Assembly: GCA_902799685.1 (NCBI GenBank)
Contig: CADCBO010000011.1
Span: forward strand, 1,524-65,523
Direction of reading: 5' to 3'
Length of the DNA stretch: 64,000 nucleotides
DNA from: an uncultured Bacteroidales bacterium
GTDB taxonomy: Bacteria; Bacteroidota; Bacteroidia; Bacteroidales; Bacteroidaceae
The notes beneath the pieces were generated by a model, which was given only the letters and a program-made list of their open reading frames with translations, did not search any database and was not told where the DNA came from. Each line of letters begins with the position of its first letter. Position 1 is the stretch's first letter. A program made the translations under genes and the position numbers. This document shows positions 1 to 64,000 of this stretch, piece after piece.

Positions 1-620
1 TGGGTAACACCTATCCTGAGATCACCGAGATGCAGACCAAGGCTATCATCGGCGCTGCCATCCAGTTGCGCAAGGAGGGCCTGAACCCGCAGCCCGAGAT
101 CATGGTTCCGCTGGTAGGTAAGCACTATGAGTTTGAGCAGCAGGAGGAGATCATCCGCGCTACCGCAGCCAAGCTGTTCGAGGAGGAGGGCGTTAAGCCG
201 TTCGAGTTCAAGGTTGGTACAATGATCGAGATCCCGCGTGCCGCTCTTACCGCTGATGCAGTTGCTGCCCGCGCCGAGTACTTCTCATTCGGTACCAATG
301 ACCTGACTCAGATGACATTCGGCTACTCACGTGACGATATCGCTTCATTCCTGCCGGTTTATCTGGAGAAGAAGATCCTTAAGGTTGACCCGTTCCAGGT
401 TTTGGACCAGAAGGGTGTCGGCCAGCTCATAAAGATGGCTGTAGAGAAGGGTCGTTCAGTACGTCCCGACCTCAAGTGCGGTATCTGCGGCGAGCATGGC
501 GGCGAGCCTTCATCAGTCAAGTTCTGCGACAAGGTTGGTCTGAACTATGTGAGCTGCTCACCGTTCCGCGTGCCTATTGCACGTCTGGCTGCCGCGCAGG
601 GTGCAATTGAGAATTGCTGA
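1..620 (+). CDS. ppdK: Pyruvate, phosphate dikinase, C-terminal part (5' end outside window)
   Basis: Frame is open from the window edge. C-terminal PEP-utilising barrel motifs [16 protein letters not shown] and [13 protein letters not shown] are present. Confidence 0.85.
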
Positions 621-642
621 TGGCAGTTTAACCATATTATAT

Positions 643-673
643 AAAGGTGGAGAGAGCATCTCCACCTTTATTT
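643..673 (+). terminator. Intrinsic terminator after ppdK
   Basis: Stem ggtggaga (646-653) pairs with tctccacc (659-666), extended by aaa/ttt. The loop is 5 nt and is followed by tttattt. Confidence 0.7.
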
Positions 674-674
674 A

Positions 675-682
675 TATCTTTG
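675..682 (+). promoter_or_regulatory. Candidate Bacteroidota -7 box TATCTTTG (consensus TAnnTTTG)
   Basis: Exact consensus match 5 nt upstream of the ATG at 687. This implies a very short or absent leader, or a downstream start codon. Confidence 0.3.
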
Positions 683-686
683 CGGC

Positions 687-2411
687 ATGAAAATCCTGAA
701 TATTCTATCATATCCCATACGCTCCACCGGAAACCTGTTTTCATTCTGTATCCTGATGGAGCTGGCCATATTGACGACATGTCATATTGTTGGCGTAGGT
801 GGAGACATATTTCTGGGTATTCTCATGCCGATATTTGACTGCTATGTAATCTGTCTGCTGGCAAGTCTTTTCAAGAAGGTCAAACTGGGCTGGATAATCT
901 GGACTATTGCAGTATTGGTCTTTACAGGAGAACTATTCACAATCCTTTTTTATAAGTCCACATATAATATAAGGGTTATCCAACTGGTCATGGAGACAAC
1001 CCCGGGAGAATCAAAAGAGTTCCTGGCATCGGCCTGTGGCCACCCCGGTTTATGGATTTCGGTTGTTGTTACAGGTATAGTTTTTTACCTGAGTTATCTT
1101 ATGAACAAAAACCGGAACAGATTATCGGAACGTGCGCTGAAGATCCTGAACTGGACCGGAATAGCCCTTATCCTATGGTCTTCGACAAGAGAGATTCCCG
1201 CCTATATCAAACTGGGACGTTGTTTCACAGCAAAAGAATACAGACTTCTGGCTGAGAAAAAATACATGCCACACCTTTCTACTACCGCAATAAGATTGTT
1301 GCAAGGAGTAGCATTCAACATAGTCCAGCCAAGAGAACTTAACGCACTTACCGTTACGGCACACAACACGCCCATTGCCGACAGTACACATGAGTGCCCG
1401 TTGATTGTCCTAATAATAGGAGAATCTTTCTCCAAATATCACACACCACTTTATAACCCGGAGGTTCCACCCGTAAATCCCAGGCTTGAACGGCTTAAAG
1501 ATGAAGGACATCTGGTTGCTTATACCGATGTGGTCACTACAAGCAACCTTACATCAAACGTGATGAGAAACATGTTCTCCATGTGGGATGAAGACTATAG
1601 TGACAACTGGACAGAACACACGTTATTCCCGGCAATATTCCGCAAAGCAGGATATACAGTATGGTATCTGACTAACCAGTTTGCTCTCAACAGTTCTGAT
1701 ATCTGGAACAGCATAGGCGGAACGATATTCAACAAACCTGAGTTATCAGAATGCCTGTTTGACTGGCGAAACGAAAACCTTATGCAGTATGATGCAGAAA
1801 TACTGGATCTGATGCCAGATACATCACAATTGTTTGTGCGCCCCACCCTGCTGATTGTACACCTTATGGGACAGCATGTGAATTACAAGGAGAGGTATCC
1901 GGAGGAGTTTGAATTTTTTGACGCCAACCAGATGGAAACCGCTTTTGGAGGCGCCAAAGCCAAAAAGATTCTGGCCGAGTATGCCAACGCCACCCTTTAC
2001 AATGACTATGTGGTTGACAAGGTATGGAGTCTGGTAAAAGAACATGATGCTGTGGGTATTTATCTGTCCGATCATGGCGAGGAGGTATATGACTGGCGTG
2101 ATTTTCATGAACGGACAGATGAAAGACAGATGACAAAGGAGGTGGCCAAATATCAGTTTGAGATTCCGTTCTTTTTCCTGATGTCTGACAAGTTCATAAC
2201 CAATCATCCGGAAACCGCAGAGCGTATAAAGAATTCCAGTGGAAAGCCTTTCATAAACAGCCGTATAAAGCATGTGCTTCTGGGGCTGGGAGGCATTGAG
2301 ACTGATGAATATAAATCCAGACACGACATACTTTCCGACCGGTACGACACCAATAACGTGAGATATATTGGTAATCATACAGACTATGACCGGCTGATGC
2401 AGGAGAAGTAA
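687..2411 (+). CDS. Sulfatase-fold membrane transferase, phosphoethanolamine-transferase (EptA/LptA)-like
   Basis: Polytopic hydrophobic N-terminal third followed by an alkaline-phosphatase/sulfatase-type domain (LIVLIIGESFSKYH, HLMGQHVNY, YLSDHGEE). Confidence 0.7.
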   Translation: MKILNILSYPIRSTGNLFSFCILMELAILTTCHIVGVGGDIFLGILMPIFDCYVICLLASLFKKVKLGWIIWTIAVLVFTGELFTILFYKSTYNIRVIQLVMETTPGESKEFLASACGHPGLWISVVVTGIVFYLSYLMNKNRNRLSERALKILNWTGIALILWSSTREIPAYIKLGRCFTAKEYRLLAEKKYMPHLSTTAIRLLQGVAFNIVQPRELNALTVTAHNTPIADSTHECPLIVLIIGESFSKYHTPLYNPEVPPVNPRLERLKDEGHLVAYTDVVTTSNLTSNVMRNMFSMWDEDYSDNWTEHTLFPAIFRKAGYTVWYLTNQFALNSSDIWNSIGGTIFNKPELSECLFDWRNENLMQYDAEILDLMPDTSQLFVRPTLLIVHLMGQHVNYKERYPEEFEFFDANQMETAFGGAKAKKILAEYANATLYNDYVVDKVWSLVKEHDAVGIYLSDHGEEVYDWRDFHERTDERQMTKEVAKYQFEIPFFFLMSDKFITNHPETAERIKNSSGKPFINSRIKHVLLGLGGIETDEYKSRHDILSDRYDTNNVRYIGNHTDYDRLMQEK

Positions 2412-2420
2412 AATAATGAA

Positions 2421-3488
2421 CTACTGCCTGCGGAAAGTATAATACCAGTAGTAAGTGTTGTGATATTCTATGTATGTGCTGTTGGCGCGATACTTTTCCG
2501 GTTTACCACTTAGACTTTCCAACTGAGCGGTGAAACTGTCCAGAATCTGTTTCTGGGCGGCATATTCCTGTGGGAAACTGGATTGAGCCTGACTGTTTCC
2601 GGTCAATGCCAAAAGCTGCATATAATATTTTGGGACCTGACCTTTATAAATGTATGGCGTAATAAGAGAATCGGCCTTTTGCAGGTTACGACTAATCATT
2701 GCCATAGCAATCTGAATTGAATGAGAGTCATATTCCGTACTCCCTAAGCAAACATGTAAATAATCCAGTGCAAGATCCTCTCTATAAATAGGATAATTGA
2801 ACAGATATTCCCCTATCCCGCTTCCAGGATCAGAGGCATCCAGTCTTAGCATGGCTTCCAGACGAGCGTTGACCACTGCACAATCCGCCTCCTCTTCAAA
2901 CATGCCTACGCGCAAGGCCTTCTCATACTGACCACGTGAGACGTATCTGTTTATCATAAGGGATCGATGCAGATTCTCATCGGTATTACCCAAATAAGCG
3001 GTGAGACAAAACAGCAGTGACATTATGAGCAGGTTGCCAGCCAGAATACGTGGACGGACATTGTATCCGGACTTGGGAACAGCAGATACGATCCTGCATA
3101 TAAAGAAAAGCGCTACTGAAAAGGTTACGGAGACAATCCATACCGAAAAAGACGGCACTGATAGTTCATGAGTGCAATACAGACCGTCAAAACAGGTCAC
3201 AACACCCAACAGGAAAGCTGATGGAAGATAGTTGCAAGCGTAAAGTCCATCCTTAAACCTGAACAGTCTGGCCACGGGCATTTCTATCAGTATGGTAAGA
3301 ACTGTCAGCACAATGGGAGCGACAACATGCAACCAACCGGAAACAGCCCAATCCTTATGATGAAAAAGCCCCTGGACAAGCGCATACAGATAGTTACCCT
3401 GGAAGAAACAGAGCCAGCAGAATGCAAAGGCTGCAAAAAGGGCTCCGCAAATCCAACGGATGCATTTGTCACATGACTTTTTTTCCAT
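2421..3488 (-). CDS. Uncharacterised polytopic membrane protein with soluble helical C-terminal half
   Basis: 355-aa ORF with about 5-6 hydrophobic helices in the first 180 aa and a helical soluble part after that. Its start overlaps the glgB stop by 20 nt. No family recognised. Confidence 0.6.
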   Translation of the reverse strand: MEKKSCDKCIRWICGALFAAFAFCWLCFFQGNYLYALVQGLFHHKDWAVSGWLHVVAPIVLTVLTILIEMPVARLFRFKDGLYACNYLPSAFLLGVVTCFDGLYCTHELSVPSFSVWIVSVTFSVALFFICRIVSAVPKSGYNVRPRILAGNLLIMSLLFCLTAYLGNTDENLHRSLMINRYVSRGQYEKALRVGMFEEEADCAVVNARLEAMLRLDASDPGSGIGEYLFNYPIYREDLALDYLHVCLGSTEYDSHSIQIAMAMISRNLQKADSLITPYIYKGQVPKYYMQLLALTGNSQAQSSFPQEYAAQKQILDSFTAQLESLSGKPEKYRANSTYIEYHNTYYWYYTFRRQ

Positions 3489-5493
3489 TTTGCCTTACCT
3501 TCTTCAGCACTATAGCAGAGCGTGACGGCAGGTAAAGCTTGAGCCACTCCTTGCGCACCTTCTTATATAAGGGATCCATGAGGGTGAAATGCTCCATCTT
3601 GTCATCAAGCCTGCCGTAGCCTCCAAACTCTATGCTGTCACTGTCCAGGACAGTCCTGTATGAGCCACGCGGTACCAGGAAACCGTAATCGGAGAACGAG
3701 CGTGTGGGATTGAAGTTGAACACGAACACAAGGTCACCGCGTCCGAAAGCCAGAACCTGGTCACCATCGTTGTGCCAGTACTCAACCACATCCTTGTTCT
3801 GGTAGTTCTTTACGGAACCTATCAGTTTCATCAGGGCGCGGTCAAAATCGCCAAGCCATGAATATGCCAACTGTTTGTTGTCTATAAGGCTCCACTGGCG
3901 GCGAGCATATTTATGGCTCCAGCCATTACCCTCGCGCGGGAAATCAATCCACTCCGGATGACCGAACTCATTTCCCATAAAGTTCAGGTATCCGCCGTTT
4001 ATGGTTGATGCGGTTATAAGACGTATCATCTTGTGCAGGGCTATGCCGCGGGCCGTCACGTCATTGCCGCCGTCCTTGGTAAAATGCCAGTACATATCTG
4101 CATCTATCAGACGGAAAATAACGGTCTTGTCACCTACCAGAGCCTGGTCATGGCTCTCTACGTATGATATGGTCTTCTCATCCTTGCGGCGGTTGGTAAC
4201 CTCCCAGAATATGCCGGCCATGGACCAGTCTTCATCTTTCTTTTCCTTGATGGTCTTGATCCAGTAATCGGGGATGTTCATGGCCAGACGGTAATCGAAT
4301 CCGTAGCCACCGTCTTCAAACGGGGCGGCCAGGCCGGGCATTCCGCTTACCTCTTCGGCAATGGTAATAGCACCGGGATTGAACTGGTGAATGACACGGT
4401 TGGCCAGCATGAGATAACAGATGGCATCATCGTCCTGATGGCCATTGAAATAGTCATCGTAATTGCAGAACGCCTCACCCAGTCCATGGCTATAGTAAAG
4501 CATGGAGGTAACGCCGTCAAAACGGAAACCGTCAAAACGGAACTCATCCAGCCAGTACTTGCAGTTGGAGAGCAGGTAATGCAGAACCTGAGTCTTGCCG
4601 TAGTCAAAGCAGAGCGAGCCCCAGGCTGAATGTTCATGACGGTCTCCAGGCAGGAAATACTGATTGGGATCACCGGCCAGATTGCCCAGGCCCTCATACT
4701 CATTCTTGACAGAGTGAGAGTGAACCAGGTCCATTATTACCGATATACCCATGCCATGTGCGGTATCTATGAGTTCCTTGAGTTCCTCAGGGGTACCGAA
4801 ACGGGATGAGGGTGCAAAGAAACTTGATACATGATAGCCGAAACTGCCGTAATACGGATGTTCCTGGATGGCCATGACCTGTATGCAGTTATAGCCGGCA
4901 GCCTTGACACGCGGAAGCACATTGTTCTTGAACTCGATGTATGTGCCCACTCCCTCACGCTCCTGGGCCATGCCTACATGGCACTCGTAAATGAGCAGCG
5001 GGTCCTGCTTGGGTTTGAAATCCTTATGTTTGAACCGGTAATCCTCTTTGGGATCCCACACCTGGGCAGAGAAGATCTTGGACTGTTCATCCTGCACCAC
5101 CCTGCGGCACCATGCGGGAATACGGTCACCCTGACCGCCGTTCCATTTTACGCGCATCTTGTAATGCTGCCCGTGGCCTATCATGCCCAGCGGGATACGC
5201 AGTTCCCAGTCTCCGTTATCATTTATGCGTGTAAGACGGAAACGCTCCTGCTCCTGCCATCCGGAGAAATCGCCTATAAGGAATATCTCAGTGGCATTTG
5301 GAGCCCACTCCCTGAAGACCCATCCGCTGTCTGTACGGAGAAGTCCGTAATAGAGATAGCCCGATGCAAAATCGGCAAGACAGGACTTACCGCCTGTAAG
5401 CTGGCTCTCACGCCACAACGCATGATCGTGGCGACCTTCTATGGCAGCTGAATATGGTGTCAGCCAAGGGTCATTCTCAATTATCCTTAACAT
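3469..5493 (-). CDS. glgB: 1,4-alpha-glucan branching enzyme (GH13)
   Basis: GH13 conserved regions DLVHSH, GFRFDGVTSM, IAEEVSG and YVESHDQ. Length is 674 aa. Confidence 0.9.
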   Translation of the reverse strand: MLRIIENDPWLTPYSAAIEGRHDHALWRESQLTGGKSCLADFASGYLYYGLLRTDSGWVFREWAPNATEIFLIGDFSGWQEQERFRLTRINDNGDWELRIPLGMIGHGQHYKMRVKWNGGQGDRIPAWCRRVVQDEQSKIFSAQVWDPKEDYRFKHKDFKPKQDPLLIYECHVGMAQEREGVGTYIEFKNNVLPRVKAAGYNCIQVMAIQEHPYYGSFGYHVSSFFAPSSRFGTPEELKELIDTAHGMGISVIMDLVHSHSVKNEYEGLGNLAGDPNQYFLPGDRHEHSAWGSLCFDYGKTQVLHYLLSNCKYWLDEFRFDGFRFDGVTSMLYYSHGLGEAFCNYDDYFNGHQDDDAICYLMLANRVIHQFNPGAITIAEEVSGMPGLAAPFEDGGYGFDYRLAMNIPDYWIKTIKEKKDEDWSMAGIFWEVTNRRKDEKTISYVESHDQALVGDKTVIFRLIDADMYWHFTKDGGNDVTARGIALHKMIRLITASTINGGYLNFMGNEFGHPEWIDFPREGNGWSHKYARRQWSLIDNKQLAYSWLGDFDRALMKLIGSVKNYQNKDVVEYWHNDGDQVLAFGRGDLVFVFNFNPTRSFSDYGFLVPRGSYRTVLDSDSIEFGGYGRLDDKMEHFTLMDPLYKKVRKEWLKLYLPSRSAIVLKKVRQNGKKVM

Positions 5494-5939
5494 GGCTTGC
5501 GTATTTTTACTATGAGTTTAAGTATTCCTGATTCAGTAATGGCCGGTGCATGGCCTTCGCCCGGGAAGAATACCACGAACATGCCTTTCCTTACATTGAG
5601 GTATGTATCACAGAGTCCGGGGTAGAATGCCACATCCTTAAGTTCACTGTACGGTACGGACGGAGCAGGCATGAAGGGAGCAGCGATAAAGCCCATCTCC
5701 TCATGGGATGATATGGGAACCTGAATGTCAATATATTCCTTATGTGCCTCTATAGGCACCTGCTCACGTGTCTGGGCATCCTGCCGGTTGACATTGACAA
5801 AAAGATTGTCACCCTGCAACACAATCCTGCCCGGCTCAAGGGCAGTAAGGTCTGTGTTACGGAAGAACTCCAACACCTTATCCATCAACGGACTGATATA
5901 TCCGTAGATTTCAAGTCTGTCAAGTGAATCAAGTATCAT
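5487..5939 (-). CDS. YhcH/YjgK/YiaL (DUF386, EbgC-like) family protein
   Basis: 150 aa. Typical family C-terminus FFPGEGHAP and the start MILDSL..L..Y. Confidence 0.75.
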   Translation of the reverse strand: MILDSLDRLEIYGYISPLMDKVLEFFRNTDLTALEPGRIVLQGDNLFVNVNRQDAQTREQVPIEAHKEYIDIQVPISSHEEMGFIAAPFMPAPSVPYSELKDVAFYPGLCDTYLNVRKGMFVVFFPGEGHAPAITESGILKLIVKIRKPC

Positions 5940-5943
5940 AGTC

Positions 5944-6987
5944 TCAATATATGATTGTCCTTATTTTCTTTCCCGATTTGTCCTTGACGGTAAATGTGCC
6001 GGTACGGACACCTTCGCTAAACATACCTTCCAGACGCGTGCCGTCGGGTTCCTCGACCACACCTTTGCCGTCAACCACTCCATTCACGAAACTGCCCTTG
6101 AACCTGGTGCCGTCGGCCAGGCTCATGGATCCTTCACCCCAGGGGATATCATTCTGCCATCCACCGTAATAGCTGTCACCGTTGGCCCAGACCATACGTC
6201 CGGTTCCTTCGCGGCGGTTGTCCTTCCAGTCACCGTCATAAACAGAGCCGTCAGCCCAGGTGAATACACCTTTGCCGTCGGCCAGGCCGTTACGCAAGGT
6301 TCCCTTATATGAATCACCGTTGGCAAAACTGTATTCTCCGCTGCCGGTTATGGCTCCGTTACGGAACTGCCCCTTGTAAGTATCTCCGTTAGGCATGGAG
6401 CAGCTGCCGTTGCCGTTCTCAAGGTCATTCTTCCAGGAACCGGAATAGATGTATGAACCGCTCTTGTATTCACCCTGACCTTCACGATGTCCTTTGAGCC
6501 AGGCACCCCTGTACTCTGAGCTGTCACTCCAGCACATGGTTCCGGTACCCTGACGCAGGTTGTCGGACCACTCGCCGGAATAGAAAGAACCGTCAGACCA
6601 CATATATACGCCCTTGCCGTTTCTCTCTCCATCCTGCCAGTTGCCTTTATACACATCGCCCGATGCATACTGGAGTTCGCCCTCACCGGAGCGGACATTG
6701 TTCTCCCAGTAACCCAGATACAGGTCACCGTTGGAATAATAGCATATACCTACTCCACAGCGCAGCCCTTTCTCGAAAGCGCCTTCATAGACATCGCCGT
6801 TGGGGTATTCCATACTGCCTGTACCCGATGGCTTGCGCAGTTTCATCTGGCCGGTATAAACCGAACCGTCCTTAAGTTCATGAATGTTCCTGCGCTCCTG
6901 CCTGAGACTGTCCGGCCTGACAGCGCCTGCCGGGAATGCGGCAGACTCCAGAATAAAAAGAATCAATATGCCCCAACTTCTGTTCAT
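5944..6987 (-). CDS. Secreted MORN-repeat protein
   Basis: N-terminal signal peptide followed by 13 back-to-back 23-aa units of the form YxGxWxxGxxxGxGxxxxxxG (counted by eye). Confidence 0.85.
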   Translation of the reverse strand: MNRSWGILILFILESAAFPAGAVRPDSLRQERRNIHELKDGSVYTGQMKLRKPSGTGSMEYPNGDVYEGAFEKGLRCGVGICYYSNGDLYLGYWENNVRSGEGELQYASGDVYKGNWQDGERNGKGVYMWSDGSFYSGEWSDNLRQGTGTMCWSDSSEYRGAWLKGHREGQGEYKSGSYIYSGSWKNDLENGNGSCSMPNGDTYKGQFRNGAITGSGEYSFANGDSYKGTLRNGLADGKGVFTWADGSVYDGDWKDNRREGTGRMVWANGDSYYGGWQNDIPWGEGSMSLADGTRFKGSFVNGVVDGKGVVEEPDGTRLEGMFSEGVRTGTFTVKDKSGKKIRTIIY

Positions 6988-7739
6988 AGCTGATACTCTT
7001 TAAGGAAAATGTTGGCGGCTGCCAGATCATCGGGAGTATCTATTCCTATTGTTTCGACATTAGTTACACCTACCTTTATCCGGTATCCCGCGGAGAGCCA
7101 GCGCAACTGTTCCAGGCTCTCAGCCTTTTCCAGTGGTGCCTGAGGCAATTCTGTAACCTCTTTAAGCACTTGAGACCTGAATGCATAAAGTCCTATGTGC
7201 TTGTAGTAGGTATGTACGGATGTCCACTCGCTTTCCGGTACGCCGCGAAGATAAGGGATTACGCTGCGGCTGAAATACAGAGCGTTCCAATGGTCGTCAA
7301 CCACCACCTTGGGACTGTTGGGATTAGCCAGCTTTTCAAAAGGCGTATCCGGAGAAAACGGCTTTACAAGCGTGGCGATATCAGTGTCAGGAGCATCAAA
7401 CAGGTTCTTGACGGTAAGGAGCTGTGACGGCTGGATAAAAGGTTCGTCACCCTGGATGTTGACTACCACATCGGCATTCACGCCACATTTGCAGAACGCC
7501 TCATAGCAGCGGTCCGTACCACTCTTATGGTCCTGGCGTGTCATAACAGGGGTAAAACCACCTTCTCTTACCGCATTAAATATACGTTCGTCATCTGTAG
7601 CCACAAAGACGTGACTGAACACCTTGCTTGCCTGCTCGCAGACACGTATTATCACCGGCTTGCCGCCAAGAACCGCAAGAGGCTTGGCCGGGAAGCGCGT
7701 GGAAGCGTATCGGGCAGGTATGATTGCTGCAAATTCCAT
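6984..7739 (-). CDS. kdsB: 3-deoxy-manno-octulosonate cytidylyltransferase
   Basis: Motifs IIPARYASTRFPAKPL and NIQGDEP. Length is 251 aa. Confidence 0.9.
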   Translation of the reverse strand: MEFAAIIPARYASTRFPAKPLAVLGGKPVIIRVCEQASKVFSHVFVATDDERIFNAVREGGFTPVMTRQDHKSGTDRCYEAFCKCGVNADVVVNIQGDEPFIQPSQLLTVKNLFDAPDTDIATLVKPFSPDTPFEKLANPNSPKVVVDDHWNALYFSRSVIPYLRGVPESEWTSVHTYYKHIGLYAFRSQVLKEVTELPQAPLEKAESLEQLRWLSAGYRIKVGVTNVETIGIDTPDDLAAANIFLKEYQL

Positions 7740-10084
7740 CAGAAAGATTCTATCGAGTAGTTGTCATTTACGTTACTGTGTCTGACATCGCCTGCACACG
7801 GGTCATAATCCTTAGGTATGTCAAACCTGGCTGTGGGCGAATAGCCCAGATTCACTGAGTCGGCATAGACCTTGTCCATGAACATGCCGAATACGGGAAG
7901 CGCGGCGTGGGCACCCTGCCCGTGATCCATATCGTCAAAGTGGATGTCACGGTCCTCACCTCCTACCCAGCATCCGGCTACCAGGTCAGGGGTATAGCCC
8001 ATGAACCATGCATCGGAATGGTTATCGGTTGTGCCGGTCTTGCCGCCACAGTCAACCTTGCTGAATGTAGGGAAAAGCCTGGAGCTACGCAGGCGGGTTC
8101 CAGTACCTTCATTTATAACGGCACGCATCATATCTATCATCCTGAACGATGTCTCCTCACTTATAACCTCGTTGCTGCGTGCGGTGAACTGTGCCAGGGT
8201 ATTGCCCTGGGCATCCTCTATGCGTGTGACGTAAACCGGCGACGTACGTATGCCGTGATTAACGAATGCAGTGTATGCGCTGACCATCTCCTGCACCGAT
8301 ACATCACATGTACCAAGGCAAAGTGACTCGACCGGTTCTATGGCCTGGTTCCTTAGACCGAACTCATGCAGGATATTGACGAATGCGTATGGACTGAGCT
8401 GACCCATAAGCCAGGCTGTTACATTGTTGTTGGAGCGAGACAGCCCCCACTTGAGTGTAACCAACTGACCGAGCATCTGCTTGCCGTCATCCTTGGGCTG
8501 CCATATCTGCCCGGCCTCGGTCAGCAGCGTCTGGGTCTCGTTAATGACCTGGTCACACGGAGAGAATCCGCTTTCCATGCCAAGTGAATAGAGATACGGT
8601 TTCATGGTGGAGCCTACCTGACGGCGGCCTTTGGTAACCATATCATACTGGAAGGCTCCGTAATTGGGCCCACCCACATAAGCCTTGACGTAACCGGTTC
8701 TGGGTTCCATACACATGAAACCTGAACGCAGGTAATGTTTCATGTAACGGATGGAATCCATGGGACTTAGCACTGTATCCACATAACCGTCATAAGAGAA
8801 TAGTTCCATCTCATGCGGAGTACTCCATATCTTACGGAGTGAATCCATGGAAACACCATTGTCACGCATACGTCTGTATCCGGCATTCAGAAGTCCGTCC
8901 TCAAGCATCCTGCGGGCCTGGTCAGCCGTTATTTTACTGGTGTACGGAGCTGTCCGGACCTTTTTCTTAGCCTTAAAGAAATCCGGTTGCAGATAATCCT
9001 GCAACTGTGCGGCTACAGCCTCCTCGGCATACTGCTGCATACGGGAATCTATGGTTACGTATATCTTAAGGCCATCGGTATAGAGGTTGTAAGGCTTTCC
9101 GTTCTGGTTCAGATTCTTGTTACACCATCCGAATAGCGGATCCTGCTCCCAGTCGAGCGAATCCTCATAGAACTGCTGCTGACGCCACGACTCAGCGTAA
9201 TTCTTACGGTCCGGTTTCTTTTCATTCAGCCTGATGCGCAGGAATTCCCTGAAATATGTAGCCTGTCCTGCCTTGTGATCAACCTTATGGTAGTTCAGCA
9301 CCAGGTCTGTAGCCTGCAGGGAATCAGTCTCTGTCTCACCCAGATAACCGGCTTTCTCCATCTGGCTGAGCACTACGTTACGGCGCTCACGGGTCATGTC
9401 CTTACGGCGCAGAGGATTGTAAAGTGATGAATTCTTGCACATTCCCACTAGCATGGCCGACTCCTCGGCGTTCAGTTCGGAAGGCAGTTTGCCGAAATAC
9501 GTCCTGGAAGCCGTATAAATACCAATGGCGTTGTTGCCGAAATCATATTTGTTAAGATAAAGCGTAAGTATCTCTTCCTTTGTATAGCAACGTTCCAGCT
9601 TTACGGCTACCACCCATTCTGTGGGTTTCTGGAGAGCGCGCTGCACTGAACTGCGTGCCACATGCTCGGTATAAAGCTGTTTGGCCAGCTGCTGGGTAAG
9701 CGTACTGCCGCCGCCGGCGCTGCGCTGCTGAAGTATTACACGTTTGACGATTGCCCTGACAAGAGCCTTGAGGTCTATGCCTGAGTGTTCCTGGAAACGG
9801 ACATCCTCAGTTGCCACAAGAGCCTTGACCAGATAAGGTGACAGTTCCTCAAAATCCACCCAGACACGGTTGTCTTCACTGCGGGCGAAAGTACCCAGGA
9901 CCACTCCGTCGGACGAAATTATCTGGGTTGCGAACTTGTCGATGGGATTCTCCAGGTCATCCACTGAAGGAGTATTGCCTATCCACCCCTTGCTGATACC
10001 GGCAAAGATAAGGTACACGGCCAGGACTCCGGCCAGGAAGAGGATCCACAGACCCAATATTATACGCTTGAAAGTCTTGCTCAT
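7739..10084 (-). CDS. mrcA: Class A penicillin-binding protein (PBP1A type)
   Basis: GT51 motifs EDVRFQEHSGID and GGSTLTQQLAK. Transpeptidase motifs STMKP, SRSNN and KTGTT. N-terminal membrane anchor. Confidence 0.9.
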   Translation of the reverse strand: MSKTFKRIILGLWILFLAGVLAVYLIFAGISKGWIGNTPSVDDLENPIDKFATQIISSDGVVLGTFARSEDNRVWVDFEELSPYLVKALVATEDVRFQEHSGIDLKALVRAIVKRVILQQRSAGGGSTLTQQLAKQLYTEHVARSSVQRALQKPTEWVVAVKLERCYTKEEILTLYLNKYDFGNNAIGIYTASRTYFGKLPSELNAEESAMLVGMCKNSSLYNPLRRKDMTRERRNVVLSQMEKAGYLGETETDSLQATDLVLNYHKVDHKAGQATYFREFLRIRLNEKKPDRKNYAESWRQQQFYEDSLDWEQDPLFGWCNKNLNQNGKPYNLYTDGLKIYVTIDSRMQQYAEEAVAAQLQDYLQPDFFKAKKKVRTAPYTSKITADQARRMLEDGLLNAGYRRMRDNGVSMDSLRKIWSTPHEMELFSYDGYVDTVLSPMDSIRYMKHYLRSGFMCMEPRTGYVKAYVGGPNYGAFQYDMVTKGRRQVGSTMKPYLYSLGMESGFSPCDQVINETQTLLTEAGQIWQPKDDGKQMLGQLVTLKWGLSRSNNNVTAWLMGQLSPYAFVNILHEFGLRNQAIEPVESLCLGTCDVSVQEMVSAYTAFVNHGIRTSPVYVTRIEDAQGNTLAQFTARSNEVISEETSFRMIDMMRAVINEGTGTRLRSSRLFPTFSKVDCGGKTGTTDNHSDAWFMGYTPDLVAGCWVGGEDRDIHFDDMDHGQGAHAALPVFGMFMDKVYADSVNLGYSPTARFDIPKDYDPCAGDVRHSNVNDNYSIESF

Positions 10085-10147
10085 CTGATAAATGTCTAAA
10101 CCGCAGCCGATGTCTGTACGACCGCCATTACTTACGTAATTATTTTA

Positions 10148-10155
10148 CAAATTTA
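10148..10155 (-). promoter_or_regulatory. Candidate -7 box TAAATTTG for the mrcA operon
   Basis: Plus strand reads CAAATTTA, an exact TAnnTTTG on the minus strand, 64 nt upstream of the mrcA ATG. Confidence 0.3.
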
Positions 10156-10250
10156 GCACAAAAAGACTGTATGGAGAATAGACTTCATGCAAAATTTGGC
10201 ATTTTAGGGAAAGTTATGAACAGACATTCCCTTTGTTGGCTTTTTCTTAG

Positions 10251-10258
10251 TAATTTTG
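10251..10258 (+). promoter_or_regulatory. Candidate -7 box TAATTTTG for pyrBI
   Basis: Exact TAnnTTTG 25 nt upstream of the ATG at 10283. It overlaps the TTG start of the ORF-track model, which argues for the 10283 start. Confidence 0.4.
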
Positions 10259-10282
10259 GACTCCAAAACAAACTATACGCAA

Positions 10283-11203
10283 ATGGACCAAACAGGCAGG
10301 AGTCTGATATCGCTTGAGGGGCTTGACAGGGAGGATATCCTGTGGCTTCTTAACCATGCGGCACGGTTCGAGGCCGATCCCAACAGGAAGATTCTGGACG
10401 GCAAGATAGTGGCCACGCTTTTTTTCGAGCCATCCACAAGGACACGACTCAGTTTTGAAACCGCAGTGAACCGCCTGGGCGGCCGGGTGATAGGCTTTTC
10501 GGATGCCGCTACCACCAGCTCATCAAAAGGTGAGACACTCAAGGATACCATAATGATGGTAAGCAATTACGCCGACCTGATAATAATGCGCCACTATCTG
10601 GAGGGTGCCGCCCGATACGCCAGCGAGGTGTCGCCGGTACCAATCATCAACGCGGGCGACGGAGCCAACCAGCATCCCTCACAGACCATGCTGGACCTCT
10701 ATTCCATGCTCAAGACGCAAGGCAGGCTGGACAACCTTAACATCTATCTGGTGGGCGACCTCAAGTATGGCCGTACAGTACATTCCATGCTCACGGCCAT
10801 GAGGTTCTTCAGCCCCACCTTCCATTTTATATCACCCGACGAGCTGAAAATGCCCGAGGAATACAAGGAGTACTGTCGCAAGAACGGCATAAAGTTCCAG
10901 GAGCATTCGACATTCGACGAGGAGACTATAGCCGACGCCGACATCCTGTACATGACCCGTGTGCAGCGTGAGCGTTTTACCGACCTGATGGAATATGAGC
11001 GCGTCAAGGACATGTTCATTCTGCGCAATGACATGCTCAGGAACACCAGGCCGAACCTGAAGATACTCCATCCCCTGCCCAGAGTAAACGAGATAGCACA
11101 GGACGTTGACGCAAATCCCAAGGCATACTATTTCCAGCAGGCCAAGAACGGACTGTATGTCCGCGAAGCCCTTATCTGCAATGCGTTGAACCTTCTTAAC
11201 TGA
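10283..11203 (+). CDS. pyrB: Aspartate carbamoyltransferase catalytic subunit
   Basis: Motifs [13 protein letters not shown] and HPLPR. The start is moved from the TTG at 10256 to the first ATG because of the -7 box. Confidence 0.9.
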
Positions 11204-11208
11204 GCGCT

Positions 11209-11673
11209 ATGGAAAAGACCCGAAAATCTGAATTGCTTGTTGCTGCACTGCAAAACGGTACGGTAATAGACCACATACCGTCGGACAAGGTGTTTGACGT
11301 GGTAAATCTGCTTGGACTTACCAGCATTGACACCCCCATAACCATAGGTGCTAACCTGAGCAGCCACAAGATGGGAAGCAAAGGCATAATCAAGATAGCT
11401 GACCGCTATTTCACTGAAAAGGAGTGCAGTAAGCTGTCTGTCATAGCACCCAACATAGTCATGAGCATCATACGCGACTATGAGGTAGTTGAAAAGAAGA
11501 GAATTTCCATGCCTAACGAGATATGCGGCATAGTAAAATGCGGAAATCCCAAGTGCATAACCAACCACGAACCCATGCAGACCGTGTTCGATGTGGTTGA
11601 CAAGGATAACGGTACGTTGCGCTGCCGGTATTGCAACAAGGATATCCATAAAGGTGAGATAAAACTTCTGTAA
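11209..11673 (+). CDS. pyrI: Aspartate carbamoyltransferase regulatory subunit
   Basis: 154 aa. C-terminal zinc cluster CGNPKC...CRYC. Lies directly after pyrB. Confidence 0.9.
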   Translation: MEKTRKSELLVAALQNGTVIDHIPSDKVFDVVNLLGLTSIDTPITIGANLSSHKMGSKGIIKIADRYFTEKECSKLSVIAPNIVMSIIRDYEVVEKKRISMPNEICGIVKCGNPKCITNHEPMQTVFDVVDKDNGTLRCRYCNKDIHKGEIKLL

Positions 11674-12407
11674 TGAATAAAAGGTTTGTGTGGGCAATGG
11701 CATGTGCAATCATTCCAGCAGTGATGACGCATGCCATGCAACCTTCAGATAAAGATAAAGATAAAGACAACGGCATACCGTCTGTCGTATGGGGAGCCCG
11801 TATAGGATTCGCCGCCACCAGCACCTACATGACAGACATATTCATTGACGGACACTCCATGTCTGAATACACGCAGGATACGCAAGTGGGGAATTTTGCA
11901 TCACTGCAGCTGAGACTGAATTCAAAAAGACTGCTTTTCCAGACAGGCGTTGGACTTAGCCTTAACAAATCATCATTCATAATTGACAAGAACAGCTGGG
12001 ACGAGGAATCCGGTTCCAGAAACGAGATGACGTATTCATACTCCATGAAATCACTGCTGGTTCCCGTGCAGATAGGATACCATTTCGTAAACCAGCCACC
12101 ATACAGCATGTCTGTTTTTACAGGCCCGCGACTGAGATATATTCCCGACAAATATTATACGGTAGAATACAGTAATATGGCGCCCGCCCCGTACCAGTTC
12201 AGCGAATCGCCCAACAACCTGATTATGGGATGGACCTTAGGGTTAAGCATACAGATAGGCAGGACATTCCTAGATTTTGAGTATGAGGCAACAATAAGCA
12301 AGGTAACCCGGGGCATGTACGCCACAAATGAAAGTGAACCGGACCCTAATTACAGGCTTGACCGACGGGTAGGCATAATATCCTTTTCATACGGAATCAT
12401 GTTCTAA
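11673..12407 (+). CDS. Outer-membrane beta-barrel (porin-family) protein
   Basis: Signal peptide, alternating hydrophobic beta-strand pattern and C-terminal aromatic residue (..YGIMF). The ATG overlaps the pyrI TAA (TAATG). Confidence 0.6.
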
Positions 12408-12435
12408 AGGATTTAAAACCAACTTTACTATAAAA

Positions 12436-13716
12436 ATGAAAAGAGACCAAGAGATTTTTGACATCATTGAGCGCGAACATCAGCGCCAAGCTAAAGGCAT
12501 TGAACTGATTGCCTCCGAGAATTTTGTTAGCGACCAGGTTATGCAGGCCATGGGCTCATGCCTGACCAACAAGTATGCCGAGGGTTATCCAGGCAAGCGC
12601 TATTACGGCGGCTGCGAGGTTGTTGACGAGGCTGAGAACCTAGCAATTGCACGTATCAAGAAGCTGTTCGGCGCAGAGTACGCAAACGTACAGCCCCACT
12701 CAGGCGCACAGGCTAACGCAGCCGTACTTCAGGCTGTACTTATGCCCGGCGAAACCTTCATGGGTCTTAACCTTGCACACGGAGGGCACCTGTCACACGG
12801 TTCAGCCGTAAACTCATCAGGCATACTGTATCACGCTGTAGGCTATGACCTGAATCCTGAGACCGGACGTGTTGACTATGACAAGATGGAGCAGCTTGCC
12901 CTTGAGGTCAAGCCCAAACTCATAATAGGCGGCGGATCAGCTTACTCACGCGAATGGGACTACGCACGCATGCGCAAGATAGCTGATAAGGTTGGCGCTC
13001 TCCTTATGATAGACATGGCACACCCGGCAGGACTCATTGCAGCAGGTCTGCTTGAGAACCCGGTCAAGTACGCCCATATAGTAACATCCACCACCCACAA
13101 GACACTGCGCGGTCCGCGCGGTGGTATCATACTACTGGGTAAGGACTTTGAGGATCCCCGCGGACGCAAGACCCCCAAGGGTGAGACCAAGATGATGTCA
13201 CAGCTCATAGACTCAGCTGTGTTCCCCGGAACGCAGGGGGGCCCGCTGGAGCACGTGATTGCCGCCAAGGCCGTAGCATTCGGCGAGGCTCTGCAGCCCG
13301 AATTCAAGGAGTATCAGATTCAGGTCCAGAAGAACGCCAGGAAGCTGGCCGAGGAACTGACCAAGCGCGGCTTCACAATTGTATCAGGCGGCACAGACAA
13401 CCACAGCATGCTGGTTGACCTTCGCTCAAAGTATCCCGATCTGACAGGTAAAGTTGCAGAAAAGGCACTTGTGGCAGCCGACATCACAGCAAACAAGAAC
13501 ATGGTTCCGTTTGATTCACGCAGCGCGTTCCAGACTTCAGGCTTGAGATTCGGCACTCCCGCCATTACCACACGTGGAGCCAAGGAGGACCTGATGGTTG
13601 TCATAGCCGAAATGATTGAGGAAGTACTCAATGCTCCGGAGGATGAGGCTGTAATTGCAAAAGTACGTGCCAGGGTGAACAATATTATGAAAGATTACCC
13701 TATGTTTGCCTATTGA
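12436..13716 (+). CDS. glyA: Serine hydroxymethyltransferase
   Basis: PLP-lysine motif [14 protein letters not shown]. Length is 426 aa. Confidence 0.95.
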
Positions 13717-13745
13717 CACGTAAAGTCTCTGTAAGTTAATAACTT

Positions 13746-13777
13746 AAGCCCGGCCTATGGTCGGGCTTTATATTTTT
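13746..13777 (+). terminator. Intrinsic terminator after glyA
   Basis: Stem aagcccg (13746-13752) pairs with cgggctt (13762-13768) and can be extended inward. Followed by a T-rich run. Confidence 0.7.
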
Positions 13778-13841
13778 GCAATATTGTGAAATTAAAAATT
13801 TTTGATGATTTTGCAATAATTTTTTGCAGAATTGTAAAATT
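13775..13841 (+). promoter_or_regulatory. Pair of 19-nt direct repeats (TTTGCAATATTGTGAAATT / TTTGCAGAATTGTAAAATT)
   Basis: Copies at 13775-13793 and 13823-13841 are 16/19 identical with 48-nt spacing. The region holds four TTTGCA(A/G) words, at 13775, 13810, 13823 and 13850. Exact TAnnTTTG boxes end at the TTTG of the first (13771-13778) and fourth (13846-13853); the other two are one-mismatch -7-like boxes. Confidence 0.4.
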
Positions 13842-13845
13842 GTCG

Positions 13846-13853
13846 TATATTTG
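13846..13853 (+). promoter_or_regulatory. Candidate -7 box TATATTTG for the lipoprotein/AraC/receiver operon
   Basis: Exact TAnnTTTG 20 nt upstream of the ATG at 13873. Confidence 0.4.
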
Positions 13854-13872
13854 CAATGAAAAATCACTCAAT

Positions 13873-14991
13873 ATGAAAAGAACAATCACATTAGGGACTA
13901 TTTTAGCGATTGTCGTTTTCACAATCATTTCGTGCACAGTCAACGACGAAATGGAGTCTTTTGACGGATTCGAAGATAAGAAGGACGTCAGCTTTGATGT
14001 AGTCATCTCAAAAGAAGGACGCATCGGAACAAGAGCAGAAAACGGGTATGAAAACTTTGCCACGGAAAATGACCAGGAGGCCAAGCTGGATCCCAGCAAG
14101 CCTTTCGGACTCATGGGCATAGACGCAAAGACCAATGCCATCCTTATTAATAATGAGCGGGTCTTTGAAAACGCAGGCATCAGATCAAAAACCTTCAATT
14201 CAAGAAACTGGTACAGCACGGAAACCATACTCTTGAGCGCATATTACCCGTATGTGGATGAAACGGAATTCCTGGCTGGCAACCGCACTTACATGATACC
14301 ATACCGTCAGGAAGACACACAGGCCGGTCCGCTTGTATCAAGACCGGTGGAGCGCAGCACATCATACATGGATGTGATACCGCTTGTGTTCCGCCACATC
14401 ACCAATGACATAGGTTTCCGCATATGCGACATAACCTATGATCCGGCACTTCAGGGACACATCAGGATAAGGAAACTTTCCGCACACAACGTGGCAACCG
14501 AGGGCTATTACATTGACTCCATAGGAAACAATGGCGGAAGATGGGTCCAGAAAGTAATCCGTGACGAGGTTCCGGTATTTGAAGGCAATGCCCGCGTAGG
14601 CGTGGGAACGGAGAATGAGATGTTCGTAGGAATAGACAATCTGGTTCCTGACCGCAAGCACAGCAGCCGTTTCTATTCCGTACCGGATGAAATAAGGATG
14701 GGCAAACAATACATTGAAGTGGTATTTGACGTGGATGAATTTGATTACAACGGACAGCATATGAGAGAGCTGAAAGACCAGGTGCAGAAGTTTCCCATAT
14801 ACGGTGTACTTCCCGGCAACAGCTATATATGCGGCAAACAATACACTTTCCATCTTGGACTGGACCTGGCCACATTATACCAGGCCATAGAGTTTACGGC
14901 AACTGTAGCAGACTGGGAAAACAATTACTCAGTTGACATAAACAGCGTATGGGGAGAAAACAAGATTTATGAAGACAATGACTTTTTCTGA
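13873..14991 (+). CDS. Lipoprotein, fimbrillin (FimA/Mfa-like) family candidate
   Basis: Signal peptide with lipobox (..FTIISC). About 370 aa, beta-rich, with the overall layout of Bacteroidales fimbrillin-family proteins. The family call is by resemblance only. Start moved to the Met preceding the signal peptide. Confidence 0.55.
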   Translation: MKRTITLGTILAIVVFTIISCTVNDEMESFDGFEDKKDVSFDVVISKEGRIGTRAENGYENFATENDQEAKLDPSKPFGLMGIDAKTNAILINNERVFENAGIRSKTFNSRNWYSTETILLSAYYPYVDETEFLAGNRTYMIPYRQEDTQAGPLVSRPVERSTSYMDVIPLVFRHITNDIGFRICDITYDPALQGHIRIRKLSAHNVATEGYYIDSIGNNGGRWVQKVIRDEVPVFEGNARVGVGTENEMFVGIDNLVPDRKHSSRFYSVPDEIRMGKQYIEVVFDVDEFDYNGQHMRELKDQVQKFPIYGVLPGNSYICGKQYTFHLGLDLATLYQAIEFTATVADWENNYSVDINSVWGENKIYEDNDFF

Positions 14992-15003
14992 TAAAGCACT
15001 CAC

Positions 15004-16155
15004 ATGTTCATAACAGTGATTTCATTCTTGCCGTTCGCGGCATGTCTCTTCTGGCTTGTCCTGAATCCTCTCACCCAAAAAGGTGAAAAGGCGTTCAGGA
15101 CACTTGAGGTTTTGTTGGGCACAGTAGGAATAGTATCAATGGCACAAGCCGGCATATCATGCAGCAACGGGAACACAATGCTGTCATTTTTCCTTATAAA
15201 ACAGTTTTTTGCACCCCTACTCATTCCGGTTGCGATATTATACATCAACAGCCTGTTGCCGGACAAAGGACCGCAACCGGCCATACAAGCCTGGATTGCA
15301 ATACCCGTGGCTCTGCTGTTTGCCGAATCCATTCTGATAATGCTTTCGGGAACAGACGTTTTTGTAGACGCCATAGGCAAAACACCTGCAGGAGGCAGAT
15401 ATGACAGGATTGAGAATCTGATACATCTTTGTTCATTCTGGGTGTTTTACATAGTTTTGGCAGCACAATTGCTTATCTGGGTTGTATTCATTGTCATAAA
15501 AACAGCAAAAGGAACCCGGCACATACAGCTCTTTAACTGTACTGCAGTCATCATTGCATTGACTGTCCTGGAAATCACAGGCATTACCACGGGTGTATCG
15601 ACCCTGTTTTCGGCACTCATCGTTCTCATTCTGTCATGTGCCATATACTATACCTCATATAAAGGTGTATTCCATGTCATGGCCAATATACAGCAGCCGG
15701 AAACAAAAATGGAAATGGAAGCGGAAACGGAAAAGAGACACCGGACCGCCGAATCACCCAAAGAATCCGGCGGGATAATAGCCGACGCTCATCAGAGCCA
15801 GGCCGATGAAGAGGATCTGAGAATAAGGTTTGAAGACCTGATAGTAACCGAGCAGCTGTTCCTAAAACAGGGAATTCGCATTTCGGATATCGCTTCCAGG
15901 CTTGAAACCAACAGAACATACGTTTCCAGATTGGTCAACAACACCTACAACATGAGTTTCTCTGATTACATAAACACCCTGAGGATAGACTACGCCGAAC
16001 AGTATCTGTTGCATCACAGGGATGCCAAGCAATCGGACATAGCCGAGGCATGCGGTTTTCCCAACGCATCGGCTTTTAACAACGTATTCAAAAAGATAAC
16101 TGGTGTCACCCCAAAGATTTGGCTGGCCAGTAACAATAACCATAATCCGGAATAG
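15004..16155 (+). CDS. Membrane-anchored AraC-family transcriptional regulator
   Basis: About 6 hydrophobic helices in the first 220 aa, then an acidic linker, then an AraC double HTH (ISDIASRLETNRTYVSRLV ... IAEACGFPNASAFNNVFKKITGVTP). Confidence 0.8.
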   Translation: MFITVISFLPFAACLFWLVLNPLTQKGEKAFRTLEVLLGTVGIVSMAQAGISCSNGNTMLSFFLIKQFFAPLLIPVAILYINSLLPDKGPQPAIQAWIAIPVALLFAESILIMLSGTDVFVDAIGKTPAGGRYDRIENLIHLCSFWVFYIVLAAQLLIWVVFIVIKTAKGTRHIQLFNCTAVIIALTVLEITGITTGVSTLFSALIVLILSCAIYYTSYKGVFHVMANIQQPETKMEMEAETEKRHRTAESPKESGGIIADAHQSQADEEDLRIRFEDLIVTEQLFLKQGIRISDIASRLETNRTYVSRLVNNTYNMSFSDYINTLRIDYAEQYLLHHRDAKQSDIAEACGFPNASAFNNVFKKITGVTPKIWLASNNNHNPE

Positions 16156-16157
16156 AG

Positions 16158-16550
16158 ATGGACAACAGGAAAGACTATTCAAAATACTCAGTACTGATTG
16201 TTGACGACATACCCGTCAACATAATCCTGCTCAAGACCATGTTGGCCAGGACCAACGTCAGGATTCTCACTGCAGTAAACGGCCGTGATGCGCTTGATAT
16301 AGTTCGCCAGCTCAGGCCTCATGTAGTGCTTCTTGACATACAGATGCCAATAATGAACGGCCTGGAGGTGCTTAAAGAGATAAAGGCTGACCCGACACTT
16401 AAGGATATATCCGTCATAATGGTGTCGGCTTATACATCAGCCGAAGACATAGAGCAATCCATGAGTCTTGGAGCCTCCGGATACATCAAGAAACCGGTAA
16501 TTATGGATTTGTTGCTGTCAACTGTCACCGCCGAGCTCGATAAAATTTGA
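16158..16550 (+). CDS. Single-domain response regulator (receiver only)
   Basis: 130 aa. CheY-like VLIVDDIP...LLDIQMP...SAY...KKP with no output domain. Starts 3 nt after the AraC stop. Confidence 0.85.
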   Translation: MDNRKDYSKYSVLIVDDIPVNIILLKTMLARTNVRILTAVNGRDALDIVRQLRPHVVLLDIQMPIMNGLEVLKEIKADPTLKDISVIMVSAYTSAEDIEQSMSLGASGYIKKPVIMDLLLSTVTAELDKI

Positions 16551-16567
16551 TTATTTGCAAAAACTGC

Positions 16568-16575
16568 CTATATTT
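16568..16575 (+). promoter_or_regulatory. Candidate -7 box TATATTTG for the second receiver gene
   Basis: Exact TAnnTTTG 27 nt upstream of the ATG at 16602. Confidence 0.35.
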
Positions 16576-16601
16576 GCGCAATCAACTAAGGGCTATAATA
16601 T

Positions 16602-17021
16602 ATGACACCTACTGACATCAAGAATATTGACTTATCCAAGCACACCGTACTGGCAGTTGACGACATTCCTATGAACCTGCTTCTCATAAGCAAGATCCTG
16701 TCACGTCTGAACATCACTATAAGCACTGCCAATAACGGCAGGGAGGCTTTGGATTTCATTGCCAAGAACAAGCCCAGTCTGGTTCTGCTGGATCTGATGA
16801 TGCCGGAGATAGACGGTTATGAAGTGCTTAAACGCTTAAGGGAAAACCCTGATACAAAAGACATTAGAGTGGTGATCCTATCCGCACTCAATTCTAACGA
16901 GGATATTGTCAAAGGATTCAGCCTGGGTGCCAATGACTTTATCACAAAACCAATAATCCTGGAAAAACTGACAAGCTGCGTGGTCACACAACTCCAGCTG
17001 GTTGAACTTGCGGGGAAATAA
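16602..17021 (+). CDS. Single-domain response regulator (receiver only), paralogue of 16158-16550
   Basis: 139 aa. VLAVDDIP...LLDLMMP...SAL...TKP. Roughly 40-45% identical by eye to the upstream receiver. Confidence 0.85.
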   Translation: MTPTDIKNIDLSKHTVLAVDDIPMNLLLISKILSRLNITISTANNGREALDFIAKNKPSLVLLDLMMPEIDGYEVLKRLRENPDTKDIRVVILSALNSNEDIVKGFSLGANDFITKPIILEKLTSCVVTQLQLVELAGK

Positions 17022-17447
17022 TCAGATGTGAATTCCCTTCTCCTTCATCTCAATATCCGCTTTCTTTTTCTCTTCCATCAAAAGCATAAGCAGCCATTCA
17101 CTCTGTTCCTTACTTATGCCAAGATCGCGGCAGGCTGACTCGTACCGGTTCAGCACAGCCTCCTGATAACGGTGATATGTGACAGATTTCTTTATCTCCT
17201 CCTCGATGGTCTCGTGCTCTATCTTATAGCTGTCCTCAAAATACTCCCTGTACGTTTTTTCAGTAACCAGCTTAAGGCAATAGAAAAACATTGCCCCCGT
17301 AAGGATAAAAACGCCCAACACCCCGAATAACAGCGGCACCTTCTGGATCAGACACATCAAAGCCAGCAATCCGCCCACCAGAAAGCATAACACAGCAACA
17401 ACCAGATAGTGGTTCCTGACAACAAAATTCTTTATTCCAGTTTTCAT
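17022..17447 (-). CDS. Small two-TM membrane protein with charged helical tail
   Basis: 141 aa with two hydrophobic helices and then a Glu/Lys-rich helical region. Start overlaps the upstream gene stop by 4 nt. No family recognised. Confidence 0.55.
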   Translation of the reverse strand: MKTGIKNFVVRNHYLVVAVLCFLVGGLLALMCLIQKVPLLFGVLGVFILTGAMFFYCLKLVTEKTYREYFEDSYKIEHETIEEEIKKSVTYHRYQEAVLNRYESACRDLGISKEQSEWLLMLLMEEKKKADIEMKEKGIHI

Positions 17448-18751
17448 ATCAGATCCTTATTTTGCCTGTTCTGTAATATTCTTGTTTTCATATCATTCTC
17501 AAGTTCCTTGGAATCGATAGCCTTACGATAGGCGTTCCGGGCCTCCAGTTCACGACGGTTCCTTTCCCGCAGATTATCCAGGTTCTTCTCCAGACTCCAC
17601 TGTGAGAACAGAATGACAACTGTAACCAGCATGAACAGCAGGATGAACCCGAACATGATGGACATCTCCTGCTGGGACTTAAGACGCTGTGCCTCAAGTC
17701 TGAGTCGGGCATTGTTGAGCTCTGCGTCAAGGATTGCCATATCCTCATTCTGGACAGCGATGTAAATTGAATCCTTGGTTCCCATAAGGCTGTTAAGCTG
17801 ACGGTATGCATTGGGATAATCATCTCCGACGGCATAAATCAGATGTTTCTGGCCAAAGCGGTCCTTGTCACTGGAGAGCGAGTCGGATTTGGCAAGTGCC
17901 TCCTGCAACCGGCCGCATGAACGGAGCCAGCATATCTCAATCATCAACCGAGTATCGCGGTCAGTCTGAGAACGGTACAAAGGATTGTTTATCAGTTCCT
18001 GATATACAGCATTGAAATCATCGGTCCTACCCTGGGCATCATAAAGATAAACCTTGGTCAGCATAGTCTTGACCCTAAGCGAGGGATAGAAATCCTGATA
18101 CTCCTCGGCCATGGAACAGTAATGCTCTACCTGGTCATACCTGCCCAGTTTGATATACTCACGCGCTATCAGATTATATATGACAGGCAGTTCCTGCTCC
18201 TCCTTGGCGCGGATGCTGTATTCGGCGGCCTGCTTGAAATTGAATACTGCAAGCTCGGCATTTGAACGGTAGGACTGTATAAGGCCGATGACCCTGTGTG
18301 CATACATCTGTCCCAGGTTACTGCCTGTTCCCGCGGCAAGCGAAGACATGGCTCTGGCCTCAAGCATGGCATCCGAAATACGTCCCGCCAGTATGAGCAT
18401 ATTGCAGTAGTCGTGCATGGTCAGGAAATAGAACTCACGCATACGGTTGTTATAACCGGACATGGACTTAAGTTCAGAAACTATCTCGTTAACGCGTACG
18501 GTATCATTGCGGATAAACCTGGGCGGCAGTTCAAGAGACAGTGCAAGCATCCTGATTCTGGAGTCATTCTTATGAACTCCATACCGGTAAATGGAATCGG
18601 CCAGTTGGATATTTGACTCGTCAAACTGCCTTATCCTGCCGTTGGCATATTTGAGATACAGCTCATTACCCACGCCCAGACGGTTCCGTATCTGGGCCGA
18701 TGCACATACGCAGGATACAATCATTAATAATATAACCGACAGACGTCTCAT
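17444..18751 (-). CDS. Signal peptide + TPR-like repeat region + single TM + short coiled-coil tail (kinase-less sensor-like protein)
   Basis: MRRLSVILLMIVSCVCASA signal peptide, helical-repeat region of about 330 aa, TM segment MSIMFGFILLFMLVTVVILF, and a 60-aa charged tail. Start moved to the Met preceding the signal peptide (ORF track gave 18838). Confidence 0.6.
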   Translation of the reverse strand: MRRLSVILLMIVSCVCASAQIRNRLGVGNELYLKYANGRIRQFDESNIQLADSIYRYGVHKNDSRIRMLALSLELPPRFIRNDTVRVNEIVSELKSMSGYNNRMREFYFLTMHDYCNMLILAGRISDAMLEARAMSSLAAGTGSNLGQMYAHRVIGLIQSYRSNAELAVFNFKQAAEYSIRAKEEQELPVIYNLIAREYIKLGRYDQVEHYCSMAEEYQDFYPSLRVKTMLTKVYLYDAQGRTDDFNAVYQELINNPLYRSQTDRDTRLMIEICWLRSCGRLQEALAKSDSLSSDKDRFGQKHLIYAVGDDYPNAYRQLNSLMGTKDSIYIAVQNEDMAILDAELNNARLRLEAQRLKSQQEMSIMFGFILLFMLVTVVILFSQWSLEKNLDNLRERNRRELEARNAYRKAIDSKELENDMKTRILQNRQNKDLI

Positions 18752-18758
18752 TACAGTT

Positions 18759-21059
18759 TCAGCATTTGATATAAGCCTTGAAGGATGAATGGAAGCAGCT
18801 GCCCGCTCCAGGCTTGCTTTCCACGCCAACTTCACCATCCATCTTTTCTGTGAACATCTTGGCGATGGTCAGACCCAGGCCCACTCCCGTCTTGAACATA
18901 TCATCCTTCCAGAATATGTTGAACACTTTGTTTAACCTGCGGCTCTCTATTCCGCAACCGGTATCTTCGACAAACAATTCAACCTGCTCCAGGCCAAGGT
19001 TATAGCGCCAGCCAATCCAGACAGATCCCTTTGCTGTAAATTTGAAAGCATTCTTGATGTACTGCCCCAGAATGGCCTCGACTCTGGCCGGATCAACAAA
19101 GGCGTAGACATTCTCCCTGCCTGCTTCAAACCTGAAATTCAGGGCAGACGGCACATTTGATGACCATTCATCGAATATGTGCTTCATCAACGGTGCTATC
19201 TCAGTCTCAACCGGATTCACATCTACCCTGCCGCTCTCAAAACGAGAGAACTGGAGAATATCCTCTATCATCTCTCCCAGCAGGTTGGAATTCTCACGTA
19301 TAAGACCTACAATCTCATCCCGCTCCTGCCCCCGGATAAGGCCGTCATCGGTGCTGAGCAGCTGTGCAAATCCCAGAATGGCATTGAGCGGAGTACGTAT
19401 CTCATGACTGATATTCATAAGGAAGGTTTCCTTGCTGGTAATCTCTTCGGCCACAAGGGCAGCCTCTGTCATGTATTCGTTATATAACACCATGTCATTG
19501 ATGTCTATTACAATGCCGGAAAGCGATTCCAGCATATCGATACGGTCCTCTTGGGCATTCATGTTGACATTGGGTCTGAACTGCCACCAGCGGTATGTCT
19601 CGCCATTATCCTTTGTGAGGCGGAAATCCTTTGACCCTAAGGGCTTTCCGGAAGCAAGTAAGGCCAACAGTTCGGCAAACACGTCCGAATCATCAGGATG
19701 AAGCATAGGCTCCAGTTCCATAAGGTCATCGGCCGAACTCACCACGATACAATCTGCGTTCTGGAGAGCCATATCCAGCATGATGCGCTCATTCTCTATG
19801 TCAGTCAGAGCTTTCTGAAGCTCCGCATCCTTCTTGCGGAACAGAAGATACAGCAGCAATGAAAGGATAGCAATGAAAAGCAGCACATCAAAGACAATGA
19901 ACATAATGAATCTGAACGGATGCTGCACGCGCCACGGAGCACCCATTATGATAAAGTTATCACAGAAATCATTATAACTCATGTTAAGAAGCTCCATAGC
20001 CCTCCAAGACATATAGTATCCGGCCTCATGTTCCTTTATGGGCAGACTGCCGGCAGCCTCTCCATGAAGGATACGAGCCACATACTCCGCCTGATCCCGT
20101 GCCACAGTCTCATACGAAGCAAAGTAGCCGCACAAGGCGCGCCTGGAGCCGTCGCCGAATCCGTCACGGACTGCCGAGAACTGCGGTTTGAGAGTCTTAC
20201 TCAGCACCTGCTCGTTCTCTATATCACGCTTTACCGTAAGAAAAGGCGTCATTGTCAGACTGTTGAGGATCTTTACTCTGTGCACATGATAGTCTCCGTC
20301 GCTGCGATAGTCATTAAGTTCAGGACATGCATTGGAGAACACATTTATAAATATGGAATCCTTATATCTTTCTGCAAGCCGGTCAAGCGGCAGGTCCTTT
20401 ACATGGTAATCCATATTGTTCACGTATGGGGGTCTGTCCAGTTCGCTGTGCAGCCTTTCCCTAATACGTTTGTCATATTCGGTAGTATCAAGCTCTATCA
20501 CCACCACATTCGGATACATGGGTTGACCGGGCACAGCGGTATATGGCGCCATACGCACAGCCAATTCTATATTGCGCTGGAAATTAAGCAGGTCTGTACA
20601 TACAGCCGTGTTATTACTGCGTCGGATGCGTGTCCAGTCCGGACAGCGAAGGCCTGCCGCAACCATGGGAATGCTGTCAACCACAGGCAGCCATTTGCTG
20701 TACTCACCCTCCAGATAAAGACTAAGTGTCCTGTCATCGATACAGCAGACTATATCGGGAATCCATTGTTCGTCATTCAGTCTTTTAAGCGATGCCTCAA
20801 GTGCATCCGACTGGGCAAGGTCAAGATGACCGGATGAATATACGTTACGGATATCGGCATTTATCCCGTTTTCCTTAAGTGACTGCTCCAGAGTCTGTTC
20901 ATAAACCCTATAGTTCCGGAATACGGAGTCATACACGAACAGGCAAAGGACATTGTATGTCTTTTCTTTGTCAAAACCGTTTACAGGCCTCCCTGTACAG
21001 CCAGGAATAAGCAGAATAACAGGCAACAACACTGCCAGAAGGAATCCTTTAAGTCTCAT
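18759..21059 (-). CDS. Sensor histidine kinase with binding-protein-like extracytoplasmic domain
   Basis: Lipoprotein-like signal (LLIPGC), about 380-aa periplasmic domain, one TM, PAS-sized linker, HisKA H-box SHEIRTPLNAILGFAQLL, and HATPase N/G boxes (DTGCGI, GVGLGL). No receiver domain. Confidence 0.85.
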   Translation of the reverse strand: MRLKGFLLAVLLPVILLIPGCTGRPVNGFDKEKTYNVLCLFVYDSVFRNYRVYEQTLEQSLKENGINADIRNVYSSGHLDLAQSDALEASLKRLNDEQWIPDIVCCIDDRTLSLYLEGEYSKWLPVVDSIPMVAAGLRCPDWTRIRRSNNTAVCTDLLNFQRNIELAVRMAPYTAVPGQPMYPNVVVIELDTTEYDKRIRERLHSELDRPPYVNNMDYHVKDLPLDRLAERYKDSIFINVFSNACPELNDYRSDGDYHVHRVKILNSLTMTPFLTVKRDIENEQVLSKTLKPQFSAVRDGFGDGSRRALCGYFASYETVARDQAEYVARILHGEAAGSLPIKEHEAGYYMSWRAMELLNMSYNDFCDNFIIMGAPWRVQHPFRFIMFIVFDVLLFIAILSLLLYLLFRKKDAELQKALTDIENERIMLDMALQNADCIVVSSADDLMELEPMLHPDDSDVFAELLALLASGKPLGSKDFRLTKDNGETYRWWQFRPNVNMNAQEDRIDMLESLSGIVIDINDMVLYNEYMTEAALVAEEITSKETFLMNISHEIRTPLNAILGFAQLLSTDDGLIRGQERDEIVGLIRENSNLLGEMIEDILQFSRFESGRVDVNPVETEIAPLMKHIFDEWSSNVPSALNFRFEAGRENVYAFVDPARVEAILGQYIKNAFKFTAKGSVWIGWRYNLGLEQVELFVEDTGCGIESRRLNKVFNIFWKDDMFKTGVGLGLTIAKMFTEKMDGEVGVESKPGAGSCFHSSFKAYIKC

Positions 21060-23446
21060 AAGGCAGTATTTTTAGAGTTTTCTACAGGCAGACGGAACCA
21101 GAAACGGCTACCCTGCCCTAATTTGCTGGTAAAACCGTACTGCCCGTTCTGTTTCTCTATTATGGAGTAGCAGATGTCAAGTCCCAGTCCGGTACCCTTG
21201 TAATTGCCCTTGGCCATACCGAAACGCTGCCTGACCAGCTTGCTGTCCTCCTCACTGATACCGATGCCCGTATCGGTCACGAACACCTCGATGCAATCTT
21301 CACCTTCCGGAACTGTCCAACCCAATGTGACAGACCCCTGAAGAGTATATTTGAACGCATTGCTGAGGAAATTGTTTATTACCTGGCTGGTTCTGATAGG
21401 ATCAGCCATTATCATGACATCATCTCCATCATACGGCTCAAACCTGAACCTGAGGTGCGAAGGGCAGAGAATGCGGTTGGTATGGTAGCTGTCATTCAGC
21501 AGTTTTGCAGTACTTATGCGGCGTATTTTGAATGACATGGAATCCGTGCTGTCAACAGGTTTTCGCACCGCTTCGTCAATAAGGTCAAGCAGTTGCTCGG
21601 TATTATCCCGTATGAGGCTTGTAAATAGAATCTTGTCCTCAAGACTACACCCCTCTGCCAGCAATTGTGCAAAACCGGAAATGGCATTCAGCGGAGTACG
21701 TATGTCATGAGTTATGTTGGCAATGAAATTCTCTTTTGATATAACCTCCTCGGCCCTGATTGCCGACTCCTGAAGGGTTTTCTCGAATTCAACTATCTTA
21801 TCAATCCTTATGACGAAACCTATAATCATATCCTCCGACTGGTTCTTGCGGGATGAAACCTCCCACCAGTGCCACTCGTTGTTAGGTAACTTTGCCCTGA
21901 CCCTGACCTTTGACTTATACGAATCAGCATTGGCAAGCCCGGTACAGATGTCAAACGATCCGTAACTCTCGGGAGCCACAAATTCCCTTCTGTACTCCTC
22001 TATAGGCCATTCATAGGTTACGGATTCTCTATCCGAACTCTTAAGGAAACCTATCCGTCCGTCCTTGACCTTGAAGAATAGCGAGAAACTGCCCTCCAGA
22101 ACCAGAATACGGCGCTGAGTCTCCTGTTTGAGCAATGCCAGGGCATTTTCCCTCTGGGTGTTCCTTTTTTTGAAACGTACGCTGGTAAAAAGCGAAAGCA
22201 GTCCTGCCACAAGGACAACCGCCAGCGATACAAGTGATATGAAAAGCTCCCTATTGGCCACTACAAACGGCACATTGACTATATTGAACTGCTCCCTGTA
22301 ATCACTGTAGTTAAGAGGAGGATCCATCTGGACCATAGCATTCCAGTCCATGTAATAGCCTTTCTGATGCGTCTCGACCGATATATCCCTGGGATGCTCG
22401 CCGTTCAGTATCCTTATTGCCGAATGAACCTGGTCTGTAATTTGTGTCTCTATGCTTGCAAAATAGCCGCACAGGAACTTGGGACGTTCATATTCACTCT
22501 CACCTGCATTAGTCTCATTGGCACCCAAAAGGTTGCTGAAACTGCCGAACTGCTCACGGATACAAGTTATCTGCGGAGTACGGGTAAGATCAATAAGACT
22601 GTTGCTGAACAGGTCATATTTGACCTGAATGTGCCCCTGACGTCCCTCGAAGGTATACGACTTGCCTATATCCGAGTTCTTGAGTCCATCATTGGCATCA
22701 ACGGACAGAAGATGACGGTTCTTTTCGGGATCGGCCATGCAGACAAAACTTACTATTATCTTGTCCCTGTAACGGGGAGATGACAGGTCTGCGTATTCAA
22801 GATGGAAATCAGAGTTGTTGATAAAGAATGCCGTGTCAGATATACCGGCATACAGCCTTTCGCGCAATTCATCCTGATAGCCTCCATAATCCAGTTCAAC
22901 TATAGGATTGCCGGGGTAACCAAGATTGCGGTAAAGGTTACAGTTGGCAGCCAGATCGACAGGGTCACGCCAACCGGTTACCAGCGGATAGTCCTGATGG
23001 GCAAACGTATAGGCCGACACTCCTGCAAAAACAGTAGGAATGGTTTTAAGCAGGACATCCTCATTCTGCATTACGTAATGGAACGCCAGGTCGTCGTTTA
23101 TGAGAAGCAGATCCGGATCATAGCTGCATACCGTATCCACAAAAAGGTCCAGGCCATCCTCATTCACGAAAGGCTTTTCCTTATGTATCAGGTCCAGATA
23201 AATGTGGTGAAGGCTGACATTCATTCCATGGTGCCTGAAACGCCCTTCCATATAATTCCGGAAATAGCTTCCCTCCTGCCCCATATCATTATAGGAGTGA
23301 ATGACCAGGACAGTATAATCCGGATCCTTACGGATTTTGCCGTTCATGCCGCATGAGACGGTCAACGTCAATGCCATTGCGCAGAATATGGCACGTAAAA
23401 TCAGACAGAACGGGTTATTGTCCTTTTTATTTGAAGCGAAAAACAT
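21056..23446 (-). CDS. Sensor histidine kinase, tandem paralogue of 18759-21059
   Basis: Same architecture, with H-box THDIRTPLNAISGFAQLL and boxes DTGIGI and GTGLGL. Shares CGYFAS(I/Y)ET in the periplasmic domain. 4-nt overlap with the downstream kinase gene. Confidence 0.85.
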   Translation of the reverse strand: MFFASNKKDNNPFCLILRAIFCAMALTLTVSCGMNGKIRKDPDYTVLVIHSYNDMGQEGSYFRNYMEGRFRHHGMNVSLHHIYLDLIHKEKPFVNEDGLDLFVDTVCSYDPDLLLINDDLAFHYVMQNEDVLLKTIPTVFAGVSAYTFAHQDYPLVTGWRDPVDLAANCNLYRNLGYPGNPIVELDYGGYQDELRERLYAGISDTAFFINNSDFHLEYADLSSPRYRDKIIVSFVCMADPEKNRHLLSVDANDGLKNSDIGKSYTFEGRQGHIQVKYDLFSNSLIDLTRTPQITCIREQFGSFSNLLGANETNAGESEYERPKFLCGYFASIETQITDQVHSAIRILNGEHPRDISVETHQKGYYMDWNAMVQMDPPLNYSDYREQFNIVNVPFVVANRELFISLVSLAVVLVAGLLSLFTSVRFKKRNTQRENALALLKQETQRRILVLEGSFSLFFKVKDGRIGFLKSSDRESVTYEWPIEEYRREFVAPESYGSFDICTGLANADSYKSKVRVRAKLPNNEWHWWEVSSRKNQSEDMIIGFVIRIDKIVEFEKTLQESAIRAEEVISKENFIANITHDIRTPLNAISGFAQLLAEGCSLEDKILFTSLIRDNTEQLLDLIDEAVRKPVDSTDSMSFKIRRISTAKLLNDSYHTNRILCPSHLRFRFEPYDGDDVMIMADPIRTSQVINNFLSNAFKYTLQGSVTLGWTVPEGEDCIEVFVTDTGIGISEEDSKLVRQRFGMAKGNYKGTGLGLDICYSIIEKQNGQYGFTSKLGQGSRFWFRLPVENSKNTAL

Positions 23447-23465
23447 TTCTGACGATACAATATTG

Positions 23466-23473
23466 CAAACTTA
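23466..23473 (-). promoter_or_regulatory. Candidate -7 box TAAGTTTG for the kinase operon
   Basis: Plus strand reads CAAACTTA, an exact TAnnTTTG on the minus strand, 19 nt before the ATG at 23446. It is followed by CAATATTGT, as at 13779-13787. Confidence 0.4.
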
Positions 23474-23552
23474 ACAATTTTTTAAATAAGTATGAACAAA
23501 AGACGGGATGAAAATAGCGAACTTTGTGGAATAGGTAATTCACCTTATCATT

Positions 23553-24686
23553 ATGAAAATAATATGTGATTCAGATATCCCATTCCTCAAGGGCGCTCTT
23601 GAGCCTTACTGTGAGGTAGTGTATGCACGCGGCAGTGACATCAGCAATGAGATGGTCGCTGATGCTGACGCACTGGTGGTAAGGACACGCACCAGATGCG
23701 ACGCCTCATTGCTTGAAGGCTCAAAGGTAAGGTTCATAGCTACCGCCACCATCGGATACGACCACATTGACACTGACTGGTGTGAACGGCAAGGAATAAA
23801 CTGGACAAACGCTCCCGGATGCAACTCATGGTCCGTGCAACAGTATATGGCTTCCCTGCTGGTGACACTGTCCCGTCATTACGGGTTTGACTGCAAGGAG
23901 AGGACCATAGGCATTGTAGGTGCAGGCAATGTGGGCAGCAAAGTGGCCCGTCTGGCGGCCCTGTTGGGATTCAGGGTCCTGTTGTGCGATCCTCCACGCG
24001 CAGAGAGAGAAGGCCACGGCGGCTTTGTGGCACTGGATGAAATCATTGCTCAAAGCGACATAATAAGCTGTCATGTACCTCTGACATATGAAGGCAGGCA
24101 CTCTACTCATCATATGTTTGACAGACAAAGGTTACTGACCCTGAAGAAACATCAGACACTGATAAACACCTCCAGGGGCGAAGTGGTTGACACGATAGCG
24201 CTTAAGGAAATGCTTGCCACCGACAGAATCATGACTGCAGCACTGGATGTATGGGAAAACGAGCCCCAAATAGACGGAGAGCTGCTCAAGCTTCTTTTTG
24301 CCGGCACGCCACACATAGCAGGATATTCACAGGACGGCAAGGCTGCCGGCACAGCCATGTGCGTGCAGGCTCTGGGCAATTTCTTTGACCTGCCATGCGC
24401 TGACTGGGAGGTATGCGACATACCTGCTCCCGTACAGTCTTCCGAGTTCATCATAGACGCATCGGGGAAGAAGCCGCAGACCGTGCTGGGTGACGCAATA
24501 CTGCACACATATGATGTAATGCAGGACTGCTCAATGCTCAGGGCCGATATCACGGCATTCGAGAGACTGCGTTCCCGCTACCCTGTAAGAAGGGAATTCC
24601 CCGCATATACAATCAGGCTCCTGAACGATGATTCGGGCCGTTCTACAGTATTTTTGAGAGAAGCAGGGTTCAAAGTTTGTGAATGA
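23553..24686 (+). CDS. pdxB: 4-phosphoerythronate dehydrogenase
   Basis: D-2-hydroxyacid dehydrogenase fold with GIVGAGNVGSKV NAD site. 377 aa with a PdxB-type C-terminal extension. Confidence 0.8.
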   Translation: MKIICDSDIPFLKGALEPYCEVVYARGSDISNEMVADADALVVRTRTRCDASLLEGSKVRFIATATIGYDHIDTDWCERQGINWTNAPGCNSWSVQQYMASLLVTLSRHYGFDCKERTIGIVGAGNVGSKVARLAALLGFRVLLCDPPRAEREGHGGFVALDEIIAQSDIISCHVPLTYEGRHSTHHMFDRQRLLTLKKHQTLINTSRGEVVDTIALKEMLATDRIMTAALDVWENEPQIDGELLKLLFAGTPHIAGYSQDGKAAGTAMCVQALGNFFDLPCADWEVCDIPAPVQSSEFIIDASGKKPQTVLGDAILHTYDVMQDCSMLRADITAFERLRSRYPVRREFPAYTIRLLNDDSGRSTVFLREAGFKVCE

Positions 24687-24691
24687 TATCA

Positions 24692-24699
24692 TATCTTTG
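24692..24699 (+). promoter_or_regulatory. Candidate -7 box TATCTTTG immediately downstream of the pdxB stop
   Basis: Exact TAnnTTTG with its G 8 nt before the ATG at 24707. Confidence 0.3.
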
Positions 24700-24706
24700 C
24701 AATAAT

Positions 24707-25954
24707 ATGGAATTAGGAAAATACTCTTTTGGAACAGGAGACCGTTTCTCACATGAGGGAAAGGCTCAACTGGCCGCACTTATTGAGGCTAAGGACAAAT
24801 ACGGAATTGATTTTGTACCGGTGTGGAACAAGTCCAACCGTGAGCATCAGATTATAGGGACCGACCCTATGGACACGCGCCGTGAAGCTGATGAAGCAAT
24901 CAACACCCTGGGCTACGGGAAGCCTTATTATGTTGATGCCGACCACATAAACATGAACAATGTTGACAGGTTTATGTATGCATCGGACTTCTTTACCATT
25001 GACGTGGCCGATTACATAGGCAAAACCGCCGATGCTGATTCAATTGCCGTTTTTACGGAAAAGAACCTGAAATATGCAGGCAGCCTTGCCATACCCGGCA
25101 TTGACCGGCCGTTCAATGTGGACCGCAAACTGATTGAGAACATGGCCGGCAAATACCTGTTCGCAGTGCAGGAGGCGGGACGTATATACCGTCATATAGA
25201 CAAGACAAAAGGTGCAGACAATTTTGTTACAGAGGTATCGATGGACGAGGTTGACTCGCCCCAGACTCCCATTGAGATTTTCTTCATACTGAGCGCTTTG
25301 GCACAGGAAGGTGTACCCGCGCAGACAATAGCCCCCAAGTTTACCGGCCGGTTCAACAAAGGAGTTGATTATGTGGGCGATACAGCACAGTTTGAGAAAG
25401 AGTTCCGCGAAGACCTGCTGGTGATTGACTTTGCAATAAAGGAGTTCGGACTGCCGGAAGGACTCAAGTTGAGCATCCACTCCGGCAGTGACAAGTTCTC
25501 AATCTACCCCATTATGGGCAGACTGATCAGGCAATATGACAAAGGCATACACATAAAGACAGCCGGCACCACATGGCTGGAGGAGAACATCGGCCTTGCG
25601 CTGGCCGACGACAGAGCGCTGGAACTGGCCAAGAAGATTGCCATATCAGCATTGGGACGCATGGAAGAACTGTGCATCCCATACGCTACGGTGATTGACA
25701 TAAATCCCGCCAAACTGCCCACAGCTGCACAGATTGCCGCATGGAGCGGTCAGGAATACGCCCGTGCACTGCGACACAATCAGCAGGATCCGCTTTACAA
25801 CCCTGATTTCCGCCAGCTTGTGCATGTAAGCTACAAGATTGCCGCCGAACTGGGCGATGAGTTCTACACAACTTTGAAGCGTAATGCCCAGGTAGTTGCA
25901 GAGCAGGTCAAGGAGAATATACTTGAAAGACACATAGCACGTCTTTTTGAATAA
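24707..25954 (+). CDS. Tagaturonate/fructuronate epimerase (UxaE)-like protein
   Basis: About 415 aa, beginning MELGKYSFGTGDRF. Lies directly upstream of uxaC. The family call is by recollection of UxaE-family N-termini and by context, so it is moderate only. Confidence 0.5.
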   Translation: MELGKYSFGTGDRFSHEGKAQLAALIEAKDKYGIDFVPVWNKSNREHQIIGTDPMDTRREADEAINTLGYGKPYYVDADHINMNNVDRFMYASDFFTIDVADYIGKTADADSIAVFTEKNLKYAGSLAIPGIDRPFNVDRKLIENMAGKYLFAVQEAGRIYRHIDKTKGADNFVTEVSMDEVDSPQTPIEIFFILSALAQEGVPAQTIAPKFTGRFNKGVDYVGDTAQFEKEFREDLLVIDFAIKEFGLPEGLKLSIHSGSDKFSIYPIMGRLIRQYDKGIHIKTAGTTWLEENIGLALADDRALELAKKIAISALGRMEELCIPYATVIDINPAKLPTAAQIAAWSGQEYARALRHNQQDPLYNPDFRQLVHVSYKIAAELGDEFYTTLKRNAQVVAEQVKENILERHIARLFE

Positions 25955-25971
25955 CTTAAAAAACCGATTAT

Positions 25972-27375
25972 ATGAAACCGTTCATTCATGAGAATTTCCT
26001 TTTACAGAACGAGACCGGAGTACATCTGTTTCACGACCATGCAAAGAAGCTGCCCATAATTGATTATCACTGCCACCTGAATCCGCAGGAAGTGGCCGAG
26101 GACCACAAATTCCGTTCCATCACCGAGCTATGGCTGGGCGGTGACCACTACAAATGGCGTGCCCTGCGCACCAACGGAGTGGCTGAAAAATATATTACAG
26201 GCGACGCATCGGACTGGGAAAAGTTCCAGAAGTGGGCCGAGACCATGCCCTACTGCATGCGCAACCCGCTCTATCATTGGACTCACCTGGAACTCAAGAC
26301 CTGTTTTGGAATAGACAAGGTCCTTAACCCGCAGACCGCAAAGGAGATCTATGACGAGTGCAACGAGAAACTGGCCAGCCCGGAGTTCAGCGCCCGCAAC
26401 CTGATGTTGCACTACAACGTAGAGGCCGTTTGCACCACCGATGACCCCGTGGATTCACTGGAATACCACAAGCAGGTACGTGAGAGCGGATTCAAGGTCA
26501 AGGTACTGCCAACATGGCGTCCGGATATGGCCATGACCGTTGAGAATCCGGCTGCATACCGCGACTATATTGACAAACTTGCCAAGGTGAGCGGTGTAAG
26601 CATAAATTGTTTTGATGACATTGTAAAGGCCCTATTGATACGGCACAAGTATTTTGAGCAGATGGGTTGCCGCCTGAGCGACCACGGCATGGAAGAGTTC
26701 TATGCCGATGACTTCACTACCGCAGAGCTGGATGCCATTTTTGCAAAAGTGTATGGCGGCACCAACCTGACCGAGGCCGAAATACGCAAGTTCAAGAGCG
26801 CCATGCTGATTGAATTCGGCAAGATGGATGCCGATACCGGCTGGACCCAGCAGTTCCACTACGGCGTGATACGTAACCAGAACTCAAAGATGTTCAAGCT
26901 TATAGGCAAGGACACCGGGTTTGACTCCATGTCGCAGGTCATGACCGCCAAGGCCATGAACCGTTACCTGGACCGTCTTAACAGCATGGACAAGCTGACC
27001 AAGACCATAATCTACAACCTGAACCCGTCTGATTTTGAGATGGTAGGCACCACCATAGGCAACTTCCAGGACGGAAGCGTACCCGGCAAGATACAGCTTG
27101 GAGCAGGCTGGTGGTTCCTGGACCAGAAGAACGGCATGGAGCAGCAGATGCAGGTGCTGAGCATGCTGGGACTGCTGTCAAGATTTGTCGGAATGTTGAC
27201 CGACAGCCGCTCGTTCGTATCATACGCACGCCATGAATATTTCCGCCGCATACTGTGCAATCTGATAGGCAACGACGTGGAGAAAGGTGAGATTCCGGCA
27301 AGCGAAATGCCACGTATTGAACAGATGATCGAGGACATTTCTTATTACAACGCAAAAAAATTCTTTAGTTTTTAA
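25972..27375 (+). CDS. uxaC: Glucuronate isomerase
   Basis: N-terminus FIHENFLLQNE...LPIIDYHCHL. 467 aa, typical of UxaC. Confidence 0.9.
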   Translation: MKPFIHENFLLQNETGVHLFHDHAKKLPIIDYHCHLNPQEVAEDHKFRSITELWLGGDHYKWRALRTNGVAEKYITGDASDWEKFQKWAETMPYCMRNPLYHWTHLELKTCFGIDKVLNPQTAKEIYDECNEKLASPEFSARNLMLHYNVEAVCTTDDPVDSLEYHKQVRESGFKVKVLPTWRPDMAMTVENPAAYRDYIDKLAKVSGVSINCFDDIVKALLIRHKYFEQMGCRLSDHGMEEFYADDFTTAELDAIFAKVYGGTNLTEAEIRKFKSAMLIEFGKMDADTGWTQQFHYGVIRNQNSKMFKLIGKDTGFDSMSQVMTAKAMNRYLDRLNSMDKLTKTIIYNLNPSDFEMVGTTIGNFQDGSVPGKIQLGAGWWFLDQKNGMEQQMQVLSMLGLLSRFVGMLTDSRSFVSYARHEYFRRILCNLIGNDVEKGEIPASEMPRIEQMIEDISYYNAKKFFSF

Positions 27376-27386
27376 AATATTTATTT

Positions 27387-27394
27387 TAACTTTG
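27387..27394 (+). promoter_or_regulatory. Candidate -7 box TAACTTTG
   Basis: Exact TAnnTTTG 55 nt upstream of the ATG at 27449. Confidence 0.3.
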
Positions 27395-27448
27395 TGCAAA
27401 TAAGCTTATAGTTTTAGAATAAAACCCTATTTTATCCATAATGCTAAT

Positions 27449-29512
27449 ATGAGAAATTTCAGATTCAGAGGCTTTCACGCATTTGTAAGCGCGATTGTCA
27501 TGGCATTTGTTTTCACCGCGTGTTGGGATGAGATGCACCCGGGCACATATTACACATTTAACGGCAAAACCGTGGCATCAGACCTTGCGGAGAACCCCAA
27601 TTACAGTGAATTCGTAAAAGTCCTTCAAAGGGCAGGAATATGGAATGACCTTTCCACCTATGGTCACAACACATGTTTTGCACCTGACAACAATGCCATT
27701 GCCAAGTTCCTGGAGGAACGTGAACAGTTTGCAAAAAGCCTGGGCATAGATGCAACCTACCTTACGGTCGACGACCTGCCCAAGGAGGACTGCGACACTC
27801 TGGCATGGACCCATTTGCTTGACATAACATGCTTTATAGGAGACCTCACTCCGGGTCTTCTGCCTAAAGTAAACCTTAACGACCGTTTCCTGATACTGAC
27901 CCTTGACTCGACCAAGGTTGAGCAGTTGGGAGACTCCGTGGTGGCTCTAAGAAGGCAATTGAACAATGCAATCATAATAGCTAAGGATGACTCATGCGAG
28001 AACGGCGTAGTACATTACATTGACCGCTGCATTGACTTTGGCGGCAACTATGTATATGACCTTGTGGACAATGACCCCAACACCAAGTTGTTCAGTAAAG
28101 CGCTTAAGGACTGCGGTTTCCACACCGTATTGAGCGAGTGGTATGATTACACCTACACTATCGGCGAAGACTCTGTACGCGGATCGGTCCACCTTACCCA
28201 GGCCGGTAACGACTGGACCCTTCACTACTGGGAAAAGAGAAAGACATGCTTTACACTGCTTGTTCCCACCGATGCTATCTTCAACGCGAACGGTATTTAT
28301 AGCGTGGATGACATGTTTGACTACGCAAAGAACATTTATAACGAGTACAATGACATTGATTCCATCATGAACAACCGGCAGAATCCCAAGAACCCGCTTT
28401 ACAGATTCCTGTCATATCACATCCTTCCGTTCCTTATGGACCTGTCCAGAATCAACGGCCGAAGCGAAGTCATAGAAAATCACAGCTTGCTTAAGACCGA
28501 TCCTGAGGACTATTTCGAAACCCTGCTTCCAAACAGCCTGATGAGAATATCCACCCAGGTCAAGAACAAGAAACTGGACATGAGCAATGTCTATATCAAC
28601 AGGCGTGACAACGAAGGAAACGGAACCATCGGTTTCAAAGGCCCCAAAGTAAGAGGTGTAAAGATTCTCACCGCCCAGGAAATGGAAGAAGGATGGGGCA
28701 TTGAGCAATACAGCGCACTGAACGGTGTATATCATTACGTTGAAGATATTCTGAAATATGACTCCGACGTACGCGAAGACGTTCTTGACCGCCGCATGAG
28801 AATTGACTGCTCAACCCTTTCACCAGACTTCATAACATCGGGAGCACGTCAGTTCGACGCCAGCAACACCGGATCATCAAACTACAGCTACGGATTCAAG
28901 AACCCCAAGAACTTTGCTTCATACAATCAGGACTACAGGATGCAGGTGCGTTCAGCATCCGCAAGCGGCAGTTACGCTTATGAAGGTGACGGCGTTGATA
29001 TCCAGGGACAGTTTGACATGTATGTTAAGCTTCCTCCTGTTCCACATAACGGAACATGGCAGCTCAGGTTATCATTCCGTGCCAACTCACACTGCGGAAT
29101 CATCCAGAACTACATTGCAAGCGTAGCTCCGGGTGCTGCAGTTGAACGTACGGACTGGAAACCTCTGGGTATTCCTGTTGACCTGCGAGTGAACATGACC
29201 GATCCCAGTGTAGGCTGGATCAAGGACAGCAACCTGGAAGACGAGGATGCAGTCATTGCATTGGACAAATCAATGAAAAACCGCGGTTGGATGAAAGGCT
29301 CCTGTGTACAGACCATAAACGACGGCGAGACACCGCATCGTGACATCAACACAATGGGTCGTCTTACACTTATGACCGATTACATCCAGAGCAACATGGA
29401 TTATTATATCCGTATCAAGCAGATTCTTGACAGTAGAGACGGTGAGTTCCTGTTTGACTTTATAGAATGGGTTCCCAAGTCTGTCTATGACAACAATGAG
29501 GATAGAAACTGA
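27449..29512 (+). CDS. Fasciclin (FAS1) domain-containing lipoprotein
   Basis: Signal peptide with Cys (FVFTAC). FAS1-type motifs CFAPDNNAI and TLLVPTDAIF. Long beta-rich C-terminal region. Confidence 0.65.
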   Translation: MRNFRFRGFHAFVSAIVMAFVFTACWDEMHPGTYYTFNGKTVASDLAENPNYSEFVKVLQRAGIWNDLSTYGHNTCFAPDNNAIAKFLEEREQFAKSLGIDATYLTVDDLPKEDCDTLAWTHLLDITCFIGDLTPGLLPKVNLNDRFLILTLDSTKVEQLGDSVVALRRQLNNAIIIAKDDSCENGVVHYIDRCIDFGGNYVYDLVDNDPNTKLFSKALKDCGFHTVLSEWYDYTYTIGEDSVRGSVHLTQAGNDWTLHYWEKRKTCFTLLVPTDAIFNANGIYSVDDMFDYAKNIYNEYNDIDSIMNNRQNPKNPLYRFLSYHILPFLMDLSRINGRSEVIENHSLLKTDPEDYFETLLPNSLMRISTQVKNKKLDMSNVYINRRDNEGNGTIGFKGPKVRGVKILTAQEMEEGWGIEQYSALNGVYHYVEDILKYDSDVREDVLDRRMRIDCSTLSPDFITSGARQFDASNTGSSNYSYGFKNPKNFASYNQDYRMQVRSASASGSYAYEGDGVDIQGQFDMYVKLPPVPHNGTWQLRLSFRANSHCGIIQNYIASVAPGAAVERTDWKPLGIPVDLRVNMTDPSVGWIKDSNLEDEDAVIALDKSMKNRGWMKGSCVQTINDGETPHRDINTMGRLTLMTDYIQSNMDYYIRIKQILDSRDGEFLFDFIEWVPKSVYDNNEDRN

Positions 29513-29522
29513 TTGACAACAT

Positions 29523-29560
29523 CTTATAAATGAAGCTCCGACGATTGATTCATCGGAGCT
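29523..29560 (+). terminator. Intrinsic terminator after the fasciclin gene
   Basis: 9-bp stem aagctccga / tcggagctt, 11-nt loop, then ttattttttt. Confidence 0.75.
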
Positions 29561-29615
29561 TTATTTTTTTCAAAAAAAAGTATCCTTTTATTTTTGGAGT
29601 AACGACAAAAAGGAG

Positions 29616-29623
29616 TACCTTTG
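29616..29623 (+). promoter_or_regulatory. Candidate -7 box TACCTTTG for tRNA-Lys
   Basis: Exact TAnnTTTG 25 nt upstream of the tRNA 5' end. Confidence 0.4.
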
Positions 29624-29647
29624 CATCGCTTTTAAGGAAAGCTGCTT

Positions 29648-29720
29648 GCGCGATTAGCTCAGTTGGTAGAGCAATTGACTCTTAATCAATGGGTCCAGGG
29701 TTCGAATCCCTGATCGCGTA
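29648..29720 (+). tRNA. tRNA-Lys (anticodon CTT)
   Basis: Hand-folded cloverleaf. Acceptor gcgcgat/atcgcgt (G1-U72 wobble). D arm gctc-agttggta-gagc. Anticodon arm attga-CTCTTAA-tcaat. T arm caggg-ttcgaat-ccctg. Discriminator a. CCA is not encoded. Confidence 0.85.
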
Positions 29721-29722
29721 CG

Positions 29723-29755
29723 AAAAAAAGAAGACCTCGATGGTCTTCTTTTTTT
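29723..29755. terminator. Bidirectional intrinsic terminator after tRNA-Lys
   Basis: Stem gaagacc / ggtcttc flanked by an A7 run upstream and a T7 run downstream. Confidence 0.75.
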
Positions 29756-29756
29756 C

Positions 29757-29784
29757 GTCCACAATCAGGGATCGAACCCAGTCC
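29757..29784 (-). pseudogene. Degenerate inverted copy of a tRNA 3' end (T arm + acceptor strand)
   Basis: The minus strand reads ggactgggttcgatccctgattgtggac. It aligns to 29695-29720 of tRNA-Lys at about 20 of 26 columns (by eye). No matching 5' half is present. Confidence 0.4.
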
Positions 29785-29796
29785 TTTTTTTATTTT

Positions 29797-29873
29797 GCTA
29801 CGCAAAAGCGCTCACTATGTTCGCTTGGCGGCCCTCCGGGTCCGCGGTCTCGCTCCAAGCATTCGCTCGCACC
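29797..29873. other. GC-rich structured intergenic element (possible small RNA or relic)
   Basis: About 77 nt, conspicuously GC-rich for an intergenic stretch. Nested pairings gcttgg (29823-28) / ccaagc (29855-60) and gcgg..ccgc (29828-45). No credible ORF. Confidence 0.3.
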
Positions 29874-29883
29874 AATACAAATG

Positions 29884-29913
29884 AACCTGCGATATGTACT
29901 AAGCAGGTTTTTT
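29884..29913. terminator. Terminator hairpin abutting the MBL-hydrolase stop codon
   Basis: Stem aacctgc / gcaggtt with a 12-nt loop. Followed by T6 on the plus strand and by catttgtatt on the minus strand. Confidence 0.55.
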
Positions 29914-29914
29914 A

Positions 29915-30718
29915 CTATTCAAATATATAGAGTTGACTGGGGGTGGTGCGCTTGAGGGCACAGAGCTGGAAATCCCTGCCAGCTATTATCCCAACTCCGC
30001 GAAGCTCATACTCTACGGTCTTGTAAGCTATTTCAGGATGGTTGTTCTCGCCGCTCAGATGACAGAGCCAGACATATTTAAGGTCAGGAGTCATATTCTC
30101 TGCCAGGAACCTGGCTGTAGTCTTGTTGCTGAGGTGTCCCCTGGGACTTACAATCCTTTCCTTAAGGAACTGGGGATAATTACCCATACGGAGCATATCC
30201 TCATCATAGTTAGCCTCCATGATAAGGTAGTTTGCCTGAAGTATATAGCTGGATACCGTTTCAGTTATATGCCCCAGGTCCGTGACAAAGCAGAACACCT
30301 TGTCATCGACCTCTATCCTATATCCCACATTGTCAGTACCGTCATGAGGAACCTCAAACGGAGTAATTACAAAATCATAGAACCTGAAAGGCACATCCTT
30401 GTCCAGATAACGGACACAGGTGGAGAGCTTCTCGGTCATACAGTAGTTGTTGTTAATACCCTCATGGGTATCGCGAGTGGCATAAACCGGAATATGACAC
30501 TTTTCGCCCAGGTTGCCCAAAGCCTTGATATGGTCTGCGTGGTCATGGGTTACAAATACAGCCATGATCCTTTCAAACGGGATACCTACATCCTTAAGGT
30601 ATCCTTTGATCTGTTTTACCGGAATGCCGGCGTCAATCAGGATTGCATGTTCTTCTGTGCCAAGATAGTAGCAGTTGCCGCTGCTTCCACTTGACAAACT
30701 CATAAAGTAGGTCTTCAT
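29915..30718 (-). CDS. MBL-fold metallo-hydrolase
   Basis: HxHxDH motif (THDHADH). 267 aa, with YycJ-like layout. Confidence 0.8.
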   Translation of the reverse strand: MKTYFMSLSSGSSGNCYYLGTEEHAILIDAGIPVKQIKGYLKDVGIPFERIMAVFVTHDHADHIKALGNLGEKCHIPVYATRDTHEGINNNYCMTEKLSTCVRYLDKDVPFRFYDFVITPFEVPHDGTDNVGYRIEVDDKVFCFVTDLGHITETVSSYILQANYLIMEANYDEDMLRMGNYPQFLKERIVSPRGHLSNKTTARFLAENMTPDLKYVWLCHLSGENNHPEIAYKTVEYELRGVGIIAGRDFQLCALKRTTPSQLYIFE

Positions 30719-30773
30719 TTTTATGTTGTCTTATTTCCTTATTCATAATTGATGGTGGAATTAAATTAAATGG

Positions 30774-33098
30774 TCAGAACGGATAACCGACCGCCAGATG
30801 GAATGCAAAATCCCTGGTGAAAGACGGATGTATGAGAGGAAGCCTCTGGTACATTGTCTGCCCCGATGGGTCATAGGCCTTCATGCCACCGTCCAGCCTG
30901 AGTACAAAGAATCCGAAATCAAGTCTCAAGCCAAGGCCGTACGACATGGCAATCTGTTTATAGAATGTATCAAACCGGAATTCGCCGTCCGGTTGCTCGG
31001 CATATTCCTTTATTGTCCAGATATTACCGGCATCGATAAAGGCCGCACCATTGAATTTCCAGAACAGCTTGGAGCGATACTCAATGCTTGCACCCAGTTT
31101 TATGTCACCTGACTGCCTTATGTAATCAATGGTCTTGTCCTGGCCTCTGAAATTACCCGGTCCAAGCTCACGGACAGCCCATCCGCGCACGCTGTTGGCA
31201 CCTCCTGCAAAGAAACGTTTTTCGAACGGAAGGATATTTGAGTTACCGTATGGCACACCAAGTCCCCACTCCACATGCGCGACAAGATTGTTCATCCTGT
31301 CCAGACGCCAGTTTGCCGTAAAGGCAAAATCATGCTTGGCATACTGTGCAAACGCCACACCCATGAACTTGTACTGGTCATTGTCTGTCTTCTCAAAGCC
31401 AAGAGGTTCGGACAGCAGATTAAGCATATTGCCGGATGTCTCAATGCCCACACGCACGGAATATTGGAATGGAGCAGTGGAATTGACACCGGCATTGGTA
31501 TAATAGAATGTGTAGCCCAACTTGGTTATGAGCAGATCCTCATAACTATACTTAAGGATAGACCTGGATGACGTTACCTGGTCCAGATACTCAGACCTGA
31601 AGTGATCCGATATCCATGGCACTACAAGATAGTTCAGGTCAAGAACATCAAGCCTGTGTGATTTTTGCCAACCATCGCTCCACATATAACTCCAACCGGC
31701 CGAAAAGATGGTTTTCTGGAATTCCGGACGGCGCTGTGCATCTATCTTGGCGCTGAAGCGCGAAGTAGCCTGACTGCGACGCTGCAGTTCCTGTGACGCG
31801 AACGGAATAAGGAATTCCGGGAAATCAAGATTGGCCTCCAATCCGTATTCCATATATGTATCGCCCGAATAACCGGGAAGGTTGGTAATGGACTCGTATG
31901 CGCCACGCAGTTTAATGCTCAGCTGTTCGGAGCCACGGAAAAGGTTACGGTCAATGAATGACAATGAGGCGGCTGCCCCCAGGTCTCCTGCCGTATTGGT
32001 GCCCTCCACCTCAAAGCTGAAGGAGTGTTTGGGCTGTCTTATCAATGTGACATTTGCCTTGAGCAAGTCATTGGTTCCGGCCACCGTATCGAAAGAGATG
32101 TTTGAATACTTGAGGATTCCCAGGCGTGACAGTGAAGAATACGTCTTGTTGATGGAATCCGAATTGTAAAGCATGCCCTCCCTGATAAAGGAATGGTTGT
32201 CTATTATCTTGGGCCTTATGGCAGGCTTTTCATCCTGAGACGGATGAAGCAGAGTGAAACCACGGCATGTATCGGCCTTGACTGCCACGGAAACTCCGGG
32301 CAGGTTACCGTTCTTGTCCGAAAGGATATAATCTATCGAAGAAATACTGTATTGCCTGTGAGGATGAATTGTTCCGTTCTCATCAATGCTTTCATTTGTA
32401 ACAATCATAGTCAGTCCCACCTTGTCACTGCCATATACCGTATCAGCCACAAAAGAGACAAAATCACGATTGAAACGATAATATCCATGCCTGCGCATCA
32501 GCTCAACTATTCGGCTACGTTCCTTATTGAGGATATCGGCATTAAGGTTCATCCCCGGTACAAGGAATGTCTCTTTCTGATTTTCAAATATTATTGGCTC
32601 TATTCCTTTGTCCTGAACGGTTAACCGGACCGTGTCAACAAAAAACATCCTGCCGGGATCAAGGCTGTATCGCAGTGTTGTCTTGGGTTTGCGGCCGTTA
32701 TGGGACGACACCTTAACCTGAGCATTCAGATAGCCAGCATTCACCAGGGCGCGCTTCATCTCAGCACTTGACGCCTCGGCCTGCAACATGTCATAAATGA
32801 CAGGTGCCTCTCCGATTTTTCGAAGCATACGGTTAATGCCCTTTTCCGGATTGCGGACACTTGAAAGGGAGTAAACCCTGAGTGGAAGACGGAACAGTCC
32901 GAACCATTTGGAATTAGGTGACTGCAGGGAAAGGCTCTTGAAGTTGGTCACTTCCAGTGCGGATTTGTCACGCGAAGCAACTTCAACCTTGTTCAACAGG
33001 TACTCACCCTGAGGAACATGCTTATAAACCGAGCATGAGCCCAGCGCCATTATGGCCATAAGCATAACCAGCCTGTATGTGAGTTTCCTGTAATTCAT
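30774..33098 (-). CDS. Omp85-family outer-membrane protein (BamA/TamA-like)
   Basis: Signal peptide, POTRA-sized N-terminal repeats, and a long C-terminal beta-barrel ending in aromatic ..GYPF. Confidence 0.7.
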   Translation of the reverse strand: MNYRKLTYRLVMLMAIMALGSCSVYKHVPQGEYLLNKVEVASRDKSALEVTNFKSLSLQSPNSKWFGLFRLPLRVYSLSSVRNPEKGINRMLRKIGEAPVIYDMLQAEASSAEMKRALVNAGYLNAQVKVSSHNGRKPKTTLRYSLDPGRMFFVDTVRLTVQDKGIEPIIFENQKETFLVPGMNLNADILNKERSRIVELMRRHGYYRFNRDFVSFVADTVYGSDKVGLTMIVTNESIDENGTIHPHRQYSISSIDYILSDKNGNLPGVSVAVKADTCRGFTLLHPSQDEKPAIRPKIIDNHSFIREGMLYNSDSINKTYSSLSRLGILKYSNISFDTVAGTNDLLKANVTLIRQPKHSFSFEVEGTNTAGDLGAAASLSFIDRNLFRGSEQLSIKLRGAYESITNLPGYSGDTYMEYGLEANLDFPEFLIPFASQELQRRSQATSRFSAKIDAQRRPEFQKTIFSAGWSYMWSDGWQKSHRLDVLDLNYLVVPWISDHFRSEYLDQVTSSRSILKYSYEDLLITKLGYTFYYTNAGVNSTAPFQYSVRVGIETSGNMLNLLSEPLGFEKTDNDQYKFMGVAFAQYAKHDFAFTANWRLDRMNNLVAHVEWGLGVPYGNSNILPFEKRFFAGGANSVRGWAVRELGPGNFRGQDKTIDYIRQSGDIKLGASIEYRSKLFWKFNGAAFIDAGNIWTIKEYAEQPDGEFRFDTFYKQIAMSYGLGLRLDFGFFVLRLDGGMKAYDPSGQTMYQRLPLIHPSFTRDFAFHLAVGYPF

Positions 33099-33117
33099 CC
33101 GAAGGTTTTTAAACTAC

Positions 33118-33125
33118 AAAGATAT
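33118..33125 (-). promoter_or_regulatory. Candidate -7 box TATCTTTG for the Omp85-family gene
   Basis: Plus strand reads CAAAGATA, an exact TAnnTTTG on the minus strand, 20 nt upstream of the ATG at 33098. Confidence 0.35.
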
Positions 33126-33194
33126 GCAAACTCAATATGCTTTCAAAGTTCAGATTCAGAAAATAACTATCTTTACGGAACAAAACACGAATGT

Positions 33195-33953
33195 ATGTTG
33201 AGCAGGAATGACATAAAGCTTATAAAGAGCCTGGAGCACAAGAAGTTCCGCCAGGAAAACAATCTGTTTGTTGCCGAAGGGCCTAAATTGGTGGGAGAAC
33301 TGTTGGGAAAATTCAGCTGCCCCATGGTGTTTGCCACCAATCAATGGATGGAGGATAACAAGGCCATTCCTGCAAGACGTATCGAGACAGTGACACCTGA
33401 TGAGCTGAAACGGGCCAGTCTGCTTAAGACCCCGCAAGACGTGATTGCGCTGTTTGAAATTCCACGGACAGAGACAAGCATTGAATCTGCTGCACGGGAC
33501 AATCTGGTCCTTGCGCTTGATGACGTTCAGGATCCCGGAAACCTAGGAACGATAATCCGCATAGCAGACTGGTTCGGGATAAAGGATATCTTCTGTTCCA
33601 GGGGCACTGCCGATGTATATAATCCCAAAGCTGTCCAGGCCACAATGGGAGCGATTGCCAGAGTACGATTGCATTATACTGACCTGGCAAAGGAGATTTC
33701 AGGTCTGCCCACCGGCATCCCTGTATATGGAACATTCCTGGATGGAGAAACAATCTATGACACTGAACTGACACAAAACGGAGTGATTGTCATGGGGAAT
33801 GAGGGGAACGGAATAAGTGCAGAAACAGAAAAAGCCGTAACGCGCAGGATTTTCATCCCCAACTGGCCGGCCGGTGCAGAAACATCGGAATCCCTCAACG
33901 TGGCGATTGCCACAGCCATAACCTGCTCAGAGTTCCGCAGGAGAAGCTTTTAA
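33195..33953 (+). CDS. TrmH/SpoU-family RNA 2'-O-methyltransferase
   Basis: SpoU motifs NLGTIIRIADWFG, VMGNEGNGIS and ESLNVAIATAI. Confidence 0.8.
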   Translation: MLSRNDIKLIKSLEHKKFRQENNLFVAEGPKLVGELLGKFSCPMVFATNQWMEDNKAIPARRIETVTPDELKRASLLKTPQDVIALFEIPRTETSIESAARDNLVLALDDVQDPGNLGTIIRIADWFGIKDIFCSRGTADVYNPKAVQATMGAIARVRLHYTDLAKEISGLPTGIPVYGTFLDGETIYDTELTQNGVIVMGNEGNGISAETEKAVTRRIFIPNWPAGAETSESLNVAIATAITCSEFRRRSF

Positions 33954-34739
33954 GTCTTTCTTGAGCGTATCCGCTACGCCAATCCTGTGATAACGCATCA
34001 ACTCCATATCAGAGAGAACCAGCATGGAACCGCGGTTATCGGTCGAATCCATATAGTTTATGGAACCGCTTATGCTGGAGAAATCACTTTTTGAATCCAG
34101 CGTGAGCCGCAGGCACACCTGACCGTTTGTGTCAAGTATTGTATCGGCCGTTGAGACGCTGTCGCCATAATAGGCGGAAAGCGATATATATGAATATTGC
34201 GGAACGCCTGAATCAATGGACACGAATGTCCCGTAAAGGTTCAGACAGATGGTGTCGCCTTTGTGGAAAGTAGTATCTTTATTGACGCGGTACGTGAGTT
34301 TGTTCATGAAGACAGACGTATTGAGCAAGGCTGTCCTATCCAGATACCACAGATTGACGCTGTCGCCGGACTGTATGGCAACCGATTTTTTCTCTATCTG
34401 CGCCAGGGATTTGCTGACAGACTTGTATTCATCGTCTATCCTGTTGGAGAGACGCTTGTATATCCTGGCCAGTTCCTTTGGATAGCGGGTGTACCATATC
34501 AGTGAATGGTCAAATTCCTCCTTGGTTATGCCATTCTTATCATAAACCCAGCTGATATAAGCATCGGTAATGTATTTCTCTTCACGCGGCAACTGAAGAC
34601 TTACAGCCTGAGCCAGATGATAGTCATACAGGATCTGCTCCATTTTCTTGGGCGAAAGCACATCATCAGGGCGTTTGAGACGACAGCCGGACAATGTAAG
34701 CAGAAGCAGTCCCAGTATTACCGAATCAATCTTTCGCAT
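33927..34739 (-). CDS. Lipoprotein, DUF4296-like N-terminal region
   Basis: Lipobox LTLSGC, then SPKKMEQILYDYHLAQA, which resembles the DUF4296 motif. Conserved position downstream of lspA in Bacteroidota. Start moved to the Met preceding the signal peptide. Confidence 0.5.
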   Translation of the reverse strand: MRKIDSVILGLLLLTLSGCRLKRPDDVLSPKKMEQILYDYHLAQAVSLQLPREEKYITDAYISWVYDKNGITKEEFDHSLIWYTRYPKELARIYKRLSNRIDDEYKSVSKSLAQIEKKSVAIQSGDSVNLWYLDRTALLNTSVFMNKLTYRVNKDTTFHKGDTICLNLYGTFVSIDSGVPQYSYISLSAYYGDSVSTADTILDTNGQVCLRLTLDSKSDFSSISGSINYMDSTDNRGSMLVLSDMELMRYHRIGVADTLKKDLKASPAEL

Positions 34740-35415
34740 CAGTGTCGTCAGAATTCTCCTGATTACGGGAACCGTCATCGTAATGCAGGCCCATATTCAC
34801 CAGCTTGGTGTAGAAAAGCAGCAACGCGATTACGCCGCATGTTATGCATGAATCGGCAAAGTTGAATACCGGGCTGAAGAATATGTCGCCTCCTACCAGC
34901 GGCATCCATTCAGGCCACGTCCAAAGTGGGAAATAGAACATATCCACCACCTTACCGTACAGGAACGGGGCGTAACCGCTGCCCAGCGATGTGAAAGCAG
35001 CCTCCTGCAGAGGGGTGCTTTCTGTAAAAAAAAGCCCGTAGAACATGCAGTCCAGGAGGTTTCCGGTGGCGCCGGCTATCACGAAAGCAACTGTCACGAT
35101 ATAACCTGTGGGGAAGCCTTTGTTTATTATCTTTATCAGATACCATATAAAGAAACCTATGGCGACTATCCTGAACAGGGAGAGAAACAGTTTGCCTATT
35201 ATCTCCATACCGAAAGCCATGCCGTTGTTCTCCACAAACAATATCTTAAACCACGACGTGATATCAATGCTCTCGCCCAGGGACATGTTAGTCTTGACCA
35301 GAATCTTTATAATCTGGTCTATCACCAGCACTGACAGTATAATAATCAGTGCCAGACGTCCCTGGCGGGAACAATCATGGCTCTCCGGATTGCCGTTCTC
35401 CATATAGGGTATCAA
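34726..35415 (-). CDS. lspA: Lipoprotein signal peptidase II
   Basis: Motifs FVENNGMAFGM and FNFAD. Four TM segments. Confidence 0.85.
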   Translation of the reverse strand: MIPYMENGNPESHDCSRQGRLALIIILSVLVIDQIIKILVKTNMSLGESIDITSWFKILFVENNGMAFGMEIIGKLFLSLFRIVAIGFFIWYLIKIINKGFPTGYIVTVAFVIAGATGNLLDCMFYGLFFTESTPLQEAAFTSLGSGYAPFLYGKVVDMFYFPLWTWPEWMPLVGGDIFFSPVFNFADSCITCGVIALLLFYTKLVNMGLHYDDGSRNQENSDDTDAKD

Positions 35416-35789
35416 TGCTTATTCTGTTTGGCCTCGATGGTAAGCGTAGCATGAGGAACGGCACGCAGACGCTCCTTGGGGATAAGTTTGCCTGTCTCAC
35501 GGCAGATGCCGTAAGTCTTGTTCTCAATACGGACAAGAGCGGCCTGAAGAGACTGTATGAATTTCATCTGACGCTGGGCAAGACGTGTGGTCTCCTCCTT
35601 TGAAAGGGTGTTGGCGCCCTCTTCCAGCACTTTGTAGGTAGGAGATGTGTCATCGGTACTGTTGTTGTCGGCATTCATCAGTGATGCCTTGAGTGCATCA
35701 TAATCTCTCTGGGCAACTTCCAGCTTCTCATTGATTATCTGACGGAACTCCTCCAGTTCCTCATCAGAATAACGGTTCTTCTCTGCCAT
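35412..35789 (-). CDS. DksA/TraR-family protein
   Basis: 125 aa. Coiled-coil N-terminal region and C-terminal YGICRETGKLIPKERL zinc-finger-like segment. Conserved position between ileS and lspA. Confidence 0.75.
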   Translation of the reverse strand: MAEKNRYSDEELEEFRQIINEKLEVAQRDYDALKASLMNADNNSTDDTSPTYKVLEEGANTLSKEETTRLAQRQMKFIQSLQAALVRIENKTYGICRETGKLIPKERLRAVPHATLTIEAKQNKH

Positions 35790-35818
35790 AATAGTAATTA
35801 CAGGTTAAGGTTTATTGA

Positions 35819-38800
35819 TTATATTTTCTCTATCTGAAGTTTGAATGAATAATCATCAAACGATATGTCTTCACCCTGCTCCATTCCGGGAACAAGTTCA
35901 ATGCTGTCGGCCAGCACCTGACTCTTTATCCACTCCTCATACTCGCGGACAGCGGCATCGGTCTGGGGATTGGAATTCAGTTTGACGCGGATGCGGTCGG
36001 TTATCTCCAGACCGTTCTGCTTACGTGAATCCTGGATACGTTTCTTAAGCTCACGGGCTATACCCTCACGCTTGAGTTCATCGGTCAGCTGGATATCCAA
36101 TGCAACTGTAAGTGTACCCTCGTTGGCTACTACCCAACCCGGGATATCTTCGCTGAATATCTCCACCTCGGTGGTATCGACAGTGGCGGGAGTACCGTTG
36201 ATATCAAATGTAAAGCTGCCCTCCTGCTCCAGTCTGGCCACATCCTCCTGACTCATGTTCTGGACGGCAGCAGCAACGCCCTTCATGAGCGGGCCGAACT
36301 TCTTGCCCAGGATCTTGAAGTTGCACTTAACCTTCTTGACCAGAACGCTGGTTGCACCCTCAACGAACTCAATCTCCTTTACGTTAACCTGATCACGGAT
36401 AAGCTCCTTTACAGGTTCCAAATGTGAGCGGAGTTCGGCTGTTACCGGAATAAGTATCTTCTGCAACGGCTTGCGCACGTTTATCTTGACATCGTCACGC
36501 TTGCGCAGTGCCAGAACCATGGATGTAAGCTTCTGTGCCAACTCCATGCGTGTTTCAAGCTCCTTGTCAACCAGAGCATCATCGCATACAGGATAATCTG
36601 CCAGATGAACCGATACGGGAGCGCCCGGCTGGGCTACTGCGGTAAGGTCACGATACAGACGGTCTGCATAGAACGGCGCGATAGGTGACATCAGACGCGA
36701 TACTGTCTCAAGGCATGTATAGAGTGTCTGGTAAGCAGCCAACTTATCACTGCTCATGCTGCTGCCCCAGTAACGGTCACGGGTAAGGTGAACGTACCAG
36801 TTGGAGAGATAGTCATTCACGAAGTTCGTTATCAGACGGCCGGCACGTGTAGGCTCGTAATCATCAAGGCTCTCGCGTACTTCCTTGGTAAGTGAGTTGA
36901 GTTCACTCAGTATCCAGCGGTCCATAACAGGACGATCGGCTACTGCAATCTGTGCTGCAGAGTTGTCAAAACCATCCACATTGGCGTACTGTGCAAAAAA
37001 CTTGTATGTATTGTGCAGAGTGCCAAAGAACTTGCGGGTTACATCCTTGACGCCCTCCTCATCGAACTTGAGGTTATCCCAAGGCTGTGCGTTGGTTATC
37101 ATGTACCAGCGCAGGGCATCACTGCCAAACTGCTCAATCTCCTGGAACGGATCAACTGCATTACCCAGACGCTTGGACATCTTGTTGCCGTTCTTATCCA
37201 GAACCAGACCGTTTGAAATCACAGTCTTGAACGATACGCTATTCTTGACCATCGTGGCTATTGCGTGCAGCGTATAGAACCAACCGCGTGTCTGGTCCAC
37301 ACCCTCGGCAATGAAATCGGCCGGGAATACGGTGCCGTTATCAATGAGTTCCTTGTTCTCGAACGGATAGTGCATCTGGGCAAACGGCATAGCGCCGCTG
37401 TCAAACCATACGTCAATCAGGTCAAGCTCACGCTTCATTATGCGGCCGGAGCCAGATACCAGCACGATATCATCCACATACGGACGGTGCAGGTCAATCT
37501 TATCATAATTCTCTGCCGTATATACACCGGGCTGGAAACCTTTCTCCTTGAACGGATTGGACTTCATCACGCCGGCCTTGACAGCCTTCTCAATCTCATT
37601 GTAAAGTTCCTCTACTGAGCCGATGCACAGCTCGTCGCCCTCATCGTTGCGCCATATAGGCAACGGAGTACCCCAGTAGCGGCTGCGGCTCAGGTTCCAG
37701 TCATTCAGGTTCTCAAGCCACTTGCCAAACCTTCCGGTTCCGGTTGATTCCGGTTTCCACTTGATGGTATCATTCAGCTCCATCATACGCTCACGGGCAG
37801 CTGATGCCTTGATGAACCAGCTGTCCAACGGATAGTAGATGACCGGCTTGTCGGTACGCCAGCAGTGAGGATAGTTGTGCACGTGTTTCTCTATCTTGAA
37901 AGCAGTGCCTGCCTGCTTCATGCGGATGCAGATATATACGTTCAGGTCCTCGGCCTTGGATGCGGCAGCCTCATCGTACTTGCCGCCCACGTTGAACTTG
38001 GGATCGTATGCGTTCTTTACGAATGCACCCTGATACTCATTGTAGAGATCCTTGTCAATGCAGTTCTTTACAAAGTCAGGATCCAACTCATCCATGAGCC
38101 AGTACTTACCTGTAAAGTCAACCATAGGGCGGGTCTCCAACTTACGGTTCACCATAAAGAGTGACGGGATTCCTGCGGCCTTGGCCACGAATGCGTCATC
38201 GGCACCGAATGTGGGAGCTATATGTACTATGCCGGTACCGTCCTCGGTGGTAACATAATCACCGGGTATTACGCGGAAACCTGCATCGGAAATCTGTATT
38301 GTACCATCCTCGGCCTTGAATACGGGCTTTACCCAGGGGAAGAGCTGCTTGTAGTGCATACCCACCAGGTCAGAGCCCTTATACTCGGCTACAATCTGAT
38401 AAGGTATTACCTTGTCACCCTGAGTGTAGACATTCAGGTCAAGTTCTGCACCCTTGGGATCAAGATATGCACTGAGACGTTCCTTTGCCATCACGATGGT
38501 AACGGGTGCGCCGGTGTAGGGATTGTATGTGCGTACTGCTACATAATCAATCTTGTTACCTACGCAGAGAGCAGTATTTGAAGGCAGAGTCCAGGGAGTT
38601 GTAGTCCATGCCACGAAACAGGGAGTACCCCACCCCGTCATCTCGGGCTTGGGATCAGTCATCTCAAACTGAGCGGTAACAGTGGTATCCTTTACGTCAC
38701 GGTAACAGCCGGGCTGGTTGAGTTCATGGCTTGAAAGGCCTGTTCCTGCTGCAGGTGAGTAAGGCTGGATGGTATATCCTTTATAAAGATAACCCTTGCC

Positions 38801-39307
38801 GTAGAGCTGCTTGAGCAGCCACCACAGAGTCTCTATGTAACGGTTATCATAAGTAATGTAGGGATTGTCCAGGTCCACCCAGTAACCTATCTTCTGAGTA
38901 AGGTCACTCCAGTGCTCTTTGTATTTCATGACCTCGGTGCGGCAGTTCATGTTGTAGTCATCCACCGAGATTTTCTTACCTATATCCTCTTTTGTAATGC
39001 CGAGCTTCTTTTCAACTCCAAGCTCAACCGGCAGTCCGTGGGTATCCCAACCGGCCTTACGGTTAACCTGATAACCGCACATGGTCTTGTAACGGCAGAA
39101 TGTGTCCTTTATGGTACGGGCCATGACGTGATGGATACCGGGCATTCCGTTGGCCGAGGGAGGTCCCTCATAGAACACGAATGACGGATGACCTTCACGC
39201 TCTTTTATACTGCGGGCGAAAAGGTCTTCCTTTGTCCAATCCTCCAAAACGTCTTTGTTTACCTGTGACAGGTCAAGCTGTCCGCGTTCAGCAAACTTTT
39301 TCATCAC
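35819..39307 (-). CDS. ileS: Isoleucine--tRNA ligase
   Basis: HIGH-type motif PSANGMPGIHH and the KMSKR motif. Length is 1162 aa. Confidence 0.95.
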   Translation of the reverse strand: MMKKFAERGQLDLSQVNKDVLEDWTKEDLFARSIKEREGHPSFVFYEGPPSANGMPGIHHVMARTIKDTFCRYKTMCGYQVNRKAGWDTHGLPVELGVEKKLGITKEDIGKKISVDDYNMNCRTEVMKYKEHWSDLTQKIGYWVDLDNPYITYDNRYIETLWWLLKQLYGKGYLYKGYTIQPYSPAAGTGLSSHELNQPGCYRDVKDTTVTAQFEMTDPKPEMTGWGTPCFVAWTTTPWTLPSNTALCVGNKIDYVAVRTYNPYTGAPVTIVMAKERLSAYLDPKGAELDLNVYTQGDKVIPYQIVAEYKGSDLVGMHYKQLFPWVKPVFKAEDGTIQISDAGFRVIPGDYVTTEDGTGIVHIAPTFGADDAFVAKAAGIPSLFMVNRKLETRPMVDFTGKYWLMDELDPDFVKNCIDKDLYNEYQGAFVKNAYDPKFNVGGKYDEAAASKAEDLNVYICIRMKQAGTAFKIEKHVHNYPHCWRTDKPVIYYPLDSWFIKASAARERMMELNDTIKWKPESTGTGRFGKWLENLNDWNLSRSRYWGTPLPIWRNDEGDELCIGSVEELYNEIEKAVKAGVMKSNPFKEKGFQPGVYTAENYDKIDLHRPYVDDIVLVSGSGRIMKRELDLIDVWFDSGAMPFAQMHYPFENKELIDNGTVFPADFIAEGVDQTRGWFYTLHAIATMVKNSVSFKTVISNGLVLDKNGNKMSKRLGNAVDPFQEIEQFGSDALRWYMITNAQPWDNLKFDEEGVKDVTRKFFGTLHNTYKFFAQYANVDGFDNSAAQIAVADRPVMDRWILSELNSLTKEVRESLDDYEPTRAGRLITNFVNDYLSNWYVHLTRDRYWGSSMSSDKLAAYQTLYTCLETVSRLMSPIAPFYADRLYRDLTAVAQPGAPVSVHLADYPVCDDALVDKELETRMELAQKLTSMVLALRKRDDVKINVRKPLQKILIPVTAELRSHLEPVKELIRDQVNVKEIEFVEGATSVLVKKVKCNFKILGKKFGPLMKGVAAAVQNMSQEDVARLEQEGSFTFDINGTPATVDTTEVEIFSEDIPGWVVANEGTLTVALDIQLTDELKREGIARELKKRIQDSRKQNGLEITDRIRVKLNSNPQTDAAVREYEEWIKSQVLADSIELVPGMEQGEDISFDDYSFKLQIEKI

Positions 39308-39367
39308 AATTATCTGATATATAGGAATTTACAATGTTTCCACGAGCTCCCTGCCCGTAATTTGGCG

Positions 39368-39375
39368 CAAATTTA
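39368..39375 (-). promoter_or_regulatory. Candidate -7 box TAAATTTG for ileS
   Basis: Plus strand reads CAAATTTA, an exact TAnnTTTG on the minus strand, about 60 nt upstream of the ileS ATG. Confidence 0.3.
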
Positions 39376-39452
39376 CTCATTTTATTATAAAGATTGCAGA
39401 TGGCAGACATCATTTTTAGTAACTTCGCGGCTTGAAAAAGACATCCATCCAA

Positions 39453-40043
39453 ATGAATGTTGCAATAGTCAAATACAATGCAGGAAACATACGATCGGTG
39501 ATAGGCGCGCTGAACAGGCTTGGCGTGAACCCGCTGCTGACAGATAACGAGGAACAGCTGCGCAATGCCGACAAGGTGATATTTCCGGGTGTAGGTGAAG
39601 CCAGCACCACTATGGAGTATCTAAAGGCGCATGGTCTGGACCGCATAATCAAGGATTTGAAACAGCCTGTCCTGGGTATCTGTCTGGGCCAGCAGCTTAT
39701 GTGCAGCCACAGTGAGGAGGGCAATACGGATTGTCTTGGCATTTTTGGTGTTCCTGTGCTTAAATTCATACCGCAAAAGCATGAAGATAAAGTTCCCCAC
39801 ATGGGATGGAACACGATAGAGACTACCGGTGATGGTCTGTTCTGTGGATTCAGTAAACCTGAATACGTATATTTTGTACACAGTTTCTATGTGCCGGTCT
39901 GCAATTGGACCGCCGCAAAGAGTGATTATATACTCCCGTTCAGCGCATCGCTCCATAAGGATAACTTCTACGCTACCCAGTTCCACCCCGAGAAAAGCGG
40001 CGGCACAGGAGAGCGTATTCTTAAGAATTTTCTTGACATATAG
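39453..40043 (+). CDS. hisH: Imidazole glycerol phosphate synthase, glutaminase subunit
   Basis: GATase motifs GICLGQQ and FHPEKS. The ATG at 39453 is preferred over the TTG at 39432. Confidence 0.9.
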   Translation: MNVAIVKYNAGNIRSVIGALNRLGVNPLLTDNEEQLRNADKVIFPGVGEASTTMEYLKAHGLDRIIKDLKQPVLGICLGQQLMCSHSEEGNTDCLGIFGVPVLKFIPQKHEDKVPHMGWNTIETTGDGLFCGFSKPEYVYFVHSFYVPVCNWTAAKSDYILPFSASLHKDNFYATQFHPEKSGGTGERILKNFLDI

Positions 40044-40048
40044 CCACA

Positions 40049-40771
40049 ATGGAAATAGTTCCTGCAATAGATATAATTGACGGCAAATGCGTACGCCTGA
40101 CCAAGGGTGACTACAATGCGCAAAAGACCTACAGCGACAACCCGTTGGATATGGCGCTGCGCTTTCAGGATGCAGGCATACGCAGACTGCATCTGGTGGA
40201 TCTGGACGGAGCCCGCAGCAAGCATATAGTGAACTACCCCACCCTTGAAGCTATTGCCGGACACACCGACCTTACGGTAGATTTTGGGGGCGGAATCAAA
40301 ACCACCGTTGACCTTGAAACCGCTCTTGGATGCGGGGCATCAATGGTCACTGTAGGCAGCACCGCCGTAACCGACCCCGAGCTCATGTCAAAGTGGATTG
40401 AGGATTTTGGCCAGGAGCATATAATCTTGGGTGCCGACACACGTGACGGTATGATTTCAGTAAACGGCTGGAAAGAAGACAGTTCACTGAAACTCAGTGA
40501 CTTTATACGTGGTTATATGCAGAAAGGAATCACTCAGGTTCTCTGCACGGACATAAACCGTGACGGGATGCTGCAAGGCCCGGCGGTAGAGCTTTACAGG
40601 ACTCTGCTCAAGGAGTTTCCGGGCATAAAACTGATAGCCAGCGGAGGCGTAAGTTCAGTGCAGGACCTGACCAGCCTTAAAGAAGCCGGACTGCCTGCAG
40701 CCATAGTGGGCAAAGCTTACTATGAGGGCCGCATAACATTGGAACAGTTATCCCAACTTAGCCAAGAATAA
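40049..40771 (+). CDS. hisA: ProFAR isomerase
   Basis: N-terminus IVPAIDIIDGKCVRL, 240 aa, located between hisH and hisF. Confidence 0.9.
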   Translation: MEIVPAIDIIDGKCVRLTKGDYNAQKTYSDNPLDMALRFQDAGIRRLHLVDLDGARSKHIVNYPTLEAIAGHTDLTVDFGGGIKTTVDLETALGCGASMVTVGSTAVTDPELMSKWIEDFGQEHIILGADTRDGMISVNGWKEDSSLKLSDFIRGYMQKGITQVLCTDINRDGMLQGPAVELYRTLLKEFPGIKLIASGGVSSVQDLTSLKEAGLPAAIVGKAYYEGRITLEQLSQLSQE

Positions 40772-40774
40772 GCC

Positions 40775-41530
40775 ATGTTAGCCAAGAGAATAATTCCCTG
40801 CCTTGATATATGCAACGGACGCACTGTAAAGGGCACCAACTTTGTGAATCTGCGTGATGCAGGAGACCCAGTAGAGTTGGGCCGTCTGTACAGCGAACAG
40901 GGTGCCGACGAGCTGACATTCCTGGACATTACTGCATCTTTTGAAGGTAGAAAAACTTTTACAGAATTGGTTGAGCGGATAGCGGCCAACATATCAATTC
41001 CTTTCACCGTGGGCGGAGGCATACATGAGCTGAAGGATGTGGAGCGTCTGCTCAGTGCCGGAGCTGACAAAGTATCGGTAAACTCGGCTGCAATCAAGAA
41101 TCCGGATCTGATCGACCAGATTGCACTTAATTTTGGATCACAGGTATGCGTGGTGGCAATCGATGCCAAACAGACAACTGAAGGCTGGCGCTGTTTCCTG
41201 AATGGAGGCCGTGTACCCACAGACCGTATGCTATTTGAATGGGCAAAAGAGGCCAATGACCGCGGTGCCGGCGAGATTCTCTTTACCAGCATGGACCATG
41301 ACGGAGTAAAGCAGGGATACGCCAATGAAGCATTAAGGCAACTATCAGATGAACTGACAATACCGGTGATAGCATCGGGCGGAGCAGGCAGGAAAGAGCA
41401 TTTCCGCGACGCTTTCATAGAGGGTCATGCCGATGCCGCACTGGCCGCAAGCGTTTTTCACTTTGGTGAGATACCGATTCCCGAATTAAAGCAGTACCTT
41501 TGCAGTTCGAAAATTCCAATAAGATTATAA
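40775..41530 (+). CDS. hisF: Imidazole glycerol phosphate synthase, cyclase subunit
   Basis: N-terminus RIIPCLDI, then ...GADKVS.NSAA and ...ASGGAG. Length is 251 aa. Confidence 0.9.
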
Positions 41531-41538
41531 ATATACCA

Positions 41539-42135
41539 ATGGATATCAATTTTGAGAAAATGGGCGGCCTTGTACCCGCCATCGTTCAGGACAATGTTAC
41601 ACGCAAGGTCCTGATGCTTGGTTTTATGAACAAGGAGGCCTATGACAAGACCGTCGAGACCGGAAAAGTCACATTCTGGAGCCGCACCAGAAACTGCCTT
41701 TGGACCAAAGGCGAGACCAGCGGCAACTTTCTGAACGTAAAGGAGATACTCCTGGACTGCGACCAGGACACCCTGCTTATCAAGGCACGTCCCGACGGTC
41801 CGGTTTGCCATACCGGTGCAGACACCTGCTGGAACGAGCAGAATTCCGTTGACCTGAATTTCCTCTCTTATCTACAGGATTTCATAGAGCGCCGTTACAA
41901 GGAGATGCCCGAGGGCTCATACACCACATCACTGTTCAAGAGCGGAGTGAACCGCATGGCACAGAAGGTAGGCGAAGAGGCTGTTGAGACCGTCATAGAG
42001 GCTACCAACGGCACCGATGACCGCCTGATCTATGAGGCATCGGACCTGATTTATCACCTCATAGTGCTGCTCACGTCAAAGGGACACCGCATTGAGGAGC
42101 TGGCCGCAGAACTGGTAAAACGCCACAAGGAATAA
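41539..42135 (+). CDS. hisIE: Bifunctional phosphoribosyl-AMP cyclohydrolase / phosphoribosyl-ATP pyrophosphatase
   Basis: HisI part (GLVPAIVQD, SRTR..LW.KGETSG) fused to a HisE part (EE..E...A). The ATG at 41539 is preferred. Confidence 0.9.
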   Translation: MDINFEKMGGLVPAIVQDNVTRKVLMLGFMNKEAYDKTVETGKVTFWSRTRNCLWTKGETSGNFLNVKEILLDCDQDTLLIKARPDGPVCHTGADTCWNEQNSVDLNFLSYLQDFIERRYKEMPEGSYTTSLFKSGVNRMAQKVGEEAVETVIEATNGTDDRLIYEASDLIYHLIVLLTSKGHRIEELAAELVKRHKE

Positions 42136-42146
42136 ACCGCCATAAA

Positions 42147-42872
42147 ATGGATATAATAGATTACAGAAACGTTGAGGTGCGTCAGGAGGACATGTATGTC
42201 CTGGGCGACGTGACTTTTACAGTGCAGGAGGGCGATTTTGTCTATCTGATAGGCAAAGTAGGGTCCGGCAAGAGCTCACTGTTCAAGACCCTGTACTGTG
42301 AGCTGGACGTGCTCTGCTCCATGCCTGACAGCCACGCAATTGTGCTTGGCATGGACCTGATGGAAATGAAAAAACGCCATATTCCGCGTCTGCGCCGCCA
42401 GATGGGAATCGTGTTCCAGGATTTCCAGCTGCTTACAGACCGTAACGTTTTTGATAATCTGAGCTTTGTGCTCAAGTCCACGGGCTGGAAGGACAAGAAA
42501 CTCATACACCAGAAGATTTTCCAGGTCCTGACTATGGTGGGAATGGACACCAAAGGCTACAAGATGCCGCACGAGCTTTCAGGCGGAGAGCAGCAGCGTA
42601 TATGCATAGCACGCGCCCTGCTTAACGACCCCAAGCTGATTCTGGCCGACGAGCCTACAGGCAATCTTGACCCGGAGACAGGCCATCAGATCATGGAGAT
42701 ACTGCACAAAGTGGGACAGAGCGGAACAACCATACTTATGATTACCCACAACCTGCAATGGATTGAGGAGTTCCCCGGCCGCGTGTTCAAGTGCGAGGGC
42801 CGCAAACTCCTGGTAGATGCCGACGCCACTATGGCTCAAGAGCAAGAGGAAATAACCGAAAAACAACAATAA
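42147..42872 (+). CDS. ABC-transporter ATP-binding protein, FtsE-like
   Basis: Walker [10 protein letters not shown], signature LSGGEQQR and Walker B LILADEPT. No adjacent permease gene. Confidence 0.65.
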
Positions 42873-42878
42873 CATAAC

Positions 42879-44201
42879 ATGAAAGTATTGAAATTCGGAG
42901 GCACATCAGTAGGAAGCCCCGAGAGAATGAAAGAGGTGAGCCGCCTTATCACTGAAGACGGACAGCAGAAACTGGTAGTCCTGTCGGCCATGTCTGGCAC
43001 CACAAACTCACTTGTAGAGATAGCCCAGTACCTTTACGGAGGCAACAAAGCCGGTGCAGATGACGTAATAAACCGCCTTCGCGCCAAGTACTACGCACAC
43101 GTTCCCGAGTTGCTTGCCAAGAAAGAGAGCCAGGATGACGTACAGAAGTTCCTTGAAGACAAGTTCTCATACCTGCAGTCATTCTCCAAAGACAATTTCA
43201 CTGAAAAAGAGGAGAAAATCATACTTGCCCAAGGCGAGTTGATCTCAACATACATGGTAACCAGCTACCTAAAGGAGCAGGGTATCAAGGCCGCCCTACT
43301 GCCCGCGCTGGATTTCATGAAGACAGATGCCGATGCAGAGCCCGACATGAATTTCATTGCCAAGCATGCAGCAAAGGCATTGAGCGCAGTTCCCGGAATG
43401 CAGATATACATAACCCAGGGATTCATCTGCCGTAACGCAAACGGTGATATTGACAACCTGCAGCGCGGCGGAAGCGACTATACCGCATCAATCTTGGGCG
43501 CAGCCATCAAGGCCGATGAGATTCAGATCTGGACAGACATTGACGGCATGCACAACAATGATCCCCGTGTAGTTGACAACACCCAGCCTGTACGTCATCT
43601 GCATTTTGAAGAGGCAGCCGAGTTGGCCTATTTTGGAGCCAAGATACTCCACCCCACCTGCATACAGCCCGCCAAGGCAGCCAACATACCGGTGCGTCTG
43701 CTCAACACAATGGAGCCCACCGCTCCCGGCACGCTCATAGACAACCGCTCCGAGCCAGGCCGCATAGCAGCTGTGGCCGCCAAGGAGAATATCACCGCAA
43801 TCAAGATAAAGTCAAGCCGAATGCTGCTGGCGCATGGTTTCCTTAAGAAGGTATTCGAGGTATTTGAGACCCACCGCACATCGATTGACATGATATGCAC
43901 ATCAGAGGTTGGTGTTTCAATGTCAATAGACAACACCAAGCATTTGGAGGATATCGTTGCCGAACTGAAAAAGTACGGTACGGTGACAGTTGACAAGGAC
44001 ATGTGCATCATCTGCGTGGTAGGCGATATGGTTTGGGAGAACCTGGGATTCGAGTCCCGCGCCCTGGATGCCCTGGCAGACATCCCCGTACGTATGATAT
44101 CCTACGGCGGAAGCAACTACAACATCTCATTCCTGGTTAAGGGAACAGACAAGAAAGCCGCTCTGCAGCGCCTTAGTAACGTACTATTCAACAGCAAATA
44201 A
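42879..44201 (+). CDS. lysC: Aspartate kinase
   Basis: N-terminus KVLKFGGTSV. 440 aa with C-terminal ACT-type region. Confidence 0.9.
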   Translation: MKVLKFGGTSVGSPERMKEVSRLITEDGQQKLVVLSAMSGTTNSLVEIAQYLYGGNKAGADDVINRLRAKYYAHVPELLAKKESQDDVQKFLEDKFSYLQSFSKDNFTEKEEKIILAQGELISTYMVTSYLKEQGIKAALLPALDFMKTDADAEPDMNFIAKHAAKALSAVPGMQIYITQGFICRNANGDIDNLQRGGSDYTASILGAAIKADEIQIWTDIDGMHNNDPRVVDNTQPVRHLHFEEAAELAYFGAKILHPTCIQPAKAANIPVRLLNTMEPTAPGTLIDNRSEPGRIAAVAAKENITAIKIKSSRMLLAHGFLKKVFEVFETHRTSIDMICTSEVGVSMSIDNTKHLEDIVAELKKYGTVTVDKDMCIICVVGDMVWENLGFESRALDALADIPVRMISYGGSNYNISFLVKGTDKKAALQRLSNVLFNSK

Positions 44202-44202
44202 G

Positions 44203-45321
44203 ATGCGCACACCCTATTACCAGTATGACCTGGGGATATTGGAGAACACCCTCAAGGCAATAGAAGAGTGCATGGGCGGCACCCCTGACTGGCACATGCA
44301 TTATGCCATCAAGGCCAACGCAAATCCCCTGCTGCTCAAACATATCAATGAGTACGGCTTAGGCATAGACTGCGTAAGCGGCGGTGAGATACAGACTGCA
44401 CTTGACAACGGATTCCCCGCATCATCAATAGTGTTTGCAGGCGTTGGCAAGGCTGACTGGGAGATAGACCTGGCACTCAACGCCAGCATCCTGTGCTTTA
44501 ACGTAGAATCCGAGGCAGAACTGGATGTGATCGCAGAGCGTTGCACCATTCTTGGCAAGACAGCCCACATAGCATTGCGCGTAAATCCCGATGTGGATGC
44601 CCACACCCACGCCAACATCACCACCGGCAAGGCAGAGAACAAGTTCGGCATAGAGATTCCAGTGCTCATGCCCATAATCCGCAAGGCACAGCAGAACCCC
44701 TGCTTCAGGTTTGAGGGATTACACTTCCACATAGGTTCACAGATACTTGACATGGAGCCGTTCCGTCTGCTCTGCCAAAAGGTCAATGACCTGCAGGACA
44801 AGCTTGAGGCCCAAGGAATAAAGCTTAACAGCATCAACGTTGGCGGCGGTCTGGGAGTGGATTATGACAATCCAATGGATAATCCCGTTCCTGATTTCAA
44901 GCAGTTCTTTGAAGTATTCCGTAATGAACTCAAACTCCGTCCGGGCCAGCAGCTTCACTTTGAGCTGGGCCGCGCCATAGTTGCCCAGTGCGGACGCCTA
45001 GTGACGAAAGTGTTATATGTAAAGCAGGGAACCATAAAGAAGTTTGCCATAGTGGATGCCGGATTTACCGAACTGATACGCCCCGCGCTGTATGGAGCGC
45101 ATCACAAGATAGTGAACCTGAGCTCAAACGGCCCATTGCAGAAGTATGACGTGGTAGGTCCCATCTGTGAGTCATCGGACATATTCGGAAAAGATGAGAT
45201 GCTGCCCGAGGTTCACCGCGGTGACCTGATAGCACTCATGAGCGCCGGAGCATACGGCGAGACCATGGCATCCCAGTACAACTGCCGCCCGCTGCCCCCG
45301 TCTGAGGCCGGTAAGTTCTGA
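44203..45321 (+). CDS. lysA: Diaminopimelate decarboxylase
   Basis: Motifs YAIKAN (PLP Lys), ELGRAIVA and GPICESSD. Confidence 0.9.
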   Translation: MRTPYYQYDLGILENTLKAIEECMGGTPDWHMHYAIKANANPLLLKHINEYGLGIDCVSGGEIQTALDNGFPASSIVFAGVGKADWEIDLALNASILCFNVESEAELDVIAERCTILGKTAHIALRVNPDVDAHTHANITTGKAENKFGIEIPVLMPIIRKAQQNPCFRFEGLHFHIGSQILDMEPFRLLCQKVNDLQDKLEAQGIKLNSINVGGGLGVDYDNPMDNPVPDFKQFFEVFRNELKLRPGQQLHFELGRAIVAQCGRLVTKVLYVKQGTIKKFAIVDAGFTELIRPALYGAHHKIVNLSSNGPLQKYDVVGPICESSDIFGKDEMLPEVHRGDLIALMSAGAYGETMASQYNCRPLPPSEAGKF

Positions 45322-46362
45322 TCAGAACTTGTAAAGCAGGCCTACCGAAAGAGGTACATCGGCATAAAGGTCATCCTTGTAGTTGAACACCCCCACTCCA
45401 AGACCCAGGTCAACGGCCAGATTCCTGGTCACGGATATGTCATAGCCCAGCTGACAGGTAAGGAAATTCTCCACATGAGTGCCGGTGTCAGGCTTGAAAT
45501 GGAATGACAGTGAGAATGCCCCCAGTTCCAGGCCTGCGCCCAGGCTCCATGTCAAACGCCTGTCAAATACATCAGGATGATTAAGGGATCCGGTGCAGTA
45601 TCCCAGGTCGCCCATGAGCGAGAATCCGCCGTAATTGCCGAACCGGTACTTGAACTGCATCACGTCACGCACATTGCCCGTCTGGAAGAAATACTGCACC
45701 TGAGGCGAAAAGGAGAAATACGGGAAACGGTCATCGGGCTCATCCCAATGGTCAATTACAGCCACAAGCATACCTGCTGATGCTACAGCCACCGCAGCGG
45801 CACCAATGAGCAGAGCTGTGTCATCCAGCTTGTCCAGATCCAGGTCCGGAGCCTTAGACTTATTGGTATTTGAATAACGGCTTGAGCTGGGGGTCCAGTC
45901 ATTATAGGTACGGTTATTGTAGTAACGTGCCCTGTGAATGGCATCAAACCAGAATATGTCATGATAGAAATCAAACAGGTCAACTAACAGCATGGCCAGT
46001 ACGGGGTCATCGGGATCAGTTGTACTGTATCTTTTGCCTTCGGCATCCAGAGTACTGTAAATAATATTATCTATCACCACCTCCTTGACTGGCTTTTCTA
46101 CAGGTATAGGGTCCAGGACCTGGGCAACGGTATCGGGCATGACCAGGTCATACATCACTGACTTGGTTTTGTCATTATATATGAAATGAAACTGAGCCGT
46201 AACCTGGGCAGGACAGTTCTTGTACATGGTCAGATAATCCTTGCCGTCCTGTGCGGTATGGACCTCACCCCAAACCATAATGTTTGTCTTCTCCTTTTTC
46301 TTACCGGATATTGATACAAAAGGCAACATTACTGCCAAAACCAGAAACAGATACTTTTTCAT
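45322..46362 (-). CDS. Uncharacterised secreted / outer-membrane protein with beta-barrel-like C-terminus
   Basis: Signal peptide MKKYLFLVLAVMLPFVSISG, internal hydrophobic stretch LLIGAAAVAVASAGMLVAVI, and a Gly/aromatic-rich C-terminal region ending ..GLLYKF. Start moved to the Met preceding the signal peptide. Confidence 0.55.
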   Translation of the reverse strand: MKKYLFLVLAVMLPFVSISGKKKEKTNIMVWGEVHTAQDGKDYLTMYKNCPAQVTAQFHFIYNDKTKSVMYDLVMPDTVAQVLDPIPVEKPVKEVVIDNIIYSTLDAEGKRYSTTDPDDPVLAMLLVDLFDFYHDIFWFDAIHRARYYNNRTYNDWTPSSSRYSNTNKSKAPDLDLDKLDDTALLIGAAAVAVASAGMLVAVIDHWDEPDDRFPYFSFSPQVQYFFQTGNVRDVMQFKYRFGNYGGFSLMGDLGYCTGSLNHPDVFDRRLTWSLGAGLELGAFSLSFHFKPDTGTHVENFLTCQLGYDISVTRNLAVDLGLGVGVFNYKDDLYADVPLSVGLLYKF

Positions 46363-46528
46363 AACGTTTGTGTCTAGAATTTGAATCCGGTGCGAAGATA
46401 AGCAGAAGATTTTACCCGCGAAGGGTAATTTCCCTAAAAGAACAGGGAAAAACCCTATCGTTACATGACAACAACACACGATAAGTTCAAAAGAGGTTTA
46501 TTATCACAGGCCTTAAAGAAAAAATATA

Positions 46529-46536
46529 TAACTTTG
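46529..46536 (+). promoter_or_regulatory. Candidate -7 box TAACTTTG for the seven-gene signalling operon
   Basis: Exact TAnnTTTG 43 nt upstream of the ATG at 46579. I found no other exact match inside the 46.6-54.2 kb run, by eye only. Confidence 0.35.
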
Positions 46537-46578
46537 TATCTTTAAGAAAAAAAATGAAAAAAAGTCAAAACCCTTGAC

Positions 46579-47517
46579 ATGAGAAAGACAATCATAATAA
46601 GTCTGTTCGCCTTGGCATCCCTCCTGGCGCAGGCACAGGAAAAATTCATTTTCACGCCTCAATGGACAGCACAGGCCCAGTTTGCAGGCTATTATGTTGC
46701 CCTTGAAAAAGGGTTTTACAAGGATGCCGGTCTGGATGTGGATATTGTGCATCCTTCCGTTACCCAGACTGCAATAAGCCGCATACGCAACAACGAAAGC
46801 CAGGCTACCACCCTACAGCTTGCACAAGCCATGGAGATAATAGATGACGGCATACCGCTTGTAAACATACTCCAGACATCGATGAACAATGCTATGGTCA
46901 TTGTGTCCCGCACGGGCAAGAACCCGCTCAAACAGATTGGTGAGAAAGTAGGAATCTGGAATGCAGGATTCGGACAGATAGCAATCTGCATGAGTCTTAA
47001 TGATCATCTGGATTACCGGTGGATTCCTTTTGCCAACAGCGTGAATCTTTTCATATCAGGAGCTATCGATGCAACCCTGGCAATGAGTTACAATGAATAC
47101 TACCAGTTATTACAGACAGGCATTGAACTCAGCGACGAGAGTGTCTATAGGTTCCGTAACCATGGTTACAACATTCAGGAGGATGGAGTCTATATGACCA
47201 GGGAATATTACGATGGGCACAAGGAGCAGGCCCGCAAGTTTGCCGATGCCAGCCGAAAAGGATGGGAATGGGCAGTTGAGAACCCTGAAGAGACTCTTGA
47301 GATTGTGATGGAATATGTACAGAAAGAGCATATATCCACAAACAGGGTTCTACAGAAACTTATGCTTGATGAGATCCTTGAACTGCTGGTGGACCGCGAA
47401 TCAAAGCGACGCGAGTACAGTCTTCGTCCCGACATGGTTGAGCAGGCCTCAGTTCTTATGTATGAGAACGGAATGATTGACCGTCAGATAACTTATGATG
47501 AACTTGTTGCCGAATAA
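46579..47517 (+). CDS. Orphan periplasmic substrate-binding protein, NMT1/THI5 (SsuA/TauA-like) type
   Basis: Signal peptide. N-terminal motif QWTAQAQFAGYYVALEKGFYKDAGLDV is typical of NMT1-like binding proteins. No ABC permease or ATPase is adjacent. Confidence 0.7.
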   Translation: MRKTIIISLFALASLLAQAQEKFIFTPQWTAQAQFAGYYVALEKGFYKDAGLDVDIVHPSVTQTAISRIRNNESQATTLQLAQAMEIIDDGIPLVNILQTSMNNAMVIVSRTGKNPLKQIGEKVGIWNAGFGQIAICMSLNDHLDYRWIPFANSVNLFISGAIDATLAMSYNEYYQLLQTGIELSDESVYRFRNHGYNIQEDGVYMTREYYDGHKEQARKFADASRKGWEWAVENPEETLEIVMEYVQKEHISTNRVLQKLMLDEILELLVDRESKRREYSLRPDMVEQASVLMYENGMIDRQITYDELVAE

Positions 47518-49891
47518 AACCTATGATGTCATGAAACAGGAGAAACAAAAATCACTAGCCACAAAGATAAGCCTGTGGATTGTATTGTTTGCAGGTCTTA
47601 TTTTCATTTCAGCCCTTGGTGTATTCTTCAATGAATCACGGTTGGCTGTACAGAAGGAAGCCATTGACCATGCCGATCAGGTCCTGGACAATACCGTCCA
47701 AAGGGTAGACAACATCATGGATGAGGTAAAAGTTGCCACCGACAATACCGACTGGCTGATAACAAGACACTTGAACGGACCTGATTCAATGTTTGTATAT
47801 AGCCGCCGGATACTCCAGAACAACCCTAACCTGAACGGATGTTCAATATCATTCGAGCCACACTACTTTGAGAGTAAAGGAATGTATTTTTCGGCCTATT
47901 CGTTCAATGACAACGGGAACATAATCACGACCCAGGAGGGCAACGACCACTATCAGTATTTTTACATGGACTGGTATCAGATGCCCAAGCTTCTGGACAG
48001 GCCATGTTGGACCGAGCCTTTCATGGATGTCAACCCGGATGACATTACATCGCCCGAGATGATTATTTCATATTGCAAGCCTATCAAGGATGACAACGGT
48101 CAGTTTATCGGCACAATATCAGTTGACCTGTCTCTGTCATGGTTGTCCAACACCATTGAGCAGGTCAAGCCCTATCCCAACTCATACAGTATCATGATTG
48201 GTAAAGGAGGTACATTCTATGTACACCCTGACACCACAAAACTATTCTATCAGACCATCTTTACCCAGACATTGCTTGAACCTGACACAGCCATAACAAG
48301 TCTTGGACACTCCATGCAAGCCGGAGAGGAAGGTGTACGTGAGATTAACGTGCATGGTGTGGATTGCTACGTGTTCTACAAACCTCTCACAGACACCGGT
48401 TGTAGCGTAGGTCTGGTTTGCCCGGTATCGGAAGTGTTCAGTGGTTATTACCGCCTTATCAATACTGTAATAGGAACTTTCATCGTAGGTCTGCTGCTTA
48501 TGCTTATGGTGTTCAGCAGCATCATCTCCAAACAGCTGGAGCCACTTGAGGAACTGGCGTATCAGGCCGAAGAGATTGCATCCGGTCACTTTGACGATGA
48601 ACTGCAGGAATCCGGGCATAACGACGAGATAGGACGCCTGAACAACTCATTCCGCAACATGCAGCAGTCTATCGTTAGGCAGATGGAGGAACTGAAACAG
48701 ACAAACGAGCAGAAAGGACGCATTGAGGGTGAACTCAAGATTGCCAGCGACATACAGATGTCCATGCTGCCTAAGATATTCCCACCTTTCCCGGAGCGTG
48801 ATGACATAGATGTGTTTGGCCAGCTCACACCGGCCAAGGAGGTAGGCGGAGACCTGTTTGACTTCTTTATACGTGACGAAAAACTGTTCTTCTGCATAGG
48901 CGATGTGTCCGGAAAGGGAGTCCCGGCTTCACTTTATATGGTTGTAACCAAAGCCCTGTTCAGAAATATATCGGCCCATGAGTCTTCGCCAGGCAGGATT
49001 ATCACCAGCCTGAACAATGTAATGGCTCAGGACAACGATTCAAACATGTTCGTGACCATGTTTGTGGGTGTACTGGATCTGCCTACAGGCCGTCTGCACT
49101 ACTGCAACGCCGGGCATGACGCACCTCTGCTGATAGGCAACATAGGAGCAGGTTTCCTGCCGGTAGATTCGAACCTGCCGGTTGGAGCCATGCCCGAATG
49201 GGATTTCAAGCAACAGGAGACACTTATAGACCCCGACACAAGCATTCTCCTATACACAGACGGATTGACTGAAGCTGAAAACATAAGCCATGACCAGTTC
49301 GGTATGGATCGCATAACAGACCTTGCTCACCGGCTTCAGAAGGAACGTACATTTATACCTACCGCCATAATCGGAGCCATGACAGAAGCTGTCCATGTCT
49401 TTGTGGGCGAAGCCGACCAGAGCGATGACCTTACGATGCTGGCCATTCAATATACCAAGCACCACCAGGACATAACTTTCCAACGCACACTTACTCTGAT
49501 TAACGACCTTAAGCGTGTACCCAGACTTAACACTTTCATTGATGAGGTTTGCGAAGCTGTAGGCTTTGACATGGCCACTACAATGCAGATAAATCTGGCT
49601 ATTGAGGAGGCTGTGGTAAATGTGATGAACTATGCATATCCGGCCGGAACCAAAGGTGACATAACCATAGAGGCAAAATCCAACGGCACTGAGGTAATGT
49701 TCGTGATAAGTGATACCGGTACGCCGTTTGACCCCACAGCCAAAGCCGAGGTTGACATAACGCTAAGTGCCGAGGACCGTTCCATAGGAGGTCTGGGAAT
49801 ACATCTGATACGTCAGATTATGGACCACATAAACTACGAACGCTCAGACGGACATAATGTTCTTACTCTTACAAAGCAGATCAACAAATGA
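47495..49891 (+). CDS. Sensor protein: TM / Cache-like periplasmic domain / TM / HAMP / PP2C (SpoIIE-RsbU) phosphatase / RsbW-SpoIIAB-type ATPase-kinase domain
   Basis: Two TM segments flank about 290 aa. HAMP is LEELAYQAEEIASGHFDDEL..EIGRLNNSFRNM. PP2C motifs are GDVSGKGVPASLYM, LYTDGLTEA and QSDDLTMLAI. C-terminal N/G boxes are EEAVVNVMNY, DTGTPFDP and GGLGIHLI. An alternative start exists at 47531 (MKQEKQ). Confidence 0.85.
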   Translation: MMNLLPNKTYDVMKQEKQKSLATKISLWIVLFAGLIFISALGVFFNESRLAVQKEAIDHADQVLDNTVQRVDNIMDEVKVATDNTDWLITRHLNGPDSMFVYSRRILQNNPNLNGCSISFEPHYFESKGMYFSAYSFNDNGNIITTQEGNDHYQYFYMDWYQMPKLLDRPCWTEPFMDVNPDDITSPEMIISYCKPIKDDNGQFIGTISVDLSLSWLSNTIEQVKPYPNSYSIMIGKGGTFYVHPDTTKLFYQTIFTQTLLEPDTAITSLGHSMQAGEEGVREINVHGVDCYVFYKPLTDTGCSVGLVCPVSEVFSGYYRLINTVIGTFIVGLLLMLMVFSSIISKQLEPLEELAYQAEEIASGHFDDELQESGHNDEIGRLNNSFRNMQQSIVRQMEELKQTNEQKGRIEGELKIASDIQMSMLPKIFPPFPERDDIDVFGQLTPAKEVGGDLFDFFIRDEKLFFCIGDVSGKGVPASLYMVVTKALFRNISAHESSPGRIITSLNNVMAQDNDSNMFVTMFVGVLDLPTGRLHYCNAGHDAPLLIGNIGAGFLPVDSNLPVGAMPEWDFKQQETLIDPDTSILLYTDGLTEAENISHDQFGMDRITDLAHRLQKERTFIPTAIIGAMTEAVHVFVGEADQSDDLTMLAIQYTKHHQDITFQRTLTLINDLKRVPRLNTFIDEVCEAVGFDMATTMQINLAIEEAVVNVMNYAYPAGTKGDITIEAKSNGTEVMFVISDTGTPFDPTAKAEVDITLSAEDRSIGGLGIHLIRQIMDHINYERSDGHNVLTLTKQINK

Positions 49892-51390
49892 TGATTCCTT
49901 TATCAATATTCAACATAGACCTTTCATCGGGCAACCTGATACTGTTTGTATCAATATTGATGTTCGTGGCCATACTGATGGCCAAGGTGGGAACCAAGTA
50001 CGGAGTTCCGACCATGCTGCTTTTCCTTATAATAGGCATGATTGCGGGCGAGGACGGAATAGGCATAAAGATAGACAATCTGAAAGTAGCCGAGTTCCTG
50101 GGGCACCTGGCCATGACAATAATCCTGCTCTCAGGAGGTTTGGAGACATCACTGGAGGAAACGCGTCCAATAATAAAGAAAGGTATTTCAATGTCAACCT
50201 TGGGCGTATTCATTACCATACTGGTTACAGGCTCATTCATATGGCTTGTTTTCGGCAACAGGATAGGCGGAGGTGGCAGGACGTTGATGGGTTGTTTCCT
50301 GCTGGCCACAGTATTGTCATCAACTGATTCGGCGTCAGTATTCTCAATACTGCGTAGCCGACGCCTTACATTGCGTGAGAACCTGGGCCCGTTGCTGGAG
50401 CTTGAGTCCGGCAGTAACGACCCCATGGCATACGTACTCACCATACTGCTTGTAGAGATAATGGGAACACTGGAGAACGTGACGGGTGCATCCGGCACAT
50501 GGCATGTCATATTTACCGGCGTATGGGTTCTGGTTAAACAAATCATCATTGGTTTCGGCGTTGGTATGGCATTGGGATACGGAGCACGCTGGTTACTTGT
50601 CAGGATTCAGCTGCATACCAGTCCACTTTACGCCATACTTATCCTAAGCATTGCATTGTTTGCCAATGGTGCGGCATCATATCTGGGAGGTAACGGATTG
50701 CTTGCACTCTATGTCTCTGCAATAGTCATAGGCAACACCAAAGACCTGCCCTTCAAGAAGGATGTCCTGCTCTTTTCGGACGGCATAACATGGCTTGCAC
50801 AGCTTATGATGTTCCTGCTTTTGGGACTGCTGGCCAGACCGTCACAGATGGGTGTCATAATATGGCCCGCACTGATTATAGGAGTGTTCATAATGCTTGT
50901 TGCCCGTCCTGCCGGTATTATATTGAGTCTGTTGCCGTTCAAGGGGCTTTCTTTCAGAGCCAAACTGCTTGCATCGTGGGTGGGGTTGAAAGGAGCCGGC
51001 CCTATCCTGTTTGCACTTTACACTGTACTGGAAGGTGTGGATGGCTCTAATGAAATCTTCAACATTGTGTTCACTATAACACTTATTTCATTGCTGGTAC
51101 AGGGTATGACTCTGTCACCTATGTCACATCTGCTCAATATGAGTATTGATGATGATCCCGAAGTAGAGACGTTCGGCATGGAGATTCCCGAAGAGATGGG
51201 AATGCTGCGCGACCACATAGTCAACGATGAGGACCTGACCAATGGTGACACTCTCAGGGACCTACATCTGCCACATGGAATACGCGTGGTTATGGTACGA
51301 CGCGACAACAGGTTTCTGGTGCCTCATGGAAGCATGAAACTTATGGCCGGCGACAGGCTTGTAATACTGATGGGAGATACGGATGACTAA
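49888..51390 (+). CDS. K+/H+ antiporter (CPA1/NhaP2-like) with C-terminal RCK_C (TrkA-C) domain
   Basis: About 12 TM segments with STDSASVFSIL and ESGSNDP motifs. Soluble tail is GDTLRDLHLPHGIRVVMVRRD..GDRLVILM. ATGA overlap with the upstream stop codon. Confidence 0.85.
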   Translation: MMIPLSIFNIDLSSGNLILFVSILMFVAILMAKVGTKYGVPTMLLFLIIGMIAGEDGIGIKIDNLKVAEFLGHLAMTIILLSGGLETSLEETRPIIKKGISMSTLGVFITILVTGSFIWLVFGNRIGGGGRTLMGCFLLATVLSSTDSASVFSILRSRRLTLRENLGPLLELESGSNDPMAYVLTILLVEIMGTLENVTGASGTWHVIFTGVWVLVKQIIIGFGVGMALGYGARWLLVRIQLHTSPLYAILILSIALFANGAASYLGGNGLLALYVSAIVIGNTKDLPFKKDVLLFSDGITWLAQLMMFLLLGLLARPSQMGVIIWPALIIGVFIMLVARPAGIILSLLPFKGLSFRAKLLASWVGLKGAGPILFALYTVLEGVDGSNEIFNIVFTITLISLLVQGMTLSPMSHLLNMSIDDDPEVETFGMEIPEEMGMLRDHIVNDEDLTNGDTLRDLHLPHGIRVVMVRRDNRFLVPHGSMKLMAGDRLVILMGDTDD

Positions 51391-51420
51391 AGATACATAT
51401 AAACTAAAACATAAACGATT

Positions 51421-51726
51421 ATGGAAGTAAAGATCAACACTCAGGATTCAGTGACGACCGCCCAGCTTATAGGCCGTCTGGACACCCCCGCATCACAGGA
51501 GATAAGCGGAGATTTTGACAATCTGATGCAGTATGCAGCCGGTACAGTCATACTTGACTGCACTGAACTTGAATACATCTCCAGTTCCGGACTGCGTCTG
51601 TTCCTATCCTTGCGCAAGGCCGCAGCCTCCAAAGGCGGAAAGGTCATTGTAAAGGCTATCAACAAAGACATACGTTCAGTGTTCATGATGACCGGTTTCC
51701 TGAACCTGTTCGAGATTCAGGACTGA
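51421..51726 (+). CDS. STAS-domain anti-sigma-factor antagonist-like protein (SpoIIAA/RsbV family)
   Basis: 101 aa. Conserved phosphorylatable-serine context LEYISSSGLRLF. Confidence 0.85.
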   Translation: MEVKINTQDSVTTAQLIGRLDTPASQEISGDFDNLMQYAAGTVILDCTELEYISSSGLRLFLSLRKAAASKGGKVIVKAINKDIRSVFMMTGFLNLFEIQD

Positions 51727-51772
51727 CACTCCGGCATTACCAACTGTTACTAACCTATAATCCAAATTCCCA

Positions 51773-52837
51773 ATGTCAGCACAAAGACATCTTGATCCGC
51801 ATTGTGAGGCTATACTTCAGGAATATCAGGACAATCTGCCCCGGTTCAGGGAAGTTGAGCAGGAGGTTAAGGAAAAGCTCAGACAGACATTGGCCGATGC
51901 CGGTCTGCTTGTTGCTGCTATTGAATCACGTGTAAAGGGGTATGATTCGCTTGCCGGTAAGCTGGAGTTGAAAGGTCACAAATACAACAGTCTGGCTGAC
52001 CTGACCGACATTCTGGGACTCAGAGTCATCACTTTCTACATTGACGATGTCGACAAGGTGGCATCGGCCGTTGAGAGACTCTTTGAGATTGACTGGGAGA
52101 ATACCGTCGACAAGCGCAAGATTCACGAGATAGACAGTTTCGGCTATCTGTCACTGCACTACATCTGTTCAGTGCCGGGTTTCCCCTACCGTTTTGAGAT
52201 ACAGATGCGTACCCTGTTGCAGCACGCATGGGCAAACATGGACCATGACACCGGTTACAAATCGGGCGTGGAGATACCCAAACGCTATATGCGCAACATG
52301 AGCCGTCTGGCCGGTATGCTGGAACTGGTGGATGACGAGTTCAGCAAGATACGCATAGAACTGACCGATTACCGTCGCCGTGTTCAGGCACTGGTTCGCT
52401 CTGGCAATCTGGATGAGGTGCCCATTGACGGAGACACTTTCCGCAGTTATCTGGAACTGAATCCGTTCAGCCAACTCAACAAGCGCATAGCCGCCATGAA
52501 CCAGGCCGAGATACAGGAGGTTCCGCTCATGCCCTATCTGGCCGTATTCAAGGGTGTCGGACTCAAGACTTTGGGTGATATATCAAATGTAATCAAGGAG
52601 TACTCGGAGGGAGCTTACCAGATAGCATGCTATCAGATAGGACTGACCGACCTGGATATAATATCATCGTCCATCGGCCCTCAGGATTTGTGCATTGCGT
52701 TCATACTCAAGAACGGAGGCGGCAAAGCCGGTATAAAGTATATGTTTGACCTTCTGAACGGAGAATCAGAGAGTAATGACCTGATTGCCGAGATGCTGCT
52801 TGAGCAGTCCAAGGACCTGCCTTTCATGAACAAATAA
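51773..52837 (+). CDS. RelA/SpoT-homologue synthetase-only protein (small alarmone synthetase-like) with unassigned C-terminal domain
   Basis: Synthetase motifs RVKGYDS, DILGLRVI, GYLSLHY, EIQMRTLLQHAW and HDTGYK are all intact. Residues from about 185 to 354 have no recognisable family. Confidence 0.8.
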   Translation: MSAQRHLDPHCEAILQEYQDNLPRFREVEQEVKEKLRQTLADAGLLVAAIESRVKGYDSLAGKLELKGHKYNSLADLTDILGLRVITFYIDDVDKVASAVERLFEIDWENTVDKRKIHEIDSFGYLSLHYICSVPGFPYRFEIQMRTLLQHAWANMDHDTGYKSGVEIPKRYMRNMSRLAGMLELVDDEFSKIRIELTDYRRRVQALVRSGNLDEVPIDGDTFRSYLELNPFSQLNKRIAAMNQAEIQEVPLMPYLAVFKGVGLKTLGDISNVIKEYSEGAYQIACYQIGLTDLDIISSSIGPQDLCIAFILKNGGGKAGIKYMFDLLNGESESNDLIAEMLLEQSKDLPFMNK

Positions 52838-52847
52838 ACCTTATATA

Positions 52848-53414
52848 ATGGCAAACAAACCGCTGGACACCACCCTGCTTGACCGCGCCATAATGTTTGC
52901 GGTCAAGGCCCACGCAGGCACCGAACGCAGGGGCAAAGGTTTTCCTTATATTGTACACCCCATGGAGGCGGTCGAGATTGTAGCGACCATAACACCTGAC
53001 CAGGAACTACTGGCTGCCGCCGCACTGCATGATACCGTCGAGGATACCGATGTCACTATTGACGATATCCGCCGGGAATTCGGTGACCGCATAGCGTCAC
53101 TAGTGCAGATTGAAAGTGTAAGTGATGATGAGGGCACATGGCATGAACGCAAGAAAAAGGCCATTGACCTGATTGCAAAAGCCCCGCTTGATGCCAAGAT
53201 TGTAGCCTTGGGCGACAAACTGTCCAACATGCGTGCCATTGCGCGTGACTATGCCGTACAAGGCGATGCCCTGTGGAACCTGTTCCACGCCAATGACTCC
53301 AAGGACCACGAATGGCATTACCGCGGATTGGCCGATGCCCTGCGTGACCTTAAGGATACGTTCGCGTTCCAGGAATTTGAGATGCTCATCAATCAGGTTT
53401 TCGGCAAGAAATAA
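52848..53414 (+). CDS. HD-domain (p)ppGpp-hydrolase-like protein (small alarmone hydrolase-like)
   Basis: SpoT/Mesh1-type motifs HAGTERRGKGFPYIVHP, AAALHDTVEDT and GDKLSNMRA. Length is 188 aa. Confidence 0.8.
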   Translation: MANKPLDTTLLDRAIMFAVKAHAGTERRGKGFPYIVHPMEAVEIVATITPDQELLAAAALHDTVEDTDVTIDDIRREFGDRIASLVQIESVSDDEGTWHERKKKAIDLIAKAPLDAKIVALGDKLSNMRAIARDYAVQGDALWNLFHANDSKDHEWHYRGLADALRDLKDTFAFQEFEMLINQVFGKK

Positions 53415-54244
53415 TGGATGCCATAAAGATTTCGCTTGATGACTACATACTGTTTGGCGGCGGTGCCAACGGTGAGAGTTATGACCATAAGACCGATCCC
53501 GACCTTATGCTCAAACTCTACATGCCCGGCAAGATCAGGCAACCTCTTGACGAGATGCTGATGGCCCGAAAAGTCTTTGACATGGGCATCCCCACCCCTG
53601 AGCCGGGTGATTATGTGGTGACCGAAGACGGCCGTTACGGAATCCGTTTCCGCCGCATCAAAGGAAAGAAATCATATTCACGTGCCACAGGCGATAATCC
53701 GGAACTCGTAGGCCAATACGCCGAGGAGTTTGCCCAAATGTGTCTCAAGCTCCACTCAGTCCATGTAGATACCACCCAGTTTGAGAGCGTAAAAGAACGT
53801 TATTACCGCCTGCTCACGGAGAACCCGTTCTTTACCACAGCCCAGAAAGACCGCATAGGCAAATTCATTGCCGATGCACCCGACACCGATACCGCCATTC
53901 ATGGTGACCTTCAGTACAGCAATGCCATCTTTGTGGGATCGGAACGTTATTTCATAGACCTGGGAGATTTCTGCTACGGATATAACCTTTTTGACATTGG
54001 AATGGTCTATCTGTGCTGTTGTCTCAGCCTGGAGAGTTTCATTCAGGAGACATTCCACATGCCCAAGTCACTTGCCATAAGGTTCTGGCAGGAGTTTGCA
54101 CCGGCATATTATGGTGCAGACCGCCCGCTGAAAGACATTGAAGAAGAGATTCGTCCATATGCCGGGCTCAAGACACTTATAGTGGAACGCGACACAAAAC
54201 GCCCTATGCCGGAACTGCGCGAAGCACTTTCATCATTGTTGTAA
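53414..54244 (+). CDS. Aminoglycoside/choline-kinase-fold phosphotransferase-family protein
   Basis: Catalytic-loop HGDLQYSNAIF and metal-binding IDLGDF. 276 aa. TAATG overlap with the HD gene. Confidence 0.65.
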   Translation: MDAIKISLDDYILFGGGANGESYDHKTDPDLMLKLYMPGKIRQPLDEMLMARKVFDMGIPTPEPGDYVVTEDGRYGIRFRRIKGKKSYSRATGDNPELVGQYAEEFAQMCLKLHSVHVDTTQFESVKERYYRLLTENPFFTTAQKDRIGKFIADAPDTDTAIHGDLQYSNAIFVGSERYFIDLGDFCYGYNLFDIGMVYLCCCLSLESFIQETFHMPKSLAIRFWQEFAPAYYGADRPLKDIEEEIRPYAGLKTLIVERDTKRPMPELREALSSLL

Positions 54245-54273
54245 TCCATATCTCCGGACAGCGAATGGTGGCT

Positions 54274-55512
54274 CTATTCAAAACGGATTGACTTGGATGG
54301 AACGATTCTTGAAATGACCGTACAAGGAATAAGCATCATAAGCATGGAAACCATGAACATCACCACGTTCAGGATTATTAGCCACCACAAACCCACCTGC
54401 ATGGGGACACAATCAAGATAGTAATTGGCGGGATCAAGCGGTATGATGCGGAACCACTGCTGCGCAAGACAGATTACCAATCCCGCAATATTGCCTATGA
54501 CCATACCTTTGATGATAATGTATGATGCCAGACGCATGAAAACGCCACGGACCATGCCGTTTGACGCACCCATTGATTTTAAGGTTCCTATGGTAGCCGT
54601 ACGCTCAAATATGATTATGAGCAGGCCCGATATCATTGAGAATACGGCAATACCTATCATAAGTGCAAGTATTATCCATACGTTCAGGTCCAGCACATCA
54701 AGCCACGCGAACAGGCCGGAATGCGTATCATACATAGTCTGCACCAGATAGTCCTCATCAGTATGTTTCTCCAGTTCCACCAGGACCTCACGAACCTGTC
54801 CGTAACCGTAACTAATCCTGTCAACATCGGTAATGCATATCTCAAGACCGCTGTACTGGTCAGGCTCCCAATCATTCAGACGCTGGAGCAACTGGAGTTC
54901 AGTTATGCCGAACATACGGTCATACTCTATGAATCCTGTCTCATAAATACCTGTAACCGTGAGACGGCGCATGCGAACCTGCTCCTGCATGAAATAGACA
55001 TCGGCTTTGGAGCCCACGTCCAGTCCTAGCATATCGGCAATGGTCCGGGATAGTATTATCCAGTTGTTACCCAACGAATCCTGCGGCTCTGGAAAACCGC
55101 CCCGCTGCATGTATTTATTCAGGAATGTGCGGTCATAACCGGAGTCTATACCCTTGAGCATGAAACCATGGAACGCCTCATCGGTACGGATTATACATGA
55201 CTTGTTTACGTATGGCTGGACATGCTCTATCAGGCTCTTGGCCAGAAATGCGTTCATTGTAGAGTCTGTGCATGTTATAGGATCCTCAACCAAGCCCGTC
55301 CCCACGTAATAGTTGGTAACGGTAATATGCTGTGAAAAGCCCATGACCTTGTCACGAATCTGGCTCTTGAAACCGCGGGTCACGGCCATTGTGATTATCA
55401 TCACGGCCAATCCTACGGCAATACCCAGAGTGGCAATGATTATGGCCGGACGGGAGCCGCCTTTCACGCCCTCATCCCTACCATATAATCGTTTGGCCAG
55501 AAATCTCTCCAT
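54274..55512 (-). CDS. FtsX-family ABC permease (LolC/E-like)
   Basis: TM1, a MacB-type periplasmic domain, and three C-terminal TM segments (FtsX domain). Length is 412 aa. Confidence 0.75.
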   Translation of the reverse strand: MERFLAKRLYGRDEGVKGGSRPAIIIATLGIAVGLAVMIITMAVTRGFKSQIRDKVMGFSQHITVTNYYVGTGLVEDPITCTDSTMNAFLAKSLIEHVQPYVNKSCIIRTDEAFHGFMLKGIDSGYDRTFLNKYMQRGGFPEPQDSLGNNWIILSRTIADMLGLDVGSKADVYFMQEQVRMRRLTVTGIYETGFIEYDRMFGITELQLLQRLNDWEPDQYSGLEICITDVDRISYGYGQVREVLVELEKHTDEDYLVQTMYDTHSGLFAWLDVLDLNVWIILALMIGIAVFSMISGLLIIIFERTATIGTLKSMGASNGMVRGVFMRLASYIIIKGMVIGNIAGLVICLAQQWFRIIPLDPANYYLDCVPMQVGLWWLIILNVVMFMVSMLMMLIPCTVISRIVPSKSIRFE

Positions 55513-55598
55513 ATCAGGATGCGAAGATATACATTTTATGCCGAAAAGGTAGGCTTTTATTACTACTGTTGTTTAACTTTACGCATCATTACAGAACA

Positions 55599-58124
55599 AT
55601 GCTTATGAAACGTTTCATACACATACTTTTACTGCTTTTGGCTTTTACAGCATCGGACGTTTATTCAAGAGAGACCATCAACTTCAATAAAGACTGGAAA
55701 TTCAGCCTGAACATTGATGAGAGCGCCAATCCGGCCGCAATTGATTATGATGACAGCGGCTGGCGCACCCTTGACGTACCTCATGACTGGGCCATCGAGG
55801 GTGACTTTGACAAGCACAACCCTTCCGGCACAGGCGGCGGCGCACTACCCGGCGGCATAGGCTGGTACCGCAAAAGCTTTAAGGCCGACAAGAAAGACCG
55901 CGGCCAGGTATTCATGATAGAATTTGACGGCGTCTATATGAACAGCAGTGTCTGGATCAACGGATATCTGCTGGGTACACGCCCCTACGGCTACATATCA
56001 TTCGGCTATTATCTGACTGATTACATCAACTGGGGAGGCGACAACGTGATAGCCGTCCGGGTCGATAACTCCGACCAGCCCAACAGCCGCTGGTACTCGG
56101 GCTGCGGTATTTACCGTGACGTAAGGATTGTAAAACTCAATCCTGTACATATTCCGCAATGGGGAACATATGTTACTTCCTATGTCAATCCCGACGGAAC
56201 AGCTACCGTTAAGGTCAATTACGAGATGGTCAATCATAATCCTCCCGAAAATGCTGTAACTGTAAAACAAACCATATTTGATGCAGACAACAAAATCGTT
56301 GCTAAGACACAATCATCCAAGATTCACGTTTGGAACACTGCATTTACTCAAGAAAGGACAGATACATTACAGATAGACAACCCGGTATTATGGAGTTTGG
56401 AAAGACCCTACCTTTACACCATAACAACCGACATTTATGACTACGACGGAAATAAGTTATTAGACAGTTACAGCACAGCATTCGGAATACGTACCATTGA
56501 GTTCCGAGCCGACAGCGGTTTCTGGCTTAATGGAGAACATGTTCGCATAAACGGAGTCTGCAACCATCATGACCTGGGCTGCCTGGGTGCAGCAACCAAT
56601 GAGCGCGCCATAGAGCGCCAACTGGAGATACTCAAAGCAATGGGCTGCAACGGGATCCGTTGCTCACATAACCCGCCCTCACCCATACTTCTGGACCTGT
56701 GCGACCGCATGGGATTCCTGGTAATGGATGAGGCATTTGACATGTGGCGCCGCCGCAAGACCGACCGCGACTACGCCCGCTTCTTTGATGAGTGGTTTGA
56801 GGAAGACCTTACTGATATGATACTGCGTGACCGCAACCACCCCAGTATAGTGCTGTGGAGCATAGGCAATGAAGTGCTTGAACAGTGGTCCGATGCTAAA
56901 GCTGACACATTATCCCTTGAGCAGGCCAACCTTATCCTGAATATGGGACACAGTGCTGACCAACTGGCCAAGGAGGGTGAGATGTCAGTAAACTCCATGA
57001 TTACCGCCCGGCTGGCAGAGATAATCAAGGAACTTGATCCCACCCGCCCGGTAACTGCCGGCTGCAATGAACCCAGTCCTAACAACCATCTGTTCCGCTC
57101 CGGTGCCATTGACGTGATAGGCTACAACTACCATAACCAGAATGTCCCTGCAGTGCCGCGCCTGTTCCCCGGCAAGCCGTTCATCATAACCGAGAGCGTA
57201 TCGGCCCTTATGACACGCGGGTTCTACGAGATGCCGTCCGGACAGATGATGACGCGCCCCGTGCGCTGGGACCGCCCCTACTTTAACGATACATTCTCAT
57301 GCTCAGCATATGACAACGTATGCACGCCGTGGGGCAGCCATCATGAAGAGAACCTGATATTCCTGAACAAGCAGCCATTCGTGGCCGGACAGTACATCTG
57401 GACCGGATTTGACTACATTGGTGAGCCCACCCCATACGGCTGGCCCGCCCGCAGTTCATACTTTGGAATAGTTGACCTGGCGGGATTCCCAAAGGACATA
57501 TACTACCTGTACCAGTCAGAGTGGACCGACACCCCAGTGATGCACCTATTCCCCCACTGGAACTGGGAGCCAGGACAGGAGATTGACATGTGGTGTTTCT
57601 ACAATAATGCCGATGAGGTTGAACTTTACATCAACGGTGTATCACAAGGCATTCGCCGCAAGGATGCAGAGCATCTGCATGTGGTCTGGAACGTGACCTT
57701 TGTGCCTGGAACAGTAAAGGTGGTGGCACGCAAAAACGGCGTTGAGACCGCCAGCCAGGAGATACATACGGCAGGTGAGCCTGCCCAGATACGTCTAACC
57801 CCGGACCGCAGCAAGATAAAGAGCAACGGTACAGACCTGAGCTTTGTGACCGTGGAGATTCTTGATAAGGACGGTAACCTGTGCCCAAATGCCGAGAATC
57901 TTGTGCAGTTCAGTATTGACGGCAAAGGCTTTATTGCCGGTGTTGACAACGGCAGCCCCATATCACTGGAGCGGTTCAAAGATAACAAGCGCAAAGCTTT
58001 CTACGGAAAGTGTCTAGTGGTTTTACAGAATAATGGCAAGAAGGGAAAGATAAAGCTTAGCGCGGTATCTGACGGACTTAAAGATGCACACATTGCAGTA
58101 AATTGTGCACCAAAGGCCAAATAG
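55599..58124 (+). CDS. Glycoside hydrolase family 2 (beta-galactosidase-like)
   Basis: Signal peptide. GH2 sugar-binding and TIM-barrel regions, with the acid/base motif NHPSIVLWSIGNE. Start moved to the Met preceding the signal peptide. Confidence 0.85.
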   Translation: MLMKRFIHILLLLLAFTASDVYSRETINFNKDWKFSLNIDESANPAAIDYDDSGWRTLDVPHDWAIEGDFDKHNPSGTGGGALPGGIGWYRKSFKADKKDRGQVFMIEFDGVYMNSSVWINGYLLGTRPYGYISFGYYLTDYINWGGDNVIAVRVDNSDQPNSRWYSGCGIYRDVRIVKLNPVHIPQWGTYVTSYVNPDGTATVKVNYEMVNHNPPENAVTVKQTIFDADNKIVAKTQSSKIHVWNTAFTQERTDTLQIDNPVLWSLERPYLYTITTDIYDYDGNKLLDSYSTAFGIRTIEFRADSGFWLNGEHVRINGVCNHHDLGCLGAATNERAIERQLEILKAMGCNGIRCSHNPPSPILLDLCDRMGFLVMDEAFDMWRRRKTDRDYARFFDEWFEEDLTDMILRDRNHPSIVLWSIGNEVLEQWSDAKADTLSLEQANLILNMGHSADQLAKEGEMSVNSMITARLAEIIKELDPTRPVTAGCNEPSPNNHLFRSGAIDVIGYNYHNQNVPAVPRLFPGKPFIITESVSALMTRGFYEMPSGQMMTRPVRWDRPYFNDTFSCSAYDNVCTPWGSHHEENLIFLNKQPFVAGQYIWTGFDYIGEPTPYGWPARSSYFGIVDLAGFPKDIYYLYQSEWTDTPVMHLFPHWNWEPGQEIDMWCFYNNADEVELYINGVSQGIRRKDAEHLHVVWNVTFVPGTVKVVARKNGVETASQEIHTAGEPAQIRLTPDRSKIKSNGTDLSFVTVEILDKDGNLCPNAENLVQFSIDGKGFIAGVDNGSPISLERFKDNKRKAFYGKCLVVLQNNGKKGKIKLSAVSDGLKDAHIAVNCAPKAK

Positions 58125-58159
58125 TTGCTCTCAGAGTGCATATAGTAACGGGTACAAAG

Positions 58160-58167
58160 TAACTTTG
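58160..58167 (+). promoter_or_regulatory. Candidate -7 box TAACTTTG for yggS
   Basis: Exact TAnnTTTG 18 nt upstream of the ATG at 58185. Confidence 0.35.
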
Positions 58168-58184
58168 CAGCGCTTTCCAATAAT

Positions 58185-58865
58185 ATGGACATAAAAGATA
58201 ACCTGAACAGGATCAAGGCCACGCTCCCTCAAGGAGTAAGGCTCGTGGCAGTATCAAAAACCCATCCGGCCGAGATGCTCATGGAGGCGTATGATGCCGG
58301 ACAACGCATTTTCGGTGAGAACAAGGTACAGGAGATGACCGCTAAAAGCCAGGTCCTGCCCGCAGATATAGAGTGGCATTTCATAGGCCATGTACAGAGC
58401 AACAAAATCAAGATGATGGCTCCGTTCGTATCGGTCATACAAGGTGTCGATACATATGACAAACTTGTGGAAATTGACCGTCAGGCCGCACGATTCAACC
58501 GACATATAACCTGCTATCTGCAACTGCACATTGCCAGTGAGGAGACCAAGTTCGGATTCACTCCCGATGAATGCACAGCCATGCTGGAGCAGGGAGACTG
58601 GAAGAATCTTAAGAACATCACCATAGGCGGTGTAATGGGAATGGCCACAAACACTGATGATGAGGCTCAGGTGCGCCGCGAATTCGGCCGTCTTAAGGAA
58701 ATCTTTGATACTTATAAGCTGAAATACTTTGCAGGCAGCAGTGATTTCAACACCATATCGGCCGGTATGAGCGGTGATTACAAACTGGCTATTGAGGCCG
58801 GCAGTAATATGGTTCGTATAGGCAGTTCCATTTTTGGAGAGAGAAACTACAATTTGAACAAATAA
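58185..58865 (+). CDS. yggS: YggS-family PLP-binding (PLP homeostasis) protein
   Basis: PLP-Lys context RLVAVSKTHP. Length is 226 aa. Confidence 0.9.
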   Translation: MDIKDNLNRIKATLPQGVRLVAVSKTHPAEMLMEAYDAGQRIFGENKVQEMTAKSQVLPADIEWHFIGHVQSNKIKMMAPFVSVIQGVDTYDKLVEIDRQAARFNRHITCYLQLHIASEETKFGFTPDECTAMLEQGDWKNLKNITIGGVMGMATNTDDEAQVRREFGRLKEIFDTYKLKYFAGSSDFNTISAGMSGDYKLAIEAGSNMVRIGSSIFGERNYNLNK

Positions 58866-58883
58866 TTGAATAACTTTACCACC

Positions 58884-60575
58884 ATGATAGATCATTACGA
58901 CAGATCGGATAACGTATTCACCGAGAAGAACCTGAATGCCTATATCAGCAGTTCCATTATCAAGAACTGGAACCTGGAGGCATTTACCGACTATAAAGGT
59001 GCCACTTTGCTTTACCGTGACGTGGCCCGCCGCATAGCCAAGCTTCATATATTGTTTGAAGAGGCAGGGCTCAAACCCGGCGATCGCATTGCCCTGTGCG
59101 GCAAGAACAGTTCCAACTGGGGTACGGCATGTCTGGCTGCAATTACATACGGTGCCGTAGCAGTACCTATCCTTCATGAGTTCAAGGCCGACAACATACA
59201 CCATATCATAAACCACTCGGAAACCAAGCTCTTCTTTGCAGGAGATCAGATATGGGAGAACCTGAACGAGGCCTCCATGCCAAATGTGGAGGGTATCATA
59301 ACGCTTGATGAGTTCCAGCTGGTCATATCCCGCAACGAGAAACTGACATACGCCCGCGAGCATCTGAATGAGCTGTTCGGACGCAAGTACCCAAAGGAGT
59401 TTACTGCTAAGGATGTCAAATACTATGAGACAGGTTTTGACGATATGGCCATGATAAACTACACATCGGGCTCTACAGGTTTCTCAAAAGGTGTCATGCT
59501 GCCCTACCGTTCACTGATAAGCAACCATCTGTTTGCACTCAAGGCGCTTTATTCAATGAAGCCGGGCGACAAGATCATTTCCATGCTTCCCATGGCACAC
59601 ATGTACGGATTCGCGTTCGAATTCTTCCATGAGTTCCTGGAAGGATGCCACGTATATTTCCTTACCCGTCTGCCCAGCCCCAAGATCATATTCCAGGCAC
59701 TGGGAGAAATCAAACCCATGCTTATTGTTTCAGTACCTCTGGTAATTGAGAAGATCATAAAGAAGAACATACTGCCCAAGCTTGAAACTCCGCAGATGAA
59801 ATTCCTGCTCAAGGTGCCTATCGTAAATGACCAGATCAAGAAGAAGGTATGCGAGGAGATGATAAAGGGATTCGGAGGCAACTTCTATGAGGTTATCCTG
59901 GGTGGTGCCCCGTTCAACCAGGAGGTTGAGAAGTTCATATCATCAATACGGTTTCCCTACACCGTTGGCTATGGCGCAACCGAGTGCGGTCCTATCATTG
60001 CATATGATGACAAGGCAACCTTTGCCCCCGGTTCATGCGGCAAACCTGTACCAAACATGGAGGTCAAGATATTGAGCAATGACCCGGAAAACGTGCCCGG
60101 CGAGATTATCTGCCGCGGCCCCAACGTGATGCTGGGCTACTACAAGAACGAAAAGCTTACAGAAGAGACCATTGACCCCGAAGGCTGGATGTACACAGGC
60201 GATCTGGGTATCATGGACAAGGACGGCAACATATTCATAAAGGGACGCAGCAAGAGCATGATTCTGGGACCTTCTGGCCAGAACATCTATCCGGAGGAGA
60301 TTGAGGATCACCTGAACAACATGCCGCTGGTAAATGAATCTGTGGTAATATCCGAGAGCGACAAGCTGGTTGCCTTGGTCTATCCCGATTTTGACGAGGC
60401 CATGAAGACCGGCATGACCGATGAGCAGATAGCCGAGGTCATGGAACAGAACCGTCAGGAGCTGAACAACATACTGCCCGCCTACGAGAAGATATCGCAG
60501 ATACGTATATATCACGAGGAGTTCGAGAAGACTCCCAAAAAGAGCATCAAGCGCTTCCTCTACCAGAAAGAATGA
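58884..60575 (+). CDS. AMP-dependent synthetase / long-chain-fatty-acid--CoA ligase
   Basis: AMP-binding motif YTSGSTGFSKGV, plus TGDLG and PKKSIKR. The ATG at 58884 is preferred; the ORF track started at the TTG at 58866. Confidence 0.85.
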   Translation: MIDHYDRSDNVFTEKNLNAYISSSIIKNWNLEAFTDYKGATLLYRDVARRIAKLHILFEEAGLKPGDRIALCGKNSSNWGTACLAAITYGAVAVPILHEFKADNIHHIINHSETKLFFAGDQIWENLNEASMPNVEGIITLDEFQLVISRNEKLTYAREHLNELFGRKYPKEFTAKDVKYYETGFDDMAMINYTSGSTGFSKGVMLPYRSLISNHLFALKALYSMKPGDKIISMLPMAHMYGFAFEFFHEFLEGCHVYFLTRLPSPKIIFQALGEIKPMLIVSVPLVIEKIIKKNILPKLETPQMKFLLKVPIVNDQIKKKVCEEMIKGFGGNFYEVILGGAPFNQEVEKFISSIRFPYTVGYGATECGPIIAYDDKATFAPGSCGKPVPNMEVKILSNDPENVPGEIICRGPNVMLGYYKNEKLTEETIDPEGWMYTGDLGIMDKDGNIFIKGRSKSMILGPSGQNIYPEEIEDHLNNMPLVNESVVISESDKLVALVYPDFDEAMKTGMTDEQIAEVMEQNRQELNNILPAYEKISQIRIYHEEFEKTPKKSIKRFLYQKE

Positions 60576-60600
60576 TTATTTAATAAACAGACTTCATATT

Positions 60601-61317
60601 ATGAAAAGAAACAAAGAAATCAAGAATGACGCATTAAAGGCGTTGCAAGGTCACTGGGGATGGGCAATCCTGGTATGCCTTGTTTTTAATGCAATTGAGT
60701 GCCTCATTGTGGCTCCCAGTGCATTTTCAAGCGGCATTATGAGCGGTATGGGTACAGCATTTTCTGATCCTGCCGCAATAGCTACTATGATGGGTACCAA
60801 CATGCTGTTATCTTCAGTCTCAACACTGGGCGGTATTTTTGGTACCAATCCGTTAAATCTGGGATTATCAAACTCTCTGAAACTGTTCGTAAAGGACTCA
60901 GATACACAGACAATACCCAATATGTTCAAAATGGGATTCGGTGGAGGCCGTTACTGGCGTAATGTGCTGGGTATGTTCCTTATGGGATTATTCACATTCC
61001 TGTGGACTCTGCTGTTCATCATTCCCGGTATCATCAAGTCATACGCATACGCAATGACTCCCTATATCCTTGTTGACAACCCGGAGCTGAGCCCCAATGA
61101 GGCCCGCCTCAAGAGTATTGAGATTATGCGCGGACACAAATGGAAATACTTTGGCCTGCAGCTCAGTTTCATAGGTTGGTTCCTGCTCTGCATACTCTCA
61201 TTAGGTGTAGGTTTCATTTGGCTCATGCCTTATGTAAGAACTTCATACGCAGCATTCTACCTCAACCTTAAAGAGGAAATGGAATTGAAAGCAGCTCCTG
61301 CAGTACCTGCAGAATGA
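60601..61317 (+). CDS. DUF975-family integral membrane protein
   Basis: Several TM segments and the stretch YAMTPYILVDNPELSPNEA...MRGHKWKYF..LSFIGW, which resembles DUF975. Confidence 0.65.
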   Translation: MKRNKEIKNDALKALQGHWGWAILVCLVFNAIECLIVAPSAFSSGIMSGMGTAFSDPAAIATMMGTNMLLSSVSTLGGIFGTNPLNLGLSNSLKLFVKDSDTQTIPNMFKMGFGGGRYWRNVLGMFLMGLFTFLWTLLFIIPGIIKSYAYAMTPYILVDNPELSPNEARLKSIEIMRGHKWKYFGLQLSFIGWFLLCILSLGVGFIWLMPYVRTSYAAFYLNLKEEMELKAAPAVPAE

Positions 61318-61334
61318 CTACATTTCAGCATATT

Positions 61335-61375
61335 AAGAAATCGGCCGGAAATAATCCGGCCGATTTCTTTTTTTA
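61335..61375. terminator. Bidirectional intrinsic terminator between the DUF975 gene and lepA
   Basis: Perfect 15-bp stem aagaaatcggccgga / tccggccgatttctt with loop aataa, followed by a T run. Confidence 0.8.
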
Positions 61376-63154
61376 GTCTAGCTTCAATACCGCCAGGAAG
61401 GCTTTCTGCGGTACCTCCACATTACCTATCTGTTTCATGCGTTTCTTGCCCTTCTTCTGCTTTTCCAGAAGCTTGCGCTTACGTGACACGTCACCGCCGT
61501 AGCACTTGGCCGTCACATCCTTACGTACCTGCTTGATGGTCTCGCGGGCAATGATCTTGGAGCCGATAGCTGCCTGGATTGCAATGTCAAACTGCTGACG
61601 CGGAATGAGTTCCTTGAGTTTCTCGCACATGCGTCGGCCCAGGTCATAGGCATTGTCCACGTGGGTAAGGGTTGAAAGGGCATCAACCGGCTCACCGTTA
61701 AGCAGAATATCCAGCTTGATGAGTTTTGAAGGACGGTATCCTGCAGGATGATAATCAAATGATGCGTATCCCTTTGAAATGCTCTTGAGCTTGTCATAGA
61801 AATCAATCACTATCTCACCCAGAGGCAGTTTGAAGTATATCTCTACGCGGTTACCGGCTATGAACTGCTGCTTTACCAGCTCTCCGCGCTTGTCAAGGCA
61901 CAGAGTCATGATGGGGCCTATGTAATCGGTCGTGGTGATTATCGATGCGTCAATATAGGGTTCCTCAATGTGGTCAATCAGCGTAAGGTCAGGCATACCG
62001 CTGGGATTATGCACCTCAGTCGCGTTACCCTGCTTGTCATACACCATATATGATACGTTTGGCACGGTGGTAATCACGCTCATGTCAAACTCGCGGTCCA
62101 GACGTTCCTGCACAATCTCCATATGCAACAGGCCCAGAAATCCGCAACGGAATCCGAATCCCAGCGCAGCAGATGACTCGGGGAAGAAACTGAGTGAGGC
62201 ATCGTTAAGCTGCAGTTTTTCAAGTGATGCACGCAGGTCCTCAAACTCATCAGCCTCAATGGGATAGACGCCGGCAAACACCATAGGCTTGGACTCTTCG
62301 AATCCGGCAATAGCACTGCTACAGGGACGGGCCACATGGGTAATGGTATCTCCCACCTTGACTTCGGTCGATGTCTTTATGCCCGATATGATATAGCCCA
62401 CATCGCCTGTGGTCATCACGTCGCGCGGCACCATAACCATCCGGAGCACGCCTACTTCATCGGCATCATACTCCTTACCGGTATTGAAGAACTTAACCTT
62501 GTCGCCCTTGCGGATGCAGCCGTTCTCAATCTTGAAGTATGCTATGATTCCGCGGAAAGAGTTGAATACGGAGTCGAAAATGAGAGCCTGGAGCGGAGCA
62601 TTGGGATCACCTACGGGATGCGGAATGCGCTCCACGATTGCCTGCAGAATCTCTTCCACTCCCATTCCGGTACGGGCCGATGCCCGGATAATCTCTTCAC
62701 GCTTGCAACCCAGCAGCTCTATGATCTCATCCTCAACCTCATCGGGCATGGCGCTCTGCATATCGCACTTATTTATGACCGGAATGATCTCCAAATCATG
62801 GTCGATGGCCATGTAGAGGTTGCTGATGGTCTGCGCCTGCACGCCCTGTGTGGCATCGACCACCAGAATTGCGCCCTCACAGGCTGCGATTGAACGGCTC
62901 ACCTCATATGAGAAATCCACATGTCCCGGAGTGTCAATAAGGTTCAAGATGTATTTCTGTCCCTGATACTCATACTCCATCTGGATGGCGTGACTCTTGA
63001 TTGTGATGCCGCGCTCCTTCTCCAGGTCCATGTCATCAAGCATCTGACCCTCTGTAATGTTTATGGTATGAGTAAATTCCAGCAAGCGGTCAGCCAGCGT
63101 TGACTTACCGTGATCAATATGAGCAATAATGCAGAAATTGCGGATGTTCTCCAT
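61373..63154 (-). CDS. lepA: Translation elongation factor 4
   Basis: G motifs [14 protein letters not shown] and NKCD. Starts [19 protein letters not shown]. The upstream 25 codons in the ORF track run into the palindromic repeat and are rejected. Confidence 0.95.
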
Positions 63155-63172
63155 AGGGGTGTATTTACCCCG

Positions 63173-63180
63173 CAAAATTA
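63173..63180 (-). promoter_or_regulatory. Candidate -7 box TAATTTTG for lepA
   Basis: Plus strand reads CAAAATTA, an exact TAnnTTTG on the minus strand, 18 nt upstream of the ATG at 63154. Confidence 0.4.
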
Positions 63181-63200
63181 GTGAAAAAAGCACACAGTGC

Positions 63201-63285
63201 AAAACAGTACAAAAGGGGTCAGACCCCAATTGTACTATTTTTCAAAAATGATACAATTGGGGTCTGACCCCTTTTGTACTGTTTT
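63201..63285. repeat. Perfect inverted repeat with 34-nt arms and a 17-nt spacer
   Basis: Arm 63201-63234 (aaaacagtacaaaaggggtcagaccccaattgta) is the exact reverse complement of 63252-63285. The spacer is itself near-palindromic (atttttcaaaaat). Each arm carries its own ggggtc/gacccc mini-hairpin. Confidence 0.9.
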
Positions 63286-63286
63286 T

Positions 63287-64000
63287 CTACAGTTGGACTA
63301 CTGTGGCTTTGGGAACCTGACGCAGGATTTCAGCTTTCTGTTCATCAGTCATGGGGGCTTTGATGGTCAGGCTCTCCATTTTATTTTTACGGTACCATTT
63401 GCCCAGGTCCTGCGGTACGGTTATGGGATTTAGAGAAAGGAAAACACACTTCTTATTGTATTGTTCATCAGGATATTTAACTAACATCGGGACATCAGGA
63501 AATCCCATGTAGTACCATGTATCGGTAGTACCAAACACTGAATAAATCCCGGACATGGTAATCCACTTCTTTCCGTCGCCGTACTCATTCAGGAATTCCA
63601 CCTCACGGGGTTCCAGTTTACCCATATCCAGGCCGGAACCAATCTTTTCACGCATCATCCAACTCATGGATGGTTTCAGCGAACGGTTGTCCCAATCCAT
63701 CTCCATACCGATGAATCCGGCCCATAGCTCAAGATTATGGATTTCCTCATGATCGGGCAAAGTCATGATGTACTTGACATCGACTTTCTTTATCTCCGAG
63801 CAAACCTTCGTGTTGTGGGTAACGATACTTGGAGTACGAACCACATGAAGCGGGCCTTCAAATCCTTTCTCTTCTTCACAGAACGGGAAGAATACCGTAA
63901 ACCAACCGTTGTATTGCGCAGGAATTGTACTAGGACCGCCGCAGCCTCCCGTGCCGGATCTCTGAGGCGAGTATTCCTGTACCATATCAAGCCAGAATTT
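63287..64000 (-). CDS. Uncharacterised protein (5' end may lie beyond the window)
   Basis: The reading frame is open from the window edge to the stop at 63287. First in-window Met is at 63985. No family recognised. Confidence 0.5.
   Translation of the reverse strand, partial: KFWLDMVQEYSPQRSGTGGCGGPSTIPAQYNGWFTVFFPFCEEEKGFEGPLHVVRTPSIVTHNTKVCSEIKKVDVKYIMTLPDHEEIHNLELWAGFIGMEMDWDNRSLKPSMSWMMREKIGSGLDMGKLEPREVEFLNEYGDGKKWITMSGIYSVFGTTDTWYYMGFPDVPMLVKYPDEQYNKKCVFLSLNPITVPQDLGKWYRKNKMESLTIKAPMTDEQKAEILRQVPKATVVQL

Follow-up and report, generated by a model that had tools for sequence, protein, structure and literature searches.

It seems that the locus described here encodes a partner-switching module without a sigma factor, the core of which is likely to comprise a phospho-switch with a dedicated alarmone synthetase/hydrolase pair as its output. 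The module was found in a window of 64,000 nucleotides (the whole stretch of DNA that was analysed, from an uncultured Bacteroidales bacterium), where a run of seven + strand genes brings together a membrane sensor, the parts of a phospho-switch, a K+/H+ antiporter and genes of alarmone metabolism. As judged from gene content and conservation, the synthetase is the most likely output of the switch, and the linkage points to an undescribed control of stress alarmones by outside signals. The features are:

46529-46536, + strand: promoter-box match TAACTTTG, matching the Bacteroidetes -7 consensus TAnnTTTG, 43 nt upstream of gene 1
46579-47517, + strand: gene 1, secreted NMT1/THI5-type solute-binding protein, 312 aa (Pfam NMT1, 103 bits)
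47531-49891, + strand: gene 2, membrane sensor TM-dCache-TM-HAMP-PP2C phosphatase-RsbW-type Ser kinase, 786 aa (profile matches)
approx. 47681-48400, + strand: Cache domain of gene 2
approx. 48533-48676, + strand: HAMP domain of gene 2
approx. 48875-49453, + strand: PP2C domain of gene 2
approx. 49502-49876, + strand: kinase domain of gene 2
49888-51390, + strand: gene 3, NhaP2-type CPA1 K+/H+ antiporter with C-terminal RCK_C (TrkA_C), 500 aa
51421-51726, + strand: gene 4, single-domain STAS protein, 101 aa (Pfam STAS, 60 bits)
51773-52837, + strand: gene 5, small alarmone synthetase, 354 aa (RelA_SpoT PF04607, 68 bits)
approx. 52400-52834, + strand: helical, family-specific C-terminal domain of gene 5 (approx. 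aa 210-354; predicted structure)
52741-52748, + strand: second TAnnTTTG match TATGTTTG, in the 3'-terminal part of gene 5, some 100 nt upstream of gene 6
52848-53414, + strand: gene 6, small alarmone hydrolase, HD_4 only, 188 aa (PF13328, 68 bits)
53414-54244, + strand: gene 7, APH-fold kinase of the TIGR02172 family, 276 aa (APH, 41 bits)

All seven genes named in the earlier note were recovered at these coordinates in the ORF list of the window, its junctions of -23 (or +13), -4, +30, +46, +10 and -1 nt were reproduced, and its domain calls for genes 1-7 agree with the Pfam and NCBIfam profile matches. The start of gene 2 at 47531 agrees with that of a second, independent gene prediction for the same contig in the public record; the alternative start at 47495 would give a protein of 798 aa. 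According to the gene calls on the contig, the locus is flanked by housekeeping genes, with no integrase.

On the sensor side, the product of gene 1 carries an N-terminal signal peptide and is probably a co-sensor for gene 2. Gene 2 itself matches dCache_1/MCP-like_PDC_1, HAMP, SpoIIE (PP2C, PF07228, 157 bits) and HATPase_c_2 (PF13581, 93 bits) in Pfam. The metal-binding motifs of its PP2C domain (GGD, GDVSGKG, TDG..E and DD) are kept at at least 95% in 53 linked homologues, as are the N, G1 and G2 boxes of the kinase in 60 homologues, and the kinase matches the RsbW and SpoIIAB models of NCBIfam, below their cutoffs. The STAS protein encoded by gene 4 scores 63.7 bits against TIGR00377 (cutoff 53.45), and its Ser55 (codon 51583-51585) corresponds to the phosphorylated residue of SpoIIAA, Ser58, in the alignment to 1TH8/1TID; both Ser54 and Ser55 are kept at at least 95% in 73 linked STAS sequences. 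By these sequence features, the parts of a partner switch of the RsbU/V/W type are present, i.e. a PP2C phosphatase, an RsbW/SpoIIAB-type kinase and a STAS protein with a phosphorylatable serine. No sigma factor domain occurs in the seven genes or their immediate flanks, and no sigma factor gene was found among the called genes of the L001 and L084-L088 clusters, which supports the sigma-less triad that had been proposed earlier.

The conservation of the arrangement was assessed in 80 species-representative loci, in which the synthetase is 39-71% identical to that of the window. The homologues came from a representative search and a profile-driven genome scan, and co-occurrence was counted within 5 kb of the synthetase. 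Within this distance, a STAS gene is present in 64 of the 80 loci, an RsbW-type kinase in 57, a PP2C phosphatase in 51 and the three together in 49; the HD hydrolase occurs in 57 loci and the APH-fold kinase in 39. Among the 54 loci with full 5-kb flanks, 44 contain STAS, and in 8 no switch gene lies near the synthetase, whether HD accompanies it or not. The tightest partner of the synthetase is STAS, not the hydrolase: it is the immediate same-strand neighbour in 48 loci, and their junction is tight and often overlapping.

The association spans Bacteroidales and Firmicutes (STAS in 12 of 18 Firmicutes loci) and is found in several gene orders: [PP2C-K][STAS][SAS][APH][HD], [SAS][HD][APH][PP2C-K][STAS], [K][STAS][SAS], [STAS][SAS][K] and [SAS][HD][STAS][PP2C-K]. 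In independent Pfam-annotated neighbourhoods, the module was found in four of five Clostridia relatives, again in differing orders and in three with a fused SpoIIE-HATPase_c_2. The outer flanking genes (lysC, lysA, FtsX and GH2) are never conserved across loci, and the linkage can therefore not be residual synteny. Over the constant core the sensor domains vary, being dCache with or without HAMP, 5TM-5TMR_LYT, QueT-like, or none. The STAS-synthetase co-occurrence, the scoring of which had been suggested as a check, is thus kept across two phyla and several orders. Of 33 loci (6 kb or longer) in a divergent environmental branch of the synthetase family, on the other hand, only one has STAS, and not one has the kinase, PP2C or HD. 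Nearly all compared loci come from uncultured gut or rumen genomes, and if whole cassettes have spread horizontally, fewer of these observations may be independent than it seems.

By the same counts, the CPA1 antiporter lies within 5 kb in 3/80 loci and an NMT1 binding protein in none of the 80 (just beyond 5 kb in one). The only NMT1 homologue alongside a homologous sensor is that of locus L056, where it is paired with the sensor and not with the synthetase. In other words, the seven genes that the earlier note had linked do not form one conserved unit. Instead, the conserved unit appears to be the phospho-switch plus the synthetase/hydrolase pair, the antiporter being a local addition and the binding protein a local accessory outside the conserved core. 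Of the two candidate outputs put forward, the synthetase is strengthened, since the switch travels with its clade and the unlinked branch has no switch, whereas the CPA1 antiporter is not (3/80 loci).

It could be argued that these genes are neighbours without coupling, the switch controlling a sigma factor or other target elsewhere and the alarmone genes riding on a horizontally spread cassette. Bacteroidales and Firmicutes synthetases are 48-52% similar to the window protein (about as similar as many Bacteroidales ones), which does suggest horizontal spread, and some loci are without the switch. Passive hitch-hiking, however, leaves unexplained the retention through many rearrangements, the exchange of sensor domains, the fusion of kinase and synthetase and the close STAS-synthetase junction, and the clusters examined for it (the window and the called genes of L001 and L084-L088) lack a sigma factor gene. 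A lack of coupling is considered very unlikely.

The kinase-synthetase fusions (P0122, P0271 and P0272) are 81-82% identical to each other and lie on separate contigs, with a kinase domain that is 54% identical to that of the window and has its boxes intact. They cannot show a complete variant module, because neither STAS nor PP2C lies within 8 kb of any of the three. Other fusions join kinase and STAS (L066), synthetase and HD (P0166), and HD and APH (7 loci, with Pfam confirmation for two); a STAS-synthetase fusion was not seen among the 150 representatives or the other fusion lists examined.

The synthetase has no HD domain according to Pfam, and its catalytic half (approximately aa 1-210) is RelQ/RelP-like (Foldseek TM 0.78-0.84 to RelQ/RelP, E 3e-9), with the synthetase motifs RVK, GY.SLH and E.Q.R being invariant. 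With its 354 aa and separate C-terminal domain it departs from the single-domain RelQ/RelP form of ~200-250 aa, and against the YjbM equivalog model it reaches 56 bits where the cutoff is 320. An additional C-terminal domain had been noticed before and is indeed present, although it is shorter than the ~170 aa then given, namely ~145 aa, because the RelQ-like fold reaches approximately residue 210. It was modelled confidently (pLDDT 96.7) and has no structural match in the PDB or BFVD; the idea that it might mimic a sigma domain received no support from Foldseek. At 21 positions the synthetase is conserved in the switch-linked clade and not in the unlinked branch, and about half of these lie in the C-terminal domain (e.g. 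D293, D295 and I296). The domain also occurs in family members without a linked switch and is therefore not solely a STAS docking site.

The adjoining hydrolase (gene 6) has no synthetase domain by Pfam and possesses the HD..ED..D..N catalytic residues, of which the HD..ED motifs are conserved among homologues. Its closest solved relatives are the small alarmone hydrolase Lmo0812 (the best, 1e-22), Mesh1 and Rel hydrolase domains, whereas the (p)ppApp-specific Aph1 is the weakest hit. An Aph1-like role as (p)ppApp hydrolase was set aside on this ground, which is not decisive for the substrate. From the fold of the synthetase and the type of its neighbouring hydrolase, the product is most likely (p)ppGpp, but it could be (p)ppApp or something else. 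Gene 7 scores 225.8 bits against TIGR02172, just short of the cutoff of 228.2, and its HGD..N and DxGD motifs are conserved among homologues; in Bacteroidales this kinase appears to belong to the alarmone branch.

A synthetase-only gene next to a hydrolase-only gene is also the layout of FaRel/ATfaRel (PMC7229694), and genes 5 and 6 might accordingly be read as a type IV toxin-antitoxin or anti-phage pair, with the signalling genes being incidental or gating a suicide response. The sole match in the defence-system libraries was a weak PADLOC one to the candidate system PDC-S33 (55 bits, catalytic domain only), and a length of 354 aa with an extra C-terminal domain superficially recalls CapRel. 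The fold, however, is far nearer to the housekeeping RelQ/RelP than to CapRel (E 1e-6, rmsd 22 Å), and the C-terminal domain matches neither CapRel nor any PDB or viral structure; a CapRel-like fused toxin-antitoxin was rejected on this comparison. Among phages and plasmids, no record shows the architecture at full length (0 of 134 matching records reach 80% coverage), the family being chromosomal rather than phage- or plasmid-borne, and the flanks of the locus point the same way. In addition, the hydrolase does not adjoin the synthetase in 23/80 loci, most Prevotella loci included, and the tightest partner is STAS. A toxin-antitoxin function is, all in all, highly improbable.

Gene 3 follows the sensor gene, which it overlaps by 4 nt, and precedes the STAS gene, and this raises the question whether the transporter is the real output, i.e. 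whether STAS or the kinase acts on the RCK_C tail of the antiporter while the alarmone genes form a parallel or secondary branch. Gene 3 matches Na_H_Exchanger and TrkA_C (38 bits) in Pfam and NF003716 with 487 bits (cutoff 355). Although its CPA1 form is rare, RCK_C-bearing transporters of three families adjoin the module in ~10 Bacteroidales loci (among them L004, L009, L016, L035, L036, L045, L049, L056 and L066), those of other families taking positions equivalent to that of gene 3. Nine such transporters near the module compare with ~2.3 expected, a modest enrichment (Poisson 7e-4, binomial 0.012, kinship ignored) that is suggestive only. The earlier proposal of the antiporter as an output thus survives in a weaker form, generalised to RCK_C transporters. 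Against the 64/80 loci with STAS, however, ~10/80 with any RCK_C transporter is a small number, and no Firmicutes locus has one. RCK_C domains are nucleotide (c-di-AMP) receptors, which makes a target of the nucleotide no less plausible than a target of STAS. It is hardly to be expected that the transporter is the true output, and the antiporter seems rather a lineage-specific insertion.

For the synthetase as output, we infer protein contacts, direction of control and the nucleotide made from the sequences, as follows. The Cache domain of gene 2 would sense a periplasmic ligand, probably with the help of the NMT1 protein in this lineage, and the ligand would tip the balance between phosphatase and kinase, and with it the phosphorylation state of Ser55 of STAS. 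The STAS state would then turn the RelQ-like synthetase on or off, either by direct binding, probably to its C-terminal domain (like SiaC on SiaD), or by displacing the kinase domain from the synthetase, like RsbV freeing SigB from RsbW. The HD hydrolase would reset the signal, for which (p)ppGpp is the likeliest candidate, and the APH-fold kinase would act somewhere in the same nucleotide branch. The K+/H+ antiporter, a lineage-specific add-on, could serve as co-sensor or as target via its RCK_C tail. In a more daring version, which is possible but rather unlikely, the synthetase takes the sigma factor's place and the kinase domain is an 'anti-synthetase' until dephosphorylated STAS displaces it, after which the alarmone gates the RCK_C-tailed ion transporters of the same cluster. 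If true, extracellular ligand, alarmone pulse and K+/H+ flux would be joined in a self-contained route that does not depend on the ribosome-linked stringent response.

The switches of SigB (RsbU/RsbV/RsbW) and SigF (SpoIIE/SpoIIAA/SpoIIAB) are built from the same three families, and the phospho-serine, kinase boxes and PP2C motifs are kept in the module, which differs in having no sigma factor and in the fusion of its kinase to a membrane phosphatase; the synthetase would stand in the sigma factor's place if the classical topology holds. SypE of Vibrio fischeri is a cytoplasmic protein whose receiver domain lies in the middle and whose domain order is opposite to that of gene 2; the output of SypE/SypA is biofilm polysaccharide and not a nucleotide. 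SypE/SypA and the module share an RsbW-type kinase and a PP2C in one polypeptide, a single-domain STAS target and, by proposal for the module, a non-sigma output (PMC10120452). SiaABCD of Pseudomonas aeruginosa consists of the PP2C SiaA, the kinase SiaB, the STAS-like SiaC and the diguanylate cyclase SiaD. In SiaABCD, and by proposal in the module, a phosphatase and kinase set the phosphorylation of an antagonist that controls a nucleotide second-messenger synthetase instead of a sigma factor (PMC8457831), and the order phosphatase-kinase-antagonist-synthetase parallels that of most Bacteroidales loci. The module differs in its output, a RelA/SpoT-type pyrophosphokinase with its own hydrolase rather than a GGDEF cyclase (no GGDEF gene is present here), in the fusion of kinase and phosphatase, and in a periplasmic Cache domain as sensor. 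Gene 2 is not a SiaA orthologue, its match to the SiaA model NF038263 being at domain level (74 bits versus a cutoff of 700).

On the alarmone side, gene 5 shares its catalytic fold and motifs with RelQ/RelP, and genes 5-6 share the adjoining HD-only hydrolase with FaRel/ATfaRel (PMC7229694). Compared with these and with RelQ/RelP plus small alarmone hydrolases, gene 5 adds the 145-aa helical domain and the conserved phospho-switch linkage, and it is chromosomal. For a coupling of potassium homeostasis to (p)ppGpp, DarB-Rel of Bacillus subtilis is a precedent, in which a partner protein connects K+/c-di-AMP signalling with the synthesis of (p)ppGpp (PMC9293649). That system uses unrelated proteins, a receptor with CBS domains that acts on a long Rel enzyme, and the link proposed here is purely genomic.

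The known control of small alarmone synthetases acts mostly at the level of transcription and through allosteric nucleotides or RNA, and many bacteria, Bacteroidota included, carry STAS/RsbW/PP2C genes without a sigma factor to control. The module would be a concrete, testable answer both to how the surroundings might control small alarmone synthetases through a phosphorylation relay and to what such switch genes are for. No paper describing this wiring was found in the limited collection of literature searched, in agreement with the earlier note, which knew of no characterised system of this kind. The module is present in dozens of species of gut and rumen anaerobes, whose persistence in the host is influenced by alarmone signalling. 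It also defines, on its alarmone synthetase, a predicted structural domain that is new, and appears to tie an APH-fold kinase to alarmone turnover.

Judged from their spacing alone, the seven genes would be co-transcribed; the promoter and terminator evidence at the locus is weak. The exact TAnnTTTG box that had been reported at 46529 is present, but it says little because the motif is frequent in the window (44 observed against 33 ± 5 expected), and no -33 TTTG was seen ~20 nt upstream of it. The reported lack of a hairpin terminator inside the run agrees with the terminator scan, which found none in the intergenic gaps, every + strand terminator-like site within the run lying inside coding sequence. 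Over the 45-56 kb region, both strands together contain 11 such sites, in line with the shuffle rate (8.4 ± 3.0), and no riboswitch or other known RNA was found in the region. The second TAnnTTTG match, at 52741, is a possible internal promoter for genes 6-7. As a minor observation, the clade-specific residues of the synthetase include R201/R202, Y226 and Y255 besides D293/D295/I296.

The seven plus-strand reading frames proposed in the earlier note were all recovered exactly in an ORF listing, the junctions of -23 (or +13), -4, +30, +46, +10 and -1 nt were reproduced, and every one of its domain calls was upheld by Pfam and NCBIfam:

46579-47517, + strand: gene 1, NMT1 binding protein
47531 (or 47495)-49891, + strand: gene 2, dCache/HAMP/SpoIIE-PP2C/HATPase_c_2 fusion
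49888-51390, + strand: gene 3, Na_H_Exchanger with TrkA_C
51421-51726, + strand: gene 4, STAS protein
51773-52837, + strand: gene 5, RelA_SpoT synthetase without HD domain
52848-53414, + strand: gene 6, HD_4 hydrolase without synthetase domain
53414-54244, + strand: gene 7, APH-fold protein of the TIGR02172 family

The identical sequence is present on a 149-kb public metagenome scaffold, where an independent gene caller also predicts these seven genes, with the start of gene 2 at window position 47531. Direct sequence reading adds a signal peptide at gene 1 and a hydrophobic segment on either side of the Cache domain of gene 2, so that this sensor domain faces outward. Upstream, a divergent minus-strand ORF (45322-46479; 385 aa as listed, 346 aa by public gene call) matched no Pfam family and is not conserved beside the module in other loci.

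The regulatory-signal evidence for the run is weak. The TAnnTTTG box reported at 46529 is present, but says little, since the window contains 44 such motifs versus ~33 expected. All terminator-like hairpins of the run fall within coding sequence, and their total in the region is no more than shuffled sequence gives; no RNA families of known kind were found in the region. It is therefore from gene spacing alone that a single transcript for the seven genes appears plausible. A second exact TAnnTTTG (52741-52748, + strand), within the end of gene 5 and ~100 nt ahead of the hydrolase gene, could be an internal promoter uncoupling hydrolase and kinase expression from the other genes.

A first homologue search gave near-identical proteins only, and cluster representatives were therefore searched, which placed the synthetase in a large family whose members, 350-380 aa long, have the entire architecture in common; 909 representatives matched at E below 1e-30. 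After alignment of 32 representatives, a scan of one genome per species yielded 80 loci with synthetases 39-71% identical to that of the window, in Bacteroidales (Paludibacteraceae, Prevotella, others), Lachnospiraceae, Christensenellaceae, other Clostridia, Acholeplasmatales, Bacilli, one melainabacterium and one actinobacterium. Annotating every locus with domain-level HMMs gave, up to 5 kb from the synthetase, STAS in 64/80 loci, the RsbW-type kinase in 57, PP2C in 51, these three together in 49, the HD hydrolase in 57, the APH-fold kinase in 39, a CPA1 antiporter in 3 and NMT1 in none (only in locus L056 does NMT1 occur, ~5 kb away and paired with a homologous sensor). The co-occurrence envisaged earlier thus holds for STAS and synthetase, but not for the antiporter, the alternative output proposed there, which falls outside the conserved core. 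STAS is present in 44 of the 54 loci with full flanks, and in 48 loci it lies directly next to the synthetase on the same strand, the two reading frames often overlapping.

None of the compared loci conserves the genes that flank the module on the outside in the window, so the linkage is not residual synteny of close relatives. Gene order within the module varies widely, and in independent Pfam-annotated neighbourhoods of more distant Clostridia relatives the module is found in 4/5, in differing orders and with a fused SpoIIE-HATPase_c_2 gene in three. The negative control was another branch of the family, divergent and largely environmental, drawn from metagenomes (33 loci, each 6 kb or longer): STAS is nearby in 1/33 loci, and kinase, PP2C and HD in 0/33. 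This supports the method and the specificity of the linkage, which is therefore a property of the gut/rumen clade of the window protein rather than of the family as a whole. Of the positions conserved in the linked clade, twenty-one lack conservation in the unlinked branch; roughly half of these fall in the synthetase C-terminal domain, and all are candidate docking-surface positions.

Loci differ in the sensor portion of the phosphatase, which may be dCache (with or without HAMP), 5TM-5TMR_LYT, QueT-like or missing, but they retain PP2C, kinase and STAS, the usual signature of interchangeable inputs to one output. Fusion of kinase and phosphatase is the usual state; kinase and STAS share one reading frame in one locus, and synthetase and HD hydrolase are fused in one representative. 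Kinase and full-length synthetase are fused in three distinct 521-aa proteins on separate contigs (P0122, P0271, P0272), whose kinase domain shares 54% identity with that of the window and has every ATP-binding box intact. Passive co-transfer of switch and alarmone genes, functionally uncoupled, would leave the rearrangements, the sensor swaps and the fusions alike unexplained. The kinase-synthetase fusions are themselves solitary (L082:8001-9566, L083:2282-3847): they adjoin transporter genes, and the surrounding 8 kb contain neither STAS nor PP2C.

Ser55 of the gene 4 STAS protein aligns with SpoIIAA Ser58, the phosphorylated residue. It is at least 95% conserved in the linked genes, as are the kinase N/G1/G2 boxes, PP2C metal-binding motifs, HD..ED motif, synthetase catalytic residues and APH HGD..N motif. 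In the synthetase model (pLDDT 93), residues ~1-210 superpose on RelQ/RelP (TM 0.78-0.84, E ~1e-9), and far worse on CapRel, a tRNA-modifying toxin; the last ~145 residues form a separate helical domain (pLDDT 96.7) for which neither the PDB nor predicted viral structures offered a significant match. A toxin-antitoxin or anti-phage role is unlikely, given this RelQ-like fold, the housekeeping genes flanking the module in the window, the absence of the full-length architecture from the phage and plasmid records searched and of the hydrolase from many loci, and a sole defence-library match that is weak and covers the catalytic domain only. The gene 6 hydrolase is closest to (p)ppGpp-hydrolysing small alarmone hydrolases and Rel domains, with the (p)ppApp-specific Aph1 (specificity determinants in PMC10083569) its weakest solved relative. 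Given both enzymes' relationships, we infer (p)ppGpp to be the most probable product.

On the reading with the best support, the sensor phosphatase and kinase would set the phosphorylation state of STAS, which would govern the synthetase, the hydrolase resetting the signal. STAS could bind the synthetase directly, paralleling the action of SiaC on the diguanylate cyclase SiaD in Pseudomonas (PMC8457831); this is favoured because no other neighbour is as tight or as persistent as STAS, because some loci keep STAS and synthetase with no kinase nearby, and because the common gene order parallels siaABCD. In the classical topology, favoured by the kinase-synthetase fusion, the kinase domain would hold the synthetase until displaced by STAS. 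We lean towards direct STAS binding, at about even odds, the kinase-held arrangement being possible but less probable. No description of an alarmone synthetase controlled by STAS or by a partner switch was found in the literature searched, including RSH classifications, a STAS review and the Aph1 work, though an earlier report is possible; the component kinds are all known, and the wiring appears new. Being widespread, specific and open to direct testing, it is of high interest.

With 487 bits, gene 3 exceeds the 355-bit cutoff of NF003716, a curated model for K+/H+ antiporters. Transporters with RCK_C/TrkA_C domains lie beside or inside the module at L004:14996-16483, L009:14746-16545, L016:5964-7475, L035:7536-9341, L036:9737-11983, L045:5310-9155, L049:3731-5347, L056:7301-9100, L066:13675-15912 and window 49888-51390. 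They directly abut it in about ten Bacteroidales loci and belong to three unrelated families (NhaP2-type CPA1 exchangers, Kef-like exchangers with two RCK_C, CitMHS-type carriers with two RCK_C), so that the common element is the RCK_C domain, not transport activity. As in the window, the transporter of L035 and L056 is encoded between the kinase and STAS genes. The enrichment (9 versus ~2.3 expected; Poisson 7e-4, binomial 0.012, relatedness ignored) is suggestive only. Since RCK_C domains are established receptors for nucleotide messengers in K+ transporters, and DarB-Rel is described as linking K+ status to (p)ppGpp (PMC9293649), the transporter may, speculatively, be a nucleotide target or co-sensor.

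The HD hydrolase is fused to the APH-fold kinase in seven loci (L038, L040, L045, L049, L052, L053, L058; e.g. L040:11073-12512) and adjacent to it in many more (window pair 52848-54244), which ties this kinase, a protein with no sequence relative detectable in the PDB, to alarmone turnover. Directly upstream of the synthetase, a 318-319 aa protein without Pfam match in two Clostridia (L084:5029-5985, L086:3002-3961; 67% identical) may be an extra module component in that lineage, and a Y_phosphatase3 (tyrosine-phosphatase family) gene fills the antiporter-to-synthetase gap in two related Bacteroidales loci (L045:9140-9970, L049:5420-6250). Two STAS genes, in tandem upstream or one per side, accompany the synthetase in L035 (9308-9991), L056 (9231-9977), L071, L077, L078 and L081, which hints at branched or competing antagonists. 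At L052:12416-13786, a diacylglycerol/NAD-kinase-like domain (DAGK_cat, YegS_C) shares one reading frame with an RsbW-type kinase domain.
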